Origin: Candidatus Gastranaerophilales bacterium
GTDB taxonomy: Bacteria; Cyanobacteriota; Vampirovibrionia; Gastranaerophilales; Gastranaerophilaceae
Assembly: GCA_023662705.1 (NCBI GenBank)
Contig: JAMPIM010000001.1
Span: forward strand, 32,216 to 96,215
Reading direction: 5' to 3'
Length of the DNA: 64,000 nucleotides
The stretch's first letter is position 1, and the number at the start of each line of letters is the position of its first letter. Positions 1 through 64,000 of this stretch are shown in pieces. The notes under the pieces were generated by a model, which saw only the letters and a program-made list of their open reading frames with translations, was not told the DNA's origin and did not search any database. A program made the translations under genes and the position numbers.

Positions 1-442
1 TTAATCTTGTTTGTGCTGAATTATCGGGATCTTCTTTGGCTGCAAGAGCTTGTTTGTATTCATCAGTCACAGGATATCTGCGAACGGTAGCATTAATATT
101 TGTTACCAATTCTTTTATATCGATTGATTTGGATAAAAATAACTGTGCTCCTGCTTTTTTACCCCAGAATCCGTCAATCTTTTTCTCTAATATAGTTAAT
201 AATATAACAGGGATTTTTTTTGTTTCTTCAACGTTTTTTATCATTCTGCAAAGATGGTATCCGTCGATTGCAGGCATCATAATGTCTGAAACAACAATAT
301 CAGGGGTGCATGAATAAACTTTTTTATATGCCTCGGAACCGTTTGTCGCGGTTTCTACTTCAAAACCGCTTCCTTCAAGTCCCTCTTTTAAAAATTTAAG
401 CTGTGTTTCGCTGTCTTCTACCAATAAAATCTTTATTGCCAT
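1..442 (-). CDS. CheY-like response regulator receiver protein; partial, with the C-terminus outside the window
   Basis: Reverse translation from the ATG at 442 gives MAIKILLVEDSETQLKFLKEGLEGSGFEVETATNGSEAYKK...DIVVSDIMMPAIDGYHLCRMIK, a classic REC domain with a D-x-MP-x-DG motif. An in-frame stop lies upstream of the ATG. There is no stop before position 1. It is divergent from the MCP gene. Confidence 0.6.
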   Translation of the reverse strand, partial: MAIKILLVEDSETQLKFLKEGLEGSGFEVETATNGSEAYKKVYSCTPDIVVSDIMMPAIDGYHLCRMIKNVEETKKIPVILLTILEKKIDGFWGKKAGAQLFLSKSIDIKELVTNINATVRRYPVTDEYKQALAAKEDPDNSAQTRL

Positions 443-495
443 ATATTCGTATATTCCAATTTTCTAAGTTTTAGTATAAAATAATTATATAATAA

Positions 496-1572
496 ATGTC
501 TAAAAAAAACTATAGGAGAGAAGAAGTGCTTAACGATTGGAATTTTGGGTTGAAACAGAGATTTAGTATAAAATGCAGCATCGATTTAGCAATGTTTGTA
601 ATGATTTCGGCATTGTTTGTAATATTTGCATTAAAGCATTCAATCAGCTCTTATGAAACTTTAACATATTTAGTGGCAATCATGGCGGTTGTAGTCCCTG
701 TTCAGCTTGGAACACGCCAGTGGATTTCAAGAAGTATTACTAAATTGCTTACAATTCAGTCTGAATCTATGTCAGATTCAGTTTCTGAAATCGTGGAAAC
801 TCTAAATTCTCAAAAAAGAATTCTTGAAAACCTATCTTCTAATACTAAAAATGTATCTTCTCTTATAGAAAAACTTAAAAATATTTCAACAGAAACAGTT
901 CAAACTTCCAAAAATACGGAAAAACAGGTTTCTCAATCTATTTCCTGCTCACAAAAAGAGCACGAAGCAATTTCTGCTAATGCTGAAAAGATGCTTGTTT
1001 TGAGACAGAAAATCCAAATGATTGCGGAATTGATTCTTGAACTTTCTGAACACACACAACAAATCGGTAACACAATCAGTGTTGTTGATGATATTGCAGA
1101 ACAAACAAATATGCTTGCACTTAATGCTGCGGTTGAAGCTGCAAGAGCAGGCGAACATGGTAAAGGTTTCGCGGTTGTTGCAGGTGAAATCAGAAAACTT
1201 GCTGACGAATCTAAGCAGGCTATTACAAAAATTACTTCTTTAACAAGCAATATTCAATACACTACAAACTCCACTGTTATGGCAACAGAAGAAGGTTCTA
1301 AAGAAATTGAAGCTGTAGTTAAAGATATTAACAGTGTTTCGGTAAATTCGGAAACATTATTAAACTATATTGAAAATATTTTGGATTCATTGGGAACTCT
1401 TAACCAAAATGCTGCTAAGCAGGGTGATATTATTGAAAAACTTCATCTGATTGACGAAGAGAATAAAAGTATTTCAGAAAGTCTGACTCAAATAATGAGT
1501 GCAAATACTGAAAGATTGGCTAAATTAAACTCTCTTTCAAACGAAATTAAAAATTCAGCAATAGAAGGTTAG
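496..1572 (+). CDS. methyl-accepting chemotaxis protein (MCP)
   Basis: N-terminal TM helices. It contains the highly conserved MCP signalling motif [35 protein letters not shown]. Confidence 0.85.
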
Positions 1573-1577
1573 ATTAA

Positions 1578-4500
1578 TTGGATTTTCAGGATAACGATAA
1601 CAATACACAAGAGCTGATGGGTATCTTCCAAACCGAATCGGAAGATATTCTTGAGCATATTTTTGAAAACCTTCTGACTCTGGAAAAAATGCCCGGGGAT
1701 AGAGAAACTTCTGCTAATCTTTATCGTGAAATGCACAGTTTAAAAGGTGCTATCAGAATGGTCGGTTTCAATAATATTCAGATGATTATTCATAAAATCG
1801 AAGATATTTTTGACGCTGTTAATACTCAGAATCTAACATTAGAGCCTGATAAATTAAATTTGATAACAAAATCTGTTGAGCTGGTTTCTCAATATTTGCA
1901 GGAATCAATTAAGGCAGGAAGAGAAATTATAGGCGAAGAATTCAGCCCTACTGTTTCTGCGCTTGAATATATGGCAGAGGTAGACTTGAATCCTGAATTC
2001 AGCCAGCCTCAGCACATTGCTGCTATTGATGAGATGGCGAGTTTTGCCGGCATGGCTGATTTGGATAATCTTATGGAGCTGGCTCAAGCAGCCGAGGCTC
2101 AGACAAATGTACAGCCTGCTCAAGTAAATAATTGCCAGGAATATCAGGAAGAGATTAACTATGGGTTTAATACCTGTTTTGAATTGATTGACAGTATTGT
2201 TCCTGAAGAAGAATCTCAGGAAACTGTTATTTTAAGAGAAGAAGTTGCCAAGATTTATGAGCGTTTTGAATCTTCAGATTTATATGAAGTTAAAATGGCT
2301 TTGCAAAATGTGTTAACGAAACTCGATTTTGTTATGAGTGCAACAAATACTTTCACAATCAGTGAGATTTTGGAGCTTCGTAATGAGTTGAGTTCAGCGG
2401 CTGCAAAGTTTAATACGTCCTGTATTGATGATGAATCAAGCGGAACAACATTCTTTGAAATTGCAGAAAAAATTAATATGCTTCAAGGCAGCAGTGTTTA
2501 CGCAAAAGAAATCAAAGACGATATACTTCTCTTGAAAGAACATGCTGATAATAATGAAATTGTTGAAATTATCAATATGATTGAGGAGATTCTCGATTTC
2601 ATTATGGAAAACTCGGTTCAGCTTGAAGAACAGATGACCCAGACTCTAAAAAGCGGGGTTGAATACTGTGCTTCGCCTAACGAGAGCATTGATGGTGATT
2701 TGATTATTCAGCAGTTGGAAATCATGAAACAGCTGCTTGAATTAAACTTTAAAAAGGATTCGGGTGTCAGTGATGTCAAAAACCTTACTACTCAGAGCAC
2801 TGTTTCAAATAAATCATCTTCTTCAACCGAGATTAAAACACTGCACGTTAATGCGCAAAAACTGGATTTGTTGGTTAATCAGCTCGGCGAGCTTATTATT
2901 ACTAAAATCAAAACTGAAAAAAGTCTTGAAAAAATTGATTCTATTAAAAATGCGAATGAAGCATGTCAAAAAGATTTACTTAAGACATCAAATTATTTGC
3001 GTTATTACAACAGAAAATATCTCCAAAGCGGCGGCAGTGAACAATATACCGGAGCTTTTGTAAAACAGGTTTTTGCTCTGCTTTCCGATATTACGCAAAA
3101 TGTTTCCAGAACGATTTATGATTTGAATTCTTTGTATCGTTCTTCTAAGGAAGACGATATGAAAATGAGATTAATCATTGATGAGATGGAATCAATGGTT
3201 AAAAATATAAGAGTATTGCCTATTTCTACCGTGTTCAATTCTTTCACAAGAATGGTGCGTGATATTGCAACAGAAAAAGGCAAGGATATTGATTTCGAGA
3301 TTGAAGGTAAAGATACCTGTGCGGATAAAAAGATTATTGAAGAAATTAAGACTCCGCTTATTCATATTTTGCGCAACGCGATTGACCATGGTATTGAATC
3401 AAAAGAAGACAGATTACTTGCGGGTAAGAGTCCTGTCGGGAAGATTCTTTTGTCAGCAAAACAGGATGACAATACTGTTATAATTGATGTTATTGATGAC
3501 GGACAAGGATTTAATCTTGAAAAAATCAAGGATAGAGCTGTTTCAAGAGGGTTTTTGACTCAGGAAGATATTGATTCAATGTCTGACGAAGCTATTATGC
3601 AGATTATTTTCTGGCCTGGATTTACAACAGGAGATTCTATTACGAGTATTTCCGGAAGAGGCATTGGTCTTGATGTTGTTAAAACAAAGATTTCTCAGCT
3701 TAACGGTAAAGTTAAGGTTATATCAGAATTTGGCAAAGGCAGCTGTGTGCATATTGAAATTCCTGTAACTTTGACTACTTTGAGAGTATTTTTGGTTAAA
3801 ATTTCTGAGCAGGTGTTTGCGATTCCGATTCAGATGATTACTACATTTATCTTGAAAAAGCAGGATGAAATTAAAACAAACAACGGTACAAGGTCAATTG
3901 TTTATAATGATAAAGTTCTTCCGTTATATTATTTGGCGGACATTCTAGGTTTAGAGTTAACTCCGCGCGGGGAAAAAGAAACTATTTTGATTATTGAATC
4001 TGATGACAAAACTGTTGGTCTTGTTGTTGACAGACTTCTCGGCGATCAGGATATTTTGCAGAAAAAATTATCTCCTCCTTTATATAAGGTTAAGAATGTA
4101 TCGGGGATTACGAACCTTGCTTCAGGCGAATTGTGCTTGATTCTTAATATGCAGGATATTCTGCACCATGATTTCAACAAATCTGTTTCTACGGCAGCTG
4201 TGCCTAAGCTGCTATCGGCGGATATAATTTCTTATAAGAGAATACTTGTTGTTGACGATTCAATGACAACAAGAACTATGATTAAAAATATTCTTTTGAA
4301 TATAGGATATATGGTAGATGCTGTACTTGATGCAACAGAGGCTTTAGTTAAGTTAAAAATGAATCATTACGATTTGATTTTGACAGATTTGAATATGCCA
4401 AAAATTGATGGTAACGAGTTTATTGAACGATTGAAGAATGATGAAATGTATGCTGATATCCCTGTGATTGTAATGAGTTCGCAGCCAAGGGATAAGGCTA

Positions 4501-4610
4501 TGAAGCTTCTTAAACAGGTTCAGATTGAGGGTTATATTCAAAAAGACGCATTTAATCAAGCTGTGTTTGTAAACATGGTTAAAGAAACATTAACAAAATA
4601 CCATAACTAA
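1578..4610 (+). CDS. cheA: chemotaxis histidine kinase CheA with C-terminal CheY-like receiver (CheA-CheY hybrid)
   Basis: HPt motif (EMHSLKGAIRMVGF). HATPase region (IIDVIDDGQGFNLEKI...GRGIGLDVV). CheW-like domain. C-terminal REC (ILVVDDSMTTR...DLILTDLNMPKIDG). A long acidic linker follows P1. It starts 6 nt after the MCP stop. Confidence 0.9.
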   Translation: MDFQDNDNNTQELMGIFQTESEDILEHIFENLLTLEKMPGDRETSANLYREMHSLKGAIRMVGFNNIQMIIHKIEDIFDAVNTQNLTLEPDKLNLITKSVELVSQYLQESIKAGREIIGEEFSPTVSALEYMAEVDLNPEFSQPQHIAAIDEMASFAGMADLDNLMELAQAAEAQTNVQPAQVNNCQEYQEEINYGFNTCFELIDSIVPEEESQETVILREEVAKIYERFESSDLYEVKMALQNVLTKLDFVMSATNTFTISEILELRNELSSAAAKFNTSCIDDESSGTTFFEIAEKINMLQGSSVYAKEIKDDILLLKEHADNNEIVEIINMIEEILDFIMENSVQLEEQMTQTLKSGVEYCASPNESIDGDLIIQQLEIMKQLLELNFKKDSGVSDVKNLTTQSTVSNKSSSSTEIKTLHVNAQKLDLLVNQLGELIITKIKTEKSLEKIDSIKNANEACQKDLLKTSNYLRYYNRKYLQSGGSEQYTGAFVKQVFALLSDITQNVSRTIYDLNSLYRSSKEDDMKMRLIIDEMESMVKNIRVLPISTVFNSFTRMVRDIATEKGKDIDFEIEGKDTCADKKIIEEIKTPLIHILRNAIDHGIESKEDRLLAGKSPVGKILLSAKQDDNTVIIDVIDDGQGFNLEKIKDRAVSRGFLTQEDIDSMSDEAIMQIIFWPGFTTGDSITSISGRGIGLDVVKTKISQLNGKVKVISEFGKGSCVHIEIPVTLTTLRVFLVKISEQVFAIPIQMITTFILKKQDEIKTNNGTRSIVYNDKVLPLYYLADILGLELTPRGEKETILIIESDDKTVGLVVDRLLGDQDILQKKLSPPLYKVKNVSGITNLASGELCLILNMQDILHHDFNKSVSTAAVPKLLSADIISYKRILVVDDSMTTRTMIKNILLNIGYMVDAVLDATEALVKLKMNHYDLILTDLNMPKIDGNEFIERLKNDEMYADIPVIVMSSQPRDKAMKLLKQVQIEGYIQKDAFNQAVFVNMVKETLTKYHN

Positions 4611-4710
4611 CCCCAACCAATGTGAACCCGCTTGTAGTTTCACTTTTGAGGACGACCTGTAGTCTTTCGTCAAACTGGTAATCGCGCGATTGTCGTCCGA
4701 CCCTTGTTAA
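4611..4710 (+). repeat. GC-rich 3'-UTR element copy A, immediately after the cheA stop codon
   Basis: It begins TAA-CCCCAACCAATGTGAACCCGCTTGTAG and ends GTCGTCCGACCCTTGTTA. Related copies occur at 10606-10665 (minus) and 45238-45292 (plus). It has an internal GGACGAC/GTCGTCC stem. Confidence 0.45.
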
Positions 4711-4731
4711 AAAACTTAATAATTTGAAGTT

Positions 4732-4766
4732 TGTTTTGTTATGGGTTATTATTTATAGTGATAGAT
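4732..4766 (+). promoter_or_regulatory. candidate sigma-70-type promoter for fliF operon (TTGAAG-17-TATTAT)
   Basis: Motif spacing read by eye upstream of fliF. No sigma-54 GG-N10-GC element was seen. Confidence 0.3.
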
Positions 4767-4815
4767 TGTGCGCGGGGGTAAATAAAACCGGCTTGTAAGA
4801 AGGTTATAAAATAAG

Positions 4816-6360
4816 ATGGAAAATAATTATTTTGCACTATTAGCGAATGATGTTAAAAAACTCTGGAACGGTTTGGACGAGGGGCAAAAGCTCGGTATGC
4901 TCGGGTTGATTGTAGTTACGATTGTTGCGGCTACATTTTTCCTTTCTAAAGCGATGGAACCTGACTGGGTTGTTTTATATTCAGATTTAAACGAAGTTAA
5001 TGCGATTAGCATTGTTGAAAATATGAAAAAGAACGGGTATCAGTATAAGGTATCAGAGGATAAGAAAACCATTTTAGTTCCTTCAAATGTCCGAGATGAT
5101 ATGCGTATTTTTGTTGCCGAGAATGATTTGATTAAGAACGGTGACGGCGGATTTGAACTATTAGACGATATGTCATTAGGTTCTACCGATTTTAAAAATA
5201 AGTTAACAAAACAAAGAATCTTTCAGGGTGAAATAACCCGCGCAATTGAAAAGATTCAGGGGATTAAGTTTGCGAAAGTACAGCTTGCAGAGCCTGAACG
5301 TTCAATTTTTGAAGATAATGATGAAAAACCTACGGCATCAGTGATGTTGGTTTTGGAGCCCGGGTATAAATTAAAAGCATCTCAGGTTAAAGCGATTAAG
5401 AATTTAGTTGCTTATTCTGTTCCGAGAATGACTCCTGAACAGGTGTTTATTACAGACCAGAACGGTAACAGCTTGTCTGATGAAACTTCTAAGAACTCTA
5501 CGGATATGGAAAGCTTTAAGTCTAATTTGGAAAAACAGACTTCCAAGAAGGTTTCTGATGTATTGGAGAAGATTGTCGGCAAGGGTAATGTTTCTGTTCA
5601 GGTTAATGCTGATATTGATTTTAATTCGGCAAAGGCTACAATTGAAAGCTATATTCCTGCAAATGATAAGGGTGAAGGCGTTCTTGTAAGTTCACAGACA
5701 GAGGTTGAAACTTATGAAAACCCTAATAATGTTCCAAATACGGCTGATGTAAACCGTAGAAACTTGAATTATTCAAAGCAGAAAACTGCTATGAACTATA
5801 ATGTAACCAAAGAAGTTAAACAGGTGATTTATGCACCCGGTACTATTAAACGTCTTTCGATTGCTGTTGCTGTAAACAAGATTCTTACTGCTGATGAAAA
5901 GAATGAGATTAAGGAACTTGTATTATCAGCGGCAGGTGTTGATTATGATAGAGGAGATGTTATTTCTGTTTCAGGTTTGCAATTTGAGGGTGCTACTATT
6001 GATAAACAGGCAAACGAAGAGATTGCTAAGCAGTATCAGAGAGAACAAACAATTTATATGTTGACTTCATCAGTAATTCCTTTGATTGTGGTTCTTGTTC
6101 TTGGTTGTTTTGCATTGTTCATCTTGAAAGGATTTATTTCAAGAATCCCTAAACCAAGCGCAATGGAAAAGAAACCTCTGGAAGATTCACCTCAAAGATT
6201 GATAGAAGAAGACGAGATAAGAGACGCGTCTCCTAGAATAGAGTTCAATAAAAAAGAGCTTCAATCTCAGAAGGAGCAGACAATTACGGAACTAAATGAA
6301 GCAATCATGGCAGCACCTGATGACGCGGCAAAACTGTTGACATCATATATTCGCGAATAG
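4816..6360 (+). CDS. fliF: flagellar M-ring protein FliF
   Basis: About 514 aa with an N-terminal TM and a C-terminal TM. It has typical FliF periplasmic ring domains and sits directly upstream of fliG. Confidence 0.9.
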   Translation: MENNYFALLANDVKKLWNGLDEGQKLGMLGLIVVTIVAATFFLSKAMEPDWVVLYSDLNEVNAISIVENMKKNGYQYKVSEDKKTILVPSNVRDDMRIFVAENDLIKNGDGGFELLDDMSLGSTDFKNKLTKQRIFQGEITRAIEKIQGIKFAKVQLAEPERSIFEDNDEKPTASVMLVLEPGYKLKASQVKAIKNLVAYSVPRMTPEQVFITDQNGNSLSDETSKNSTDMESFKSNLEKQTSKKVSDVLEKIVGKGNVSVQVNADIDFNSAKATIESYIPANDKGEGVLVSSQTEVETYENPNNVPNTADVNRRNLNYSKQKTAMNYNVTKEVKQVIYAPGTIKRLSIAVAVNKILTADEKNEIKELVLSAAGVDYDRGDVISVSGLQFEGATIDKQANEEIAKQYQREQTIYMLTSSVIPLIVVLVLGCFALFILKGFISRIPKPSAMEKKPLEDSPQRLIEEDEIRDASPRIEFNKKELQSQKEQTITELNEAIMAAPDDAAKLLTSYIRE

Positions 6361-6396
6361 TGCTGCGCACGTAGAACTAAATAAGGACTACCGGAC

Positions 6397-7446
6397 ATGG
6401 GTATAGAAGATATAAAAAAAGCTAAAGAGGAAGAGAAGAAGGTATTTAAACGCCCGAGTCAAAAGGTTGCGGCGTTGTTGATAGCTTTGGGTCCTACTAC
6501 GGCTTCAGAGATATTGAAGAATATAAAAGACGAAGATTTGCTTGAGCAGATTACGCTTGATATTGCAAATTTGGGTAAAGTTTCCGATGAGGATTTGAAC
6601 GAGGTTCTTGCAGAGTTTAAAGCTGTTTTTCAGGCTAAAAACTATGTTACTCAGGGCGGGGTTGCTTATGCTAAACAACTTCTTGCACAGGCTTACGGTG
6701 ATGCGGAAGCGGCGCAAATGCTGGAGAAGGTTAACTCAATGGTTAATACCAATCCGTTCTATTTCTTGAACGAGGCTGACCCTTCGCAGCTTGCGAGCAC
6801 TTTTTCTTCTGAAAACCCGCAATTGCTGGCTTTGATTTTGGCTTATGTTAAACCTGAACTTGCTGCACAGGTTCTTGCGTTCCTGCCGCCTGACGTTCAG
6901 GCAGTTGTTTCTATGAGAATTGCGGATATGACACCTACAAACCCTGAAATTCTTTCTACTATTGAAGATATTGTACAGAGAAAATTCTCTGCACTTTTGG
7001 TTCAGGATTTCTCAAATGCAGGCGGTGTGGAATCGTTAGCAAATATCTTGAATTGCTGCGACAGAGGTACGGAAAAAAATATTATGGAATGGCTCGATAT
7101 CGAGAACCAGAAAATGGCTCAAGAAGTCCGCGACCTTATGTTTGTATTCGAAGATATTATTATCCTCGACGACAGAAGTATTCAAAGGCTGCTTAGAGAA
7201 ATTGACAGTAAACAGCTTGCTCTTGCGCTTAAGGGTACTAAAGAAGAGATTAAGGATAAAGTTTATAAAAACATGTCTGAAAGAGCACGTCAAATGCTTA
7301 AAGACGATATGGAATACCTCGGACCTGTTCGTGCTAAAGAAGTTCAGGAAGCTCAAACTGCTATTGTTAATGCTATCAGAACACTTGAAGCTACGGGTGA
7401 AATTACTATTACAAGAGCCAGCGTTGAGGATGAATTAATTGAGTAA
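6397..7446 (+). CDS. fliG: flagellar motor switch protein FliG
   Basis: Conserved FliG C-terminal region (MFVFEDIIILDDRSIQRLLREID...MSERARQMLKDDMEYLGPVRAKEVQEAQ). Confidence 0.9.
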   Translation: MGIEDIKKAKEEEKKVFKRPSQKVAALLIALGPTTASEILKNIKDEDLLEQITLDIANLGKVSDEDLNEVLAEFKAVFQAKNYVTQGGVAYAKQLLAQAYGDAEAAQMLEKVNSMVNTNPFYFLNEADPSQLASTFSSENPQLLALILAYVKPELAAQVLAFLPPDVQAVVSMRIADMTPTNPEILSTIEDIVQRKFSALLVQDFSNAGGVESLANILNCCDRGTEKNIMEWLDIENQKMAQEVRDLMFVFEDIIILDDRSIQRLLREIDSKQLALALKGTKEEIKDKVYKNMSERARQMLKDDMEYLGPVRAKEVQEAQTAIVNAIRTLEATGEITITRASVEDELIE

Positions 7447-8188
7447 CAGAATTAAAAGTAATGATATTCAAATAGGCAGTAATTATGTTTTGCCTATTGA
7501 ACAGTCTAATGTTACTGTTCAGCAGGCTAAGGTAAAGAAGATTATTGCGGAAACCGATGCTAAAGCTCAGCAGATTATTGATGGTGCCGAAAATAAATCT
7601 CAGGTAATTGTTCAGACTGCAAATACTGAGGCTGCAAGAATTATTGAGGCAGCGAGACAGAAAGCTCAGGAAGAATACGATGCGATTAAAAATCAGGCTT
7701 ATCAGGAAGGTTTTACTCAGGGTGAGCAGGATGGTTTAGCAAAGTTTCAGAATGACGCTCAGCAGGCATTAGAATCACTTGATACTATGTCATCAAGTGT
7801 TTTTGATATGAAAAAAAACATTATTGACTCGGCTACACTTGATATTGTGGAACTCGTGAGTGCTATTGCGGATAAGGTTTGCCATGTAAGATTTGATGCT
7901 GAAGTTTTAGAAAAAATTACTCTCGATGCTATTAAACAGCTTAATGAAAAAGAAAATATTACTATTATTGTGAATCCTGAACTGGTTGAGAATATTAGCT
8001 CACTTGTTCCGACTTTTAAGGAAGAGATTCCAAAACTTGAATCTATCAGGATAGTTGAAGATAATTCTGTTTCACCTGACGGGGTTATTGTTGAGACTTT
8101 GAATACCAGACTGGATTCGCGGGTTTCATCCCAGATAGAAGAAATTGCTCAGAAAATGCTTACGGGTGCTGATGATGAGCTGGAATAA
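7439..8188 (+). CDS. fliH: flagellar assembly protein FliH
   Basis: Coiled-coil, Q/A/E-rich protein between fliG and fliI. It overlaps both neighbours. Confidence 0.7.
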   Translation: MSNRIKSNDIQIGSNYVLPIEQSNVTVQQAKVKKIIAETDAKAQQIIDGAENKSQVIVQTANTEAARIIEAARQKAQEEYDAIKNQAYQEGFTQGEQDGLAKFQNDAQQALESLDTMSSSVFDMKKNIIDSATLDIVELVSAIADKVCHVRFDAEVLEKITLDAIKQLNEKENITIIVNPELVENISSLVPTFKEEIPKLESIRIVEDNSVSPDGVIVETLNTRLDSRVSSQIEEIAQKMLTGADDELE

Positions 8189-9500
8189 AGATGTTTACTC
8201 AGATATAATCAAAAAAACCAAAACGATAAAAGAAGTCGGAAAGATTACAGAGATTATCGGTTTAACGATAGAATCTGACGGCCCTAAATCTTCTATTGGT
8301 GATTTGTGTTATATCTATAACGATTATAATGATTCTCCAATGATGGCAGAGGTTGTCGGGTTTAAGAAAGATAAAATCCTTTTAATGCCTCTTGCTTCGC
8401 CTGATGGAATTCGCCCGGGGGCACATGTTGTTAATAGCGGAAGCGCCATGAAAATCGGAGTTGGAAACCAGCTTATCGGAAGAGTTCTTGACGGCTTGGG
8501 AAGACCTATTGATACTCTCGGGGATATTAGGTTCTCGGAATATCGTTCAACAAGAGCAGATGCTATTAATCCTTTGAAACGTAAACGGATTTCGGAGCCG
8601 CTTTCTCTTGGAATAAAATCTGTTGACGGGTTTTCAACGGTGGGCAAAGGTCAGAGAATGGGGATTTTTGCAGGTTCTGGTGTTGGTAAAAGTACAACTC
8701 TTGGTATGATGGCAAAAAATACCTCTGCTGATTTAAACGTCATAGCGCTTATAGGTGAGCGTGGAAGAGAAGTTAAAGAGTTTATTGAAGAGATACTCGG
8801 GACTGAGGGCATGAAGCGCTCTATCGTCATTGCAGCAACCTCTGAACAGCCTTCTCTGGTGAAGATTAAAGCAGCTTTTGTAGCTACTACTATTGCTGAA
8901 TATTTTAGAGATAAGGGCATGGATGTTTTGTTTATGCTCGATTCTGTTACCCGTATTGCAATGGCACAAAGAGAAGTCGGGCTGGCAATTGGTGAACCGC
9001 CTGCTACAAGAGGTTATACACCTTCCGTTTTTGCAATGATGCCTAAACTTATGGAAAGAGCAGGTACTACGGAAAAGGGTACTATTACGGGGCTTTATAC
9101 GGTACTTGTTGAAGGGGATGACTTTAACGAACCGATTTCCGATACTGCAAGAAGTATTTTGGACGGTCATATTGTGCTTTCAAGGGCTTTGGCTCACAAA
9201 AACCATTACCCTGCAATTGATGTGCTTCAATCTTTGAGCCGTGTTATGGGTGATGTTACGGCAGATGAACATAGAAAAGCAGCAGGGGCGGTGAGAAATC
9301 TGCTTGCTGTGCATGCCAAGAATGAAGATTTGATTAATATCGGAGCTTATGTGAACGGCTCTGACCCTGTGTGTGACAAAGCAATCGCTTTGATGGATAA
9401 TATTAACGGATTTTTAAAACAATCCACAAAAGAAAAGATTGAGTATGATAACACTGTAAGCTCTATAATAGAGTTAGGAAGACTTTCGGGATTAAGTTAA
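8145..9500 (+). CDS. fliI: flagellum-specific ATP synthase FliI
   Basis: Walker A motif GIFAGSGVGKSTTLGMMAK. F1/T3SS ATPase fold. The true start may be the internal MMSWNK at 8172. Confidence 0.9.
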   Translation: MLRKCLRVLMMSWNKDVYSDIIKKTKTIKEVGKITEIIGLTIESDGPKSSIGDLCYIYNDYNDSPMMAEVVGFKKDKILLMPLASPDGIRPGAHVVNSGSAMKIGVGNQLIGRVLDGLGRPIDTLGDIRFSEYRSTRADAINPLKRKRISEPLSLGIKSVDGFSTVGKGQRMGIFAGSGVGKSTTLGMMAKNTSADLNVIALIGERGREVKEFIEEILGTEGMKRSIVIAATSEQPSLVKIKAAFVATTIAEYFRDKGMDVLFMLDSVTRIAMAQREVGLAIGEPPATRGYTPSVFAMMPKLMERAGTTEKGTITGLYTVLVEGDDFNEPISDTARSILDGHIVLSRALAHKNHYPAIDVLQSLSRVMGDVTADEHRKAAGAVRNLLAVHAKNEDLINIGAYVNGSDPVCDKAIALMDNINGFLKQSTKEKIEYDNTVSSIIELGRLSGLS

Positions 9501-10012
9501 TGGATATATTTGTAATTGAGATAAAAGATGCGGATAATGTACACATGGAACTTCTAAAAGAGTTTCAGAAAAAAGAAATTTCAGACCCTGAGAAATGGAA
9601 TGCGCATTGTTTTTCTTATTTGATGGTAGATAGAGTATTGCGCGAGTTTTATAAAATTGAAGACAGGGAGGTAGTTTTTGACGGAAAAAAACCTGTTTTA
9701 AAGTCAGGGGCAAAACATTTTTCTATAAGTCATTCGGGAAAATTTGCCGCACTTGCTTTTTCTGACTATAACTGCGGTATTGATATTGAAGAGATTAAGC
9801 TCCGCGAGTTTGAAAAAATATCAAAACGCATGGGATTTAACTGTGAAACCTTAGAAGATTTTTATAAAGCATGGACAAAATATGAAGCGGATTATAAACT
9901 CTGTGTTCCTGCAAAAAAGAATGAATATTATTGTGTCGAGGGCTATGCACTTACGGTTTCGAGTGTAAATGTTCATGAAGAATTTAATTTATATATTGAT
10001 GCGGGAAGTTAA
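9500..10012 (+). CDS. Sfp-type 4'-phosphopantetheinyl transferase (small form)
   Basis: Motifs HFSISHSGKFAALAFSD, CGIDIEEI and KAWTKYEADYK correspond to Sfp HFNISHSGRW / IGIDIEK / W-x-x-KE-x-x-K. The start codon overlaps the fliI stop (TAATG). Confidence 0.7.
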   Translation: MDIFVIEIKDADNVHMELLKEFQKKEISDPEKWNAHCFSYLMVDRVLREFYKIEDREVVFDGKKPVLKSGAKHFSISHSGKFAALAFSDYNCGIDIEEIKLREFEKISKRMGFNCETLEDFYKAWTKYEADYKLCVPAKKNEYYCVEGYALTVSSVNVHEEFNLYIDAGS

Positions 10013-10184
10013 TTATAGCCCGCTTTTTTATTGCAAAACCATGCTTATTTTATAAAAAGTGTAAAAAATACACCGAATGACTGGTAGTCGGTTGGGCTAT
10101 TTTTAAGTGTAAAAGTGACATTTTATCCCAAAAACTGCACAAATACTGACTTTTTGAATTCTTAACAAAACTTCACTGTACCCC

Positions 10185-10213
10185 TTGACAAAAAATTTTG
10201 GATGGTGCATAAT
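10185..10213 (+). promoter_or_regulatory. strong sigma-70-type promoter (TTGACA-17-CATAAT) for the 10273 ORF
   Basis: The sequence is ccccTTGACAaaaaattttggatggtgCATAAT. Its upstream block CCCCTT-ACAAAAAA-ATTT matches the conserved block of the Ala and Asn tRNA promoters. Confidence 0.5.
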
Positions 10214-10272
10214 GAAATTGTTGAATGAAGTGTAAGAAAAACACTTAATAAGAAAATCACCGGAGGTGACAA

Positions 10273-10539
10273 ATGAGAATAAATGCTATAAACAATATAA
10301 ACTTTAAAGAAAATACTTTATCAAGAGAAATGAACTCTGAAAGTGCAATCCTTATGTTAAGAGATCCAAATGCATCAATCAAGTTCCAACAGAGTCAAGA
10401 ATACGCTAGAAAAGCTGATTCAGTTGATTCTAACCCGTTCGTTGCATTAGGTTACAAATTATACAGAACTTTCAATCTTCTTAAAAATAATGAAGGTTCT
10501 CAAGCCGAAGAAGCTAAGCAATTCAGAGCAATTGCATAA
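10273..10539 (+). CDS. hypothetical small protein (88 aa)
   Basis: SD GGAGGTGA sits 6 nt upstream of the ATG. It has its own strong promoter and an intrinsic terminator at about 10575-10607. No domain was recognised. Confidence 0.5.
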   Translation: MRINAINNINFKENTLSREMNSESAILMLRDPNASIKFQQSQEYARKADSVDSNPFVALGYKLYRTFNLLKNNEGSQAEEAKQFRAIA

Positions 10540-10605
10540 CAAATTTCTATAATATAATACACACACATAATTTAGCGGTAATTTTCTAATTGCCGCTTCT
10601 TTTTT

Positions 10606-10665
10606 GTGCTACTCACGTAGTCAAGGGTCGGAGCACATTTCAAGCGGGTTCGCGTTGGTTAGGGT
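10606..10665 (-). repeat. GC-rich 3'-UTR element copy C, immediately after the stop of the 10666-11442 gene on the minus strand
   Basis: Minus-strand sequence is TAA-ACCCTAACCAACGCGAACCCGCTTGAAATGTGCTCCGACCCTTGACTACGTGAGTAGCAC. It matches 22 of the first 27 nt of copy A and shares the CTCCGACCCTTG 3' motif. Confidence 0.45.
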
Positions 10666-11442
10666 TTAGGATTCTGAAGTTGGGGCGATTGTGCCTAGCA
10701 AATATGCATAAACATAGATAAGGTAAATATTCTTAACTGTCAATAAGAATAAAATGAGAGCTGATAAAATCATTCCAACAATATCTCCGCTCGTAAATGC
10801 AACTTTCATAAAGTTGCCTGCAAATCCATCTATGAAAGAACTTGCTGCTGCCAATATGATAAAAATTATTGTGTTAAAAAGATATCTGAAAGGATAATTT
10901 CCCATTAAATATATAGCTTTTCTTATATTCCAAACCGAAACAATGGAATTCTTATATGCATAGTTCCATAAAAGTGCAGGAGCAAAGAATGCAAAAAATA
11001 ATGGAATTAAGATTGCTGCTATACGTGGTAATGACATAAATACATGAGACATTACTCCCATCCATATAATAATCACAAAAGGTATCCATAAAAGTGTCAT
11101 TGCTACAATTGATGCAATACCACGCCATATATTTTTCCCAATATTAAGTTCCGGAAGCTGAATTTCATAATATTCTTTTATTATTCCGTCATAAATATTG
11201 TGCAGAATAATATCCCAGTCGCGGTTAATAATTTCTTCTGTAAGATTCCAAAAATATCCAGCTGTGTATATAGCAGGTAAAACCCATAATAGAGCTGTTA
11301 CCAATGCGCCGATTTCTTTAGGAATCGGGGTATAAATTAATGCGAATCCGAGAACATAAGAAATTAATCCTAATAAAAAGATGAATAAAAAATGTTTCTT
11401 AAAATCTTTTAGATGGAACATCCAAAAAAATGGTTCTAACAT
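10666..11442 (-). CDS. polytopic membrane protein of unknown function
   Basis: Six to seven hydrophobic helices. It lies directly downstream of, and is likely co-transcribed with, the HD-GYP gene (10-nt gap). Confidence 0.55.
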   Translation of the reverse strand: MLEPFFWMFHLKDFKKHFLFIFLLGLISYVLGFALIYTPIPKEIGALVTALLWVLPAIYTAGYFWNLTEEIINRDWDIILHNIYDGIIKEYYEIQLPELNIGKNIWRGIASIVAMTLLWIPFVIIIWMGVMSHVFMSLPRIAAILIPLFFAFFAPALLWNYAYKNSIVSVWNIRKAIYLMGNYPFRYLFNTIIFIILAAASSFIDGFAGNFMKVAFTSGDIVGMILSALILFLLTVKNIYLIYVYAYLLGTIAPTSES

Positions 11443-11452
11443 AACACCTCAA

Positions 11453-12820
11453 TTAGTTATTAATAACATCAAATAAAGCGTTTACAACACCAGGGTCCCA
11501 TTTAACAGCTGCTTCGTTCTTCATGATTTCTAATGCATCTTTTTGTGACATTGCATCTCTGTATGAACGATCGGATGTCATTGCTGTATAAGCGTCTGCT
11601 ACCGCAATAATTCTTGAACCGAACGGAATTGAATTACCTTTTAAGCCTTCAGGCTCTCCGCCACCATCCCAGCGTTCTTTGTGGTAGTGGATATATGGGA
11701 TTACTTCTGACAAGAAGTTAATATTCATCAACAGGTTAACACCAACATTCGGGTGGTTTTGAAGTTTTTCCCATTCTTCTTTTGAAAGCTTGCCTTTATT
11801 TGTGAATAGTGATTCAGGAAGAGTAATCTTACCAATGTTTTGTAATAAACCTGCATAATAAACCAAATCGGTTGTTTTTTCGTTTAAGCCGAGTTGACGG
11901 CAAAGTTTTCTGGAAAGTTCCGCTGTTCTTTGAGAGTGAGCAACTTTGTATTGACCTTTTTCATCTACAGCTTTAGCCAATCTTTCTACAAATGATTGCT
12001 GATGAGCACCCAAATCACCGATAAGGGCTGTTAATTCTGCTCTCATGTGCTGTAATTCTTCAGGGAAAACTGTTTCGTCATTAATGAGAAGTTCAGCTTG
12101 TTCAACTGTTTTTTGTAAGTGCATTGATGTTCCGAATAATCTTGCAATTGTTTCAAGAAGGTTCATATATGCACGTTTGATAGTTTTTTCTTTGTAGTTT
12201 TCAATAACAATTACGCCGACTACGTGAGCATTGTTGTGCATTGGAACAACTGCAAGTGATTTTACATCATATTCTTTTAATTCATATTTTGGTACGAAGT
12301 TAGAAATAGATGAAACATCTTTGATTTGGACCTTTTCTAATGTGTTAAATGCTTTTACTACAATAGATTTGTCATCTTTAGAATAGCCTAATTTTTTTGC
12401 ATAAATATCTTCGTCAAAATCCACAGAAGAACCTGCAAGTCCCAAGAACTTGTCATCAAAGCTTAATCCGCGTGTAAATTCTTCGGTTAAGTAGATATGG
12501 CATGCATCTACGTCTAAAATTTGGGTAAGTGTTTTAGCAATAGAGTTGTAGACAACATACTCATCTTCCGAGTCAAAGCCTAAAACGCAAAGAGTATTGT
12601 CTAAAGAATATATTGAAACAAGTTCTTTGAGCTGTGATTTTAATCTTGAAGTCTTGTCTTTAGCGCTTTTGCCGACTTTACTTGCCAAATCTTCAGAGAT
12701 TAAGAATTCAGAAACAAAGTCTCCCATATTTAAAGCAAAAATCTCTTCAAGCGGGTCATTTTCCATAATATCCAGTGTTCTTGAAAAAAGTGATGCGCCC
12801 AATTCTTCTTTATCCGTCAT
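11453..12820 (-). CDS. GAF domain-containing HD-GYP phosphodiesterase (cyclic-di-GMP)
   Basis: C-terminal HD-GYP signature (HHERWDGGGEPEGL... replacing the YP) together with an HD motif (GLLQNIGKITLP). The N-terminal region resembles GAF. Confidence 0.75.
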   Translation of the reverse strand: MTDKEELGASLFSRTLDIMENDPLEEIFALNMGDFVSEFLISEDLASKVGKSAKDKTSRLKSQLKELVSIYSLDNTLCVLGFDSEDEYVVYNSIAKTLTQILDVDACHIYLTEEFTRGLSFDDKFLGLAGSSVDFDEDIYAKKLGYSKDDKSIVVKAFNTLEKVQIKDVSSISNFVPKYELKEYDVKSLAVVPMHNNAHVVGVIVIENYKEKTIKRAYMNLLETIARLFGTSMHLQKTVEQAELLINDETVFPEELQHMRAELTALIGDLGAHQQSFVERLAKAVDEKGQYKVAHSQRTAELSRKLCRQLGLNEKTTDLVYYAGLLQNIGKITLPESLFTNKGKLSKEEWEKLQNHPNVGVNLLMNINFLSEVIPYIHYHKERWDGGGEPEGLKGNSIPFGSRIIAVADAYTAMTSDRSYRDAMSQKDALEIMKNEAAVKWDPGVVNALFDVINN

Positions 12821-12968
12821 GTCTACCTTCCTACATAAAAGTTCTTATGTTTTATATAACGGCACATTTTTCAAAAACTTTAATGATTTTTTCAAATTTT
12901 ATACTTTAGTTGTAGAAAAGTTATACTTAGTGTTTAAAAAAGCGGGTTTGAAGGGTTTACAATTCTTA

Positions 12969-13181
12969 TTATTTAGAAATCAGTTCGATAGCATCGATTT
13001 CAAAAATATTTGCTAGTTGTTCAAGTTTATCTATTGTTATGTTTACGCGCTGTTTTTCCAGTTTGCTTATATATGAGTTATCACATCCTAATAGAAGAGA
13101 AAGGGTTTCTCTTTTATATCCTTTTTCTACTCTATATTTTTGCACATTTAAGGCGATACGTTCTCTTAATAATTGACTCAT
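12969..13181 (-). CDS. XRE-family helix-turn-helix transcriptional regulator
   Basis: HTH_3-like sequence MSQLLRERIALNVQKYRVEKGYKRETLSLLLGCDNSYISKLEKQ. The longest ORF extends to 13232, but the 17 extra residues are a translation of the repeat array. The ATG at 13181 is the likely start. Confidence 0.65.
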   Translation of the reverse strand: MSQLLRERIALNVQKYRVEKGYKRETLSLLLGCDNSYISKLEKQRVNITIDKLEQLANIFEIDAIELISK

Positions 13182-13316
13182 ATTCCATATATTGACAAAT
13201 TTTATAGAATTAATACAGGACTGACATTCCATACTTTTGGCTAAAATCTTTATCTCTTGACTGTTATTCCATATTTATTGTATATTTATTTACTATAAAT
13301 GGACTGATATTCCAGA
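13175..13316. promoter_or_regulatory. four phased 15-bp direct repeats (consensus GACTGAyATTCCATA) in the XRE/GT2 divergent promoter region
   Basis: Copies at 13175-13190, 13219-13233, 13259-13273 and 13302-13316, with spacings of 44, 40 and 43 bp. The first overlaps the XRE start codon. The last abuts the GT2 RBS. Confidence 0.6.
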
Positions 13317-13325
13317 AGAGGAAAT

Positions 13326-14186
13326 ATGAATAATATTAAAATTTCAGTAATAGTACCTGTTTATAATGTTGAAAAATATCTTGGAAAATGTCTTGATTCA
13401 CTTGTTAACCAGAGCATTAAGGATGTTGAAATAATCTGTATCAATGACGGTTCGACTGACAAATCAGGAGAGATACTCAATTTATATGCACAAAAATATT
13501 CACAAATAGTTGTTTTGAATCAATCAAACAAGGGGCAGTCAGCTGCTCGCAATTTAGGAATTTCTATGGCGCATGGTGAATATCTCGGTTTTGTGGATTC
13601 AGATGACTGGGTTGACTTAGAATATTTTGAAAAACTTTATGCTGCTGCAAAAAAATACGATTGTGATATAGCATGTGCGGGATTTAAACGTTGCGGTAAG
13701 TTTAAAAAGTCACTCAAAAAATCTTTTAAAAAAGAAAGAGTTTATACCAATATTGATGATAAAGCCTTTGTGGATAATTTGCCTGACCATAATTATATAT
13801 GGAATAAAATCTATAAACGCGATAAATGGAATTTTACTTTTGTTGAAGGCAGGTATTATGAAGACATTGCGTTGTTAATCAAAGTACTTTATCACATGGA
13901 TAATATGGTTACTGTTCCAAAAACCTACTATAATTACCGTCGGAATATTGGTTCTACGGTTACGCAAAAGACGCCAAAGCATAAGCAGGACTTGCTGTGG
14001 GCGAAAAATGAATGCAGGTTATTTGTTGAAGGGCATGGTATTAAGCTTAAGAAGACAACAAGTTTTCATAAAAAAGAAAGAATAAAGCTTTTTGGTGTAA
14101 CAATATTAAAAATTTATTCTTATGAAGATTTTGTTCAATACAGGCTTTTCGGCTTCATTCCTTTTATAACCAGAACAATTGCATAA
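13326..14186 (+). CDS. family 2 glycosyltransferase
   Basis: N-terminal GT2 signature ISVIVPVYNVEKYLGKCLDSLVNQS...DDGSTD...FVDSDD. Confidence 0.8.
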   Translation: MNNIKISVIVPVYNVEKYLGKCLDSLVNQSIKDVEIICINDGSTDKSGEILNLYAQKYSQIVVLNQSNKGQSAARNLGISMAHGEYLGFVDSDDWVDLEYFEKLYAAAKKYDCDIACAGFKRCGKFKKSLKKSFKKERVYTNIDDKAFVDNLPDHNYIWNKIYKRDKWNFTFVEGRYYEDIALLIKVLYHMDNMVTVPKTYYNYRRNIGSTVTQKTPKHKQDLLWAKNECRLFVEGHGIKLKKTTSFHKKERIKLFGVTILKIYSYEDFVQYRLFGFIPFITRTIA

Positions 14187-14247
14187 TCTTGAAATCGAAT
14201 CATGTGGATGATACACTCTATATAGAAGAGATATAAGGAGTATTAAT

Positions 14248-16098
14248 ATGAGTTGTTTAACTTTTTTAAAACATGATACTAATGTAGTTAATGAAGCACT
14301 TAAAGTTTTGGGTAAAGAAAATCTTGCTTTAATTGTACACGGAAGCAGTTTCCCTGCTCGTGACGGAGAAGATACAGGGTTTGGTACTTTCAACTCTGAA
14401 TCAGGTCATGCATTGATTGATTACGCATCAAAAATCTTTAATGCTATTCAGCTTGGACCTGCAGGTAAAACTAAATGTACTGACTCTTCACCATATTGCG
14501 GTACAATTTTTTCAGGAAACCCTTTGTTTATTGATTTAAAACAACTTACTCAAAAAGAATGGGGAGAAATTCTTTCTCTTGATACTTACAAAAGAGTTGT
14601 AAGAGAAAATCCTCGCCAAAATCAGGCAAGAACTTCTTATTCATATATCTGTAATGCTCAAAATGAAGCGTTAAAAGAAGCTTGGAAGAATTTCAAAGAT
14701 TCTAAACTTCTAAAAAAAGAGTTTGAAAAATTTAAAAAAGAAAACAGCTACTGGCTGGATAACGATTCATTATATGAAGCACTTTCTATCGAAAACGGAA
14801 GTGATTTCTGGTACGGTTGGAAGAATGAAACCGATAAAAACTTAATGAATCCTAAGAATGATGAAGAAAAACAGGTTTATGCAGCTCGTATTTCCGAAAT
14901 CAAAGAAAAATACGCTGATGAAATCGAATTCTACAGTTTCTGCCAGTTTGTTTTAGAAACACAAAACGAAGAAACAAAGAAATTTGCACTTAAAAAAGGA
15001 ATCAAAATGATTGCTGACAGACAGGTTGCTTTCTCTGACAGAGATGCGTGGGCTTATCAATCATTATTCCTTGACGGCTGGTTCCTCGGATGCCCTCCTG
15101 ATTATTTCTCAAAAGACGGTCAGGCATGGGGTTTCCCTGTAATGGATCCGGACAAGATGTTCAATGCTGACGGTTCTTTGGGTGAAGGCGGAATCTTGAT
15201 GAAAAATCTTTACAAAAAGATGTTCAAAGAAAATCCGGGTGGTGTAAGAATCGACCACATCGTTGGTTTGATTGACCCTTGGGTTTATAAAGCAGGTAAA
15301 AAACCGTTACCTTCACAAGGTGCAGGCAGATTATATTCTTCACCTGAACATTCTGAACTTTCAAGATATGCTATTCCAAGCTGTGATGATTTGGATTTCA
15401 CTCTTGAAAATGATAAAGAAAAACGCGTTAAATCATTAAATGATGAACAAATTAAGCTTTACGGCAGATTGATTGAAAAAGTGGTTATCGCTGCTGCTAA
15501 AGAATGCGGTTTGGATAAAAACGCTATTGTTTGTGAGGATTTAGGTACTCTTACAAACCCTGTTGATGCGGTTATGAAAAAATACGAACTTCAAGGTATG
15601 AGATTAACTCAATTTGTAGTTCCTGAAAAGCCTGAACACCCTTACAGATGTAAAAATATTGGCGAAAATGTTTGGAACATGGTTGGTACTCACGATAATA
15701 ACCCTATCGAAATGTGGGCAGAATCAATGATTAATACTCACGAAGGTTATTTACATGCCAAAAACCTTGTTGAAGATTTATTTGCGGAAGCTGACAATAA
15801 AGATGATATTATTGTAAGACTTACTCAGGACAAAGATTATTTGACATTTGTTAAGTTAACTGAAATCTTTGCTTCAAAAGCTAAGAATGTCCAAATCTTC
15901 TTTACTGATTTCTTCAAAATAAAAGAAACTTATAACACTCCTGGTACTTCAGGTGACCAAAACTGGTCATTAAGACTTCCTAATAACTTTGAAGAACTTT
16001 GTCCGATTGATTTGAATGCTATCTTGAAGGCAGCAATCATTGCAAGAGGTAAAGAGTTTGCTACAAAACATGCTATCTTGATTGAAAAATTAGGCTAG
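14248..16098 (+). CDS. malQ: 4-alpha-glucanotransferase (amylomaltase, GH77)
   Basis: The N-terminal region matches MalQ (HGSSFPARDGEDTGFGTF...GPAGKTKCTDSSPYCGTIFSGNPLFIDL). Catalytic-region motif GVRIDHIVGL. Confidence 0.8.
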   Translation: MSCLTFLKHDTNVVNEALKVLGKENLALIVHGSSFPARDGEDTGFGTFNSESGHALIDYASKIFNAIQLGPAGKTKCTDSSPYCGTIFSGNPLFIDLKQLTQKEWGEILSLDTYKRVVRENPRQNQARTSYSYICNAQNEALKEAWKNFKDSKLLKKEFEKFKKENSYWLDNDSLYEALSIENGSDFWYGWKNETDKNLMNPKNDEEKQVYAARISEIKEKYADEIEFYSFCQFVLETQNEETKKFALKKGIKMIADRQVAFSDRDAWAYQSLFLDGWFLGCPPDYFSKDGQAWGFPVMDPDKMFNADGSLGEGGILMKNLYKKMFKENPGGVRIDHIVGLIDPWVYKAGKKPLPSQGAGRLYSSPEHSELSRYAIPSCDDLDFTLENDKEKRVKSLNDEQIKLYGRLIEKVVIAAAKECGLDKNAIVCEDLGTLTNPVDAVMKKYELQGMRLTQFVVPEKPEHPYRCKNIGENVWNMVGTHDNNPIEMWAESMINTHEGYLHAKNLVEDLFAEADNKDDIIVRLTQDKDYLTFVKLTEIFASKAKNVQIFFTDFFKIKETYNTPGTSGDQNWSLRLPNNFEELCPIDLNAILKAAIIARGKEFATKHAILIEKLG

Positions 16099-16132
16099 AG
16101 TTGTAACAAAACTTTAAATAAAAAGCAAATTT

Positions 16133-16170
16133 CCCCTTATATTAGACTTATTTAATATAAGGGGATTTTT
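16133..16170 (+). terminator. rho-independent terminator of malQ (12-bp perfect stem CCCCTTATATTA / TAATATAAGGGG, then T-run)
   Basis: Perfect inverted repeat followed by ATTTTT. It ends 1 nt before the ATG of the next ORF. Confidence 0.7.
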
Positions 16171-17214
16171 ATGGGATTAACAGTTGATACGGTAAAACTT
16201 GAAAACAATTATATTAAAGCTTCTGAAACTTGTTCTCGACAATCGAATGAGCCTTTATTTGATTATAAACAAGAAGCTGTCGATACGGTAGATTTGCCCT
16301 CAAAAAAGGAAGAAGAAGAGTCTTCCGATAATCTTATGCTTTCACTTACTGGGATTGCCTGTGCTGCGGTTATGGGCTTTTTGTATTTGCGCGGAATAAA
16401 GAGCGATAGGATTTATAAATCAATGCTTAAGGGCGGTTCTTCTAATTATGGTGTTATAAGAGCTATGGAACCCAAGAATTTTAATAAGATTAAAGCACTT
16501 TCCGCACTTTCAAAAGAAGAACGTATGTTATTAAACGATAAACTTCGGGTAAGCGGATATGGCGAGCAGGAATTGTTTTTTGCGACTCTTAAAGGGGATA
16601 AACCGTCATCTATTGTGAGTTTGCCCGGAAGAGATTTGGAATTCTTGAACAAAGTTAATACCCGCAGCGGTGCCGGTAATTTTGATTTTCTTCATATTCC
16701 TGATGAGTCGACTCCTTTGTGTTTTGTACTTAATAAAAACAAAGTTTTGGAAGTAATCGATAGAAACAAATCTTTTTATACGGCAAGATTGAACTTGGAT
16801 GCTAACAGTTCTTCCGAGATAATTTATGAAAAGTTGGCAGGTGTATTACAAAAAGATTATCTTGCATATCATGATTTAACAGGTGTTACGCTTGGTTTTT
16901 CGCGTAAAAATTCTATGATATTTGAATTGGGAAGAGATATTTCGCCTGATTTTGCCAGATATGATACACAAACTTATAAAACAATGCTTTTGGATAAACT
17001 GTATTCTGCTGATTCACCATACAAAGGGTTGAAGAAATCTGAATTGGACGAATTGGCAAATGCAATCAGGTCATATTCTCCTGAAAATAAATGTTTGCCT
17101 GATAATGGTTTATATTTTTTCAAAGCTTTTGTTAATGAGCCTGAAGAGTTTGCAAGAATTGTCAGGGACAGTGAAAATTTCGAGAAAAATTTTAAAGCAA
17201 AAGATTTATTCTAG
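16171..17214 (+). CDS. hypothetical protein with one predicted TM helix
   Basis: Long ORF with no recognisable domain. The annotated ATG has no SD and abuts the terminator hairpin, so the true start may differ. Confidence 0.45.
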   Translation: MGLTVDTVKLENNYIKASETCSRQSNEPLFDYKQEAVDTVDLPSKKEEEESSDNLMLSLTGIACAAVMGFLYLRGIKSDRIYKSMLKGGSSNYGVIRAMEPKNFNKIKALSALSKEERMLLNDKLRVSGYGEQELFFATLKGDKPSSIVSLPGRDLEFLNKVNTRSGAGNFDFLHIPDESTPLCFVLNKNKVLEVIDRNKSFYTARLNLDANSSSEIIYEKLAGVLQKDYLAYHDLTGVTLGFSRKNSMIFELGRDISPDFARYDTQTYKTMLLDKLYSADSPYKGLKKSELDELANAIRSYSPENKCLPDNGLYFFKAFVNEPEEFARIVRDSENFEKNFKAKDLF

Positions 17215-17244
17215 TGCCTGTGTATTATATGTTATAATTTTTTT

Positions 17245-18054
17245 ATGGCACGTGAATTTGATTTTTATGTAGTACCGACTCCAATCGGAAATATTCAGGA
17301 CATTACTTTTAGAGCTGTTGAGGTTTTAAAAAGTGTTGATTTGATTGCTTGTGAGGATACGAGAGTTACCCAAAAGCTTTTGAATCATTATGATATAAGG
17401 ACAAAATGTATTTCATATCATAAATATAACGAGCGTGAACGTATCGGCTTTTTCTTAAAAGAACTTGGTGAAGGCAAGAAAATTGCTCTTGTTTCTGATG
17501 CTGGAACACCTATGATTTGTGATCCCGGGGCGGTTATTGTGCCTGAGCTTATTAAAAACGGGTTTACCGTGACTTCACTTCCCGGCGCGTGTGCGGTTAC
17601 TACGTTTTTATCACAGATTCCACGAGAGGGCGAGGATTTTACGTTCATAGGTTTTATTGGCAGAACTCAGAAGCAGATTGAGGAAGTCGTAAAAATTCAT
17701 GCTGCTCAAAACATGGTGTTTTATGATTCACCTGAGCGTATTTTAAAGACTTTAGATGTTATTAAGGGTGTGCGCGGTGAAGTCAGAATTGCGCTTGGCA
17801 GAGAGTTATCCAAATTGTTTGAAGAGGTTGTTGCAGATACTGTTTCTAATGTATTGGAACATTTTAAAGACGGGATTAAAGGCGAAATTATTTGTATGGT
17901 TTATGCTGACGAGGATGTTTCTGCAAGTGATTTGGATTTCAAAATAAAAGAACTTAAAACTAAGGGATTCAAGGATAAAGAAATTTCGGTTATTCTTTCT
18001 TCTTTATTTGGTTTTAACAAAAATGAAGTTTATAAAAAGAGTTTAACTTTGTAA
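17245..18054 (+). CDS. rsmI: 16S rRNA (cytidine1402-2'-O)-methyltransferase RsmI
   Basis: N-terminus FYVVPTPIGNIQDITFRAVEVLKSVDLIACEDTRVTQKLL is typical of the tetrapyrrole-methylase-fold RsmI. Confidence 0.85.
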   Translation: MAREFDFYVVPTPIGNIQDITFRAVEVLKSVDLIACEDTRVTQKLLNHYDIRTKCISYHKYNERERIGFFLKELGEGKKIALVSDAGTPMICDPGAVIVPELIKNGFTVTSLPGACAVTTFLSQIPREGEDFTFIGFIGRTQKQIEEVVKIHAAQNMVFYDSPERILKTLDVIKGVRGEVRIALGRELSKLFEEVVADTVSNVLEHFKDGIKGEIICMVYADEDVSASDLDFKIKELKTKGFKDKEISVILSSLFGFNKNEVYKKSLTL

Positions 18055-18082
18055 CGAATTGTAAAAATGAGAAACAAAACCC

Positions 18083-18109
18083 TAAAGTTTTTCTAAAAAT
18101 TGCCGATAT
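18083..18109 (+). promoter_or_regulatory. sigma-28 (FliA)-type promoter TAAAGTTT-N11-GCCGATAT
   Basis: It matches 15 of 16 positions of the enterobacterial/Bacillus consensus TAAAGTTT-N11-GCCGATAA, with exactly 11-nt spacing. Confidence 0.6.
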
Positions 18110-18152
18110 ACATGACACAGACAAGATTTATCGGAAAGGAAAAACTTAGGAT

Positions 18153-18308
18153 ATGTTGAAGAAAATTATTACCCCGACCAGTAACACTTTTTCAGGTGTT
18201 GAATTTATATTAAGAGGAGCCAAAAAGCGCAGAGCGATGGCGATTTCAAATGCAGTAACAGTGAATGCCGAAACAGGAGTTCAGGTAAAACTGCAAGCTG
18301 TGAAGTAA
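18153..18308 (+). CDS. small ORF (51 aa, MLKKIITPTSNTFSGVEFILRGAKKRRAMAISNAVTVNAETGVQVKLQAVK) on a sigma-28-driven short transcript; could instead be a non-coding RNA
   Basis: It lies downstream of the sigma-28 promoter. AAGGA sits 12 nt upstream of the ATG. A terminator follows at 18354-18388. It is below the 60-aa ORF-track cutoff. Confidence 0.3.
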   Translation: MLKKIITPTSNTFSGVEFILRGAKKRRAMAISNAVTVNAETGVQVKLQAVK

Positions 18309-18353
18309 TCGGTCTGACTGATTTTAAATGAGAATGGCTGAGAGTATAGTTTT

Positions 18354-18388
18354 GGCGGTCGAATAAAAATCGACTGCCTTTGTATTTT
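18354..18388 (+). terminator. intrinsic terminator (GGCGGTCGA / TCGACTGCC stem, then T-run)
   Basis: 9-bp stem with one G-U pair, a 7-nt loop, then TTTGTATTTT. Confidence 0.6.
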
Positions 18389-18437
18389 AAAAAATACTTT
18401 CAAAAAAAAGTTTTTTGTGTTAATATTGCATTAACGA

Positions 18438-18527
18438 GGAAACGTGGCCGAGTCGGCTGAAGGCGGCACCCTGCTAAGGTGTTATATGGGGTAACCTGTA
18501 TCGTGGGTTCGAATCCCACCGTTTCCG
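18438..18527 (+). tRNA. tRNA-Ser (anticodon GCT)
   Basis: Hand-folded cloverleaf. Acceptor GGAAACG/CGTTTCC. Anticodon loop CTGCTAA. Long variable arm. T-arm GTGGGTTCGAATCCCAC. No encoded CCA. A terminator hairpin follows at 18533-18561. Confidence 0.85.
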
Positions 18528-18587
18528 AATTTTAACCGCTATTATAAGATAGCGGTTTTTTAATTGAAATTTTGTTATAATAGAACC

Positions 18588-18929
18588 ATGAATAAAGATT
18601 TGATTAAGTATTTAGTTTTAAGTTGTTTAATAATAGTAATATTACCATATCTGGCGATAAGTTTTGCAACTTCTTTAACAGGATTGGGGATTGCTATAAT
18701 GTTGTTTATGGCTGTTTTACCTGTTTATTTTATTGTTTCACCTTTAACAGTTAGGGCAAAGCCGATTGTTATAGCTCTTATTCCAATACTTAACGCATTT
18801 TTGTTTTTATTATCGGTTAGAATTACATTTAATAACAGTGCGGACAGCTATTTGATAGTTTATATTCCTCTGGCTTATTTAGCAATATTAATAAAATTTG
18901 TTTATATGCGTTATAAAGCTAAACTTTAG
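18588..18929 (+). CDS. small membrane protein (3 TM helices)
   Basis: Hydrophobic ORF. The ATG at 18588 lies 8 nt after a TATAAT, so it may be leaderless. The track start at 18564 is a TTG. Confidence 0.45.
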   Translation: MNKDLIKYLVLSCLIIVILPYLAISFATSLTGLGIAIMLFMAVLPVYFIVSPLTVRAKPIVIALIPILNAFLFLLSVRITFNNSADSYLIVYIPLAYLAILIKFVYMRYKAKL

Positions 18930-19653
18930 GTTTTTCGTATATGTTTCTCACAACAGTTTCTTCAAAACCTGCTTTTTTAAGCATGTTATCGATGCCCCAC
19001 CCATTTTCCAGTTCGCCGATAATGACCGAGTCGGAAGGGGTCAGTTTGTTTTTTAACACTTCTATCAATTTTTCTCTTGTCTGTTCGGCAAGGTAGACCC
19101 AAAAATTTCTGCATAAAATTACATTATTTTTAGGTGGAAGGTCATTTAGTGCTTCAAATATATCTGCTTGCTTGAATTTTATTTGTGATTTTAGCTTTTC
19201 GGTAGGAAGTACAGCCATAGGATAGCTGAAATTTGTTGATTTTGCCGGTGAAAAATACTTATATGACTCTGAGCGTGTGTGTTTATTAATCATATAAAAA
19301 TCTATATCAGAAATATTACAAGGTGAGTTTTTTGCATCATTAATCATTGTTTCATCAATGTCAGAGGCATAGATAGGGAAAAATTTCGCAGCTTTTGATT
19401 TAAGCTTTTCCATTAATATTACGGCTAAAGAAAAGGGTTCGGTGCCATCTGAGCAAGCTGTATTAATAATATTTACCTTATCTGTATTTTTGTATTTTTC
19501 ATCCAAAAATTTTACAAGGTTTTCCCAGTTTAAATCATTTCTAAAGAAATTAGTTTTATTTTTGTAAAGAAGCTTTTTGTCCTTAAACACTTGACGTGAA
19601 TTAGAACGAAAGTTTTGATTATTATTTATATTAGAAAGACTACACACATACAT
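18919..19653 (-). CDS. CheR-like protein-glutamate O-methyltransferase (SAM-binding domain only)
   Basis: Motifs FFRNDLNWENL, VNIINTACSDGTEPFSLAV, IYASDIDETMI and VILCRNFWVYL match the CheR methyltransferase domain. Confidence 0.65.
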   Translation of the reverse strand: MYVCSLSNINNNQNFRSNSRQVFKDKKLLYKNKTNFFRNDLNWENLVKFLDEKYKNTDKVNIINTACSDGTEPFSLAVILMEKLKSKAAKFFPIYASDIDETMINDAKNSPCNISDIDFYMINKHTRSESYKYFSPAKSTNFSYPMAVLPTEKLKSQIKFKQADIFEALNDLPPKNNVILCRNFWVYLAEQTREKLIEVLKNKLTPSDSVIIGELENGWGIDNMLKKAGFEETVVRNIYEKPKV

Positions 19654-19734
19654 TATTTGTATAGTGAACCATGAATAAAACTATTTGACAATAAGTATTT
19701 TGTTACATATACTTAAATTTTTACAGGAGAAATA

Positions 19735-21045
19735 ATGGAACAAGAACAAAATTTACAGTGGAGAGAATCAAGTTTTAAAGCAATAATACCTTTTATCGTG
19801 TTTGTATTGTTTTATTTCGGGTTTTCTTTATGGACGAGAGATTTTTCAAAAGTTCCGATGACAGTGGCATTTTTAATATCTTCGGGCGTAGCCTTGACTC
19901 TTAACCATAAAGAGAAACTTAATAAAAAGATAGAATTATTTGCTCAGGGAATGGGCAATAAAGATATTATGATAATGTGCCTTGTGTTTGTTCTTGCAGG
20001 TGCTTTTACTGCGAGTGCAAAAGCTGTTGGCGGTATTGAATCTGCTGTTTTGATAGCACAGAATTTTATTCCCGCACAGTTTATGGTTTTGGGTTTATTT
20101 GTAATCTCTGCACTGATTTCTTTATCAATCGGCACTTCTTGCGGTACTATTGCAGCAATTGTTCCGATTGCGGTTTCGATTTCTCAATCTTTTGGGATTA
20201 ATCCTTCTTTTGTACTCGGAGCTACTGTCGGCGGGGCAATGTTCGGGGATAATATGTCATTAATTTCGGATACCAAAATCGCTGCAAGCAGAACCCAGAA
20301 TGTCAGTATGCGTGATGAAATGTTATGTAACCTGAGAATTATCACTGTTCCTGCGATTTTATGTATTATACTTTATATGCTTCCGATGTTTGCAAGTACA
20401 AATACCGATATTGCAAATACAGCAATAACTTTAGATACTTATGTAAAAGTCAGTCCTTATATCTTGCTTCTAATTTTAGGGATTTCAGGGGTTAATGTTA
20501 TGTTTCTTTTGTTCTTTGGGACAATTCTGAATGTAATCATCGGACTTGCACATAATAGTTTCGGGTTATTTGATGTGTTTGGCTATATTGGCGATGGAAC
20601 CATAAGTATGGCAACAACTATTATTGTAGCAATGCTTGCAGGCGGATTACTTTTGCTAGTAAGATATAATGGCGGAATAACTTATATTATTAATGAAACC
20701 GGCAGATGGATTAAAGATAAACGAACCTGTGAAATCGGGATATGTTTTCTTGTGGGTTTGATTAATCTGTTTACTGCAAATAACACGGTTGCAATTATAA
20801 CATCAGGTTCTATTGCAAAAGAGCTCTCAGAAAAACATAAAATAGATTCTGTTAGAACCGCAAGTTTATTAGATACAACATCTTGTGTTGTACAGGGCAT
20901 GATTCCTTATGGAGCTCAAATCCTTATTGCGGCGAGTTTAGCTGCATCAATCGGTGCGACTTCGTTTACTATATTAAAAGGGATGTTTTATCCGCTTTTA
21001 ATGTCGTTGGGATTGATTGTTTCAGTATTAAGAACGAGAAAGTAA
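19735..21045 (+). CDS. Na+/H+ antiporter, NhaC family
   Basis: About 11 TM helices. The overall pattern resembles the NhaC family. Confidence 0.7.
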   Translation: MEQEQNLQWRESSFKAIIPFIVFVLFYFGFSLWTRDFSKVPMTVAFLISSGVALTLNHKEKLNKKIELFAQGMGNKDIMIMCLVFVLAGAFTASAKAVGGIESAVLIAQNFIPAQFMVLGLFVISALISLSIGTSCGTIAAIVPIAVSISQSFGINPSFVLGATVGGAMFGDNMSLISDTKIAASRTQNVSMRDEMLCNLRIITVPAILCIILYMLPMFASTNTDIANTAITLDTYVKVSPYILLLILGISGVNVMFLLFFGTILNVIIGLAHNSFGLFDVFGYIGDGTISMATTIIVAMLAGGLLLLVRYNGGITYIINETGRWIKDKRTCEIGICFLVGLINLFTANNTVAIITSGSIAKELSEKHKIDSVRTASLLDTTSCVVQGMIPYGAQILIAASLAASIGATSFTILKGMFYPLLMSLGLIVSVLRTRK

Positions 21046-21456
21046 TTTATTGATTCTTTCTAATATGGTTTCTCTGGGTTTATTGATTTCAGCTTGACGA
21101 TAATCATCTTCAATACAAGAACAAACTTTTTTTAGTGCTTTATTGTAAGCTTTATCATGAAATGGTTCTAGCATACGATTGACAGTTTCTATACCGATTG
21201 TTCTAAAATTCATGCAGTTTAAACTATTTGATGAAAGTATGAGTTGTTGTGTTGTTTTACAGCTGTCATAATCAAATTTCTCTTGTGTTTTTAAAGAATA
21301 TGTCCATGAATCATTAGATGCTTCCATCTTTTGTAAAAGTTTTTCAAATTTTTTCAATTGGCGATTACTGGCATAATCCATTGCTTTTTGAAGGTATTCG
21401 TTGTTGATGATTTTGCCTTGGAACGCTGTATTTGTTTGTATGTTATTAACCTGCAT
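21028..21456 (-). CDS. hypothetical protein; paralog of the 25071-25649 product
   Basis: It shares N-terminal MQVNNIQTNTAFQGK and C-terminal RETILERINKLL segments with the 25071-25649 protein (MLNNINNTTFGAK ... NRFLERLNAI). Confidence 0.5.
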   Translation of the reverse strand: MQVNNIQTNTAFQGKIINNEYLQKAMDYASNRQLKKFEKLLQKMEASNDSWTYSLKTQEKFDYDSCKTTQQLILSSNSLNCMNFRTIGIETVNRMLEPFHDKAYNKALKKVCSCIEDDYRQAEINKPRETILERINKLLSRS

Positions 21457-21459
21457 AAA

Positions 21460-22299
21460 TTACTCCTTTATAAGGTTAAACCTTGTAAAAAGATTTTTTG
21501 CTACAGGTAAATTTTCTACATTTAGTTTAGCAATCGGAACACTTTTGTTTGAACCGTGATAATCGCTTCCGCCTGTTACTGCTAAGTTATTTTTGTTAGC
21601 ACAAGCTACAAGGAATTCAATTTCTTCTTGGTTGTATCGTGAGTAATAACATTCAAGACCTTCTATTCCAAAAGATTTCATTGTTTCCAGTTTTGGCAGG
21701 AATTCTTCTTTTGAGATATGTCTTTCGCCTTCACCTCCAATAGGGTGTGCCCATACAGGTGTTCCGCCAGCGGATTTAATTGCGGAAATTGCTTCTTCTC
21801 CGGTAAATCTTGTATCACCTGCTTTGCAGCCATCAAGATATTTTTTCATTGCATCTTGATTGTTATCTGAAAGCCCGCGTTTTACCAGGACATTGGCAAT
21901 ATGGGTTTTAACAACGCTTTTGCGAGAATAAAGCCAGTTGAGTTCGTCTTTAGTGAGTTCAATATTCCAAATGTCTTTAAGATATTTTATTCTGGTTTCA
22001 AGTTTTGCTCTGCGCAGTTTTTTCCCTTTTTCAATAAGAGCAAGTAGTTCCGGATTATGATAATCAATTCCGTATCCTAAAATATGACATTTTATATCAC
22101 CTGCTTTACAGGTAAGTTCAACAGCAGGAATAAAACCTTCCGGCATGAGCTGTGCCATTTCTTCACATCCTGCAACTGTATCATGGTCAGTTAATGCAAA
22201 TATTTTTATGCCTGCAAGTTTAATTTGTTCAGCAAGTTCACGGACGGAATCACTTCCGTCCGAATAACTGCTATGAATATGTAAGTCTATTTTGTCCAT
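21460..22299 (-). CDS. PHP-domain metal-dependent phosphoesterase
   Basis: N-terminus IDLHIHSSYSDGSDSVRELAEQIKLAGIKIFALTDHDT is a PHP (polymerase/histidinol phosphatase) motif. Confidence 0.8.
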   Translation of the reverse strand: MDKIDLHIHSSYSDGSDSVRELAEQIKLAGIKIFALTDHDTVAGCEEMAQLMPEGFIPAVELTCKAGDIKCHILGYGIDYHNPELLALIEKGKKLRRAKLETRIKYLKDIWNIELTKDELNWLYSRKSVVKTHIANVLVKRGLSDNNQDAMKKYLDGCKAGDTRFTGEEAISAIKSAGGTPVWAHPIGGEGERHISKEEFLPKLETMKSFGIEGLECYYSRYNQEEIEFLVACANKNNLAVTGGSDYHGSNKSVPIAKLNVENLPVAKNLFTRFNLIKE

Positions 22300-22305
22300 T
22301 GCTTT

Positions 22306-23040
22306 TTATTTTACAAAGTAGGTTGCGTTTACGTTTGCGTTAATTTTTATTACTCCGTCAGAGATTGAGACTCCGCCGCCTGACATAGAAGTCGATGCTT
22401 CTGCAACATCAGCCATCATGTTTTTAGCCATATAGAATCTCTGGTTATGATAGTTATTTGTGCTGCAGCTTGTATCAAAAGTTCTGATACCATCGAGGTT
22501 TGAACCGGTTGCTTTTGCAATAATACCTGCTCTGGTTTTTGCTTTATCAGCAGCAATTGAAATTAAATCATTGCATTGTTGGTCATAGCTTGAAACAGAG
22601 AATGACAGGTTGTCTACATTTGTAGCACCTGCTGTAATTGCGCTGTCAATCATTTTTCCTACATTTTCGATAGATTTTGTGTGAACAATTACGCGGTTTG
22701 AAACCTGATATTTGTCAAAAACTCTTTTTGAATTAACGTAGTTATAAACAGGTGATGCATTAAAATCAGATGTTTTGATAAAATCGCCGTTTTGCGTATT
22801 AATCATTGATTTAAGCTCTGCAAAAACTTTGTCTGAAATTTCTTTGTTAGCTTTTGTTGCACTTTGCATTGATTTATTATCGTGGGTTTGTACAGCAAAT
22901 GAAATTTCTGCAACATCAGGCGCGATTTCTGTATTAGCGCTTGTGTTAACTGTAATATATCCTCTTTCAACAGCTGCCTGTACTGCGGCACCTGTACCTA
23001 AAATGCCTAAAACAGCCAATGAAACTAACATTTTTTTCAT
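22306..23040 (-). CDS. secreted SIMPL/DUF541-family protein (BP26/Omp28-like)
   Basis: Signal peptide. Sequence pattern consistent with the SIMPL domain. Confidence 0.6.
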   Translation of the reverse strand: MKKMLVSLAVLGILGTGAAVQAAVERGYITVNTSANTEIAPDVAEISFAVQTHDNKSMQSATKANKEISDKVFAELKSMINTQNGDFIKTSDFNASPVYNYVNSKRVFDKYQVSNRVIVHTKSIENVGKMIDSAITAGATNVDNLSFSVSSYDQQCNDLISIAADKAKTRAGIIAKATGSNLDGIRTFDTSCSTNNYHNQRFYMAKNMMADVAEASTSMSGGGVSISDGVIKINANVNATYFVK

Positions 23041-23085
23041 AATTATTTCTCCTCATACTACCTTCTAATTATACAATCTAAAATA

Positions 23086-24102
23086 TTAACGATTGCACAA
23101 ATGTTTTTGTTCATTTTTATTTAAAATTTGTAATTTTTCATTAACGCTAATATAAGCTTTAAAAATCTTGTTTGAAACTGTGTCGTCAAAAGCTTCTTGA
23201 ATTTTATCAAGAGGATATACGGTTGACAGGTTCTTGACGTTTACTTTTCCTGAAACAAGGAGCTCAAATGAATCTCTCAAATCAGCAGGGGATGGTGAAT
23301 AGCTGCCCATGACGGTTAATTCTTTGTAATAAATTTCGTTATTTGCATAGCCCCAATTGTTTGGAGTACTTGAGAAAACAAGTATTTTTCCGCCCATTTT
23401 GATATTTTTTAAAGCTGTATCAATTGCTTTGTCGGCTCCTGAGGTCATGAATACAGCATCTGCTTCAAAGTTTTCGGGTAAAGGTTTGATTCCCATTTGA
23501 TTCGCAAGTTCAAGTCTTTCTTTAATCAAATCGCATCCGTAAACATCGTATCCGAAAGCTTTTAAACCTTCGCCCATCAAAAGTCCGATTGAACCTAAAC
23601 CTACAACAAGGACTTTATCTTCCTTCTGTAAGTTACAGCGTTTGATTGCACGAATACAGCATCCTAAAGGTTCATAAAAAGAGATTTCTTCATCGCCCAT
23701 GTGCTCAGGTACTCTATAGGCAACTTGCTGTAAATGTTCTTCCGATACGAAAACTTTTTCGCTGAAACCGCCGGGAAATATGTTTGTAGCTTTAAAATGT
23801 GCACACATTGAATAGTTTCCGTGTTTGCAATATGTACATTCAAAACAAGGAATATGGTGAGAAGTTACAATTCTTTCTCCGGCTTTAAAATCAGTATCGG
23901 AATTTATTTCATCGATAATTGCAACAATTTCGTGTCCTAAAACAGCACCGTCTTTTACAATTTTGTGTTTGAATTTAACAATATCGGAACCGCAGAGCCC
24001 GCACCCGAGTACTTTGACGATTGCACCTTTTCTGCCGTCAAGTTTAATATCTTCGGTTTCATTGATTATAATTTGTTCGTTACTTACGATAGCTGTCTTC
24101 AT
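23086..24102 (-). CDS. zinc-dependent alcohol dehydrogenase family (threonine/sorbitol dehydrogenase-like)
   Basis: GCGLCGSDI catalytic-zinc motif. Structural-zinc cysteines CFECTYCKHGNYSMC. GLGSIG Rossmann motif. Confidence 0.8.
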   Translation of the reverse strand: MKTAIVSNEQIIINETEDIKLDGRKGAIVKVLGCGLCGSDIVKFKHKIVKDGAVLGHEIVAIIDEINSDTDFKAGERIVTSHHIPCFECTYCKHGNYSMCAHFKATNIFPGGFSEKVFVSEEHLQQVAYRVPEHMGDEEISFYEPLGCCIRAIKRCNLQKEDKVLVVGLGSIGLLMGEGLKAFGYDVYGCDLIKERLELANQMGIKPLPENFEADAVFMTSGADKAIDTALKNIKMGGKILVFSSTPNNWGYANNEIYYKELTVMGSYSPSPADLRDSFELLVSGKVNVKNLSTVYPLDKIQEAFDDTVSNKIFKAYISVNEKLQILNKNEQKHLCNR

Positions 24103-24983
24103 TTGTAATACTCCGATTTTATTTTTGCAAATTTTACGTTAGCATAAAAATATTTTAGAATCTGATAAGCATTATATCCTTTTTTAGCTAAGTTATTTGC
24201 GCCGTACTGGCTCATTCCGACTCCGTGTCCGTTCTTTTTGATTCCATCGTCAAATGAAGGTACGGATTTTAGAAACGCCAAATCTTTTGACCAGACCTGA
24301 CCTGCGGTTGTTGTTTTTCCGCCTGCTGAAGCTGAATAGTAAGCAGGAATAATTTTACCGTCATAAACCAGAACCAGACCTTCGGTTTCTGTTACCGCAT
24401 CGTTTGTTTGAGGAGTCTCAGCGCTTGCTCCGCCATAAGCTTGATCTTCAGGTGTATCTTTAAGGTCATAGCCGTGTTTTCCGCGTTTACCCAGATTTGC
24501 AAGAGCATAACTTCTTGCAGCAATTGCCTGAGCTTTGTGAGCATCGTGTTCCCATGATGGCGGCATCTCTGACGGTACTACTCCTTGAAGATATTTTTCA
24601 AGAGGAACATCATTTATTACGGTTAAACTCAATCCGTCGTTAACAACCTGAAAATGTCCTCTGTACCATTTCCTCTTTACGCTTACGAATCCGTTAGGTT
24701 CAGGTTTGATAACAATTTTGTTGCTGTTAATCTTTTTATACTGCCCGTCAACTTTTATTGCAATTACCCCTCTGTAGGGTTTGAATTCATATCCTTTCAT
24801 CTTATCCATGACGAAGATGAGTTTATTTGTCTTGCAGTCTATAATTTCCGCTTTGGTGGAAGATCCGATAAATGTACGGTTAACTTGGGTCTGGAGTCCG
24901 ATTTTTATAGCAAAACACGGCTGAATAAGTATCAGCAAAGCAAAAAATAAAAAAGCAATCTTTTTTATCTGTTTAACTAACAA
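24099..24983 (-). CDS. SpoIID/LytB-domain protein
   Basis: C-terminal block YYSASAGGKTTTAGQVW...GHGVGMSQYGAN is typical of SpoIID/LytB. Confidence 0.7.
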   Translation of the reverse strand: MLVKQIKKIAFLFFALLILIQPCFAIKIGLQTQVNRTFIGSSTKAEIIDCKTNKLIFVMDKMKGYEFKPYRGVIAIKVDGQYKKINSNKIVIKPEPNGFVSVKRKWYRGHFQVVNDGLSLTVINDVPLEKYLQGVVPSEMPPSWEHDAHKAQAIAARSYALANLGKRGKHGYDLKDTPEDQAYGGASAETPQTNDAVTETEGLVLVYDGKIIPAYYSASAGGKTTTAGQVWSKDLAFLKSVPSFDDGIKKNGHGVGMSQYGANNLAKKGYNAYQILKYFYANVKFAKIKSEYYK

Positions 24984-25070
24984 AATCTAACCTTTTCCCC
25001 CTCCCTATAATATTTTATACCAAAAATGCGTATGTGAAAAATAAAAGGAGTGAATTTTCACTCCTTTTAT

Positions 25071-25649
25071 TTACATAGATTCTTTTAAATTTAGAATATC
25101 TTCATCGCCATCAGCTATTGCATTAAGCCGTTCTAAAAATCTGTTATTTATTTTTGTTTCTTCAGCTTCAATTTTTGCAAGTTTTTTGCCGAAGCAGCCT
25201 GCTAAAAATTCAAATCTGCCTGCCATTACTTCATCACCTTTTTCGCGGCAGTTTTGAGCAATTAAAAGATTTCTTTTTTGTTCATGTTCAGCTCTGTATT
25301 TTCCGTCTTCAAAACCTAAACATGCACCTTCTCTTTTATTAAGTTCTTTCATTGCTTTTAGCGTTTTAACTAATTTTGTCACGATATCATTATCGGAAAG
25401 CGTTTCCATCATTGAATCCAAAGATGTTTTAAAGAATCCCCCGACAGCTTTATCTTGATTTGTTCCAAGATAATAACATTCCATGTTATTCCAATCTTCC
25501 CCTAGACGGGTCATTGATAATGTATCATTGATTTCAGCTGTTTTTTCGGCAAAAGCTTTTTGGATATTTTGTAATCTTACATTATCTTTTACTGGAGTTG
25601 TGATTCTTAATTTAGCGCCAAATGTAGTGTTGTTGATATTATTGAGCAT
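25071..25649 (-). CDS. hypothetical protein; paralog of the 21028-21456 product
   Basis: See the 21028 entry. No domain recognised. Confidence 0.5.
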   Translation of the reverse strand: MLNNINNTTFGAKLRITTPVKDNVRLQNIQKAFAEKTAEINDTLSMTRLGEDWNNMECYYLGTNQDKAVGGFFKTSLDSMMETLSDNDIVTKLVKTLKAMKELNKREGACLGFEDGKYRAEHEQKRNLLIAQNCREKGDEVMAGRFEFLAGCFGKKLAKIEAEETKINNRFLERLNAIADGDEDILNLKESM

Positions 25650-25723
25650 TACTTGCTGCCTCCTTTTTTGAAGTTAAAGTAGGTAAACAAACTTTTTTGC
25701 GCTCATGTAAATGTTTTGTTACA

Positions 25724-27592
25724 TTATGACTTTAGCATAACCATCAAAACAGAAATGTCAGCAGGCTTAACACCGCCTATGCGTGAAGCTTGAGCGAGGT
25801 TCGTAGGACGAACTTTTTCGAGTTTTTCGCGGGTTTCTGTAGAAATATGTTTTAATGTAGAATAGTCTAAATCAGCAGGAATTCTGTATTTTTCAAGTTT
25901 TTCAGAAGTTTCAACTTGATTTTCCTGTCTTTTTATATAGCCGTCGTATTTGATTAATACTTCAACTTCGCCTGCAATGTCTTCGCTTAAGTTAAGATTT
26001 TGGGTTTCAATATCCAACTCTCTGAGCACATCATAGGTAATATTAGGACGTTTAAGAAGTTCAGCCATTCTAACTCCGCGGTCAAGGTGTTCTGAGTATT
26101 TAGCTAATACTTCATTTGCTTCCTCGGTTGCGGAAATCTTTGTTTCGCCGAGTCTTGAGATTTCTTTTTGAATATTTTCCTGTTTGTCTTTGAATCTTGC
26201 ATATTGAGTATCGTCAATAAGCCCAATATCGTGGCCAATTGAGGTTAATCTTGAATCGGCATTATCCTGTCTTAAAAGAAGTCTGTATTCGGAACGAGAT
26301 GTAAGCATTCTGTAAGGTTCCTGAATATCTTTTGTTACCAAATCATCAATCAAAGTACCGATATATGAAGAGCTTCTTGAGAGTTCCAACATATCTGATG
26401 AGTTTAAATATTTAACTGAATTTATACCTGCAATCAAACCTTGCGCCGCTGCTTCTTCATAACCGCTTGTTCCGTTGATTTGACCTGCAAAGAATAACCC
26501 TTTAATATCTTTTGACATCAAAGAATGTGTTGTTTGTATTGCAGGAACGGAATCATATTCAACAGCATAAGCAGGTTTAATAATATGAGCATTCTCCAAT
26601 CCAGGTAAAGAGCGGAGCATTTCTACCTGAACACATGCAGGAAGGCTTGTTGAGAATCCCTGAATATAAACTTCATAAGTATTAAGACCTTCCGGTTCAA
26701 TAAAAATGTGGTGAGACGGATTTGATGCGAATCTTACGATTTTATCTTCGATAGACGGACAGTAACGCGGCCCTACACCTTGAATAAGTCCCTGATACAT
26801 TGGGGATTTATCAAGATTTTCGCGAATAATTTTATGTGTATCTTCATTTGTTCTTGTTAAATAACAAGGAACTTGAGGTCTTACAGGGCGGTTAGGTTTA
26901 AAAGAATAAAAACTTAATTTTTCATCCCCGGGTTGAATTGTCATATTTGAATAATCAATAGTTCTTTTATCAACACGAGCAGGAGTGCCTGTTTTTAATT
27001 TTTTTGTTCGGATTCCGTTATTTCTTAACCATTCTGATAATCCGATTGCAGCACGTTCGCCAAGTCGTCCGCCTGAGTATGCTTGAAGCCCGACATACAT
27101 TTTGCCTTCAAGAGAAGTTCCTGTTGTAAGGATAATTGCATCGCATTGATATTCAATGCCATATTCATCCATTGCGCCTGTAATTCTGCCGTCTCGGGTG
27201 CGTAGCTCTGTTATGCAGCACTGTTTAAGCCAGATATTCGGAGTGCTTTCAATAATATTACGCATATATTGCGAATATTCTTTTTTGTCGGATTGTGCTC
27301 TAAGTGCTCTTACAGCTGGGCCTTTTGATGAGTTAAGAGTTTTCATCTGGATATAAGTTGCATCTGCAACTTCGCCCATAACACCTCCCAGTGCATCAAT
27401 CTCGCGCACAAGAGTTGATTTTGCAGGGCCTCCTATTGCAGGGTTGCAAGGCTGCAGTGCAATGTTATCAAGGTTTAAGGTGCACAGTAATACTTTACAT
27501 CCTAAACGCGCAGCACCGATAGCAGCTTCGCATCCAGCATGACCGGCTCCAACTACGATTACATCAAATTTGTTTTTTAGATAATCCAACAT
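25724..27592 (-). CDS. mnmG: tRNA uridine 5-carboxymethylaminomethyl modification enzyme MnmG (GidA)
   Basis: FAD motif DVIVVGAGHAGCEAAIGAARLG. Conserved along its length. Confidence 0.9.
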   Translation of the reverse strand: MLDYLKNKFDVIVVGAGHAGCEAAIGAARLGCKVLLCTLNLDNIALQPCNPAIGGPAKSTLVREIDALGGVMGEVADATYIQMKTLNSSKGPAVRALRAQSDKKEYSQYMRNIIESTPNIWLKQCCITELRTRDGRITGAMDEYGIEYQCDAIILTTGTSLEGKMYVGLQAYSGGRLGERAAIGLSEWLRNNGIRTKKLKTGTPARVDKRTIDYSNMTIQPGDEKLSFYSFKPNRPVRPQVPCYLTRTNEDTHKIIRENLDKSPMYQGLIQGVGPRYCPSIEDKIVRFASNPSHHIFIEPEGLNTYEVYIQGFSTSLPACVQVEMLRSLPGLENAHIIKPAYAVEYDSVPAIQTTHSLMSKDIKGLFFAGQINGTSGYEEAAAQGLIAGINSVKYLNSSDMLELSRSSSYIGTLIDDLVTKDIQEPYRMLTSRSEYRLLLRQDNADSRLTSIGHDIGLIDDTQYARFKDKQENIQKEISRLGETKISATEEANEVLAKYSEHLDRGVRMAELLKRPNITYDVLRELDIETQNLNLSEDIAGEVEVLIKYDGYIKRQENQVETSEKLEKYRIPADLDYSTLKHISTETREKLEKVRPTNLAQASRIGGVKPADISVLMVMLKS

Positions 27593-27616
27593 AATCTAAT
27601 TATAGTATAAAAAATA

Positions 27617-28150
27617 TTATTTTTGTTTTTTTACTATTGCAGGAATCTTTGTGTTTAGAATTGCTAATGCATATTTATTATCGTTTTTGAAACAGTTTTC
27701 TGATGCAGCTAAGAAGCTGGCTTTGTCATTGAAATGATATCTATGTGAATATTGTATAGCAGAAATACCGCCGTTTTTGGCCATCTTGCATTTTACCAGA
27801 TTATATTCAATATATCCTTCATTTCCTTTACCATACATTAGTCCAAATGAAAAAGTATTGTCTTTAGAATTAAAACCTATTAATCGGAATTCCGGGTTTT
27901 TCGAAAGTGTGTTTATAAAATTGTTAATGTAATCAAATTCGCTTTCTTCTTTTGGTAAATACTGTACTGTTATCAAATCTGTCCAGTTTTCAAGTTTCTG
28001 TGAAGGAGCGATATAAGCATTCATAATGTTTGGCGAGTTTTTGAGTACTTTTTCAAGATGATATTCCTGATTCATAAAATTAACTGTTTCAGCATTTGCT
28101 AATGCACAGGTAAATAAAAATGCTGTCAAAATATAGAAAAATTTTTTCAT
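27617..28150 (-). CDS. secreted hypothetical protein; paralog of the 31093-31641 product
   Basis: Signal peptide MKKFFYILTAFLFTCALANA. SD AAGGGAGG 5 nt upstream of the ATG at 28150. It shares an ENW-x-x-LITVQY block with the 31093 protein. Confidence 0.55.
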   Translation of the reverse strand: MKKFFYILTAFLFTCALANAETVNFMNQEYHLEKVLKNSPNIMNAYIAPSQKLENWTDLITVQYLPKEESEFDYINNFINTLSKNPEFRLIGFNSKDNTFSFGLMYGKGNEGYIEYNLVKCKMAKNGGISAIQYSHRYHFNDKASFLAASENCFKNDNKYALAILNTKIPAIVKKQK

Positions 28151-28249
28151 AAAGTCCTCCCTTTTCAATATTATAATCTAAAAATGATTTAAACAGTAGT
28201 ACATTGTGTTGTTTTTGTATTTAAGGTATATTGGATGAGAGAGGTGCTT

Positions 28250-29392
28250 ATGTCAATAATTGTTCTTGATTCCAACGCTAATTCACGCGAAATTCTTAAA
28301 TCTTTTCTTGAAGAGTTGGGATTGAAAGATGATTTGAAACTTTTTGCGGATTATTTTAGCGGAATAGCAGAAATTAAATCTCAGGAGGCTCCTCCAATAG
28401 TTTTTGTTGATATTTCCAACGAAACCCCTGATTTAATTGAAACTGTTAAGAATATCAGGCTGTTAACAGATAAAATTGTTATAACATCAACCGATTATTC
28501 TACCGATACAATTGTGAAAGCAATGCGCCTCGGAGCACGAGAATTTTTGCCGAAGCCCGTTATTAAAAATGATTTGATACGTGTTGTTGAAATGCTTTCT
28601 AAACCTGAAACAGAACTTGAAATTACTGCATCAAAAATAATAACTGTTTATTCAAATAAAGGCGGAATCGGTAAAACTACAATAGCTTCAAACCTTGCAG
28701 CAGAAATTGCCAAGACAACTCATGATAAAGTTGCTCTTGTCGATTTGAATTTGCAGCTCGGAGATATTTCTACATTCTTGAATCTTAGTCCCGGTTTTGA
28801 TGTAGCTTATGTTATCAAAAATCTTATTGATAAAAAAGAAGACACCTTGCTTAGCGCATTTGAAAAATATAAAGATTCAAAGTTATATGTTTTGTCAGAT
28901 CCAAATTATATTGAACAATCGGAAAGTATTACACCGCAGCAAATTGAAAGTTTATTCAAAACTTTGAAAAAGAGTTTTCCGTATATTGTAGTTGATATGT
29001 CATCAAATATTGACCCGAACTCATTAAAAATTCTTGATTGTTCGGATTTGATTTTGTTCACAACAATTGTGAATATTCCTGCAATAAGAAATGCACAGAG
29101 ATGTCTGAATCTTTTTAAATCAAGACGTTATCCTTCTGATAAAGTTAAAATTATAATTAATCGTTTTATGGAAAACGATAGTATCACTGTTGAAGATATT
29201 GAAACGACTCTCGGTGAAAAAGTTTACTGGAAAATCCCGAATAATTATTTTTCAATTATGGAAAGTATTAATAAAGGTTTGACCGTGAGTGAAGTTAATA
29301 CAAACTCTAATATTGCAAACAGCTTCCGTAACCTTGCTTCAAGGATTTCGGATGATATAGTAGAATCGTCAATTATAAAGTACAGGATATAA
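28250..29392 (+). CDS. CpaE/TadZ-like protein: N-terminal receiver-like domain fused to a MinD/ParA-type ATPase
   Basis: REC-like N-terminal domain of about 120 aa. Deviant Walker A KIITVYSNKGGIGKTTIASNLAAEIAK. The ATG at 28250 follows the SD GAGAGAGG. Confidence 0.65.
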   Translation: MSIIVLDSNANSREILKSFLEELGLKDDLKLFADYFSGIAEIKSQEAPPIVFVDISNETPDLIETVKNIRLLTDKIVITSTDYSTDTIVKAMRLGAREFLPKPVIKNDLIRVVEMLSKPETELEITASKIITVYSNKGGIGKTTIASNLAAEIAKTTHDKVALVDLNLQLGDISTFLNLSPGFDVAYVIKNLIDKKEDTLLSAFEKYKDSKLYVLSDPNYIEQSESITPQQIESLFKTLKKSFPYIVVDMSSNIDPNSLKILDCSDLILFTTIVNIPAIRNAQRCLNLFKSRRYPSDKVKIIINRFMENDSITVEDIETTLGEKVYWKIPNNYFSIMESINKGLTVSEVNTNSNIANSFRNLASRISDDIVESSIIKYRI

Positions 29393-29394
29393 AA

Positions 29395-30210
29395 ATGAAA
29401 AAAGTTTTTGAACTAACAAACAGATACATAATTTTAGGTACACCGTTAATTTTATTTTCACTGCTATCAACAATTTATCTTGCAGTGTCTGCAAGAGGTG
29501 CGGTGATAAATCTTATAATCGGACTTGCGTTATTTGCTTTAATGGTATCTGCATTTACGGCAGGTTGGTTTAATATGGTAAAAATTGCTGTTCTTGAACC
29601 GGAAAGAGATGATCCTAATTCCTTAATCAAAGAATTTACTCCAGGGGTTGGCGAATACTTTTTATCAGCTTTGGGTATGTTATTAAATATACTTTTGATT
29701 TCTTTAATAATTCTTATGGCTGCATCAATGGCAGGCATGAAAATTATAGGAAATCCTAATATTTCTATTGATGCTCTTAATTCTGCTCTACAAAATCCTG
29801 AAGCTTTAAAAACATTCTTAGCTTCATTAACAAAAGAACAGCTTATTAAGATTAATGCGTGGAACTTTTTATTATTGGCGTCTATGGCTTTGGCTTATTT
29901 TTTAGAATTGCTTTCCGTTCCTGCATTGTTTTTCAAAAACAAAAATCCGTTTATCGCATTTTTTATAGGATTAAAAGATTTATTCAGCAGAAAATTTTTC
30001 CAAACTTTAGGTATTTTTGTATTAATATTTGTTGTATATAGTATAATATCGATACTTTCAGCAGTATTTATCGGAAATACAATTTTGCATTTTCTGATAA
30101 CTCTGGCGAATTTCTATTTTATTACATCAGCTTCAGTCGGAGTATTCTATTATTATCATAATAATTTCGTAAAACCGCAAATCGGACAAAATATAGACAA
30201 AAGAGTATAA
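29395..30210 (+). CDS. integral membrane protein (about 6 TM), unknown function
   Basis: Hydrophobic helices. Starts 3 nt after the preceding stop. Confidence 0.5.
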   Translation: MKKVFELTNRYIILGTPLILFSLLSTIYLAVSARGAVINLIIGLALFALMVSAFTAGWFNMVKIAVLEPERDDPNSLIKEFTPGVGEYFLSALGMLLNILLISLIILMAASMAGMKIIGNPNISIDALNSALQNPEALKTFLASLTKEQLIKINAWNFLLLASMALAYFLELLSVPALFFKNKNPFIAFFIGLKDLFSRKFFQTLGIFVLIFVVYSIISILSAVFIGNTILHFLITLANFYFITSASVGVFYYYHNNFVKPQIGQNIDKRV

Positions 30211-30228
30211 ATAAAAACGGAGGAAACT

Positions 30229-31056
30229 ATGAAAAAGTTATTAATTTCATTATTTGCGCTCGGATTATTCTCAATGCCTGCTTTTTCAGCAACTTGGACA
30301 GCAGCAGACAGAGTGAATACAGTTGGTGCGCAATTATTAAAGAAAAACGGATTGCCTGAAAATACTCAGTTTAAAGTAGTTAACGGAGCTGTGAATAACG
30401 ACGATGCTACAATAACCAATACAATCCAAATTTCAAGCACTGATTTGACTTATACGGGGAATGATAATGAAGTTGCAGCCGTAATTGCAAGAGAGCTTGC
30501 ATATATCATTAACGGACGTGCAACAAAATCTAAAATGAGAGATTTTGCTAAATCAGCGATTAATAATACTTTCTCAGAAGGCAATCTTATTACAAGTGTT
30601 GCAAATAGCGATTATGCAGCAAATAAAGCTTCTATGAGTGATAACAAAGATGCTGATATTACAGGTGCGGATTTGATGATTCAGGCAAACTACAATCCGC
30701 TTGCAAGTATTGTAGTGCTTACAAAAATGCCTGGAACTACAATGGAAATTGCACTTGGCAAACCTTGTAACTCTGAAAGAGCAATGAATATTTATGATTA
30801 TTTAACTTACAACTATCCTTCAAAAGTAAAAGCAGGATACGGTTGTAAAGAATATAAGGCATTTTTGACTTATGCTGATCCGATTGTGAAAGAAAGAAAT
30901 TCTAATAAGAAAAAGTTAGAAAAATTCAATAAAGAACAGGAAAAAAACAGAGCAGTCAGAGCAAAAAATATCGCTCAATACAAATCAACAGGTGTGAGCG
31001 GATGGGATGCTTCTTATAATTTATTAAAAGCATTCACTGAATCTTCAGAGAAATAA
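30229..31056 (+). CDS. secreted BepA-like M48 peptidase homolog with degenerate HExxH (RELAY)
   Basis: Signal peptide. The block DNKDADITGADLMIQANYNPLASIVVL resembles M48 EADAD-x-x-G...AGYDP-x-AM. The spacing to the HExxH position is right, but both His are replaced (IARELAYI). Confidence 0.4.
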   Translation: MKKLLISLFALGLFSMPAFSATWTAADRVNTVGAQLLKKNGLPENTQFKVVNGAVNNDDATITNTIQISSTDLTYTGNDNEVAAVIARELAYIINGRATKSKMRDFAKSAINNTFSEGNLITSVANSDYAANKASMSDNKDADITGADLMIQANYNPLASIVVLTKMPGTTMEIALGKPCNSERAMNIYDYLTYNYPSKVKAGYGCKEYKAFLTYADPIVKERNSNKKKLEKFNKEQEKNRAVRAKNIAQYKSTGVSGWDASYNLLKAFTESSEK

Positions 31057-31062
31057 TTGTTA

Positions 31063-31090
31063 AAAAGGTCGGATTGCAATCCGACCTTTT
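31063..31090. terminator. bidirectional intrinsic terminator (AAAAGGTCGGATTGCAATCCGACCTTTT)
   Basis: Perfect 9-bp stem flanked by A-run and T-run, between convergent genes. Confidence 0.7.
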
Positions 31091-31092
31091 AG

Positions 31093-31641
31093 TTATAATT
31101 CAAAATATTCAGATTTATTCAAAGTTCTTTCGTTTCTATAATAGCTGTTTAAAAACTTAGCGCGTTTAATAATGTTATACCACTCGTCATAGTTTCTCAT
31201 AAAATCATTTTTATCTTTATTGATATAATGTACGCTTACGACAGCATTATGTGCACGTGTAACTCTGAAAAACTCACATTGTCCTTCGATATTTTTATAA
31301 TTTTGGGTACATCTGCCTGCAATTGCATCATTAGCAGTGCTTCTCAGTGTTTTATAGTTTCCTGTAGGATTTGTTTTCTTCATCATTGCAAGATGATTAT
31401 TCATAAAAACATTAACGGGATAAGCGGAGTCGTTATATGAATGTACAATGATTGTTCTACGCCAGTTATTACTTGCTTGTCCGTTTGGGACGTATTGTAA
31501 AATAGCTTCGTTGCCGATTTTTTTATAATAAGCTTTTACCCACAATTCTCCTGATGGATATTTGATAATAATAGTTTCGTAAGCCATTACGCAAAGTGTA
31601 GTGCATAGAGTTAAAATACTAAATAAAAGGACTTTTTTCAT
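31093..31641 (-). CDS. secreted hypothetical protein; paralog of the 27617-28150 product
   Basis: Signal peptide. NNW-RR-TIIVHSY block shared with the 27617 protein. Confidence 0.5.
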   Translation of the reverse strand: MKKVLLFSILTLCTTLCVMAYETIIIKYPSGELWVKAYYKKIGNEAILQYVPNGQASNNWRRTIIVHSYNDSAYPVNVFMNNHLAMMKKTNPTGNYKTLRSTANDAIAGRCTQNYKNIEGQCEFFRVTRAHNAVVSVHYINKDKNDFMRNYDEWYNIIKRAKFLNSYYRNERTLNKSEYFEL

Positions 31642-32279
31642 TAGCCAAAACTCCTTTTTCTCTGACTTCCGTAATTTTTTTCAAAAGCTTTGCTGACATA
31701 ATTTCACTTTCGAAATGTCCAATATCAAAAACGACTTTTTCGGCTTCTGCTGCCGTATGGAATTTTAAATCACCTGTGACAAACGCGTCACATGGAGTTT
31801 TGTTCATAAATTCACTTCCTGAGCCAGCACAAAATCCTATAGTTTGGATGGTTTTTGTGCTGTTATTATTAATATATCTGAGTTTTGGTGAAAGCGGCAG
31901 AAGTTTTTCTTTTAGTTCTTCTACGGAAATTGCTTCAGGTAATTCAACAATTCTTACAAATTCTTCAAAAACTTTGCCTTGAAAACCCAGTTGTTCAAGA
32001 ATCAAATCCGTTGTTCCGCCATTAGCTTTATCTAAGTTTGTATGAGCACAATACATATTTATTTTTCTGTATTCCAAAGGTACAAAAAACAACGGGTGGT
32101 GTGAAATTATCATATCGCAATTTTGTTCAAGCGCCTGTTTTACAACTTGTTTTGTTATAGTCAGTGCAAACATTATTTTGCTGATTTCAGGAGATTCTAA
32201 ATCTACAATCCAACCGCTTGCGTCCCACTTTTCCTGTGTTGAGAGCGGTGCAAAAGTTTCGATTTTTTTTACAATTTCG
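31619..32279 (-). CDS. Nif3-family dinuclear metal-centre protein (YqfO/YbgI-like)
   Basis: Motifs DMIISHHPLFF, GFCAGSGSE, FVTGDLKFH and GHFESE. Probable TTG start at 32279, 4 nt after the coaBC stop. Confidence 0.7.
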
Positions 32280-32282
32280 TAT

Positions 32283-33467
32283 TTATTCAAAGATTTTCTC
32301 CAAAATCTTGCGTGCAATATTTAGTTTAGTATCTTTTTCAATATGACAAATATTCAGTTTTTTATCAAGAATGTAAACTTCGTTTAAGTCGCTTGAGAAT
32401 CCGATATCTTTTCTGGAAATATCATTTGCAACAAGATAGTCGCAACCTTTGTTTTGAATCTTTGTTTTGGCATTTTCAAGCAAGTTTTCGCTTTCGGCAC
32501 AAAATCCTACAATTTTTGCATTTGAGCCTGCAAGACTTTTTAGAATATCAGGATTCTTTACCAGTTCAAGACTGATTTTGTCTTCAGAAGTTTTTTTCAT
32601 CTTTTGTTCTGAATAGTTTGCGATTCTGTAATCAGCAACGGCTGCAGTCATAATGACACAATCTTGTTTTTCAAGTTCTGTATGCACTGCTTTTTCCATT
32701 TCCTGAGCTGATTCCGTTACGACATTTTTGTATGGTTTATCTGCCGAGAAAGTGGACACAAGCGTAACTTCTGCTCCCATTTCGTAAGCGCAGTCAGCAA
32801 GTGCAAGCCCCATTTTCCCTGAGGAGCAGTTAGAAATATATCTCACAGGGTCAATTTTTTCTTTTGTTCCGCCTGCGGTAATTAAAACTCTCTTACCCTC
32901 TAATACTTTGTTTTGAGAAAGAATCTTAGAAGTTTCTTCAAAAATATCTTCTACTTCAACCATTCTGCCTGTTCCGTTTGTTCCGCAAGCTAAGAATCCT
33001 GATTCAGGGTTTAAAATATGATATCCGTGATTTTTAAGTTTAGATAAATTCTCTTGGACAAAAGGATTATTCCACATATTAGTATTCATTGCCGGTGCAA
33101 GAAGAATCGGTTTTGAAAACGCGCAGGCAGTGGATAACAAAAGATTATCGCAAATCCCGTTTGCTATTTTTGAAACTGTATTCGCTGTAGCAGGTGCAAT
33201 TATAAAAATATCAGAATCGCATAACGAAATATGTTCAGGCTTGTATTCATCGATTTCAAAATTGTCAACATAGACTTCATTTCCGCTTAAAGTTTGGAGT
33301 GTGAGTTTAGTTACAAATTGAAATGCATTAGGAGTAACTACCACTCTTACATTTGCTCTCGCTTTTTTAAAAAGTCTGATAAGAGAGCAAATTTTATACG
33401 CTGCGATACCGCCTGTTATCCCGATTAATATGTTTTTATTTTCTAGCATGCTTATATTATAACGCAA
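32283..33467 (-). CDS. coaBC: bifunctional phosphopantothenoylcysteine decarboxylase / phosphopantothenate-cysteine ligase CoaBC
   Basis: N-terminal flavoprotein domain (ILIGITGGIAAYK) and C-terminal DFP ligase domain. Full length of about 394 aa. Confidence 0.9.
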   Translation of the reverse strand: MRYNISMLENKNILIGITGGIAAYKICSLIRLFKKARANVRVVVTPNAFQFVTKLTLQTLSGNEVYVDNFEIDEYKPEHISLCDSDIFIIAPATANTVSKIANGICDNLLLSTACAFSKPILLAPAMNTNMWNNPFVQENLSKLKNHGYHILNPESGFLACGTNGTGRMVEVEDIFEETSKILSQNKVLEGKRVLITAGGTKEKIDPVRYISNCSSGKMGLALADCAYEMGAEVTLVSTFSADKPYKNVVTESAQEMEKAVHTELEKQDCVIMTAAVADYRIANYSEQKMKKTSEDKISLELVKNPDILKSLAGSNAKIVGFCAESENLLENAKTKIQNKGCDYLVANDISRKDIGFSSDLNEVYILDKKLNICHIEKDTKLNIARKILEKIFE

Positions 33468-33540
33468 AGAAAATAAAACGCCGTATATACTATTGAAATA
33501 AACTTTTTATATGATATAATAGAGGTTGATTGGAGGGAAT

Positions 33541-33729
33541 ATGGCAAGAGTATTGATTTCAATGTCTAACGATTTCTTAAACAGGGTCGACAGTATCGCA
33601 ACTTCTGAACAAAGAACAAGAAGTGAACTTATAAGAGAAGCTTTGCGTGTTTATATTAAACGCAATAAGATTGCTAATAATGCAAGAGCAGAAGAAAATG
33701 CAACTATCTTAACCGAACTCCTTTCTTAA
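33541..33729 (+). CDS. ribbon-helix-helix (CopG/MetJ/Arc family) DNA-binding protein, copy 1
   Basis: MARVLISMSNDFLNRVDSIATSEQRTRSELIREALRVYI matches the RHH_1 pattern (beta strand then SRSELIREALREYL). Promoter TTGAAA-16-TATAAT and SD GGAGGG lie upstream. Paralog at 45424-45612. Confidence 0.7.
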   Translation: MARVLISMSNDFLNRVDSIATSEQRTRSELIREALRVYIKRNKIANNARAEENATILTELLS

Positions 33730-33752
33730 GCTTGTGATATAATTATTGTATT

Positions 33753-34973
33753 ATGGAATACAATATTAAGAACGCGGAAAAAAGTTTGACTGCACAGTTT
33801 GATGCGGTTAATGAGATTAGAGATAACAACCAGAGAAAAGTTTTAAAGGCTTTTTTTGATAATAAAGTTGCTCCTGAACATTTTTACACAGTTTCAGGTT
33901 ACGGGCATGATGATTTAGGGAGAGAAGTCTTAGATAAGACTTTTGCTCAGGTATTTAAAGCAGAAAAAGCATTAGTGAGAATACATTTTGCATCAGGTAC
34001 ACATACATTAGCGTGTGCTTTGTTTGGTAATTTACGTTATGGAGACAAATTGGTTTCTATAGCGGGAGCACCTTATGACACTATGCAGGAAGTAATTGGA
34101 ACTGCCGGGGATGAGGAAACCAAGCGTTCTTCATTAATCGGCAACGGCGTTTTGTATGACGAAGTTCCTTTGAAAGGTGATGAAGTAGATTTTGTTGCCT
34201 TAGAAAGAATGATTGACGACACAACTACAATGGTTTTGATTCAGCGCTCTAAAGGTTATTCAACAAGAAAATCTTTGACTATCGATGTTATTGAGCGTAT
34301 TTGTAAAACAGTTAAATCAAAAAATCCGGATTGTATTTGTTTTGTTGATAACTGCTATGGTGAGTTTGTAGAAGACAGAGAACCGATTGAAGTTGGTGCA
34401 GACCTGATTGCAGGTTCTTTAATCAAAAACCCAGGTGGCGGAATTGTAGAAGCAGGCGGATACATTGCAGGTAAGGAACTTTATGTTGAACGAGCTGCAA
34501 ATCGTCTTACAGCACCTGGAATCGGCTCTGAAGGCGGAGCAATGTTTAATCAGCACAGATTAATGTTTCAAGGCTTGTTTATGGCGCCTTCAATCGTTTC
34601 GGAAGCGGTTAAAGGTGCAATTCTTGCCGCAAAAGTTTTTGAAGATATCGGGTTTAATTCTGCACCAAGGTTTGACGAAAAGAGAACTGATATCATTCAA
34701 AACATAATTTTTGGAAAACCTGAACACTTGGAAGAATTTTGTAGAACAATTCAATCTCTTTCACCAGTGAATGGGTATGTAACGCCTATTCCTGAGTATA
34801 TTCCGGGGTATGAAGATCAGGTGATTATGGCAGGTGGTACATTTATTGAAGGTTCTACAATCGAACTGTCAGCAGATGGACCAATGCGTGCGCCTTATGT
34901 TGCATATTTGCAGGGCGGATTGAATTATGCTCACGTAAAAATATGTCTTGAAGAGATGGTTAAAAAACTTTAA
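33753..34973 (+). CDS. aluminium-resistance (YnbB) family PLP-dependent enzyme of the Cys/Met-metabolism superfamily
   Basis: N-terminal region similar to Bacillus YnbB-type proteins. Starts 23 nt after the RHH gene. Confidence 0.6.
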   Translation: MEYNIKNAEKSLTAQFDAVNEIRDNNQRKVLKAFFDNKVAPEHFYTVSGYGHDDLGREVLDKTFAQVFKAEKALVRIHFASGTHTLACALFGNLRYGDKLVSIAGAPYDTMQEVIGTAGDEETKRSSLIGNGVLYDEVPLKGDEVDFVALERMIDDTTTMVLIQRSKGYSTRKSLTIDVIERICKTVKSKNPDCICFVDNCYGEFVEDREPIEVGADLIAGSLIKNPGGGIVEAGGYIAGKELYVERAANRLTAPGIGSEGGAMFNQHRLMFQGLFMAPSIVSEAVKGAILAAKVFEDIGFNSAPRFDEKRTDIIQNIIFGKPEHLEEFCRTIQSLSPVNGYVTPIPEYIPGYEDQVIMAGGTFIEGSTIELSADGPMRAPYVAYLQGGLNYAHVKICLEEMVKKL

Positions 34974-34992
34974 AAAAATATTTAAAAACCCC

Positions 34993-35021
34993 TTTACAAA
35001 AAAAATTTATCATGTATTATA
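34993..35021 (+). promoter_or_regulatory. tRNA-Ala promoter (TTTACA-17-ATTATA) with conserved CCCTTTACAAAAAAAATTTAT block
   Basis: The 22-nt block is identical to that upstream of tRNA-Asn (56101-56122). Confidence 0.55.
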
Positions 35022-35061
35022 ATAAATGTAGCCGAGATAAACTTGGTTATGACCCGAAAGT

Positions 35062-35137
35062 GGGGGATTAGCTCAGCTGGTAGAGCACCTGCTTTGCACG
35101 CAGGGGGTCAGGAGTTCGAATCTCCTATCCTCCACCA
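35062..35137 (+). tRNA. tRNA-Ala (anticodon TGC), CCA encoded
   Basis: Cloverleaf folded by hand. G3:U70 Ala identity pair present. Anticodon loop TTTGCAC. T-arm GGAGTTCGAATCTCC. Terminator hairpin at 35141-35170. Confidence 0.9.
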
Positions 35138-35194
35138 TTTAAAAAGAGCCTCAAAGGCTCTTTTTTTATTGCATTAAAAATAAGGAGATTAATA

Positions 35195-35632
35195 ATGAAA
35201 TTACTAGGACTTGATATTGACGGAAATGAAAAAGAATTTGATTTGAAAGAGTTTGAAGGTCAGAGAGTTGTTTTATATTTTTACCCTAAAGACAATACAT
35301 CAGGATGTACGCAGGAAGCGTGCGATTTTAGAGATAATATGAATCGTTTAACATCATTAGTTACTGTTATTGGAGTAAGTCCTGACAGTATAAAAAGTCA
35401 CAAGTCTTTTAGAGAAAAACAAGGATTGAATTTTATCTTACTTTCTGACCCTGAGCATACTCTTTCAGAACAATACGCTGTTTGGAAAGAAAAATCAATG
35501 TATGGAAGAAAGTATATGGGTATTGAACGCTCAACATTTGTCCTTGATAACGATGGTAATATCGAAAAAGAATGGCGAAAGGTCAAAGTTAAAGGGCATG
35601 TAGATGAAATAATTGATTATTTGTCTAAATAA
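35195..35632 (+). CDS. bcp: thiol peroxidase Bcp (peroxiredoxin Q)
   Basis: VVLYFYPKDNTSGCTQEACDFRD contains the peroxidatic Cys motif. About 145 aa. Confidence 0.85.
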   Translation: MKLLGLDIDGNEKEFDLKEFEGQRVVLYFYPKDNTSGCTQEACDFRDNMNRLTSLVTVIGVSPDSIKSHKSFREKQGLNFILLSDPEHTLSEQYAVWKEKSMYGRKYMGIERSTFVLDNDGNIEKEWRKVKVKGHVDEIIDYLSK

Positions 35633-35663
35633 AAAAGCGACTCAACTGAGTCGCTTTTTTATT

Positions 35664-36296
35664 TTATAAACCTAAATCCGGTGTTCCTGCTTCAGCTGCT
35701 GGAGCGGCTTCCTCTTCTTGAGGTGCTGTGTGAGCATATAATCTTAAGCTCATATTTGTTACAAGAACAGTTTTATCTTTTTCGTAAGGTTTAATATCCA
35801 TTTCGTTGATTTTAATGTAATAAGGATATTGATAAATATCTTGAACCAGTTTTCCAAGGTTAACATAATTAGAAACCAATTCCATATCGACATCACAAAC
35901 GAAATAAACATCTTTACCGAATTCTACGAATTTATCTGATGCAGGGTTGTATGAATAATCAATTGATTTAATCTTAACTGAGTTTGAATGAATCATTTCA
36001 ATCAAATCATTATAAAGAGTAAAGAATAAAGTATCGTTACCCAAATCAGATTCAACAGGTGAATAAATTTTCTTTTGTGAACCCGCAATTGAATCTTTAA
36101 GCTGTTTCAATTTATTGATTACGCGGGTTCTTTCAGCCTGTTTGCCCTCTAACTCTTGTTTTTTCTGTTGAAGACTGGCTTCTGAACTTGTGCGTTCTGT
36201 AATCTGAGGTGTTATTAAATAGTAAGCACCCAGCACACAAGCTAACGCTACTGCGCCAAAAATCATTACACCATAATATTTTTTATACTTTTCCAT
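35664..36296 (-). CDS. type IV pilus assembly protein, PilO-like (TM + coiled coil)
   Basis: Single N-terminal TM, then coiled coil. Directly downstream of the pilMN fusion. Confidence 0.45.
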   Translation of the reverse strand: MEKYKKYYGVMIFGAVALACVLGAYYLITPQITERTSSEASLQQKKQELEGKQAERTRVINKLKQLKDSIAGSQKKIYSPVESDLGNDTLFFTLYNDLIEMIHSNSVKIKSIDYSYNPASDKFVEFGKDVYFVCDVDMELVSNYVNLGKLVQDIYQYPYYIKINEMDIKPYEKDKTVLVTNMSLRLYAHTAPQEEEAAPAAEAGTPDLGL

Positions 36297-36316
36297 TTAA
36301 CATTGTCCTTTTTGTG

Positions 36317-37969
36317 TTATTCACCCAAATCGATATTAGGAAGTTCTCCTGAACCATTGCTGTTTTGATCTGATTTAGCAGGTTTGCTAACAGCTGCTTC
36401 CGGTGCATCTGAAATTCTGAATTCGTAGAAGTCAGCATTCATAGATGTGATGATAGAATCTGTATCAAAACTTTCATCTTCTGCTAATTCTACTAATTTA
36501 GATTTTGATGCCAAGCCCAATTTTTGTAATTTGATTTCAGAAGTAGGGTTGTAATCCTTAATATTTCTAAAGAAGCTGTAAACGCTTTCTAAGTTATCAG
36601 CCTGACCTTCTATTGTAATCTTATCGCCTAACTGTAAGTGAGTAAGCCATAATTTTTTCGGAATTTCTGTACCAACAATTGTGTAATATGTGTAAACATT
36701 TTTGTTATGTTGTAAACCGATTCTAACTTCATCACCTTCATCAAACATATCAGCAGATACGTTTTTATTTTCATCTAAGAATCTCTGAATGCTCGCAATA
36801 TCTGCATCCATACGTGAAATTTCATTGTTATTATTAGCAATCATTGTTTTTAATGGAACTAAAACCGCTACAATAATTACAGCTGCAATAATAGCAAATA
36901 CTGCTGATGCAACGAGCATATTTTCGATAGTTAATAAGATGCCCGGGCCGATGTTTAATTTTAACGGCTGCTCATTTTCCCAAATTTCACCCAATGAAGA
37001 ATTGAATAAATTGATAGGAGCAACAGAATATTCACCAAATTCTCTGTTAATAGCAGCACCGATGATATCCAATGAAATCGTTTTAGCAACTTGTTCTGTA
37101 ATACCTGGAGCTGTTTCTAAGTAAGGCGCTTCTGCAAAGATATTATCATTATGGTGAATGATTTGTCCGTTATATGTTAATTTTCCTGCAAGTACTTCTG
37201 CGTTGATTGCATTGGTTCTTGAAAGAACATATAGACGTTTAGACGGTACATTTTTCAATATTGGAGTAACAGCTGAAATAACTGTTCCATAGTTTTCTGC
37301 ATCGCCTAAAACTTCACCGATAGCGATTTTTTCTTCAAAACTGTCTGCATAAGATTTACCCAGCATTGGGAGTATTCTGCAAGAATTATTATCTACAATC
37401 AGTAGTACCCAGTTTGAATCTGCTGCTACATCTACTCTGTCATTATATATTAATGCGTTTAATACAGAGTTAACTGATGTATCAATACCAACAAGCGTAT
37501 AGCCCAATGATTTAATTTGCATTGCAATTTCAATCAAAGTAACTTTTTGCGCTGCAGTATATGCAATTTTATTATTTTGGATTGTAGAAATCGGTAATCT
37601 TACTGCACTGATAGCAGCTTCATTATTTTGAAATACCGGATAATTACCCAATGTTTCTTCAATCTGCATTTCAACCATATTGGCTTCCATTGCAGCAGAG
37701 AAATCTTCTACTTTAAATAGAATTGTAGGTAGATTCAATACAATTTCAGAACCTTTTGGTATATCAAGCTCCATTAGCAAATCAGCTAATGTTTCTTTGA
37801 AAAGGTCTAAATCAGCAATCTCTTTTCTGAGATTGTCATAACCTAACTGTTTAGTACCATATTTAAGTACTGTCTTGGTTGCGAAGTCAATTTGCGCAAC
37901 CTCTAATCCTAGCTCGGGATTAACGGACACCCCGACTACTATATTTTTCTTTAATAGATTAAATGCCAT
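36317..37969 (-). CDS. type IV pilus assembly PilM-PilN fusion protein
   Basis: N-terminal actin-like ATPase fold of about 340 aa (PilM-like). Then a TM helix and a PilN-like periplasmic domain. 550 aa. Confidence 0.6.
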   Translation of the reverse strand: MAFNLLKKNIVVGVSVNPELGLEVAQIDFATKTVLKYGTKQLGYDNLRKEIADLDLFKETLADLLMELDIPKGSEIVLNLPTILFKVEDFSAAMEANMVEMQIEETLGNYPVFQNNEAAISAVRLPISTIQNNKIAYTAAQKVTLIEIAMQIKSLGYTLVGIDTSVNSVLNALIYNDRVDVAADSNWVLLIVDNNSCRILPMLGKSYADSFEEKIAIGEVLGDAENYGTVISAVTPILKNVPSKRLYVLSRTNAINAEVLAGKLTYNGQIIHHNDNIFAEAPYLETAPGITEQVAKTISLDIIGAAINREFGEYSVAPINLFNSSLGEIWENEQPLKLNIGPGILLTIENMLVASAVFAIIAAVIIVAVLVPLKTMIANNNNEISRMDADIASIQRFLDENKNVSADMFDEGDEVRIGLQHNKNVYTYYTIVGTEIPKKLWLTHLQLGDKITIEGQADNLESVYSFFRNIKDYNPTSEIKLQKLGLASKSKLVELAEDESFDTDSIITSMNADFYEFRISDAPEAAVSKPAKSDQNSNGSGELPNIDLGE

Positions 37970-38034
37970 GCTTATTTCTTCCTATTTTTTTTTATTGTAC
38001 AATAAAATTCAAAATTTGTACACAGGTATTATAA

Positions 38035-38943
38035 ATGAAAAATATTATTGAGAGAATTAAGAGATTAAAACAGGAAAAACAGGCTGTAATACTGGCACAC
38101 AGCTATCAGAACATAGAAATTGATGAGGTTGCGGATTTTGTCGGGGATTCGCTTTATTTAAGCCGAAAAGCGCAGGAAACAGATGCCAAAATTATTGTCT
38201 TTGCTGGGGTTTATTTTATGGCTCAAACCGCAAAAACAATATCGCCCGATAAAAAGGTCCTCTTGCCAAATATCAATGCAGGGTGCTTGATGGCGGACAT
38301 GATTGACCTACACCAAATGGAGGATTTTAAAAAACAGCATCCTAATATCCCTGTTGTATGTTATATAAATTCTACAGCAGAGGTTAAATCTAAGTGTGAT
38401 ATTTGTTGTACAAGTTCAAATGCACTTAAGATTGTGGAAAGTCTTAATGCTCCTAAAGTACTTTTTGTTCCGGATGCAAATCTTGGCAAATGGGTAGAGT
38501 CAAAACTCGATGGTGTCGAAGTTATAACCTATCAAGGACACTGCCCTATACATAATAATGTAACTGTTGATGATATTCTTAATGCACGTAAAAATCATCC
38601 TGATACGAAAATTCTTATTCACCCTGAATGCAAACCGGAAGTAAGCGCATTAGGAGATTATGTCGGAAGCACAAGTGGTATTATTAATTATGTAAAAAAC
38701 AGTAATGAAGATAAATTTATTATTGTAACCGAAAAAGGTGTTGTAGATAGACTTAGAAGAGATTATCCTAACAAGGAATTTATTTTAATATCAGATAACA
38801 TGTTGTGTGAGAGTATGAAACTCACTACCTTAGAAGAAATTTTATATTCTTTAGAAAACGAGACAAACGAAATAACTCTGGATGAGGATGTTCGTCTTGC
38901 AAGTGCTGAGTGTATAGAAAGAATGTTAGAGGTGTCTGTATAA
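38035..38943 (+). CDS. nadA: quinolinate synthase NadA
   Basis: Conserved NadA blocks, including the three Cys regions. About 302 aa. Confidence 0.85.
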   Translation: MKNIIERIKRLKQEKQAVILAHSYQNIEIDEVADFVGDSLYLSRKAQETDAKIIVFAGVYFMAQTAKTISPDKKVLLPNINAGCLMADMIDLHQMEDFKKQHPNIPVVCYINSTAEVKSKCDICCTSSNALKIVESLNAPKVLFVPDANLGKWVESKLDGVEVITYQGHCPIHNNVTVDDILNARKNHPDTKILIHPECKPEVSALGDYVGSTSGIINYVKNSNEDKFIIVTEKGVVDRLRRDYPNKEFILISDNMLCESMKLTTLEEILYSLENETNEITLDEDVRLASAECIERMLEVSV

Positions 38944-39704
38944 TGGAAGAAACTTTTATTTATGGTAAAAATGCTGTTATAGAGGCGCTTGAGAGCGGTA
39001 ATCGCGAATTTAACAGAATCCTTATTTCTAATACCTCACGTTCGGATGAAAAAATCGAAAAAATTAAAGATTTGGCTAAACGTAACGGTGTCGTTTTCCA
39101 ATTTGTAGGAAAAGAAAAACTTAACCAAATTGCACAAGAAGCCCGCCATCAGGGTGTTATTGCACAAATTGCTCCTGTTAAATATATGGATTTGGATGAA
39201 TTTATAGAAAAGAATTCTAACAAATTGGCATCTGTGATTATATTGGACGGAGTGGAAGATTCTCACAATCTTGGTGCAATAATCCGTTCTGCTGTTTGTG
39301 CAGGAGTTGATGGTATAATTTTACCTTCAAGGAGAGGTGTTCTGGTTAATTCAACTGTGGAAAAAACCAGTGCAGGTGCGGTGAATCACATTTCTATTAT
39401 AAAAGTAAATAGTATTGTTGGTGCTGTACAGAAACTAAAAGAAAACAACTACTGGGTAATTGCGTCAGATCATCATGCTGATGATAATTATTTTGATGTT
39501 GATTACACAGATATGAATTTTGCGCTTATAATGGGAGCAGAGCATGCAGGAATTTCAAAATCATTATTGAAGCTTGCTGATTTTAAAGTTAAAATACCTA
39601 TGTTAACGAATTTTAATTCTTTAAATGTATCAAACGCTGCTGCTATAATATTGTTTGAAAGCGTTAAACAGAGGAGCTGTAAAAATGGTAAAACAAAAAG
39701 ATAA
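38943..39704 (+). CDS. TrmH/SpoU-family rRNA 2'-O-methyltransferase (RlmB-like)
   Basis: SPOUT motifs [19 protein letters not shown] and [12 protein letters not shown]. The ATG overlaps the nadA stop (TAATG). Confidence 0.8.
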
Positions 39705-40689
39705 ACTGAATATAATGGTTGACGATATTTCGGATGAAGGAGTCGATTTTCATAATATTGAGCCTGTTGAAGATTTAGACGATGAAGAAAATATTTCTAT
39801 CGAAGAACCTAAGACTCAGGAAAGTTTAAATTCTGTAAATTCCGATGATTCTGTAAGAATTTATTTGCAGCAAATTGGTAAGATTCCGCTTCTTTCAGCA
39901 GAAGAAGAACTTGAAGTTGCTAAAAAAATCTATGACACTCAGAGCGAATTTGCAAGAAAAGTCTTGATTAATGCAAACTTAAGACTTGTTGTAAGTATTG
40001 CAAAGAAATATATAGGACGCGGATTATCTTTTCTTGATTTGATTCAGGAAGGTAATTTGGGTTTAATCAAAGCGACTGAAAAATTTGATTATACGAAAGG
40101 GTATAAGTTTTCGACTTATGCTACTTGGTGGGTTCAGCAGTCTATTACAAGAGCTATTGCTGATAAAGCAAGAATTATCAGACTTCCAATTCACTTGATT
40201 GAATCTATTAATAAGATTAAAAAAGCAACTGTTGATTTGACTACAGAACTCGGAAGAATTCCTAATAAACAGGAAATTGCAGATAAAATGGGCATTCCTG
40301 TTTCAAAATTGACGTCTATTATTAAATCAACTCAGTCTACTATCAGTATTGATACACCTACCGGTCAGAAAGATGATTCAAACAAAATTATTGATTATAT
40401 TGTGGATGAATCTACTCTTGCACCTGAATCATTAGTATCACAGGAAAGCTTATTGGATGATATTAAAACAATGTTAGACCAGTTGAGTCCGAAAGAGCGT
40501 GATGTGCTCATCTTGAGATTCGGTCTAAATAATAACGGAAACAAAAAAACACTTGATGAAATCGGCACAATTTACGGAGTTTCGCGTGAAAGAATTCGTC
40601 AGATTGAAAACAGAGCGATTTCTAAGTTGAAAAAATTATGTAAAAATAAGAATTTGACTTCGGGATTAAAAAATTATTTCGGAGAATAG
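39685..40689 (+). CDS. rpoD: RNA polymerase sigma-70 family factor (RpoD-like, group 1/2)
   Basis: Region 2 [32 protein letters not shown]. Region 4.2 [35 protein letters not shown] 9 nt upstream of the ATG at 39685. Confidence 0.8.
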
Positions 40690-40698
40690 GATAATATA

Positions 40699-42459
40699 AT
40701 GGCAGATTTAGATAGAATTACGGAACTGGTTGGAAATAAAGAGTTTGAAGAAGCAAAACCTTTGATAGAAGAGGCATTAAAAGAACTGCCTGAAAATATT
40801 GAATTGTTAAAATTGGCAGGTTTAACTGATGTTAATCTTCAATTGTGGTTCACTGCAAGAGGTCATTTTGAAACGGTTGTCAAATTTGAGCCTGAAGATG
40901 CGACTTCGTGGTTTTATCTTGCAAGCTGTTATGACAAACTTGCTGATCTTACTTCTGCTAAAAATGCTTATATTAAAGTGATTGAACTCCGCAATGAATA
41001 CATGGAAGCTTATCAGAGCCTCTGTATAATTCTTTTGAAAACCAACGAGCCTTTAGAAGCGGTAAAATATGCTCAAATGGCTTCTGAATTGGATAAAGAA
41101 AACTATATATATGACTTCATCATCGGTACAGCATATATGAAAAACAGAGATTTTAAAGAAGCACAAGCGCCTCTTGAGCGTGCATTGGAAAAATCTCCTG
41201 AAAACCTCGGAAATCTTAACAGTTTAGGTACTTGCTATATGGCTCTTGGTAAAAGCGAAGAAGCGATTACAACATATAAAAAAGCACTTGAACTAAATCC
41301 GAAAAGTGTTATGGCGTATTTTAATATCGGTTCGGCTTATCAAATTCAACAGAATCATGAAATGGCTTGCGAATATTTGCAAAAAGCTATAGATTTGGAA
41401 GAAGACGAAGGATTTATTACAGCTCTTGCTATGTCAGAAGTTAAACTCGGACGCTATGAAAGTGCTTTAAAACATTATAAACAGCTCGCTTTGATGTGTC
41501 CCGGGAAAGAAAATTTCAAATACAATATTGTAACCTGCTATGAAGCTCTCGGAGAGTTTCAGACAGCAATTAAAATGCTGGAAGAAATGGTTTATGTTAA
41601 CCCTAAATTTATCCTTCCTGCACAAAAACTTGCAAGTTTGTATATTAAAACAAATCAGCTTGATAAAGCTAAAAAGATTTATGATGATATTCTTTTGAAA
41701 AATAAAGTTTCAGCAGAAATTCTTCATCAGTATGCAATTCTTTCATCAAGTCTTTGCGATACAGATACTGCTGAAAAAATGCTTAAAAAAGTTATTCGTA
41801 TGAATCCTGAACTTGCGAAAGCTCACAAGGATTTGGGTATAATTTATTTGAACAAGCGTTTATTTGATTATGCAAGAGATGAGTTTGAAACAGCAATGAA
41901 GCTTGCTCCGAATGATTTTGAAATTCTTTTTGAATACGGAAATTTCTTGTATTCAATATCTGAAAACCTTGAAGCGGAAAGATATTACGCGGAAGCTCTT
42001 GAAGTTGAGCCTAAAAATGTTCTTGCGCTTACTTTCATGGCATTAAACAAACTTATTTTGAACCAGATAGATTCAGCTCATGATTACATTATGAAAGCGT
42101 TGAAGATTCAGCCTCATCATGAGTATGTTCAGTTCTGTGCAGGAAGAATTTTGTTTGCAAAACACGAATACGAGGATGCAAAAAGATACTTGGTCAGGGC
42201 AGTTGAGCAGAATCCTGATATCGAAACCCAAAATACACTTGCGCTTACGTATTTTGAACTTGGCGAGTATCAGAGCGCTTTGAATGTGTTTAAAAATATT
42301 TATGCAAAAAGTCCTAAGAGTGTATCTTTACTTATGCAGATTGCAAAATGTTATGAAGCGCTCAAAGATAACGACAGTGCTTTAGAATATCTTGATAAAG
42401 TAGTTGAAATCTTCCCTGAAAACGAAGATGCTCATGAGATGATAAGGCGTTTGTCTTAA
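40699..42459 (+). CDS. tetratricopeptide-repeat protein
   Basis: Multiple TPR units (W/Y-x-x-L/A-x-x-Y) throughout. Confidence 0.7.
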   Translation: MADLDRITELVGNKEFEEAKPLIEEALKELPENIELLKLAGLTDVNLQLWFTARGHFETVVKFEPEDATSWFYLASCYDKLADLTSAKNAYIKVIELRNEYMEAYQSLCIILLKTNEPLEAVKYAQMASELDKENYIYDFIIGTAYMKNRDFKEAQAPLERALEKSPENLGNLNSLGTCYMALGKSEEAITTYKKALELNPKSVMAYFNIGSAYQIQQNHEMACEYLQKAIDLEEDEGFITALAMSEVKLGRYESALKHYKQLALMCPGKENFKYNIVTCYEALGEFQTAIKMLEEMVYVNPKFILPAQKLASLYIKTNQLDKAKKIYDDILLKNKVSAEILHQYAILSSSLCDTDTAEKMLKKVIRMNPELAKAHKDLGIIYLNKRLFDYARDEFETAMKLAPNDFEILFEYGNFLYSISENLEAERYYAEALEVEPKNVLALTFMALNKLILNQIDSAHDYIMKALKIQPHHEYVQFCAGRILFAKHEYEDAKRYLVRAVEQNPDIETQNTLALTYFELGEYQSALNVFKNIYAKSPKSVSLLMQIAKCYEALKDNDSALEYLDKVVEIFPENEDAHEMIRRLS

Positions 42460-42478
42460 TAATTAGAGGAGATTTTTT

Positions 42479-43840
42479 ATGTCGATTTTTATAATGATAC
42501 TTTTATTGGGTTTATTAATTTTTGTACACGAAGCAGGTCATTTCTTTGCTGCACGTGCATTTGGGATAAAAGTAGAAAGATTCGGCTTCGGTCTTCCTTT
42601 TGGGCCAACGATTTTCAAAAAACAATGCGGTGATATAGAAGTTGTGGTTCATGCATTTTTGCTGGGCGGCTATGTTTCGTTCCCTGATGACGATAAGGAC
42701 TGTGATTTGCCTGCGGATTCAGAGGACAGATTTGCTAATAAACCGCTCTGGCAGCGAGCGATTGTTGTTTCGGCAGGGGTAATCGCAAATGTGCTTTGTG
42801 CTTTCTTGCTTGTTTTGTTCGTGGCTGCTTATTCAAAACACCTTCCGTCAGGTAATTACGAAATTTATGCGGGAGAAATCAGCGCACCTAAAGGCGCTAG
42901 TATTTGGGATTCAGGAATCAAAACAGGCGATAGAATCCTGAACGCTAACGGTACGGATGTTAATAATGCTTATACGTTTGTGACTATTGTTAAAAACAGT
43001 GCTAAGAATAACGGAATCGTTTCATTAGAAACTATTGATAAAAACTATGATTTATTAAAAGGTTTGAATCCGGGCTTAGAAAAAGATGAAATTATTCCTG
43101 AAGAATTATCTGTAAGATTACCGGAAGGACCTGTTGCTGACATTATTTCAATGGATAAATATGCAGCTAAGGGAGCTAAATATTTTAAGAAAAACGGTAT
43201 TAAAATCGATGATAATATACAATCTCTTAAAAAAGAAATTGGAAACAAAACGGTTTATATTTCAAACGGAAAATATTCTTTGTATGACTTGGCAAAAGCA
43301 ATTTCAGATGGGAATCATCCGATAAATATTATTGTTGCTCGTGACGGACAAGAGGTTAAGCTGAATCCGATTTATCCTGATGAAAAAGGTTTGATTGGTT
43401 TGGGGCTGGCTTCTAAGCAAACTCTTGTAGATACAAAAACCCCTGTGGCTATGATTAAAGAAAGTAATCATTATTTGTGGGATAACACTGCAACAATGGT
43501 TTACTCATTGGGTCAGTTGTTTACAGGTAATATTCCGATGAAAGATTTGCACGGTGTTGTTGCGATTACTAAAATCGGCGGTGATATGATTGATAAAGCA
43601 GGAAAATCTTCAGGGATTTTGCTTGCAGCACTTATTTCCATGAACCTTGCGATTCTTAATATTTTACCTATTCCTGCACTTGATGGCGGGCATTTGATGT
43701 TTATGCTTGCAGAAAAAATTATGGGTAAACCGCTTGATGAAAAAATTATTGAGAAAATCTCTTCTGTATTTTTCTCTTTACTGATTCTATTGATGATATT
43801 CGTTATATTTAATGACATAATCTTGTTAATATCTAAATAG
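42479..43840 (+). CDS. rseP: RIP metalloprotease RseP (site-2 protease)
   Basis: HEAGHFFAAR HExxH in the first TM. PDZ region. C-terminal LDGG motif. Confidence 0.85.
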   Translation: MSIFIMILLLGLLIFVHEAGHFFAARAFGIKVERFGFGLPFGPTIFKKQCGDIEVVVHAFLLGGYVSFPDDDKDCDLPADSEDRFANKPLWQRAIVVSAGVIANVLCAFLLVLFVAAYSKHLPSGNYEIYAGEISAPKGASIWDSGIKTGDRILNANGTDVNNAYTFVTIVKNSAKNNGIVSLETIDKNYDLLKGLNPGLEKDEIIPEELSVRLPEGPVADIISMDKYAAKGAKYFKKNGIKIDDNIQSLKKEIGNKTVYISNGKYSLYDLAKAISDGNHPINIIVARDGQEVKLNPIYPDEKGLIGLGLASKQTLVDTKTPVAMIKESNHYLWDNTATMVYSLGQLFTGNIPMKDLHGVVAITKIGGDMIDKAGKSSGILLAALISMNLAILNILPIPALDGGHLMFMLAEKIMGKPLDEKIIEKISSVFFSLLILLMIFVIFNDIILLISK

Positions 43841-43887
43841 ATAACTGTCTAATTGAGATTATTGATAAAACTTTTCATAATCTGGTT

Positions 43888-45237
43888 ATGAAAATAGTTA
43901 TTATAGGCGGTGTTGCAGCGGGTGCTAAGGCTGCGGCAAAAGCAAAAAGAATGCTTCCTGATTCGGAAGTTCATATTTATACACAAGATACTCACGTTTC
44001 ATATTCAGCTTGCGGTCTTCCTTATTATATTGAAGGAAACTTTCAGGATTGGCAGAAACTCATTGTGCGCTCAGCCGAAGAGTTTGAAAAAAGCGGAATA
44101 AATATTCATTTGCAAAACAGGGTTACAAAAATTCTGCCTGTTGATAAAAAGGTAATGGTAAGAAACCTCAAAACGGATGAAACAAGTTTTGTAACGTATG
44201 ACAAACTTGTTATTGCAACGGGGGCTGCTCCTGATATGTCAGCTTTTCCGGAGATTAAGCTGAAAAATATTTATAATCTTAGAACTTTGGAAGATGGTGT
44301 TGCTATCCGCGAGACAATGGAAAAAGTTCAGAATATTACAATAATCGGCGGCGGGTACATCAGTATTGAGCTTTTAGAGGCTTTTGTTCGTAACGGTAAA
44401 AATGTTACACTGGTGGAACGAGCTCCATTTATTCTTTCTGTGTTTGACGAGGACATTTCTACTCTGATTCAGGACTATATTATTGAAAATTCTGACGGCA
44501 GAGTTAAACTCATTACGGATGATGTTGTGAGTGAATTTCTCGGGGAAGATGAAGTTAAAGGTGCATTAACGCTTAAAGGTTCAGGATTTGAGACTGAAAT
44601 GGTAGTTATTTCGGCAGGTGTAAGACCTGTTGTTGATATAGCTCAGGATGCGGGCATAACACTTGGTATAACAGGAGCAATCAAGGTTAACAGCAGGATG
44701 CAGACGAATATTCCTGATATTTATGCCTGCGGTGATTGTACAGAGAAAGTGAATGTAATATCGAATACTCCAATGTGGATTCCGCTCGGTTCAACTGCTA
44801 ATAAAGAGGGGCGTGTTGCCGCAGTAAACCTTTGCGGAGGAAGTGAAGATTTTGAAGGTGTTCTGGGTTCGGCGGTTACAAGATATTTGGATTTGAATAT
44901 CTCGATGAGCGGATTATCCGAAAAACTTGCACAAAAATTGGGCTATGATACGGTTTCAGTTGTTGTAACTAAGAGGGATAAAGCGGGTTATATGCCTGAG
45001 GTGGAAAATATTACGCTTAAACTTGTTGCTGACAGACGTTCGCACAGAATGCTCGGGATTCAGGCAATAGGCTGCGGCGATGCTGATAAGAAGGTTAATA
45101 CCCTTTCTGTCGGTCTTGCAGAAAGAATTACCGTTGAAGGTTTGCTTGATGTTGATTTGACTTATTCTCCGCCGTTTTCAACCAGTGTGGATATTTTACA
45201 TTCGGCAGCAAGAATTTTGAAGTCAAAGTTGAATTAA
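43888..45237 (+). CDS. CoA-disulfide reductase / NADH oxidase family flavoprotein
   Basis: FAD motif IVIIGGVAAG. Redox-active Cys in SYSACGLPYYIEG. Second NAD(P) Rossmann fold ITIIGGGYISIE. Confidence 0.75.
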   Translation: MKIVIIGGVAAGAKAAAKAKRMLPDSEVHIYTQDTHVSYSACGLPYYIEGNFQDWQKLIVRSAEEFEKSGINIHLQNRVTKILPVDKKVMVRNLKTDETSFVTYDKLVIATGAAPDMSAFPEIKLKNIYNLRTLEDGVAIRETMEKVQNITIIGGGYISIELLEAFVRNGKNVTLVERAPFILSVFDEDISTLIQDYIIENSDGRVKLITDDVVSEFLGEDEVKGALTLKGSGFETEMVVISAGVRPVVDIAQDAGITLGITGAIKVNSRMQTNIPDIYACGDCTEKVNVISNTPMWIPLGSTANKEGRVAAVNLCGGSEDFEGVLGSAVTRYLDLNISMSGLSEKLAQKLGYDTVSVVVTKRDKAGYMPEVENITLKLVADRRSHRMLGIQAIGCGDADKKVNTLSVGLAERITVEGLLDVDLTYSPPFSTSVDILHSAARILKSKLN

Positions 45238-45292
45238 GCAACCCACTCGTAACAGATTGTAGTCTTACTCTGGACTCGTCCGACCCTTGTTA
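45238..45292 (+). repeat. GC-rich 3'-UTR element copy B, immediately after the stop codon of the 43888-45237 gene
   Basis: TAA-GCAACCCACTCGTAACAGATTGTAGTCTTACTCTGGACTCGTCCGACCCTTGTTA. The 3' CGTCCGACCCTTGTTA is identical to copy A. An intrinsic terminator follows at 45303-45331. Confidence 0.4.
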
Positions 45293-45423
45293 TAAAATAA
45301 AAAAGGCTCATTGATGTTGAGCCGTTTTTTATCCTAATTTTCCCTATTTTCCTTTTTCCGCTTGTGAGTAGATATAATATCGTTCGATATTATATTACCT
45401 TATCCAATTTTATTTGCAACACG

Positions 45424-45612
45424 CTAGTCCAGTAATGCTTCCAGAATAGCAGCGTTTTTGGTAGCAATTGAAGATGATTTCACTCTGCTTTTATACATGT
45501 AGCTTCTTAGCGCTTCACGAATCAATTCTGAACGTGTACGGTTTTCGCCTTCTGCTACTTGATCGATTTTGTCTAAAAATTCTTCCGGCATGGAAATCAA
45601 AACTCTTGCCAT
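45424..45612 (-). CDS. ribbon-helix-helix (CopG family) DNA-binding protein, copy 2
   Basis: MARVLISMPEEFLDKIDQVAEGENRTRSELIREALRSY is about 60% identical to the 33541 protein. Stand-alone gene. Confidence 0.7.
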   Translation of the reverse strand: MARVLISMPEEFLDKIDQVAEGENRTRSELIREALRSYMYKSRVKSSSIATKNAAILEALLD

Positions 45613-45777
45613 TTATGTCTCCTTTTTTAATTATTATTGATTAAGTGATATCTGATAATATCCTTTGTATATATATTAAGTCTTCAAGATAAAAAAAATT
45701 GCCTTTTTTATTTTGTTTTATTAAGTTTTGTAAACAAAACCTTAAATATCCCGTAGAAACTAAGTTATAATAAATAT

Positions 45778-46248
45778 ATGAATATTGCAATTTATCCGGG
45801 GAGTTTTGACCCGATTACAAACGGACATTTGGATATATTAAAAAACGGCGCAGAAATATTTGATAAGGTTATTGTAGCTGTTTCTTATAATGTTAATAAG
45901 CAGGGATTTTTGCCTGTGGAAACTCGTTTGGAACTTATCAGACAATGTGTTTCGGAGTTTAAGAATGTCGAAGTGGATTCTTATGAAGGGTTTACGGTTG
46001 ATTACGCTAAACAAAAGGGTGCAAGTGTGATTTTGCGCGGATTGCGTAATCAGAATGACTTTGAGTATGAGCTTCAAATTTCGCAGACCAATAATGCTTT
46101 GTGCAGTGATATTAAGACGGTGTTTTTGATTACAAAACCTGAATACGGTTATATTTCATCTTCTATGGTGAGAGAAGTATTTGCTTTTAAGGGCGATGTT
46201 TCAAAATTTGTTCCTAAAGCTGTTAATGATTACTTAAAAGCTCAATAA
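45778..46248 (+). CDS. coaD: phosphopantetheine adenylyltransferase CoaD
   Basis: IAIYPGSFDPITNGHLDIL H-x-G-H nucleotidyltransferase motif. About 156 aa. Confidence 0.9.
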   Translation: MNIAIYPGSFDPITNGHLDILKNGAEIFDKVIVAVSYNVNKQGFLPVETRLELIRQCVSEFKNVEVDSYEGFTVDYAKQKGASVILRGLRNQNDFEYELQISQTNNALCSDIKTVFLITKPEYGYISSSMVREVFAFKGDVSKFVPKAVNDYLKAQ

Positions 46249-47494
46249 TACGTTCGAATTTCATACTTCGAGATGCTTTTAGGAAGATTTTTGTATCTTT
46301 TGATATGTTGTTTTTGATGTATTCGGAAACTTCTTCTACTGTGTCAAAATGTTTTGCGTTTGCAATGTTCTTTGACAGTTCTCCGACGGTTAAAACTGTT
46401 GTTATTCCTTTTGATTGAATGTAATCGCCGAGTTCTTTGTGGTATTTAATCTCATTTTCTCCAAGTTCGCCCATGTCTCCGAGAACTATTGCATAATCTT
46501 TATATAATTCAAAAATTGTATCAATGAATGCGCGCATTGATTCAGGGTTTGCGTTGTAGCTGTCGTTGATTATTTCATATCCGCCTGCGTTAACTGATTC
46601 CCAGCGTTTTTCGATTGGTTTGTAATTCTTTAAACCTGATTGAGTTTCATTAAGGCTCAAACCTAGTTTTTCTCCGCAATTAATAGCACTCAATGCGTTT
46701 TCGATATTATAATCTCCGCCTACATTGAGTTCATAAATATTATTATGATATTCAAATTTTGAATAATGAGTTCCTTTTTCAAGGATTTTTACATCGTTAA
46801 TGGAGTAGAAAATCTTTTCTCCGTCAAATTCTACAGTGTTTTTGATTAAATCATCATTATGAGCAATAAAAATGTTTCCTCGCTGGTGTTTAACAATTTC
46901 GCATTTAGCTTTAGCAATGTTTTCGCGGCTGCCTAAACGTCCTATGTGCGCGGTTCCTACGTTTGAAATAATAGTGATATCAGGCTCTGCGTATTTTGAG
47001 AGTAATTCGATTTCACCCAAACCTCTCATTCCCATTTCAAGAACAAGGACTTCTGTGTCGTCAGGGGTTTCAAAGATTGTCTGGCAGAAGCCTATTTCGT
47101 TATTGTGATTCAAAGGAGTTTTGAATGTTTTGAATTTTGAAGCGAGGGTTGATGCAACAAGTTCTTTTGTTGTTGTTTTTCCTGAACTTCCTGTAATCGC
47201 AACTACTGTAAAATTAAGTTTTCTGCGTCTGTAGTTAGCAAGTTGAAGATACGCTTCAAGAGTGTTTTCTACCAGAAGGGTTCCGCCTTCTTTTGTGCAA
47301 AAAGCTCCGACAGCGCCTTTTTCAAGTGCCTGATTGATAAATTTTTCGCCGTCAAACAATGCACCTTTTAGAGGCAGATAAAAATCTCCTTCCTGTATGG
47401 TTCTTGTGTCTGTGGAAATTCTTACATCCAAATCTTCATTAATTTCTTTTAAAACTTTAGCGCCTGTGGCTTCAATAATCTCTCTTATTTTCAT
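46223..47494 (-). CDS. murF: UDP-N-acetylmuramoyl-tripeptide--D-alanyl-D-alanine ligase MurF
   Basis: Mur ligase ATP site VVAITGSSGKTTTKE. Middle and C-terminal Mur ligase domains present. Confidence 0.9.
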   Translation of the reverse strand: MKIREIIEATGAKVLKEINEDLDVRISTDTRTIQEGDFYLPLKGALFDGEKFINQALEKGAVGAFCTKEGGTLLVENTLEAYLQLANYRRRKLNFTVVAITGSSGKTTTKELVASTLASKFKTFKTPLNHNNEIGFCQTIFETPDDTEVLVLEMGMRGLGEIELLSKYAEPDITIISNVGTAHIGRLGSRENIAKAKCEIVKHQRGNIFIAHNDDLIKNTVEFDGEKIFYSINDVKILEKGTHYSKFEYHNNIYELNVGGDYNIENALSAINCGEKLGLSLNETQSGLKNYKPIEKRWESVNAGGYEIINDSYNANPESMRAFIDTIFELYKDYAIVLGDMGELGENEIKYHKELGDYIQSKGITTVLTVGELSKNIANAKHFDTVEEVSEYIKNNISKDTKIFLKASRSMKFERIIELLSNH

Positions 47495-47536
47495 AAGATT
47501 ATTATATGTCGAATGTTTTTGGGTTACAATTGTTTT

Positions 47537-48865
47537 ATGAATATTTTAGAAGAATTTGACACAATTGCAGCAATTGCGACTCCATTAGGAACAGGCGGAG
47601 TTGGAGTTATCAGAATTTCAGGCGCTCAGGCGTTTGAAATCATTGAAAAGATTTTTACAAATCCTAATTTTGAGCCGAGAAAATTTAATCTTGGCTGGAT
47701 AAAAGACGGTGAAACACGTATTGATGAAGTACTTGTGCTTCCTTTCTTTGCACCAAACAGCTATACAGGAGAAAATGTTGTTGAAATCCAGTGCCACGGC
47801 GGGATTAATATAGTTAAAAACATTCTCAATCTTGTGCTTAAAAACGGTGCAAGAATGGCTGAGAAGGGCGAGTTTACCAAACGCGCATTTTTGAATAAAC
47901 GTATGGATTTGTCTCAGGCGGAGGCGGTTGCGGATATTATTCACGCACAGACTTCAAATTTTGCAAAAGTTTCTGTTAAGAACCTTTCAGGCGTTTTGAA
48001 AGAAAAGATTAACGATATCAGAAATGATATCTTTGAAGTACTTTCAAAGATAACTGCGGGAATTGATTTCCCTGAGGATGTCAAAGAACCTGAATATTCT
48101 TATTTGATTGAAAGATTTGAAAATATAATTACCCAAATCGATTCTGTTTTATCGGATGCGAATGCTTCAAACATAATGAGACAAGGAATTTCTGTTGCGA
48201 TTGTAGGAAAACCGAATGTCGGAAAATCTTCGCTTTTCAATTCGCTATTGAGTCTTGATAGAGCGATTGTAACTGATATTGCAGGTACAACGAGAGATGT
48301 TCTTAAGGAAACTCTTGATTTGGGTGTACCTGTAACATTGATTGATACGGCAGGGATTCGTGAAAGTCAGGATAAGGTTGAAGAAATCGGGGTTGAATAT
48401 TCCAAACAGTCTTTGAATGAAGCTGATGTTGTGCTTTTTGTATATGATTCAGCTCAAGGGATTCAAGCGGAAGATAAGGAAATTTTGGATTTAATTCAGG
48501 ATAAAAACCATATTATGATTGCAAACAAATGTGATTTGTCTGATGAAAGAAAAGACGATGTGGTTTATATTTCAGCTTTAACCGGTGAGGGGATTGATGA
48601 TTTGAAAAAGACTCTTACTAAAAAAGTTTGTGATATTGAGCCTGAAAATCTTGAGTTTGTTACAAATTCGCGCCAGCAGGTTTGTTTAAATCGTGCAAAA
48701 TCTGCATTAGACCAAGCATTATTAGCTTCGCAGGTAAGAGAATTGCAGGATTTGATTTCAATTGACGTAAAATCTGCTATACTTGCTTTAGATGAGATTA
48801 CAGGCGAATTAATAACTGATGATATTTTAGATAACATTTTCGAACATTTTTGTATCGGAAAATAA
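47537..48865 (+). CDS. mnmE: tRNA modification GTPase MnmE
   Basis: G-domain GKPNVGKSSLFNSLL. DTAGIRE. C-terminal CIGK. The start is probably the internal M (MNILEEFDTIAAIATP). Confidence 0.9.
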   Translation: MNILEEFDTIAAIATPLGTGGVGVIRISGAQAFEIIEKIFTNPNFEPRKFNLGWIKDGETRIDEVLVLPFFAPNSYTGENVVEIQCHGGINIVKNILNLVLKNGARMAEKGEFTKRAFLNKRMDLSQAEAVADIIHAQTSNFAKVSVKNLSGVLKEKINDIRNDIFEVLSKITAGIDFPEDVKEPEYSYLIERFENIITQIDSVLSDANASNIMRQGISVAIVGKPNVGKSSLFNSLLSLDRAIVTDIAGTTRDVLKETLDLGVPVTLIDTAGIRESQDKVEEIGVEYSKQSLNEADVVLFVYDSAQGIQAEDKEILDLIQDKNHIMIANKCDLSDERKDDVVYISALTGEGIDDLKKTLTKKVCDIEPENLEFVTNSRQQVCLNRAKSALDQALLASQVRELQDLISIDVKSAILALDEITGELITDDILDNIFEHFCIGK

Positions 48866-48880
48866 AAATAGGAGAGATGA

Positions 48881-50140
48881 ATGGAAAAATTAAGGATTGG
48901 TTTAATCGGACTCGGAACTGTAGGTTCAGGTGTTTACAAGAGCTTGCAGAACTTTGACAATGTGGAAGTTGTTAAAATTGCGGTTAGAAATATCACGAAA
49001 CCGCGTTCGGTAGAAGTTCCGACGACCATCCTGACCGATAATCCTTATGATGTTGTCAATGACCCGTCTATTGATGTTGTTGTTGAGCTTATGGGCGGGG
49101 TAGAACCTGCTTGGGATTATATTAAAACAGCACTTGAAAACGGAAAACACATTGTTACTGCGAATAAAGAGCTTCTTGCTAAAAAAGGCGAAGAGTTGTT
49201 CAATCTTTCAGAAGAACACAACAGAGTTGTTCTTTATGAAGCAGCTATTGCAGGCGGTATTCCTATTATTATGCCTATAAAAACAATTCTTGCAGGAAAT
49301 AAAATTCATAAGATTCAGGCTATCTTAAATGGTACAACAAATTATATTTTGACTAAGATGGATACTGATGGAGCATCTTATGAAGATGTTTTGAAAGAAG
49401 CGCAGGCATTGGGCTATGCTGAAACAGATCCTACAGGTGATGTTGAAGGATTTGATGCCGCTTATAAAATTACAACTCTGGCAACAATCGCATTCAACGC
49501 AAGAGCTAAGTTTGAAAATGTTTATAGAGAAGGGATTACAAAAATCCGCAAGGAAGATATTCAAAGAGCAAACGAGCTCGGATACAAAATTAAACTTATT
49601 GCATCTGCAACAATTGATGAAAACAACAATGCAGATGTTCGTGTCCATCCGATGCTTGTTCCTAAGGCAAATATGTTAGCGCATATTGACTATGTTACAA
49701 ATGCAGTTTTAATCACCGGACATCCGATTGGAAGTATTGTTCTTTCAGGCCCTGGAGCAGGTGAATTCCCAACTGCAAGTTCCGTTATTGGCGATATCTT
49801 AGCGATTGCAAGAGAATATAAAACAACGGATTATCTGCTTCCGATGATGAGATGTCATCACCATTCAACAGCTAATCCTGTAAAGATTGAAGATACTTAT
49901 AACAAATATTATCTTTCAATCACTGCGCCGAATGCTATCGGTGTAATCGCAAAAATCGGTACAATCTGCGCAAGCAAAGACATAAGTCTTTCAAGTATTC
50001 TTCAAAAAGGTGTTGAAGTAAATAATACCGCAGAAATTACCGTTATTACGGAAAAATGTCTTGAAAGAAAAATCCGCGAGGTTGTTGCTGAACTTGACGG
50101 ATGTGAAATTAAGAGCTTAATCAGAGTTATGGAGGGTTAA
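48881..50140 (+). CDS. hom: homoserine dehydrogenase
   Basis: NAD-binding [12 protein letters not shown]. Catalytic domain. C-terminal ACT domain. Confidence 0.9.
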
Positions 50141-50141
50141 A

Positions 50142-51200
50142 ATGTATTACCAAGGATTAATTAATAAATATAGAAAATACTTACCAGTAACAGATTCAAC
50201 TCCTGTTGTAACTCTTAATGAAGGAAACACTCCGTTAATCAAAGCTGATAATCTTGCGAAAAAAATCGGTTTGGATTGTAATATATACTTGAAATTTGAA
50301 GGATGCAACCCTACAGGTAGCTTTAAAGACCGCGGTATGACAATGGCAGTGACGAAGGCAAAAGAAGCAGGGGCTAATGCTATTATTTGCGCTTCAACTG
50401 GTAATACCTCAGCTTCTGCGGCAGCTTATGGCGCAAAAGCAGGACTAAAAACATTTGTACTTATTCCTGACGGATATATTGCATTAGGCAAGCTTTCTCA
50501 GGCTATGATGTACGGAGCAGAAATTATTGCTATTCAAGGTAACTTTGATGAAGCGCTTGAATGCGTTCGTGCAATTTCTGATACTCATCCGATTACGCTT
50601 GTTAACTCAGTTAACCCATATAGAATCGAAGGTCAAAAAACAGGTGCGTTTGAAGTTTGTGATGCGTTAGGTAAAGCGCCTGAATATCACTTTATACCTG
50701 TCGGTAATGCGGGTAATATTACAGCTTACTGGAAAGGTTACAAAGAATATTTCCAAGAAGGTGTTGTGAAGAACTTACCTCAAATGATGGGCTATGAGGC
50801 AGAAGGCTCTGCCGCAATTGTTCGCGGAGAAAGAATTCTAAAACCTGAAACATTAGCAACCGCAATCAGAATCGGTAATCCTGCAAGCTGGAAACAGGCA
50901 GAAGCAGCACGCGATGAAAGCAAAGGTAAAATCGGATGTGTGTCTGATGAAAAAATCGTTGAAGCTTATAAAATGTTAGCATCGACAGAAGGCGTGCTTT
51001 GTGAGCCTGCAAGTGCTGCATCAGTGGCAGGGCTTATTCAAGCTCATGCTCAAGGGCTTGTTAAACAAGGTTCTGACATTGTTTGTGTGCTTACAGGCAA
51101 CGGTTTGAAAGACCCTGACAATGCGATTAAATATTCAAATTCCGATGTTAAGAAAACAAGTTCAGAGTTGAAAGATGTACTTAAAGTAATGGGATTTTAA
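50142..51200 (+). CDS. thrC: threonine synthase
   Basis: PLP-lysine motif GSFKDRGMT. About 352 aa. Confidence 0.9.
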
Positions 51201-51201
51201 T

Positions 51202-52335
51202 ATGCTTAATAATGTTAAACGAATTGTAATAAAACTTGGTACAAATGTTCTTCGCAATGATGAAGGCGAAGTTGCTTTGTCACGAATTTATTCGTTTATT
51301 GAAGATATTTCGAAGCTTGTTAAATCAGGTAAAGAGGTTATTGTTGTAACCTCAGGTGCTGTAGGTTTGGGTAAAAAGAAGCTTGAGCTTGATTCAACAG
51401 AGGGCGATGGTGTGAAACAGGCATGTGCGGCAGTTGGCCAAAGCAGGCTTATGTCTTATTACGAAAACGGATTTGGGGTTTATGATATTCCTGTTGCACA
51501 AATTCTTTTGACGGAAGATGACTTTTCTTTACGTCATCGATATTTGAGTTTAAGGACTACATTAAATAAACTTCTTGAGTTTGGTGTTGTTCCGATTATT
51601 AACCAGAACGACACTGTTTCCACAATCGAATTAAACGATATGTTAGCAGGAATTCAGGTTTGTTTTTCGGATAACGACAAGTTATCTGCGCTTGTTGCAA
51701 GTGAACTTGATGCTGATTTATTAATTCTTTTATCAGATATCGACGGACTTTATACAGCTAATCCTAAAACTGATTCTAATGCAAAACTTATTCGCAAAGT
51801 TGATTGTGTAACCGATGAAATAATGTCACTGGGTACAGGTGCGTCAGAAGGCGGGCGCGGTGGAATGAAAACCAAGCTTGAAGCAGCAAAACTTGTGACC
51901 CGTTTTGGCGGCAAAGTTCTTATCGCAAACGGAAAAACACCTTATATTATTAATAAAATATTTGTAGGTGAAGAGCTTGGAACAATGTTTATGCCAACAG
52001 AAGATAATCTTTCGGGTAAAAAGCGCTGGATTGGTTATGCGACAAATGTTCGCGGAAAACTTGTGGTAAACGAAGGCGCTAAATGCTCGATTTTAGAAAA
52101 ATGTACAAGTCTTTTACCAATTGGTATCGAAGAAGTCATAAATGAATTTAATCAGGGCGAAGTCGTTTCGCTTGTTGATAGAGATGGTGTAGAATTTGCC
52201 CGCGGAATGGTAAATTATAATTCAGAAGAATGTAAAAAAATTGCAGGTGCGCATTCAAATAATATTGTAAGTATTCTCGGGTATAAAAACTATGATGCAG
52301 TGATTACGCGTGATAATATTACGGATTTGATATAA
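51202..52335 (+). CDS. proB: glutamate 5-kinase ProB (with PUA domain)
   Basis: Matches E. coli ProB along its length (VIKLGT..., AVGQSRL, NENDTV, SDNDKLSALVA, C-terminal PUA domain). Confidence 0.9.
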   Translation: MLNNVKRIVIKLGTNVLRNDEGEVALSRIYSFIEDISKLVKSGKEVIVVTSGAVGLGKKKLELDSTEGDGVKQACAAVGQSRLMSYYENGFGVYDIPVAQILLTEDDFSLRHRYLSLRTTLNKLLEFGVVPIINQNDTVSTIELNDMLAGIQVCFSDNDKLSALVASELDADLLILLSDIDGLYTANPKTDSNAKLIRKVDCVTDEIMSLGTGASEGGRGGMKTKLEAAKLVTRFGGKVLIANGKTPYIINKIFVGEELGTMFMPTEDNLSGKKRWIGYATNVRGKLVVNEGAKCSILEKCTSLLPIGIEEVINEFNQGEVVSLVDRDGVEFARGMVNYNSEECKKIAGAHSNNIVSILGYKNYDAVITRDNITDLI

Positions 52336-52339
52336 ACAC

Positions 52340-52368
52340 TTGAAAAATATATGATATAACGATATAAT
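52340..52368 (+). promoter_or_regulatory. sigma-70-type promoter TTGAAA-17-TATAAT directly after the proB stop, driving a short non-coding transcript
   Basis: TTGAAA at 52340-52345, 17-nt spacer, TATAAT at 52363-52368. Confidence 0.55.
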
Positions 52369-52375
52369 GATAATG

Positions 52376-52480
52376 TGATGGAGAGATACAGGGCAAAAGC
52401 CCCGTACCGTCCACCAGTCCATTACAGACAAATTTGAGAAGTAAAAATCATCGCTATTGCCGTAGCGATGATTTTTATTA
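52376..52480 (+). ncRNA. candidate antisense sRNA of about 105 nt (putative type I antitoxin), ending at an intrinsic terminator
   Basis: Defined by the promoter above and a 9-bp-stem terminator (ATCATCGCT/AGCGATGAT + TTTTT) at 52443-52478. It is fully complementary to the 3' two-thirds and 3' UTR of the minus-strand peptide ORF. It has no convincing ORF of its own. Confidence 0.45.
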
Positions 52481-52505
52481 GTAATAAAATTAACCGCTTC
52501 TTCAT
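52422..52505 (-). CDS. 27-aa hydrophobic peptide MKKRLILLLIKIIATAIAMIFTSQICL (putative type I toxin)
   Basis: Consensus SD GAGAGGAGGUGAU 7 nt upstream of the AUG. Cationic N-terminus followed by a single TM-length hydrophobic stretch. The 5' UTR contains an anti-SD (ACUCCUC). The 3' UTR segment CCCUGUAUCUCUCC can pair with the SD region. Confidence 0.4.
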   Translation of the reverse strand: MKKRLILLLIKIIATAIAMIFTSQICL

Positions 52506-52738
52506 TGTCTGTATCACCTCCTCTCTTCGCCTAGTTCCACCAGTTGTATGTGTGCGAGGAGTTGGTTGGACGAGTTTATTTAGTTATCAAATTACAAAAT
52601 CCATGTTTTAAATAACATCTTGTTATATTTATACATTATAATAGTCTTCATGAGTATTATAATCTCTTGAGTGTTGTTTGTAAATATATTATTATAATGC
52701 TTAATAAATGTTGTACAATATATTCAAAGGAGAATAAT

Positions 52739-52993
52739 ATGTTAATTGAAAATTATATGCACAGTCTTGAATCTCCATTTTTAGCCTTGAAAATGCTAAA
52801 TGAAAATCTTCGTGATTCGATACGTTTTAATTATGGAGGTATTAAAAAAGGTGATGAAAATAATGTTTTGGATGAGGTTTTAGCAATATCTTATGCCAGC
52901 AAAGTCTTGATTGAATATTTGCAAAATGATAGGGAAGAGATAAGAAAAATAGTAAACAGTAGTTATAAAGAGCTTTTGGAAGAAGAAATATAA
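52739..52993 (+). CDS. hypothetical small protein (84 aa)
   Basis: SD AAAGGAG 7 nt upstream of the ATG at 52739. The track start at 52667 has no RBS. A bidirectional terminator follows at 52996-53025. Confidence 0.5.
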   Translation: MLIENYMHSLESPFLALKMLNENLRDSIRFNYGGIKKGDENNVLDEVLAISYASKVLIEYLQNDREEIRKIVNSSYKELLEEEI

Positions 52994-53023
52994 AAGGCGG
53001 GATTGAAAATCCCGCCTTTTTCT

Positions 53024-55669
53024 TTATTTTAATTCATTTTCGATTTTTGCAAGAACTTCATCCAGTTTAGATGCATCCTTGACTCCGCCTTGTGCGAAGT
53101 TCGGACGTCCGCCGCCGTTAGCACCTGTTGCTCGGGCAATTTCTCCAACGATTTTGCCTGCATTTACTCCTTTAGAGACAAAGCCTTCTGAAACCTTTGC
53201 TGCAACCATTTTACTGTTAGCAAGAACAATTACGCTTTCGCCTAATTTGTTACCTAAAAGTTCAATACCTGCTTTGATTGCATCTGAGTCAAAGTCTTCA
53301 ATCTTAGAAATGAACAATTTGCCGCCTTCAATATCTTCTGCTTTAGAAATGAATGTTGCAAATTTGCTTCTTGCAGCTTCTTCTTTAACTCTTGTAAGTT
53401 CTTTTTGTAACTCACGATTTTCTTCCGCAAGTTTTTCAACACGTTCAAGAACTTCATCTGTATGAACTTTGAATCTTGCTTCAAGTGCGTTAGTCACTTT
53501 TGCTTTTTCGTTCAGGTATTCGATTGCTGCATTTGATACAACAAGTTCAATTCTTCTTGTGCCTGCTGCAATTGCACCTTCTGAAACGATTTTAACAAGT
53601 CTTAAATCGCCTGTGTTTTTAGCGTGAGTACCTGCACAAAATTCGCGTGAAATTACTTCCGGTTCGCTGTCGTGTTTACATTTGCAGCCCCCGCCGCATT
53701 TGCATTTTTTAGCTCCGCCTATTGATACAACTCTTACTACATCTTCGTATTTTTCGCCGAATAGGGCTGTTGCACCTGTAAGTTTTGCTTTTTCGATATC
53801 CATAACATCAGTTTGAACAGGGAGTTTTTCACCAATCCATTTGTTCATCAAGTTTTCTGTTTTTTCAATTTCTTGAGGTGTCATTGCTCTTGAGAATGTG
53901 AAATCGAATCTCATACGATTTTCTTCAACCTGAGAACCTGCTTGTTTAACTTCATCACCTACAACATTGATTAGCGCTGCTTGTAATAAGTGTGCTGATG
54001 TGTGGTGAACTTTGATTTCGTTACGTCTTGCAACATCGATTAATGCAGCAACGCTGTCACCAACATTAATTTCGCCGTTAACGATTTGACATCTGTGAAC
54101 GAATAGGTGGTTAACTTTGAATGTTGTTAAAACTTCTGCTTTTAATGTTTCGTTTACAAGATAACCGCTGTCGCCTACCTGCCCGCCGCATTCTGCGTAG
54201 AATGGTGTTCTGTCAAGAACAACATCTGTATAACCTTCACCGTCAATAAGTGCAAGAACTTTAGCTTCGCAAGCCGTTTCTTCGTAACCTAAGAATTCAG
54301 TTGAACCTACTTCTTCTTCAACTTTTGCGTATTTGATATCGCCTGTTACGGAAATCTTAGCAGTAGCTGCTTTTGCACGGTCTTTTTGTTCCTGCATAGC
54401 TGTTTTAAATCCCGCTTCATCAATTGCGAGTCCGTTTTCTTCTGCGATTTCTTTTGTTAATTCAAATGGGAAGCCGTAAGTATCATAGAGTTTGAATGCG
54501 CTTTCGCCATCGATATCTTTTTTAGCATCGATAAATTCGTCAAGCATTTTGTAGCCTCTATCAAGAGTTTTTGCGAAACGTTCTTCTTCTTTTTTGATGA
54601 CATCAACGATTTTTTCTTTGTTTTTAACCAAATCAGGGTAAGCCTGACCATAGTTTTCAACTACAACATCAACCAATTTGTACAAGAACGGTAAATCCAT
54701 ACCTAAGATTTTTCCGTGACGAAGAGCACGACGGAGAATCATTCTTAGAACATAGCTTCTGCCTTCGTTACCAGGGATTACGCCGTCCGAAATCAGGAAT
54801 GATACACATCTTGCGTGGTCGGTGATGATTCTTAGAGAAACATCGGTTTTTTCTGATTTTTTATAAGGAACGCCTGACATTTCAGAAACTTTATCCAAAA
54901 TAGGTTTTAAAAGGTCTGTTTCAAATGTAGAAGCTACACCCTGGCAAACCATTGTAATACGTTCCAAGCCCATACCTGTATCAACGTTTTTCTTTTCTAA
55001 AGGTGACTGGTTGCCTTCTTCGTCCTGATAAAGTTCAGTGAATACAAGGTTCCAGATTTCAACCCAGCGGTCGCATTCGCAAGTGTCGATGCCGCAGTCA
55101 GGGTGGTTACATTTGTATTCTTCACCTAAGTCGTAGTGGATTTCTGAACATGGACCGCAAGAACCGGAAGCTCCGGGAGGACCCCAGAAGTTGTCTTTTT
55201 TGCCTTTTCTTTTAATCCTTTCGGCTGGAACACCTATACTTTGCCAGATTTCGAAAGCTTCATCATCAGTTTCAAAAATTGTTATCCAAAGACGGTCTTT
55301 GTCGAGTTTAAGAACTTCTGTAACAAATTCCCAAGCCCAAGGAATAATTTCTTTTTTATAATAATCGCCGAATGAAAAGTTTCCTAGCATTTCAAAGAAG
55401 GTGTGGTGGCGCGGTGTGCGTCCAACATTTTCAATATCTGAGTCTTTTCCGCCTGCACGTGCGCATTTTTGACAAGAAGTTGCGCGAGCAGGGTCATAAG
55501 GTGATTTTACTATACCTAAGAAAATAGGTAAAAATTGTAACATGCCCGCTGTAGTTAATAATACGGTTGGATTGTCAGGCACAAGGCTTGAACTTTCCAC
55601 AACCGTATGAGCATGTTTGTCTTTAAAATAATCTAAATATAATTGTCTGATTTCGTTTCCTTTTAACAT
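53024..55669 (-). CDS. alaS: alanine--tRNA ligase
   Basis: Class II aaRS motifs. Conserved FTNAGM-like, editing-domain HTAEHLL-like and C-terminal DHHA1 regions. 881 aa. Confidence 0.95.
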   Translation of the reverse strand: MLKGNEIRQLYLDYFKDKHAHTVVESSSLVPDNPTVLLTTAGMLQFLPIFLGIVKSPYDPARATSCQKCARAGGKDSDIENVGRTPRHHTFFEMLGNFSFGDYYKKEIIPWAWEFVTEVLKLDKDRLWITIFETDDEAFEIWQSIGVPAERIKRKGKKDNFWGPPGASGSCGPCSEIHYDLGEEYKCNHPDCGIDTCECDRWVEIWNLVFTELYQDEEGNQSPLEKKNVDTGMGLERITMVCQGVASTFETDLLKPILDKVSEMSGVPYKKSEKTDVSLRIITDHARCVSFLISDGVIPGNEGRSYVLRMILRRALRHGKILGMDLPFLYKLVDVVVENYGQAYPDLVKNKEKIVDVIKKEEERFAKTLDRGYKMLDEFIDAKKDIDGESAFKLYDTYGFPFELTKEIAEENGLAIDEAGFKTAMQEQKDRAKAATAKISVTGDIKYAKVEEEVGSTEFLGYEETACEAKVLALIDGEGYTDVVLDRTPFYAECGGQVGDSGYLVNETLKAEVLTTFKVNHLFVHRCQIVNGEINVGDSVAALIDVARRNEIKVHHTSAHLLQAALINVVGDEVKQAGSQVEENRMRFDFTFSRAMTPQEIEKTENLMNKWIGEKLPVQTDVMDIEKAKLTGATALFGEKYEDVVRVVSIGGAKKCKCGGGCKCKHDSEPEVISREFCAGTHAKNTGDLRLVKIVSEGAIAAGTRRIELVVSNAAIEYLNEKAKVTNALEARFKVHTDEVLERVEKLAEENRELQKELTRVKEEAARSKFATFISKAEDIEGGKLFISKIEDFDSDAIKAGIELLGNKLGESVIVLANSKMVAAKVSEGFVSKGVNAGKIVGEIARATGANGGGRPNFAQGGVKDASKLDEVLAKIENELK

Positions 55670-55743
55670 AGTTATTTCCTTTAAATATTTTGTTATGACT
55701 TAATTATACTGCAAACAAAATGATTATATGCTAAGATTGCTTT

Positions 55744-56061
55744 ATGAGTTGGTTATATTTATTAATAGCTGCTTTATTTGAAGTTGGCTGGCCGTTTGGT
55801 TTAAAGATGGCAGAAATATCTGCTGTAAAGATTTGGTGGATAATTTTTGCAATTATAGCAATGACTTTGAGCGGTGTATTTTTGTATATGGCTCAAAAAG
55901 AAATTCCAATAGGAACTGCTTATGCTGTTTGGACCGGAATTGGAGCAAGCTGTACTTTCTTGCTTGGTGTTGCAGTTTTTCATGATGCGATGAGTTTGAT
56001 TAGATTTTTAGGAATTGTATTTATCATAATCGGGGTAACTCTTTTAAAAATCGGGCATTAA
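55744..56061 (+). CDS. sugE: SMR-family small multidrug/guanidinium exporter (SugE/Gdx-like)
   Basis: 105 aa, 4 TM. N-terminal MSWLYLLIAALFEVGWPFGLK with the conserved membrane Glu. Confidence 0.8.
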   Translation: MSWLYLLIAALFEVGWPFGLKMAEISAVKIWWIIFAIIAMTLSGVFLYMAQKEIPIGTAYAVWTGIGASCTFLLGVAVFHDAMSLIRFLGIVFIIIGVTLLKIGH

Positions 56062-56103
56062 AACAGGCTTGTAATAAAATAAAAAAATTTTATCCTACCC
56101 CCC

Positions 56104-56131
56104 TTTACAAAAAAAATTTATTTGCTAATAT
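56104..56131 (+). promoter_or_regulatory. tRNA-Asn promoter (TTTACA-16-TAATAT) with conserved CCCTTTACAAAAAAAATTTAT block
   Basis: Same block as the tRNA-Ala promoter. Confidence 0.55.
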
Positions 56132-56145
56132 AATTAAGGAAACAT

Positions 56146-56217
56146 TCCTCAGTAGCTCAATGGCGGAGCAACCGGCTGTTAACCGGTAGGTTGTTGGTTC
56201 GAGTCCAACCTGGGGAG
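56146..56217 (+). tRNA. tRNA-Asn (anticodon GTT)
   Basis: Cloverleaf folded by hand. Acceptor TCCTCAG/CTGGGGA. Anticodon loop CTGTTAA. T-arm GTTGGTTCGAGTCCAAC. Terminator hairpin at about 56238-56278. Confidence 0.85.
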
Positions 56218-56352
56218 TTTTTTCATATTAGAAGTATCTCTCCGAGTTCACTTGTAGGACTTTTCGGAGAGTTTTTTGTAATCGAACCAACTAGCAAAAA
56301 TTTTTCTTTACATTTGTTTTATTAACTCAATGGTTTATTTAGGAGTTATTTT

Positions 56353-56949
56353 ATGTCAAATCAATGTATTAAAACAAAAAAAGAAGAGATTGTTAACTAT
56401 TGGTTTTTTGAACAATTTGTAGAGGAGTCAGGTTTAAGTGTTGATGCAGCAGAAGCACATGAACGATGCTGGCGCTGCGGATGTGAACATAATTTGGAAC
56501 GTTGTCATATAGTTCCCGCATCTTTGGGCGGAAAGGACGAACCTTCTAATTTAGTTCTGCTATGTCATCGTTGTCATTTAGATAACCCTAATATTACCGA
56601 CCCTGAAATAATGTGGGACTGGATACGTGCATATGGAGTTCCTATGTATGGAACTTTTTGGGGAATTTTAGGTATGAAAGAGTATGCTTTTATTTATCAC
56701 AAAAGTTTTTATACAGAAATTTTAGACTTAGGCATAACTCCTGATGATGAATTTATGGAATATTTTAATGCGAACCTGAAGGATCTTTTAAAAGAAACAA
56801 CGTATCATTATGGTCATGCTTATTTAAACACTGCAACCTTAGCCGGTGTCTATAGGATGTTGTTAAAAAGAATAGCTAAAGAACATGGAAAAAAGGTTTT
56901 GCTGCCGGATTATAATACTCCAAGAAAACCGTGGTGGATGGAAAATTAG
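56353..56949 (+). CDS. HNH endonuclease-domain protein with uncharacterised C-terminal domain
   Basis: HNH motif RCWRCGCEHNLERCHIVPASLGGKDEPSNLVLLCHRCH within the first about 80 aa. The following 120 aa have no recognisable domain. Confidence 0.65.
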   Translation: MSNQCIKTKKEEIVNYWFFEQFVEESGLSVDAAEAHERCWRCGCEHNLERCHIVPASLGGKDEPSNLVLLCHRCHLDNPNITDPEIMWDWIRAYGVPMYGTFWGILGMKEYAFIYHKSFYTEILDLGITPDDEFMEYFNANLKDLLKETTYHYGHAYLNTATLAGVYRMLLKRIAKEHGKKVLLPDYNTPRKPWWMEN

Positions 56950-56952
56950 GTG

Positions 56953-58509
56953 TTATAAAATTTTCTCCAAATCTTTTTTCGCAAAAGTTATTCCTTCAAT
57001 ATTGAACATTTCTTGCAAAACATTCATTAATGACGGATTTAGCATGATCGGTGCACATTTGCCAACATAAACGCGTGTATTTTCCTGTTCCGAAAAATAT
57101 ATCATTTGAGAAATAGAATTCCTGTCGCATTTTGGGAAAAATGCTGTAATTGGAAGCGCAAAATCCTTAATATCATTATAGAATCTAACCATGCTGTAAG
57201 AGTCGAAACAAGCATTAATTGCAATGACATTTTCTTTTTCAATATTGTAAGAAAAAGAAATAATCAGTACATTTTCAGGTGTAAGTTTAATCAGTTTTTC
57301 GAAGTATGCTTTTTGTTCAAGCGAATATCTTTCTAAACCGATTAAGAATATTTTGTTAAACTTACCACTTTCGATTTTTGTTTTGATTGTATGAAGTGTT
57401 TCTTCATAGTTACATCCAATTTTAACGCTTTCGCATTGTTTTCCTGTCTTGAAGCCTTTTGCGTTTTCGCTGACTTCAATTACTCTTGAAAAATCGTTGT
57501 TTTCAATTTTTATAACACCTTTCGGGCATGTATAATCAGTTGTAAACAATAAGCCTCTATAAAGATTTTCTATATTATGAAGAGAGTGTTTTGTTAATAT
57601 AATTGCTCCCGGGAAAGTTGAAAAATCAAGAAGACAGTTTTCAACTCCTTGACCGTATTGACCTCGGAGGTTTTTATATTCTTTAAATTTTGGGAAGTTA
57701 TGGGCAAGCATCATATCATCGTGTGTATAAACATCGATATCTGTTTCTTTTAAGGCTTCAAGAATTGTTTCAAGCTCGCGAATGTTTGAACCTACAACCA
57801 GAACGGCTTTTGAAGGAACTGTTGTAAATGAAACATCCGTTTCTTCTTCTTTGCCGTAGCGTTCTTCTTGTGCAAGACGTACTAGATGCATTATTTCATT
57901 GTTTACGATAGAAGCTGATTTGATTTCATTTTTCAAACTTTCGACTTCGGTATTTTCGCCGATTTTGTTTAAGAGTTTCAGAATAGTCAAATAACCTTTA
58001 TCATAGTTTTTGTCAAAACTTTCTAAATCCATAAGATTTATGCTGATGCTTTTTGCAATTATGAGCATAATCTTTTGTAAATCTCTTATTTCAGGATTCA
58101 TGGAATCAACATTCTTTTGAATCTCTGATTCTCCGTATTTGATTGCAGAAATTATATCTTTTGTTTCTTTGAATAGTTCAAGATTTCCTATTTGTTCTTC
58201 TGCAAAATCTTCTTCTCCGCAAATATCATTATATTTTTGGATTATTGAAGGAAGTTCTTCTTTAAATCTTGTTATTGCCGAAGTGAAACTACTTTCTGTA
58301 AATTCAGGATTTGAAATAGTGATTGTAATAGTGTTAAGAATCAGGTTTTCAACATTTTTATCAATAATTTCGTGTTGATATAAATTGAGTGCATATTTTG
58401 TTATAAATCTCAAATACAGAACTAATACCGCTTGCAGCGCGTAAGTTCTTGGATTAACCGAGCAAATCCCTCTTGATATGCAGCTGTCATATTGGAAATC
58501 GTTTGTCAT
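56953..58509 (-). CDS. hybrid-cluster protein (HCP/prismane) family homolog lacking several cluster-ligating cysteines
   Basis: Aligns with HCP segments (VLVVGSNIRELETILEALKETDIDVYTHDDMMLAHNFP vs ILISGHDL...GVNVYTHGEMLPAHGYP; FPGAIILT vs FPGPIVMT; INACFDSYS vs DAGQCNDAYS). The N-terminus has 2 of the 4 Cys. GGCDG is replaced by GLER and ACGKY by FSYN. Confidence 0.55.
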   Translation of the reverse strand: MTNDFQYDSCISRGICSVNPRTYALQAVLVLYLRFITKYALNLYQHEIIDKNVENLILNTITITISNPEFTESSFTSAITRFKEELPSIIQKYNDICGEEDFAEEQIGNLELFKETKDIISAIKYGESEIQKNVDSMNPEIRDLQKIMLIIAKSISINLMDLESFDKNYDKGYLTILKLLNKIGENTEVESLKNEIKSASIVNNEIMHLVRLAQEERYGKEEETDVSFTTVPSKAVLVVGSNIRELETILEALKETDIDVYTHDDMMLAHNFPKFKEYKNLRGQYGQGVENCLLDFSTFPGAIILTKHSLHNIENLYRGLLFTTDYTCPKGVIKIENNDFSRVIEVSENAKGFKTGKQCESVKIGCNYEETLHTIKTKIESGKFNKIFLIGLERYSLEQKAYFEKLIKLTPENVLIISFSYNIEKENVIAINACFDSYSMVRFYNDIKDFALPITAFFPKCDRNSISQMIYFSEQENTRVYVGKCAPIMLNPSLMNVLQEMFNIEGITFAKKDLEKIL

Positions 58510-58571
58510 ATTGTTATGATAAATCCTGTTAACAAAAAATAAATTGCCCTAAGTGGTGATATAATATTCCT

Positions 58572-60941
58572 ATGGATAACTTGGAGCAGGTCAAAAAGGC
58601 TGTAGAGATTGAGGTAAAACATAAATATATCAATATCAACGGAAAAAGCCGAAACTTTTCTTCGTTTATTTGTTCTGTTTTGAGAAAAGAAATCAAACTC
58701 TATCCTGATAATCCAAAATGGAAAGTGCTTCTTGAGCACTTTGAACGCTATCACATGGAAACAGTGCCTTCTCGCAAAAAATCTTTGGAGAGACTTGTGT
58801 CTGTTATAAAAGCCCAATATCTTGCACCGCCTGAACCTGAACAACCGACTGAAAAGAAACCGTTTTCGGGTTTGGATGTGATGTATATAAAAGGTGTAGG
58901 TCCAAAAATAGCTTATATGCTTAATAAGCTCGGGATTTATACGGCGAGTGATTTGCTGTATTATTTTCCGCGCAAGCACATCGATTATTCAACCAGAACC
59001 CGTATTCGGGATTTGGAAGAAGGAATGACTACAACAATTTTTGGAACAATTAAATCTGTTGAGGCATTCACAACAAAGAGCAACCTCGGGGTTATTAAGG
59101 TTAAAATTGCAGACGGTTCGGGGAGTATTAACTTAAGCTTTTTTGCATCTAAATCTTCAAAATTTGTGCTTGAGAGAATGAAATCGCAGTTTCCGAAAGG
59201 TTCGGGAATAATGGTTTCGGGAGTTGTTAAACTTAATTCTTATGACGGACGTTTAACTCTGGATAAACCGACTTATTCTATAATGGATGATGAGGCGCTT
59301 GCTCCATCTAATTTGAATCTGGCTAGAATTGTTCCGATTTACCCCCTTAGTGAAAATCTGAGTATTAAGACTTTGCGTAAAGCTATTAACAGTGTTTTGG
59401 AAACATATAGTGAAGAGATTGAGACTGTGCTGCCTGAATTTCTTCTCAAAAAATATAATATTATGGAAAAACGCGAAGCTTTAAGACAGATTCATTTTCC
59501 TGATACCAAAGAAAAACTTGATATTGCAAGGTTTTCGCTTGTGTTTGAAGAATTCTTTTTAATCCAGTTAAAACTTGCATTATTGCGTGAAGAAAATAAT
59601 AAAAACCTTGCTTCAATTCCTCTAGAAATCAAGAAAGATGGTCTTGTAATGAATTTTATTAATTCTTTGCCGTTTAAACTTACAGGGGCTCAGCAAAGAG
59701 CTGTTAATGAGATTTTAGCGGATTTGAATTCTACTAAACCAATGCAAAGACTTCTTCAAGGTGATGTTGGGAGCGGGAAAACGGTTGTTGCAACAATTAT
59801 GCTTCTTGCAGCGATTGAAAACGGATATCAGGCAGCGATTATGGCGCCTACAGAAATCCTTGCGCAGCAGCATTACAATAATATGTTTAAATGGCTTAAT
59901 CCGTTAGGAATAAGAGTTGAATTGTTTTTGGGAAGTATTGGTAAAAAACGGCGTCAGATTTCTGAAACGAATCTTAGAAACGGTCAGGTTGATATTGCAG
60001 TTGGTACGCATGCTTTGATTCAAAACAGTGTTGAGTTTGCAAACCTCGGGGCGGTTGTTATTGATGAACAGCACAGATTCGGGGTTAAACAGCGTCTTGC
60101 TTTGCGTAAAAAATCACAGAGCCCTCAGGTTTTGACAATGACAGCAACTCCGATTCCGAGAACTTTGGCGATTACAATGAACGGTGATTTGGATTTGACT
60201 ATTATTGACGAACTTCCAAACGGCAGGAAGCCGATTCTTACTTATATGACAAATTCGCGCAAACAGATTGCGGATTTGATTCGACGCGAAGTTGCAGAAG
60301 GACGGCAAGCTTATATTGTTTATCCGCTGATTGAAGAGAGTGAAACTCTTTCTGCTAAAGCTGCTACTGCCGAAAAAGAAAAATGGGAGACAGAAGTTTT
60401 TCCTGAATACAAAATCGGACTTTTGCACGGCAAGCTCAAAAATGATGAAAAAGAAGATGTAATGGCGAAATTCAAAAACAAAGAATATGATATTCTTGTT
60501 TCGACAACTGTAGTGGAAGTCGGGGTTGATGTTCCGAATGCAACGGTTATTGTTATAGAAAATGCCGAACGATTCGGGCTTTCACAGCTGCATCAGCTTC
60601 GCGGACGTGTCGGCAGAAGCGATTTGCAGTCGTATTGTTTATTATCTTCAGGAACAAAATCCCAAGAAACCCGCGCACGTTTAGAGATTATGACTCAAAC
60701 GAATGACGGTTTTGTTATTGCGGAAAAAGATTTACAAATCCGCGGCCCCGGAGAGTTTTTGGGAACACGTCAGAGCGGACTGCCTGATATGATTATTGCA
60801 GATATTGTGAATGATTCAAAAATTCTTGAGCAGGCACGAAGCGAAGCTATTAGTTTCGTTAAAAACTATAATATCGAAGACTATCCGTTATTAAAAGAAT
60901 CCAAAGGCTTGAACTTTGACGGGGATATTTTTAACAGTTAA
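58572..60941 (+). CDS. recG: ATP-dependent DNA helicase RecG
   Basis: Wedge domain, Walker A GDVGSGKTVVA, DEQHRFGV, C-terminal helicase motifs. 789 aa. Confidence 0.9.
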   Translation: MDNLEQVKKAVEIEVKHKYININGKSRNFSSFICSVLRKEIKLYPDNPKWKVLLEHFERYHMETVPSRKKSLERLVSVIKAQYLAPPEPEQPTEKKPFSGLDVMYIKGVGPKIAYMLNKLGIYTASDLLYYFPRKHIDYSTRTRIRDLEEGMTTTIFGTIKSVEAFTTKSNLGVIKVKIADGSGSINLSFFASKSSKFVLERMKSQFPKGSGIMVSGVVKLNSYDGRLTLDKPTYSIMDDEALAPSNLNLARIVPIYPLSENLSIKTLRKAINSVLETYSEEIETVLPEFLLKKYNIMEKREALRQIHFPDTKEKLDIARFSLVFEEFFLIQLKLALLREENNKNLASIPLEIKKDGLVMNFINSLPFKLTGAQQRAVNEILADLNSTKPMQRLLQGDVGSGKTVVATIMLLAAIENGYQAAIMAPTEILAQQHYNNMFKWLNPLGIRVELFLGSIGKKRRQISETNLRNGQVDIAVGTHALIQNSVEFANLGAVVIDEQHRFGVKQRLALRKKSQSPQVLTMTATPIPRTLAITMNGDLDLTIIDELPNGRKPILTYMTNSRKQIADLIRREVAEGRQAYIVYPLIEESETLSAKAATAEKEKWETEVFPEYKIGLLHGKLKNDEKEDVMAKFKNKEYDILVSTTVVEVGVDVPNATVIVIENAERFGLSQLHQLRGRVGRSDLQSYCLLSSGTKSQETRARLEIMTQTNDGFVIAEKDLQIRGPGEFLGTRQSGLPDMIIADIVNDSKILEQARSEAISFVKNYNIEDYPLLKESKGLNFDGDIFNS

Positions 60942-61007
60942 AAATCTCATCTATTTGGATGTTATTTTGCATGCCGACTTTCCATACAATAGAATCGGGA
61001 GAGGAAT

Positions 61008-61778
61008 ATGCAAATTAACTCAAATATTGAGAAAAATTTGGCTAAAGCCATAAATAAGGTAACTTTACCTAAAAAATCACGTTCATACGAATTGTGTGTT
61101 AAGGCTGATGCTTTGAGATTTGCAAAATCTTACCGCGAATCCGTTAAGTATTACCTCGATTCAATTATGATGGATAGAGAACATCAGGAAGCTTATTGGG
61201 GCTTGGCAATTTCTTATAAGTATTTGACTGAATATGAAAAAGCTATAAAAACTCTTGTTAAGTTAACTGAATTGGATGACAAGAATGATAAATATTTCTT
61301 TGAACTCGGAGTTTGTCATCTTTCAAACGGATATCCTGCGGAAGCTATTCCTTGCTTAATAAAAGCGATTATTATTAATAAAGAGAATTTAGAAGCGCAA
61401 ATCCAATTGGCAATTGCACATGAGCTTGTTGAAGAAACTGATTTGTCGTTGATGATTTATAACAAACTTATTGAAACAAATCCTGAATTTTTGAAAGCAT
61501 ATTATAACAAAGGCGCAATGTTGATGGGTATGGGCGATTTTACGGAAGCTTCAAAAACATTCTTCCAGCTAATCAAACGTAACCCTGATTATTATAAAGC
61601 TTATATTGGCATTGCTATGAGTTTTGACAAACTTGGACGTTACAGCGATGCAATAAGATACTATAAAAAGTTTTTGGAACTCAAACAGTTCTCCGAAGAT
61701 GCTGTTTTTGCACGTGAGAGAATTTCAGAGTTAAGAGAAATGATTTCGGGCAGAGAAAATAACTTAACCTTGGTTTAG
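61008..61778 (+). CDS. tetratricopeptide-repeat protein
   Basis: TPR units throughout. Confidence 0.6.
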   Translation: MQINSNIEKNLAKAINKVTLPKKSRSYELCVKADALRFAKSYRESVKYYLDSIMMDREHQEAYWGLAISYKYLTEYEKAIKTLVKLTELDDKNDKYFFELGVCHLSNGYPAEAIPCLIKAIIINKENLEAQIQLAIAHELVEETDLSLMIYNKLIETNPEFLKAYYNKGAMLMGMGDFTEASKTFFQLIKRNPDYYKAYIGIAMSFDKLGRYSDAIRYYKKFLELKQFSEDAVFARERISELREMISGRENNLTLV

Positions 61779-62327
61779 TTTGTTGTAGTTATCTAAGTAA
61801 ATCTGTGCCATTTTAGTTTTACCCAGGCTTTTGTAAGTGTATGCAAGATTGTAATGAAATTCCGCAACATCGTTTTTTAGGGTTACAGCCTGTTGAAAAG
61901 CGGAGCGAGCTTTCTTTACTTCTCCGAGTTTAAGATATGCACAGCCTAAGTTGTAGAAAACATAAGGGTTTTCTTTGTTTAAAGATACTGCTTTTTTGTA
62001 GTTTTCTACAGCCATATTGTATCTTTCATCTGCAAGGTATAGGTTTGCAAGATTATAATAGGCTTTATAGTATTTTTTATCGGTGTTGATTGCTTTTTGG
62101 TACATAAAAATTGCGTTAGATTTTTCGCCTTTTTCATCAAGCAGGTTGCCGAGAAGAAGCCAATCTTGCGCTGAGCGTTCGTTTTCATCGATTTGAAGAA
62201 GCAAATCCATGGTTTTATTGTGATTATTGTCACTGTAAAACGCGGTTGCCTGTTTTGACAGCTCTTCATTTGCAAAACACCCGTTTACTCCCAAAAATAA
62301 AACTAATAATAAAGCTAATCTTTTCAT
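61764..62327 (-). CDS. secreted TPR-repeat protein
   Basis: Signal peptide MKRLALLLVLFLGVNGCFA, then TPR units. Confidence 0.6.
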   Translation of the reverse strand: MKRLALLLVLFLGVNGCFANEELSKQATAFYSDNNHNKTMDLLLQIDENERSAQDWLLLGNLLDEKGEKSNAIFMYQKAINTDKKYYKAYYNLANLYLADERYNMAVENYKKAVSLNKENPYVFYNLGCAYLKLGEVKKARSAFQQAVTLKNDVAEFHYNLAYTYKSLGKTKMAQIYLDNYNKLNQG

Positions 62328-62425
62328 AACAGAATTTTATTTTAAAAGGGGTAAAATTTCAACCGCATTACCCCTATACATATAATCCCCTTTTTGCTAC
62401 GATTATTGCAAAAGGAGAGTTTGAG

Positions 62426-63412
62426 ATGCTTCAAAAAACAATACAGGTAATGGAATGTTCCAGAATTTTTTCTTTACCGATGTCAATTTTGTCGTGGCTG
62501 GCAATTTTTACTTATGCAATGATTGATTCGGGTAATCTTTGGTATGGAGTTCTTGCACTTGTTGGGATTTGTTTGGTGCATTTGGGGACGAATCTTGTTG
62601 ATGATTTTTTTGACTATAAAGCATTAATCAAACAAGTTGATTTTGATAAAGCCGAGTATCTCAAAAACTCTCAAAAGACTAAATGCCGTTATCTTATTAA
62701 CGGTGTTATGAAGGAGTCTGATATTCTTTTACTGTCAGGCGGGTATTTTCTTGCTGCATTATTAATTGGAATGTTTCTTTTCTTCAAATGCGGTAACGGA
62801 ATCTTATATTTTATGATGGCAGGTGCAGTGATTGCTCTTATTTATCCTTTTGTATCAAGAATTTGTTTGTCAGAGCTTGCTGTCGGGCTTGCTTACGGGC
62901 CTGCTTTGTTTGGCGGGGTTTATTATGTGATGACGGGAACTTATTCGAAAGATGTCTTTTTGATTTCCATTCCTACGATGATAATGACGATTGTCCTGCT
63001 TTATGTTCATACGGTTATGGATTATGAATACGACAGCAATGAAGGTAAAAGAACCGTTGCAAACAGTTTTGACTCACCGCTTGATTCATTAATAATCTTA
63101 AAAATATTTTTAATTCTTGCTTATATTGCACCAATTATTTTATGTGTTTTTGATATAGTTGATTGGCAGATTTTCCTTGTATATTTAACGATTCCTCTAG
63201 CTGTTGATTTGTATAAATCTATGAGCGAATTTGCCTGCAATCCTGATTCTGTTCCTGAGAGAAAATGGTATCATTTCCCGATGGAGAATTTTGCAAAACT
63301 GGTTGAACGCGGTGAAGCAGGATTTATGATGCGAATGTATCAAGCACGAAATTTAATGATTTATTTCACACTGTTTTTTGTTGTTGGAATAATTTTGTCA
63401 TTAGCTTTATAA
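62426..63412 (+). CDS. UbiA-family aromatic prenyltransferase (membrane)
   Basis: About 8 TM. Asp-rich motif NLVDDFFDY. SD AAAGGAGAG upstream. A terminator follows at 63413-63443. Confidence 0.55.
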   Translation: MLQKTIQVMECSRIFSLPMSILSWLAIFTYAMIDSGNLWYGVLALVGICLVHLGTNLVDDFFDYKALIKQVDFDKAEYLKNSQKTKCRYLINGVMKESDILLLSGGYFLAALLIGMFLFFKCGNGILYFMMAGAVIALIYPFVSRICLSELAVGLAYGPALFGGVYYVMTGTYSKDVFLISIPTMIMTIVLLYVHTVMDYEYDSNEGKRTVANSFDSPLDSLIILKIFLILAYIAPIILCVFDIVDWQIFLVYLTIPLAVDLYKSMSEFACNPDSVPERKWYHFPMENFAKLVERGEAGFMMRMYQARNLMIYFTLFFVVGIILSLAL

Positions 63413-63442
63413 AAAAGGCGGGAACAAATCCCGCCTTTTATG

Positions 63443-64000
63443 TTATACAACTATATGAACTCCTTCGACTTCTTTTGAATTCCTTATTTTATCTTCAGTT
63501 ACAGAAGTAGAATCTGCAAAAATGATGTGTGGAGTTTTAGAGTCTAAATGGACTCTTTCTTTGAATGCATTTTGAATTTGATCAGCAAGTCTTTGAGGGA
63601 AGTTTGCAAGGAATGTTCCTTGTTTAACTTCGTCTGCAAAACTGTAAAGAGCTTGCGGTTCTCCTACATCTTCCCATTTTTTAACCACTTTAACATCAGC
63701 GCCTTCTGAGGAGTCTATTCCAAACCACTCTGGAAGTTGGCTATGAACATATTTAACTGCGTTTGCAAAGTCGTAAGGTTCAGAATCGTTCTTTTTAATA
63801 TTATTAACTCCGCCTTTTATTTCTTCGATTAGGTGGGTCATTGCTTCTTTGCTTAAATAGAATAATCCAGTGTTTGCAATGTTTTGACCACCGATTGCTA
63901 GCTTTTCAGCTTCTTCTATTGGAGGTTTTTCACTAAAACCTTTTAGTTTCAATGCTTCGTCATTAATATCACCTTCGCACTCAAGTACGCCGAATCGGTT
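63443..64000 (-). CDS. sugar-phosphate nucleotidyltransferase (mannose-1-phosphate guanylyltransferase-like); partial, with the N-terminus outside the window
   Basis: The ORF stays open to the window edge. Its FSEKPP and KKWEDVGEP motifs resemble the FVEKP and W-x-DVGSW motifs of ManC/GMP-type nucleotidyltransferases. Confidence 0.5.
   Translation of the reverse strand, partial: NRFGVLECEGDINDEALKLKGFSEKPPIEEAEKLAIGGQNIANTGLFYLSKEAMTHLIEEIKGGVNNIKKNDSEPYDFANAVKYVHSQLPEWFGIDSSEGADVKVVKKWEDVGEPQALYSFADEVKQGTFLANFPQRLADQIQNAFKERVHLDSKTPHIIFADSTSVTEDKIRNSKEVEGVHIVV

What the first reader, a model, noticed from the sequence alone, without database searches (positions are those of the whole stretch)
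52336..52640. Candidate novel type I toxin-antitoxin locus between proB and alaS
Seen in sequence on the minus strand: the SD GAGAGGAGGUGAU, 7 nt, then AUG, encoding MKKRLILLLIKIIATAIAMIFTSQICL (27 aa). The peptide has a KKR N-terminus and then about 20 hydrophobic residues, which is the architecture of type I toxins (Fst/TxpA/BsrG/AapA-like). On the plus strand a strong promoter (TTGAAA-17-TATAAT, 52340-52368) sits immediately after the proB stop. It is followed about 105 nt later by a strong bidirectional intrinsic terminator (52443-52478), defining a convergent sRNA. That sRNA is perfectly antisense to codons 9-27, the stop and the 3' UTR of the peptide mRNA. This 3'-overlap arrangement resembles txpA/RatA and bsrG/SR4. 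The peptide mRNA also carries two SD-occluding elements: an upstream anti-SD (ACUCCUCGC) and a 3'-UTR segment (CCCUGUAUCUCUCC) complementary to GGAGGUGAUACAG. Both are typical of translationally locked toxin mRNAs. No similar peptide is annotated by the ORF track (<60 aa). One oddity is that the terminator hairpin lies inside the ORF, where it encodes IIATAIAMI.
Basis: partly seen in the sequence, partly recalled or inferred. Interest (0 to 1): 0.8.

Follow-up and report, generated by a model that had tools for sequence, protein, structure and literature searches.

The report
New type I toxin-antitoxin-like RNA module

Summary
The decisive evidence is comparative. The window comes from a Gastranaerophilales (Melainabacteria) MAG. 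The element is one member of a family of about 270-nt modules found in other Gastranaerophilales MAGs and on 20 IMG/VR contigs. All share a promoter, a 5' stem-loop that sequesters a strong SD, and a 22-32-aa hydrophobic ORF. All but one subtype have a hairpin inside the ORF that terminates the antisense RNA. All have a 3' stem-loop and a convergent consensus promoter. A covariance model built only from other subtypes gives one hit in 64 kb. It lies at 52567..52503(-), E=0.0024, and ends on the ORF's ATG. The SD-locking helices covary. A short motif in the 5'-UTR loop recurs just after the stop codon and changes in step between subtypes, so the antisense RNA can also contact the 5' UTR, as in par/Fst. 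Substitutions show codon periodicity. Modules are gained, lost, inverted and tandemly triplicated. No Pfam, NCBIfam or Rfam family matches. Best reading: a new type I toxin-antitoxin family; transcription and toxicity remain untested.

The parts
52656..52684 (-). Best candidate promoter of the peptide (toxin) mRNA: TTTACA-17-TATAAT, with the TSS near 52649.
   Evidence: 11/12 matches. It would give a 5' UTR of about 144 nt, longer than the roughly 75 nt seen in relatives. The start of the mRNA is therefore uncertain.
52503..52567 (-). 5'-UTR stem-loop that sequesters the SD. This is the family-defining RNA element, and it ends on the ATG.
   Evidence: Covariance model R1, built from 15 modules of other subtypes, gives a single significant hit in the window here: 20.6 bits, E=0.0024. 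The fold pairs CUCCUCGC with GCG..AGGAG.
52554..52562 (-). Anti-SD ACUCCUCGC: the 5' strands of helices P1 and P2.
   Evidence: The homologous helices covary across the family.
52536..52544 (-). Loop motif ACUGGUGGA, copy 1, at the top of the 5'-UTR stem-loop. It is complementary to UCCACCAGU of the antisense RNA.
   Evidence: Direct repeat D4. At least 9 nt shared by chance in 27 of 20000 shuffles. The family-wide cognate motif test gave 0 of 20000 permutations.
52513..52525 (-). Shine-Dalgarno sequence GAGAGGAGGUGAU.
   Evidence: The pattern is unique in the window.
52422..52505 (-). ORF of 27 codons plus TAA: MKKRLILLLIKIIATAIAMIFTSQICL, the predicted membrane peptide (candidate toxin).
   Evidence: It is kept at 27 codons in strain L001 despite about 26% nucleotide divergence. 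Family-wide codon periodicity is 116/40/132.
52442..52477 (.). Perfect 15-bp hairpin inside the ORF (codons 11-21). It is the intrinsic terminator of the plus-strand antisense RNA, the first hairpin with a U tract after proB, and also terminator-like on the minus strand.
   Evidence: The L001 allele keeps it through a compensatory change plus a U-G pair that exists only on the plus strand.
52410..52418 (-). Motif copy 2 (ACUGGUGGA) in the 3' UTR, 4 nt after the stop codon. On the plus strand it is the UCCACCAGU of the antisense RNA.
52376..52416 (-). 3'-terminal stem-loop of the mRNA. It has two G-U pairs, which are A-C mismatches on the other strand.
   Evidence: -25.7 kcal/mol on the minus strand against -15.3 on the plus strand. 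Also.
52380..52393 (-). 3'-UTR segment CCCUGUAUCUCUCC, complementary to the SD region GGAGGUGAUACAG (12 bp, one bulge). It could also pair within the local 3' hairpin instead.
   Evidence: Sequence. The duplex energy is not above shuffles, 130 of 500, so this part is weakly supported.
52340..52368 (+). Promoter of the antisense RNA, TTGAAA-17-TATAAT. It starts 5 nt after the proB stop codon.
   Evidence: A convergent promoter at the same relative position is conserved across the family (TTGACAAA-N13-TAAATAAT).
52376..52485 (+). Predicted antisense RNA (candidate antitoxin) of about 110 nt. It is complementary to the 3' UTR, the stop codon and about codons 8-27 of the ORF.
   Evidence: Promoter and terminator. 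Fold z=-7.4. The ends are inferred, not measured.

Best explanation
The site is a type I toxin-antitoxin-like module of a previously unannotated family.

The minus strand gives an mRNA for a 27-aa single-helix membrane peptide. Its strong SD is locked in a 5' stem-loop (anti-SD 52562..52554 paired with the SD). A long hairpin in the middle of the ORF, and possibly a 3'-UTR segment, add further constraints on the mRNA.

The plus strand gives a convergent RNA of about 110 nt. It runs from a consensus promoter abutting the proB stop codon to the hairpin inside the ORF, which is its terminator. This RNA is fully complementary to the 3' UTR and the distal two thirds of the ORF. Through a 9-nt motif (UCCACCAGU) it can also pair with the apical loop of the 5' stem-loop. 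It could therefore both mark the mRNA for double-strand cleavage and hold the SD lock closed.

Shown here in silico: the anatomy, family membership, covariation of the SD lock, co-variation of the 5'/3' motif, coding periodicity, and mobility of the modules.

Inferred only: that both RNAs are made with these ends, that the peptide is toxic, that the antisense RNA neutralises it, and that the module acts as an addiction or stress cassette.
For: 1. Anatomy confirmed.

2. Family. Analogous modules flank proB in other Gastranaerophilales MAGs, in either orientation and in different intergenic gaps. All 20 of 20 IMG/VR hits to a promoter-based pattern carry the whole module.

3. Membership. Model R1, built from 15 modules of other subtypes, gives one hit in the 64-kb window at 52567..52503(-), 20.6 bits, E=0.0024, ending on the ATG.

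4. SD lock:
- helix P2 is 100% paired, with changes on both sides in 5 of 6 pairs;
- helix P1 (anti-SD:SD) is 82% paired;
- 0 of 500 shuffles reach the covariation score;
- slid controls are 35-52% paired.

5. 5'-loop motif repeated after the stop codon. Examples are ACUGGUGGA (window), AGUUAUG, AUGAAGAAA, CGAAGAAA, UAGACCUC and CAGAACUC. The summed cognate match is 132 against 104.7 +/- 4.4, reached in 0 of 20000 permutations. For the window alone it is 27 of 20000.

6. A hairpin with a U tract in the antisense direction lies inside the ORF in 22 of 27 modules.

7. Strand asymmetry fits two functional RNAs. The window's 3' hairpin is -25.7 on the mRNA strand against -15.3 on the other. The in-ORF hairpin is -20.0 on the sRNA strand against -18.0 (window), and -18.3 against -12.8 (L001).

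8. Coding:
- substitutions by codon position are 116/40/132;
- L011 against L001_B shows 4 synonymous and 0 non-synonymous codon changes;
- peptide motifs such as (D/E)KIIMLLLA and KNG are conserved across diverged DNA;
- the window ORF keeps 27 codons in L001.

9. Selfish-element behaviour:
- the ORF patch is about 26% diverged while the flanks are near identical in a background of about 97% identity;
- strain L001 carries an extra module that the window lacks;
- L068 has three tandem modules.

10. The design matches published type I systems: a 3'-overlapping asRNA, a 5' stem-loop over the SD, and direct repeats transcribed convergently (PMC7472228; PMC8594479).
Against: - There are no transcript or toxicity data. 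All sequences are MAGs or metagenomic contigs.
- The window's own subtype (A) is known from only two alleles: the window (with its near-identical copy L002) and L001. Searches of metagenome and viral contigs found no more.
- That pair alone shows no codon bias (8/5/7) and has 11 non-synonymous against 5 synonymous codon changes.
- The covariance-model E-value is moderate and the calibration is rough.
- The alignment behind the covariation counts was made by hand with the structure in mind.
- Single-sequence duplex energies for sRNA/5'-UTR and 3'-UTR/SD are no better than shuffles. Cognate duplex energies beat non-cognate ones only in some subtypes (p=0.065).
- On the mRNA strand the in-ORF hairpin followed by UUUUU looks like a strong terminator that would truncate the ORF. 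No canonical terminator ends the full-length mRNA.
- The mRNA promoter lies about 70 nt further upstream than in relatives.
- No peptide matches any toxin HMM.
Confidence: 0.74

Rival explanations
1. It is a real small membrane-protein gene under cis-antisense control, but not a toxin-antitoxin pair. The peptide would have a benign or accessory role, such as a membrane modulator or a phage-encoded exclusion or lysis-timing peptide. The antisense RNA would simply tune its level.
For: Everything supporting the ORF and the two RNAs fits this reading equally well. No peptide hits a toxin family. The 32-aa relatives are recorded only as 'hypothetical protein [Caudoviricetes sp.]'.
Against: - Multiple translational locks on a consensus-promoter mRNA.
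- Tandem triplication with swapped ORFs.
- Presence/absence between strains of about 97% identity.
- Hypervariable ORFs.
- Location on virus-classified (IMG/VR) contigs.

These are hallmarks of type I toxin modules (PMC8594479, PMC7472228) and would be unusual for a housekeeping small protein.
Confidence: 0.14
2. It is an RNA-only element: two convergent structured non-coding RNAs, or a mobile RNA cassette. The ORF would be a by-product of an A/U-flanked hairpin in AT-rich DNA and would not be translated.
For: - The hairpin flanked by A5 and T5 automatically encodes K-I-I-A...A-M-I-F.
- The subtype A pair shows no codon bias.
- The UTRs are more conserved than the ORF.
- An antisense frame is also open in 14 of 25 modules.
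Against: - All 27 modules have a start codon (ATG or GTG) shortly downstream of a near-consensus SD, and a stop just before the 3' motif.
- Position 2 of codons is strongly protected: 40 substitutions against 116 and 132.
- L011 against L001_B has only synonymous changes.
- Peptide motifs are conserved across diverged DNA.
- An elaborate, covarying SD lock makes little sense without translation.
Confidence: 0.06
3. It is a cis-regulatory or 3'-end element of the neighbouring genes. Options are the proB terminator with a 3'-UTR-derived sRNA, or a leader for the downstream 84-aa gene. The minus-strand ORF would be irrelevant.
For: The hairpin at 52442-52477 is the first hairpin with a U tract after proB, so proB transcripts probably end there. 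The plus-strand RNA points towards the 84-aa gene.
Against: - Homologous modules occur in the opposite orientation after proB (L003, L004, L011), upstream of proB (L005, L006, L029), next to alaS (L001), in tandem (L068) and on virus-classified contigs. The module is therefore independent of its neighbours.
- Rfam finds no leader or riboswitch.
- About 260 nt and a promoter-like site (9/12 matches) separate the terminator from the 84-aa ORF.
Confidence: 0.04
4. It is a chance coincidence of promoter-like hexamers, a terminator and a short ORF in AT-rich intergenic DNA.
For: Short ORFs and promoter-like sites are frequent here. Single-sequence duplex energies are at chance level.
Against: Family-level conservation, the covariance-model hit, covariation and the motif permutation test.
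Confidence: 0.02

Closest known systems
par (Fst/RNA II) of Enterococcus faecalis pAD1 and the Fst/Ldr-type loci
   Same: - Convergent promoters.
- A 5' stem-loop that sequesters the SD.
- A hairpin that can terminate in both directions.
- A DNA direct repeat transcribed in opposite directions, which gives the antisense RNA a second contact in the toxin mRNA's 5' region (PMC7472228).

The only Rfam near-hit of the window is RefA9, the par RNA I of pTEF1.
   Different: - The RefA9 score is 35.1 bits against a gathering score of 49. It is not reproduced in L001 or other members, so it is most likely a terminator look-alike.
- The peptide has no PXXXG motif, no charged C-terminal tail and no Fst/Ldr HMM match.
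- The shared hairpin lies inside the ORF, not after it.
- The antisense RNA overlaps the ORF and 3' UTR for about 105 nt instead of overlapping only at the terminator.
- The repeat sits in a loop upstream of the SD rather than over the initiation region.
3'-overlap type I systems of Bacillus and relatives (txpA/RatA, bsrG/SR4, bsrE/SR5, yonT/SR6)
   Same: The asRNA is encoded at the 3' side, is convergent, and overlaps the 3' part of the toxin ORF (PMC8594479). SR4 is described as controlling both mRNA decay and translation (abstract of PMC3834814). Those systems are linked to prophage or chromosomal islands.
   Different: There is no sequence or HMM similarity. The peptides here have 22-32 aa, so the asRNA terminator hairpin itself encodes the hydrophobic core. 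The host phylum is also different.
hok/Sok and aapA1/IsoA1
   Same: Toxin mRNAs are kept inert by intramolecular folds. In most family members the 5' and 3' ends are complementary: CAGGGUA/UACCCUG, GUAGGGC/GCCCUAC, UGUAGGGGCG/CGCCCCUACA (read). In the window a 3'-UTR segment is complementary to the SD. That hok and aapA1 use 5'-3' long-distance pairing is stated from my own knowledge.
   Different: In those systems the antisense RNA pairs at the 5' part of the mRNA, and activation is by 3' processing. Neither is tested here. The end complementarity here may equally reflect both promoters starting on the same sequence.
msoT1/msoA1 of Microcystis aeruginosa
   Same: It is a candidate type I system in the phylum Cyanobacteria, with a cis-encoded asRNA binding the 3' end of the ORF and the 3' UTR (PMC12390103).
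   Different: MsoT1 has 63 aa with two predicted membrane helices and is unrelated in sequence. That paper states that type I systems were previously known only in Proteobacteria, Firmicutes and Tenericutes.
ShoB, DinQ, TisB and ZorO-type short toxins of enterobacteria
   Same: Peptides of the family resemble these 26-29-aa toxins in length and style. For example, MKRQVIKSAIKVLIALLNLIYCLL and MERIIKAAITALIAALQIILIFL resemble ShoB as I recall its sequence. There is a weak DinQ HMM hit of 15.3 bits.
   Different: The hit is below the cut-off (15.3 against 30). In those families the asRNA is divergent, 5' of the mRNA and non-overlapping (PMC8594479). The resemblance is probably convergent.

Membership tests
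Type I toxin-antitoxin systems (the class) | A small (20-60 aa) hydrophobic, membrane-type peptide encoded on a short mRNA. | tested here: met
   27-aa ORF with a KKR N-terminus and about 20 hydrophobic residues. It is the only ORF of this kind in 64 kb. Coding periodicity is seen across the family.
Type I toxin-antitoxin systems (the class) | An antisense RNA gene whose product base-pairs with the toxin mRNA. | tested here: met
   Sequence-level evidence only. There is a convergent 11/12 promoter and a terminator hairpin. Both are conserved in position across the family. Strand asymmetry of the hairpins also fits. No transcript evidence exists.
Type I toxin-antitoxin systems (the class) | Translational or structural locking of the toxin mRNA (SD sequestration). 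| tested here: met
   Anti-SD:SD helix P1 plus helix P2, with covariation. The covariance model hits the window.
Type I toxin-antitoxin systems (the class) | The peptide is toxic on overexpression, and the antisense RNA neutralises it. | not testable with these tools
   This needs expression experiments.
Fst/RNA II (par) family | Fst/Ldr-type toxin: a hydrophobic helix with a PXXXG motif and a charged C-terminal tail (PMC7472228). | tested here: not met
   The peptide has no proline and no charged tail. There is no Pfam or NCBIfam Fst/Ldr hit at E<=10.
Fst/RNA II (par) family | A bidirectional terminator downstream of the ORF is the only overlap. Direct repeats DRa and DRb cover the initiation region. 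| tested here: not met
   The hairpin lies in codons 11-21, and the overlap of about 105 nt includes the ORF. There is one 9-nt repeat, and it lies in the 5'-UTR loop, not over the start site.
Fst/RNA II (par) family | A match to the Rfam par RNA models (RefA9 is the RNA I of pTEF1). | tested here: not met
   35.1 bits against a gathering score of 49. The match is absent in L001 and other members.
TxpA/RatA, BsrG/SR4 and other 3'-overlap families | Homology of the toxin or antitoxin to the family (HMM or Rfam). | tested here: not met
   No Pfam, NCBIfam or Rfam match.
TxpA/RatA, BsrG/SR4 and other 3'-overlap families | A convergent asRNA overlapping the 3' end of the ORF. | tested here: met
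   The architecture fits. This is an analogy of design, not membership.
ShoB/OhsC, TisB/IstR, DinQ/AgrB, Zor/Orz | An asRNA encoded divergently, 5' of the mRNA, without overlap (PMC8594479). | tested here: not met
   The asRNA here is convergent and overlaps the 3' end. The best HMM score is DinQ at 15.3 bits against a cut-off of 30, and that is for a relative, not the window peptide.
The module family defined here (Gastranaerophilales MAGs and IMG/VR contigs) | A 5'-UTR P1/P2 stem-loop followed by AAAGGAGG-type SD and a start codon (covariance model R1). | tested here: met
   52567..52503(-), 20.6 bits, E=0.0024. It is the only hit with E<1 in the window, and the model was built without subtype A.
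The module family defined here (Gastranaerophilales MAGs and IMG/VR contigs) | A hairpin inside the ORF that terminates the antisense RNA, and a loop motif repeated just after the stop codon. | tested here: met
   (window: 9-nt repeat, hairpin over codons 11-21).
The module family defined here (Gastranaerophilales MAGs and IMG/VR contigs) | mRNA starting (C/U)AGGG..., a complementary CCCU(A/G) 3' end, and the antisense promoter TTGACAAA-N13-TAAATAAT. | tested here: not met
   The window has no GGG start and does not match the pattern. Its antisense promoter is TTGAAA-17-TATAAT, and its 3' end pairs with the SD instead. Subtype A is a divergent member.

The most novel reading that the evidence does not exclude
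[quoted passage not shown] A conserved regulatory RNA scaffold (promoters, SD lock, 3' stem-loop, antisense promoter) is retained while the peptide-coding core is swapped or diversified like a cassette. The transmembrane core of the toxin is encoded by the terminator hairpin of its own antitoxin. The antitoxin touches the mRNA at two separate sites, combining the RatA/SR4 logic with the par logic.
Probability: 0.55. Interest if true: 0.68.

Novelty: new member of a known kind. Interest (0 to 1): 0.58.

Why it matters
According to a 2025 paper, type I systems had been found only in Proteobacteria, Firmicutes and Tenericutes, with one recent candidate in Cyanobacteria (PMC12390103). They are invisible to standard annotation. 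The window peptide is absent from a 15-billion-protein collection, and no Rfam, Pfam or NCBIfam model hits the family.

If confirmed, the family would:
- extend the class to an uncultured gut lineage and, probably, its phages;
- provide a well-sampled natural series in which UTR scaffolds stay constant while toxin cores change, which is useful for studying specificity and dual coding (peptide versus terminator hairpin);
- supply a covariance model for annotating these modules in gut metagenomes.

For the window itself, it explains an otherwise empty 400-nt gap after proB.

Tried and rejected
- **Known RNA families.** I considered a T-box, riboswitch, 6S RNA or other known RNA, prompted by GGUGGA motifs that look like a T-box. 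Rfam gave nothing at gathering score in the window or in 14 member loci. At E<=10 there was only RefA9 plus noise. No gene lies downstream on the minus strand.
- **RefA9.** It is the RNA I of the pTEF1 par system, so I followed it as a lead to par. It is below threshold and not reproduced in L001 or other members, so I treat it as a terminator look-alike.
- **blastn of the element against 80 proB loci.** Only the same species matched. The relatives were found by reading the intergenic DNA, not by similarity.
- **Metagenome scan** with an A/C-type pattern. Of 102 hits, the only true one was the L001 contig itself. The recurrent 125-nt hits are an unrelated coding region.
- **Subtype-A patterns in viral contigs.** One pattern gave 0 hits and the other gave 1 chance hit.
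- **Phage GenBank blastn.** No useful match.
- **MAFFT plus RNAalifold on the 5' UTRs.** This gave no structure because of misalignment. I replaced it with a hand alignment, which I forced through MAFFT by padding with N.
- **RNAduplex energies as a test of trans pairing.** Not discriminating.
- **Peptide search in the large protein database.** An exact look-up found the window peptide absent.
- **Inversion of the variable patch between the 9-bp inverted repeats.** Rejected by eye: the loop and flanks keep the same orientation in L001.
- **Pfam, NCBIfam, PHROGs and PADLOC.** Nothing significant for the peptides or the 84-aa neighbour.
Full report
**Observation**

Minus strand:
- SD GAGAGGAGGTGAT at 52525..52513, then 7 nt, then ATG at 52505.
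- A 27-codon ORF, MKKRLILLLIKIIATAIAMIFTSQICL, ending in TAA at 52424..52422.
- An upstream anti-SD, ACTCCTCGC, at 52562..52554.

Plus strand:
- TTGAAA-17-TATAAT at 52340-52368.
- A perfect 15-bp inverted repeat, 52442-52456 / 52463-52477, flanked by A5 and T5.

Short ORFs and promoter-like hexamers are common in this AT-rich DNA. But a scan of the whole window found only this site. The scan looked for an intergenic ATG ORF of 16-45 aa with an SD and a hydrophobic stretch. Both strands fold far better than shuffles, with z=-7.4 and z=-6.0.

**Source and close strains**

Exact-protein look-up and a proB-based genome scan place the window in a Gastranaerophilales (Melainabacteria/Vampirovibrionia) MAG. 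A strain about 96-97% identical (L001) has near-identical intergenic flanks: 3 differences outside the patch. Between 52435 and 52507 there is a patch of about 73 nt that is roughly a quarter to a third diverged.

Within that patch the ORF keeps exactly 27 codons (MKRSLFLLIVKISATGIALILTTLICL). The hairpin is kept through one compensatory change and one U-G pair. That U-G pair is a pair only on the plus strand; on the minus strand it becomes a C-A mismatch.

**The family**

blastn of the element against 80 proB loci from other species found nothing. Reading those loci showed analogous modules instead:
- Right after proB but in the opposite orientation (L003, L004, L011).
- Between thrC and proB (L005, L006, L029, L012).
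- Elsewhere (L008, L054, L065).

L001 carries a second module between the 84-aa gene and alaS, which the window lacks. L068 carries three tandem modules with near-identical UTRs but different ORFs.

I derived a pattern from the shared antisense promoter, CCCT-N8-ATTATTTA-N13-TTTGTCAA. It hit 20 IMG/VR contigs, and all 20 carry the full module.

The common plan is:
- a promoter;
- an mRNA beginning (C/U)AGGG;
- an anti-SD:SD stem-loop whose top carries a short motif;
- AAAGGAGG, then 5-9 nt in most members, then ATG or GTG;
- a 22-32-aa hydrophobic ORF;
- the same motif again just after the stop codon;
- a 3' stem-loop;
- CCCU(A/G);
- a convergent TTGACA-17-AATAAT promoter.

As in the window, the UTRs are conserved and the ORF core is variable.

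**Membership of the window element**

I hand-aligned the 5' UTRs of 15 modules of other subtypes and passed the alignment through MAFFT unchanged. The covariance model R1 built from it gives a single significant hit on either strand of the 64-kb window. It lies at 52567..52503(-), with 20.6 bits and E=0.0024, and its last three positions are the ORF's ATG. The next hit has E=1.

The window is a divergent member (subtype A). It lacks the GGG start and the CCCU end. Its 3' UTR is instead complementary to the SD region.

**RNA structure evidence**

On the hand alignment:
- helix P2 is paired in 100% of cells, with changes on both sides in 5 of 6 pairs;
- the anti-SD:SD helix P1 is 82% paired;
- no shuffle out of 500 reaches the covariation score;
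- sliding the partners drops pairing to 35-52%.

The alignment was made with the structure in mind, so these numbers lean towards it. Each 5' UTR folded on its own also sequesters its SD.

A hairpin followed by a U tract in the antisense direction lies inside the ORF in 22 of 27 modules. In the F subtype, read by eye, it spans the stop codon. The 3'-overlap families in which the asRNA overlaps the ORF (PMC8594479) must have the same arrangement.

Strand asymmetry fits two functional RNAs:
- The window's 3' stem-loop is -25.7 kcal/mol on the mRNA strand against -15.3 on the other strand. The difference comes from two G-U pairs.
- The in-ORF hairpin is slightly to clearly better on the antisense-RNA strand.
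- The family trend is the same, in 21 of 27 and 20 of 27 modules. Some selection bias remains in how the hairpins were chosen.

**A second RNA-RNA contact**

In the window, the 9-nt TCCACCAGT occurs at 52410-52418 and again at 52536-52544. On the mRNA these are ACUGGUGGA, once in the 5'-UTR loop and once 4 nt after the stop codon. The antisense RNA therefore carries the complement of the 5' loop.

The motif differs between subtypes but is shared within each module. Examples are AGUUAUG, AUGAAGAAA, CGAAGAAA, UAGACCUC, CAGAACUC and UAAGUCUC. Summed cognate matches are 132, against 104.7 +/- 4.4 for permuted partners, reached in 0 of 20000 permutations. For the window alone, 27 of 20000 shuffles reach 9 nt.

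This is the logic of the par DRa/DRb repeats (PMC7472228).

Energy-based tests were not discriminating. A few subtypes, such as L008, show no clear repeat.

**Coding evidence**

- Across within-subtype pairs, substitutions fall 116/40/132 on codon positions 1/2/3.
- L011 against L001_B differs by four synonymous changes only.
- Peptide motifs persist across diverged DNA, for example (D/E)KIIMLLLA, and KNG with a C-terminal R.
- The pairs are not independent, and the F subtype dominates the counts.
- The window/L001 pair alone is uninformative: 8/5/7 by position, 11 non-synonymous and 5 synonymous codon changes.

**Comparison with known systems**

No peptide matches Pfam, NCBIfam, PHROGs or PADLOC families. 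The best scores are DinQ at 15.3 bits and PepG1 at 14.2 bits, both for relatives and both far below cut-off.

Rfam has nothing at gathering score for the window or for 14 member loci. The only near-hit is RefA9, at 35.1 bits against 49. RefA9 is the par RNA I of pTEF1. The match is not seen in L001 or in other members, so it is probably a terminator resemblance.

The window peptide is absent from a 15-billion-protein collection. The 32-aa relatives are 'hypothetical protein [Caudoviricetes sp.]'.

The literature searched holds no type I system for Melainabacteria. A 2025 paper presents a 63-aa Microcystis candidate as the first in Cyanobacteria, and it is unrelated.

In design, the module combines the 3'-overlap families (RatA, SR4) with par-like direct repeats and an SD-locking 5' stem-loop. 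By the tests run, it belongs to none of those families.

**Mechanism proposed**

Shown: the anatomy, family membership, covariation, motif coupling, coding periodicity and cassette-like turnover.

Inferred:
- The minus-strand mRNA is made from the promoter at 52684..52656, or from a weaker one nearer the ORF.
- The mRNA is translationally silent because of the P1/P2 lock.
- Many transcripts may stop at the in-ORF hairpin, which is followed by UUUUU on the mRNA strand. These would lack a stop codon.
- The plus-strand RNA of about 110 nt, and probably also the proB 3' UTR ending at the same hairpin, pairs with the 3' UTR and ORF and touches the 5' loop. This would prevent translation and promote decay.
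- Loss of antisense supply would allow peptide synthesis and membrane damage.

**Verdict**

The locus is a member of a new, unannotated family of type I toxin-antitoxin-like modules. Transcription and toxicity are untested.

Noticed in passing
L001:3288-3559 (window equivalent 52994-53023): The sister strain, about 97% identical, carries a second module of another subtype (peptide MLFFVTEETLWLILAIIIALYHFK) between the 84-aa gene's terminator and the alaS stop codon. The window has only a 30-nt terminator there. The last alaS codons also differ between the two strains.
   Followed up: partly
L068:3700-4640 (minus strand): Three tandem modules have near-identical promoters and UTRs but different ORFs. 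Two encode 32-aa peptides ending in KEKAPELELLELF-like sequences, and one encodes the 23-aa MTKIIKTAITVIITVLQIIMYWL. The ORF behaves like a swappable cassette in a fixed RNA scaffold.
   Followed up: partly
Family members, e.g. L084, L097, L054, L008 (sequences): In most modules the mRNA and the antisense RNA appear to start on the same 6-10 nt (CAGGGUA, GUAGGGC, UGUAGGGGCG, AGGGAA). The 5' and 3' ends of the mRNA are therefore complementary, and they change together between subtypes. This could be a 5'-3' closing helix or a shared initiation sequence. The window's subtype lacks it.
   Followed up: partly
window 52423-52431 and 52505-52513: A perfect 9-bp inverted repeat (TACAGACAA / TTGTCTGTA) pairs the start-codon region with the last codons and stop. 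It brackets exactly the patch that is hypervariable between the window and L001. The L001 copy of the right arm has a 3-nt deletion that shortens the SD-ATG spacer.
   Followed up: partly
window 52656-52695: Overlapping divergent promoter-like sites: TTTACA-17-TATAAT on the minus strand (11/12) for the peptide mRNA, and TTGAGT-17-TATTAT on the plus strand (9/12) in front of the 84-aa ORF.
   Followed up: no
window 52739-52993; L011 about 4736 onward: The 84-aa ORF next to the module is an orphan. It has no Pfam or PHROG match and only a weak PADLOC PDC-M69C hit (E=0.004). It was found on two contigs only. A homologue in L011 sits beside what looks by eye like an XRE-type HTH gene on the other strand. 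The proB-alaS gap seems to be a landing site for small accessory genes.
   Followed up: partly
L003, L004, L011 just after proB (e.g. L004:4129-4160): In sister species the proB stop codon TAG forms the first half of the module's -35 box (TAGACA-17-TACAAT). The module is co-oriented with proB there, the opposite of the window.
   Followed up: no
window 42843-42911 (+): Second-best hit of covariance model R1, at 10.8 bits and E=1. It is not significant and was not examined.
   Followed up: no
L109, L114, L119, L120, L123, L140, L142 and others (metagenome contigs): An almost identical 125-nt stretch in many human-gut metagenome contigs matched my search pattern by chance. It lies in GC-rich DNA with one open reading frame and is unrelated to the module.
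   Followed up: partly
window 53024-55669 (alaS, minus strand): The alanyl-tRNA synthetase has a cysteine- and lysine-rich stretch (KKCKCGGGCKCKHD) near the C-terminal third.
   Followed up: no
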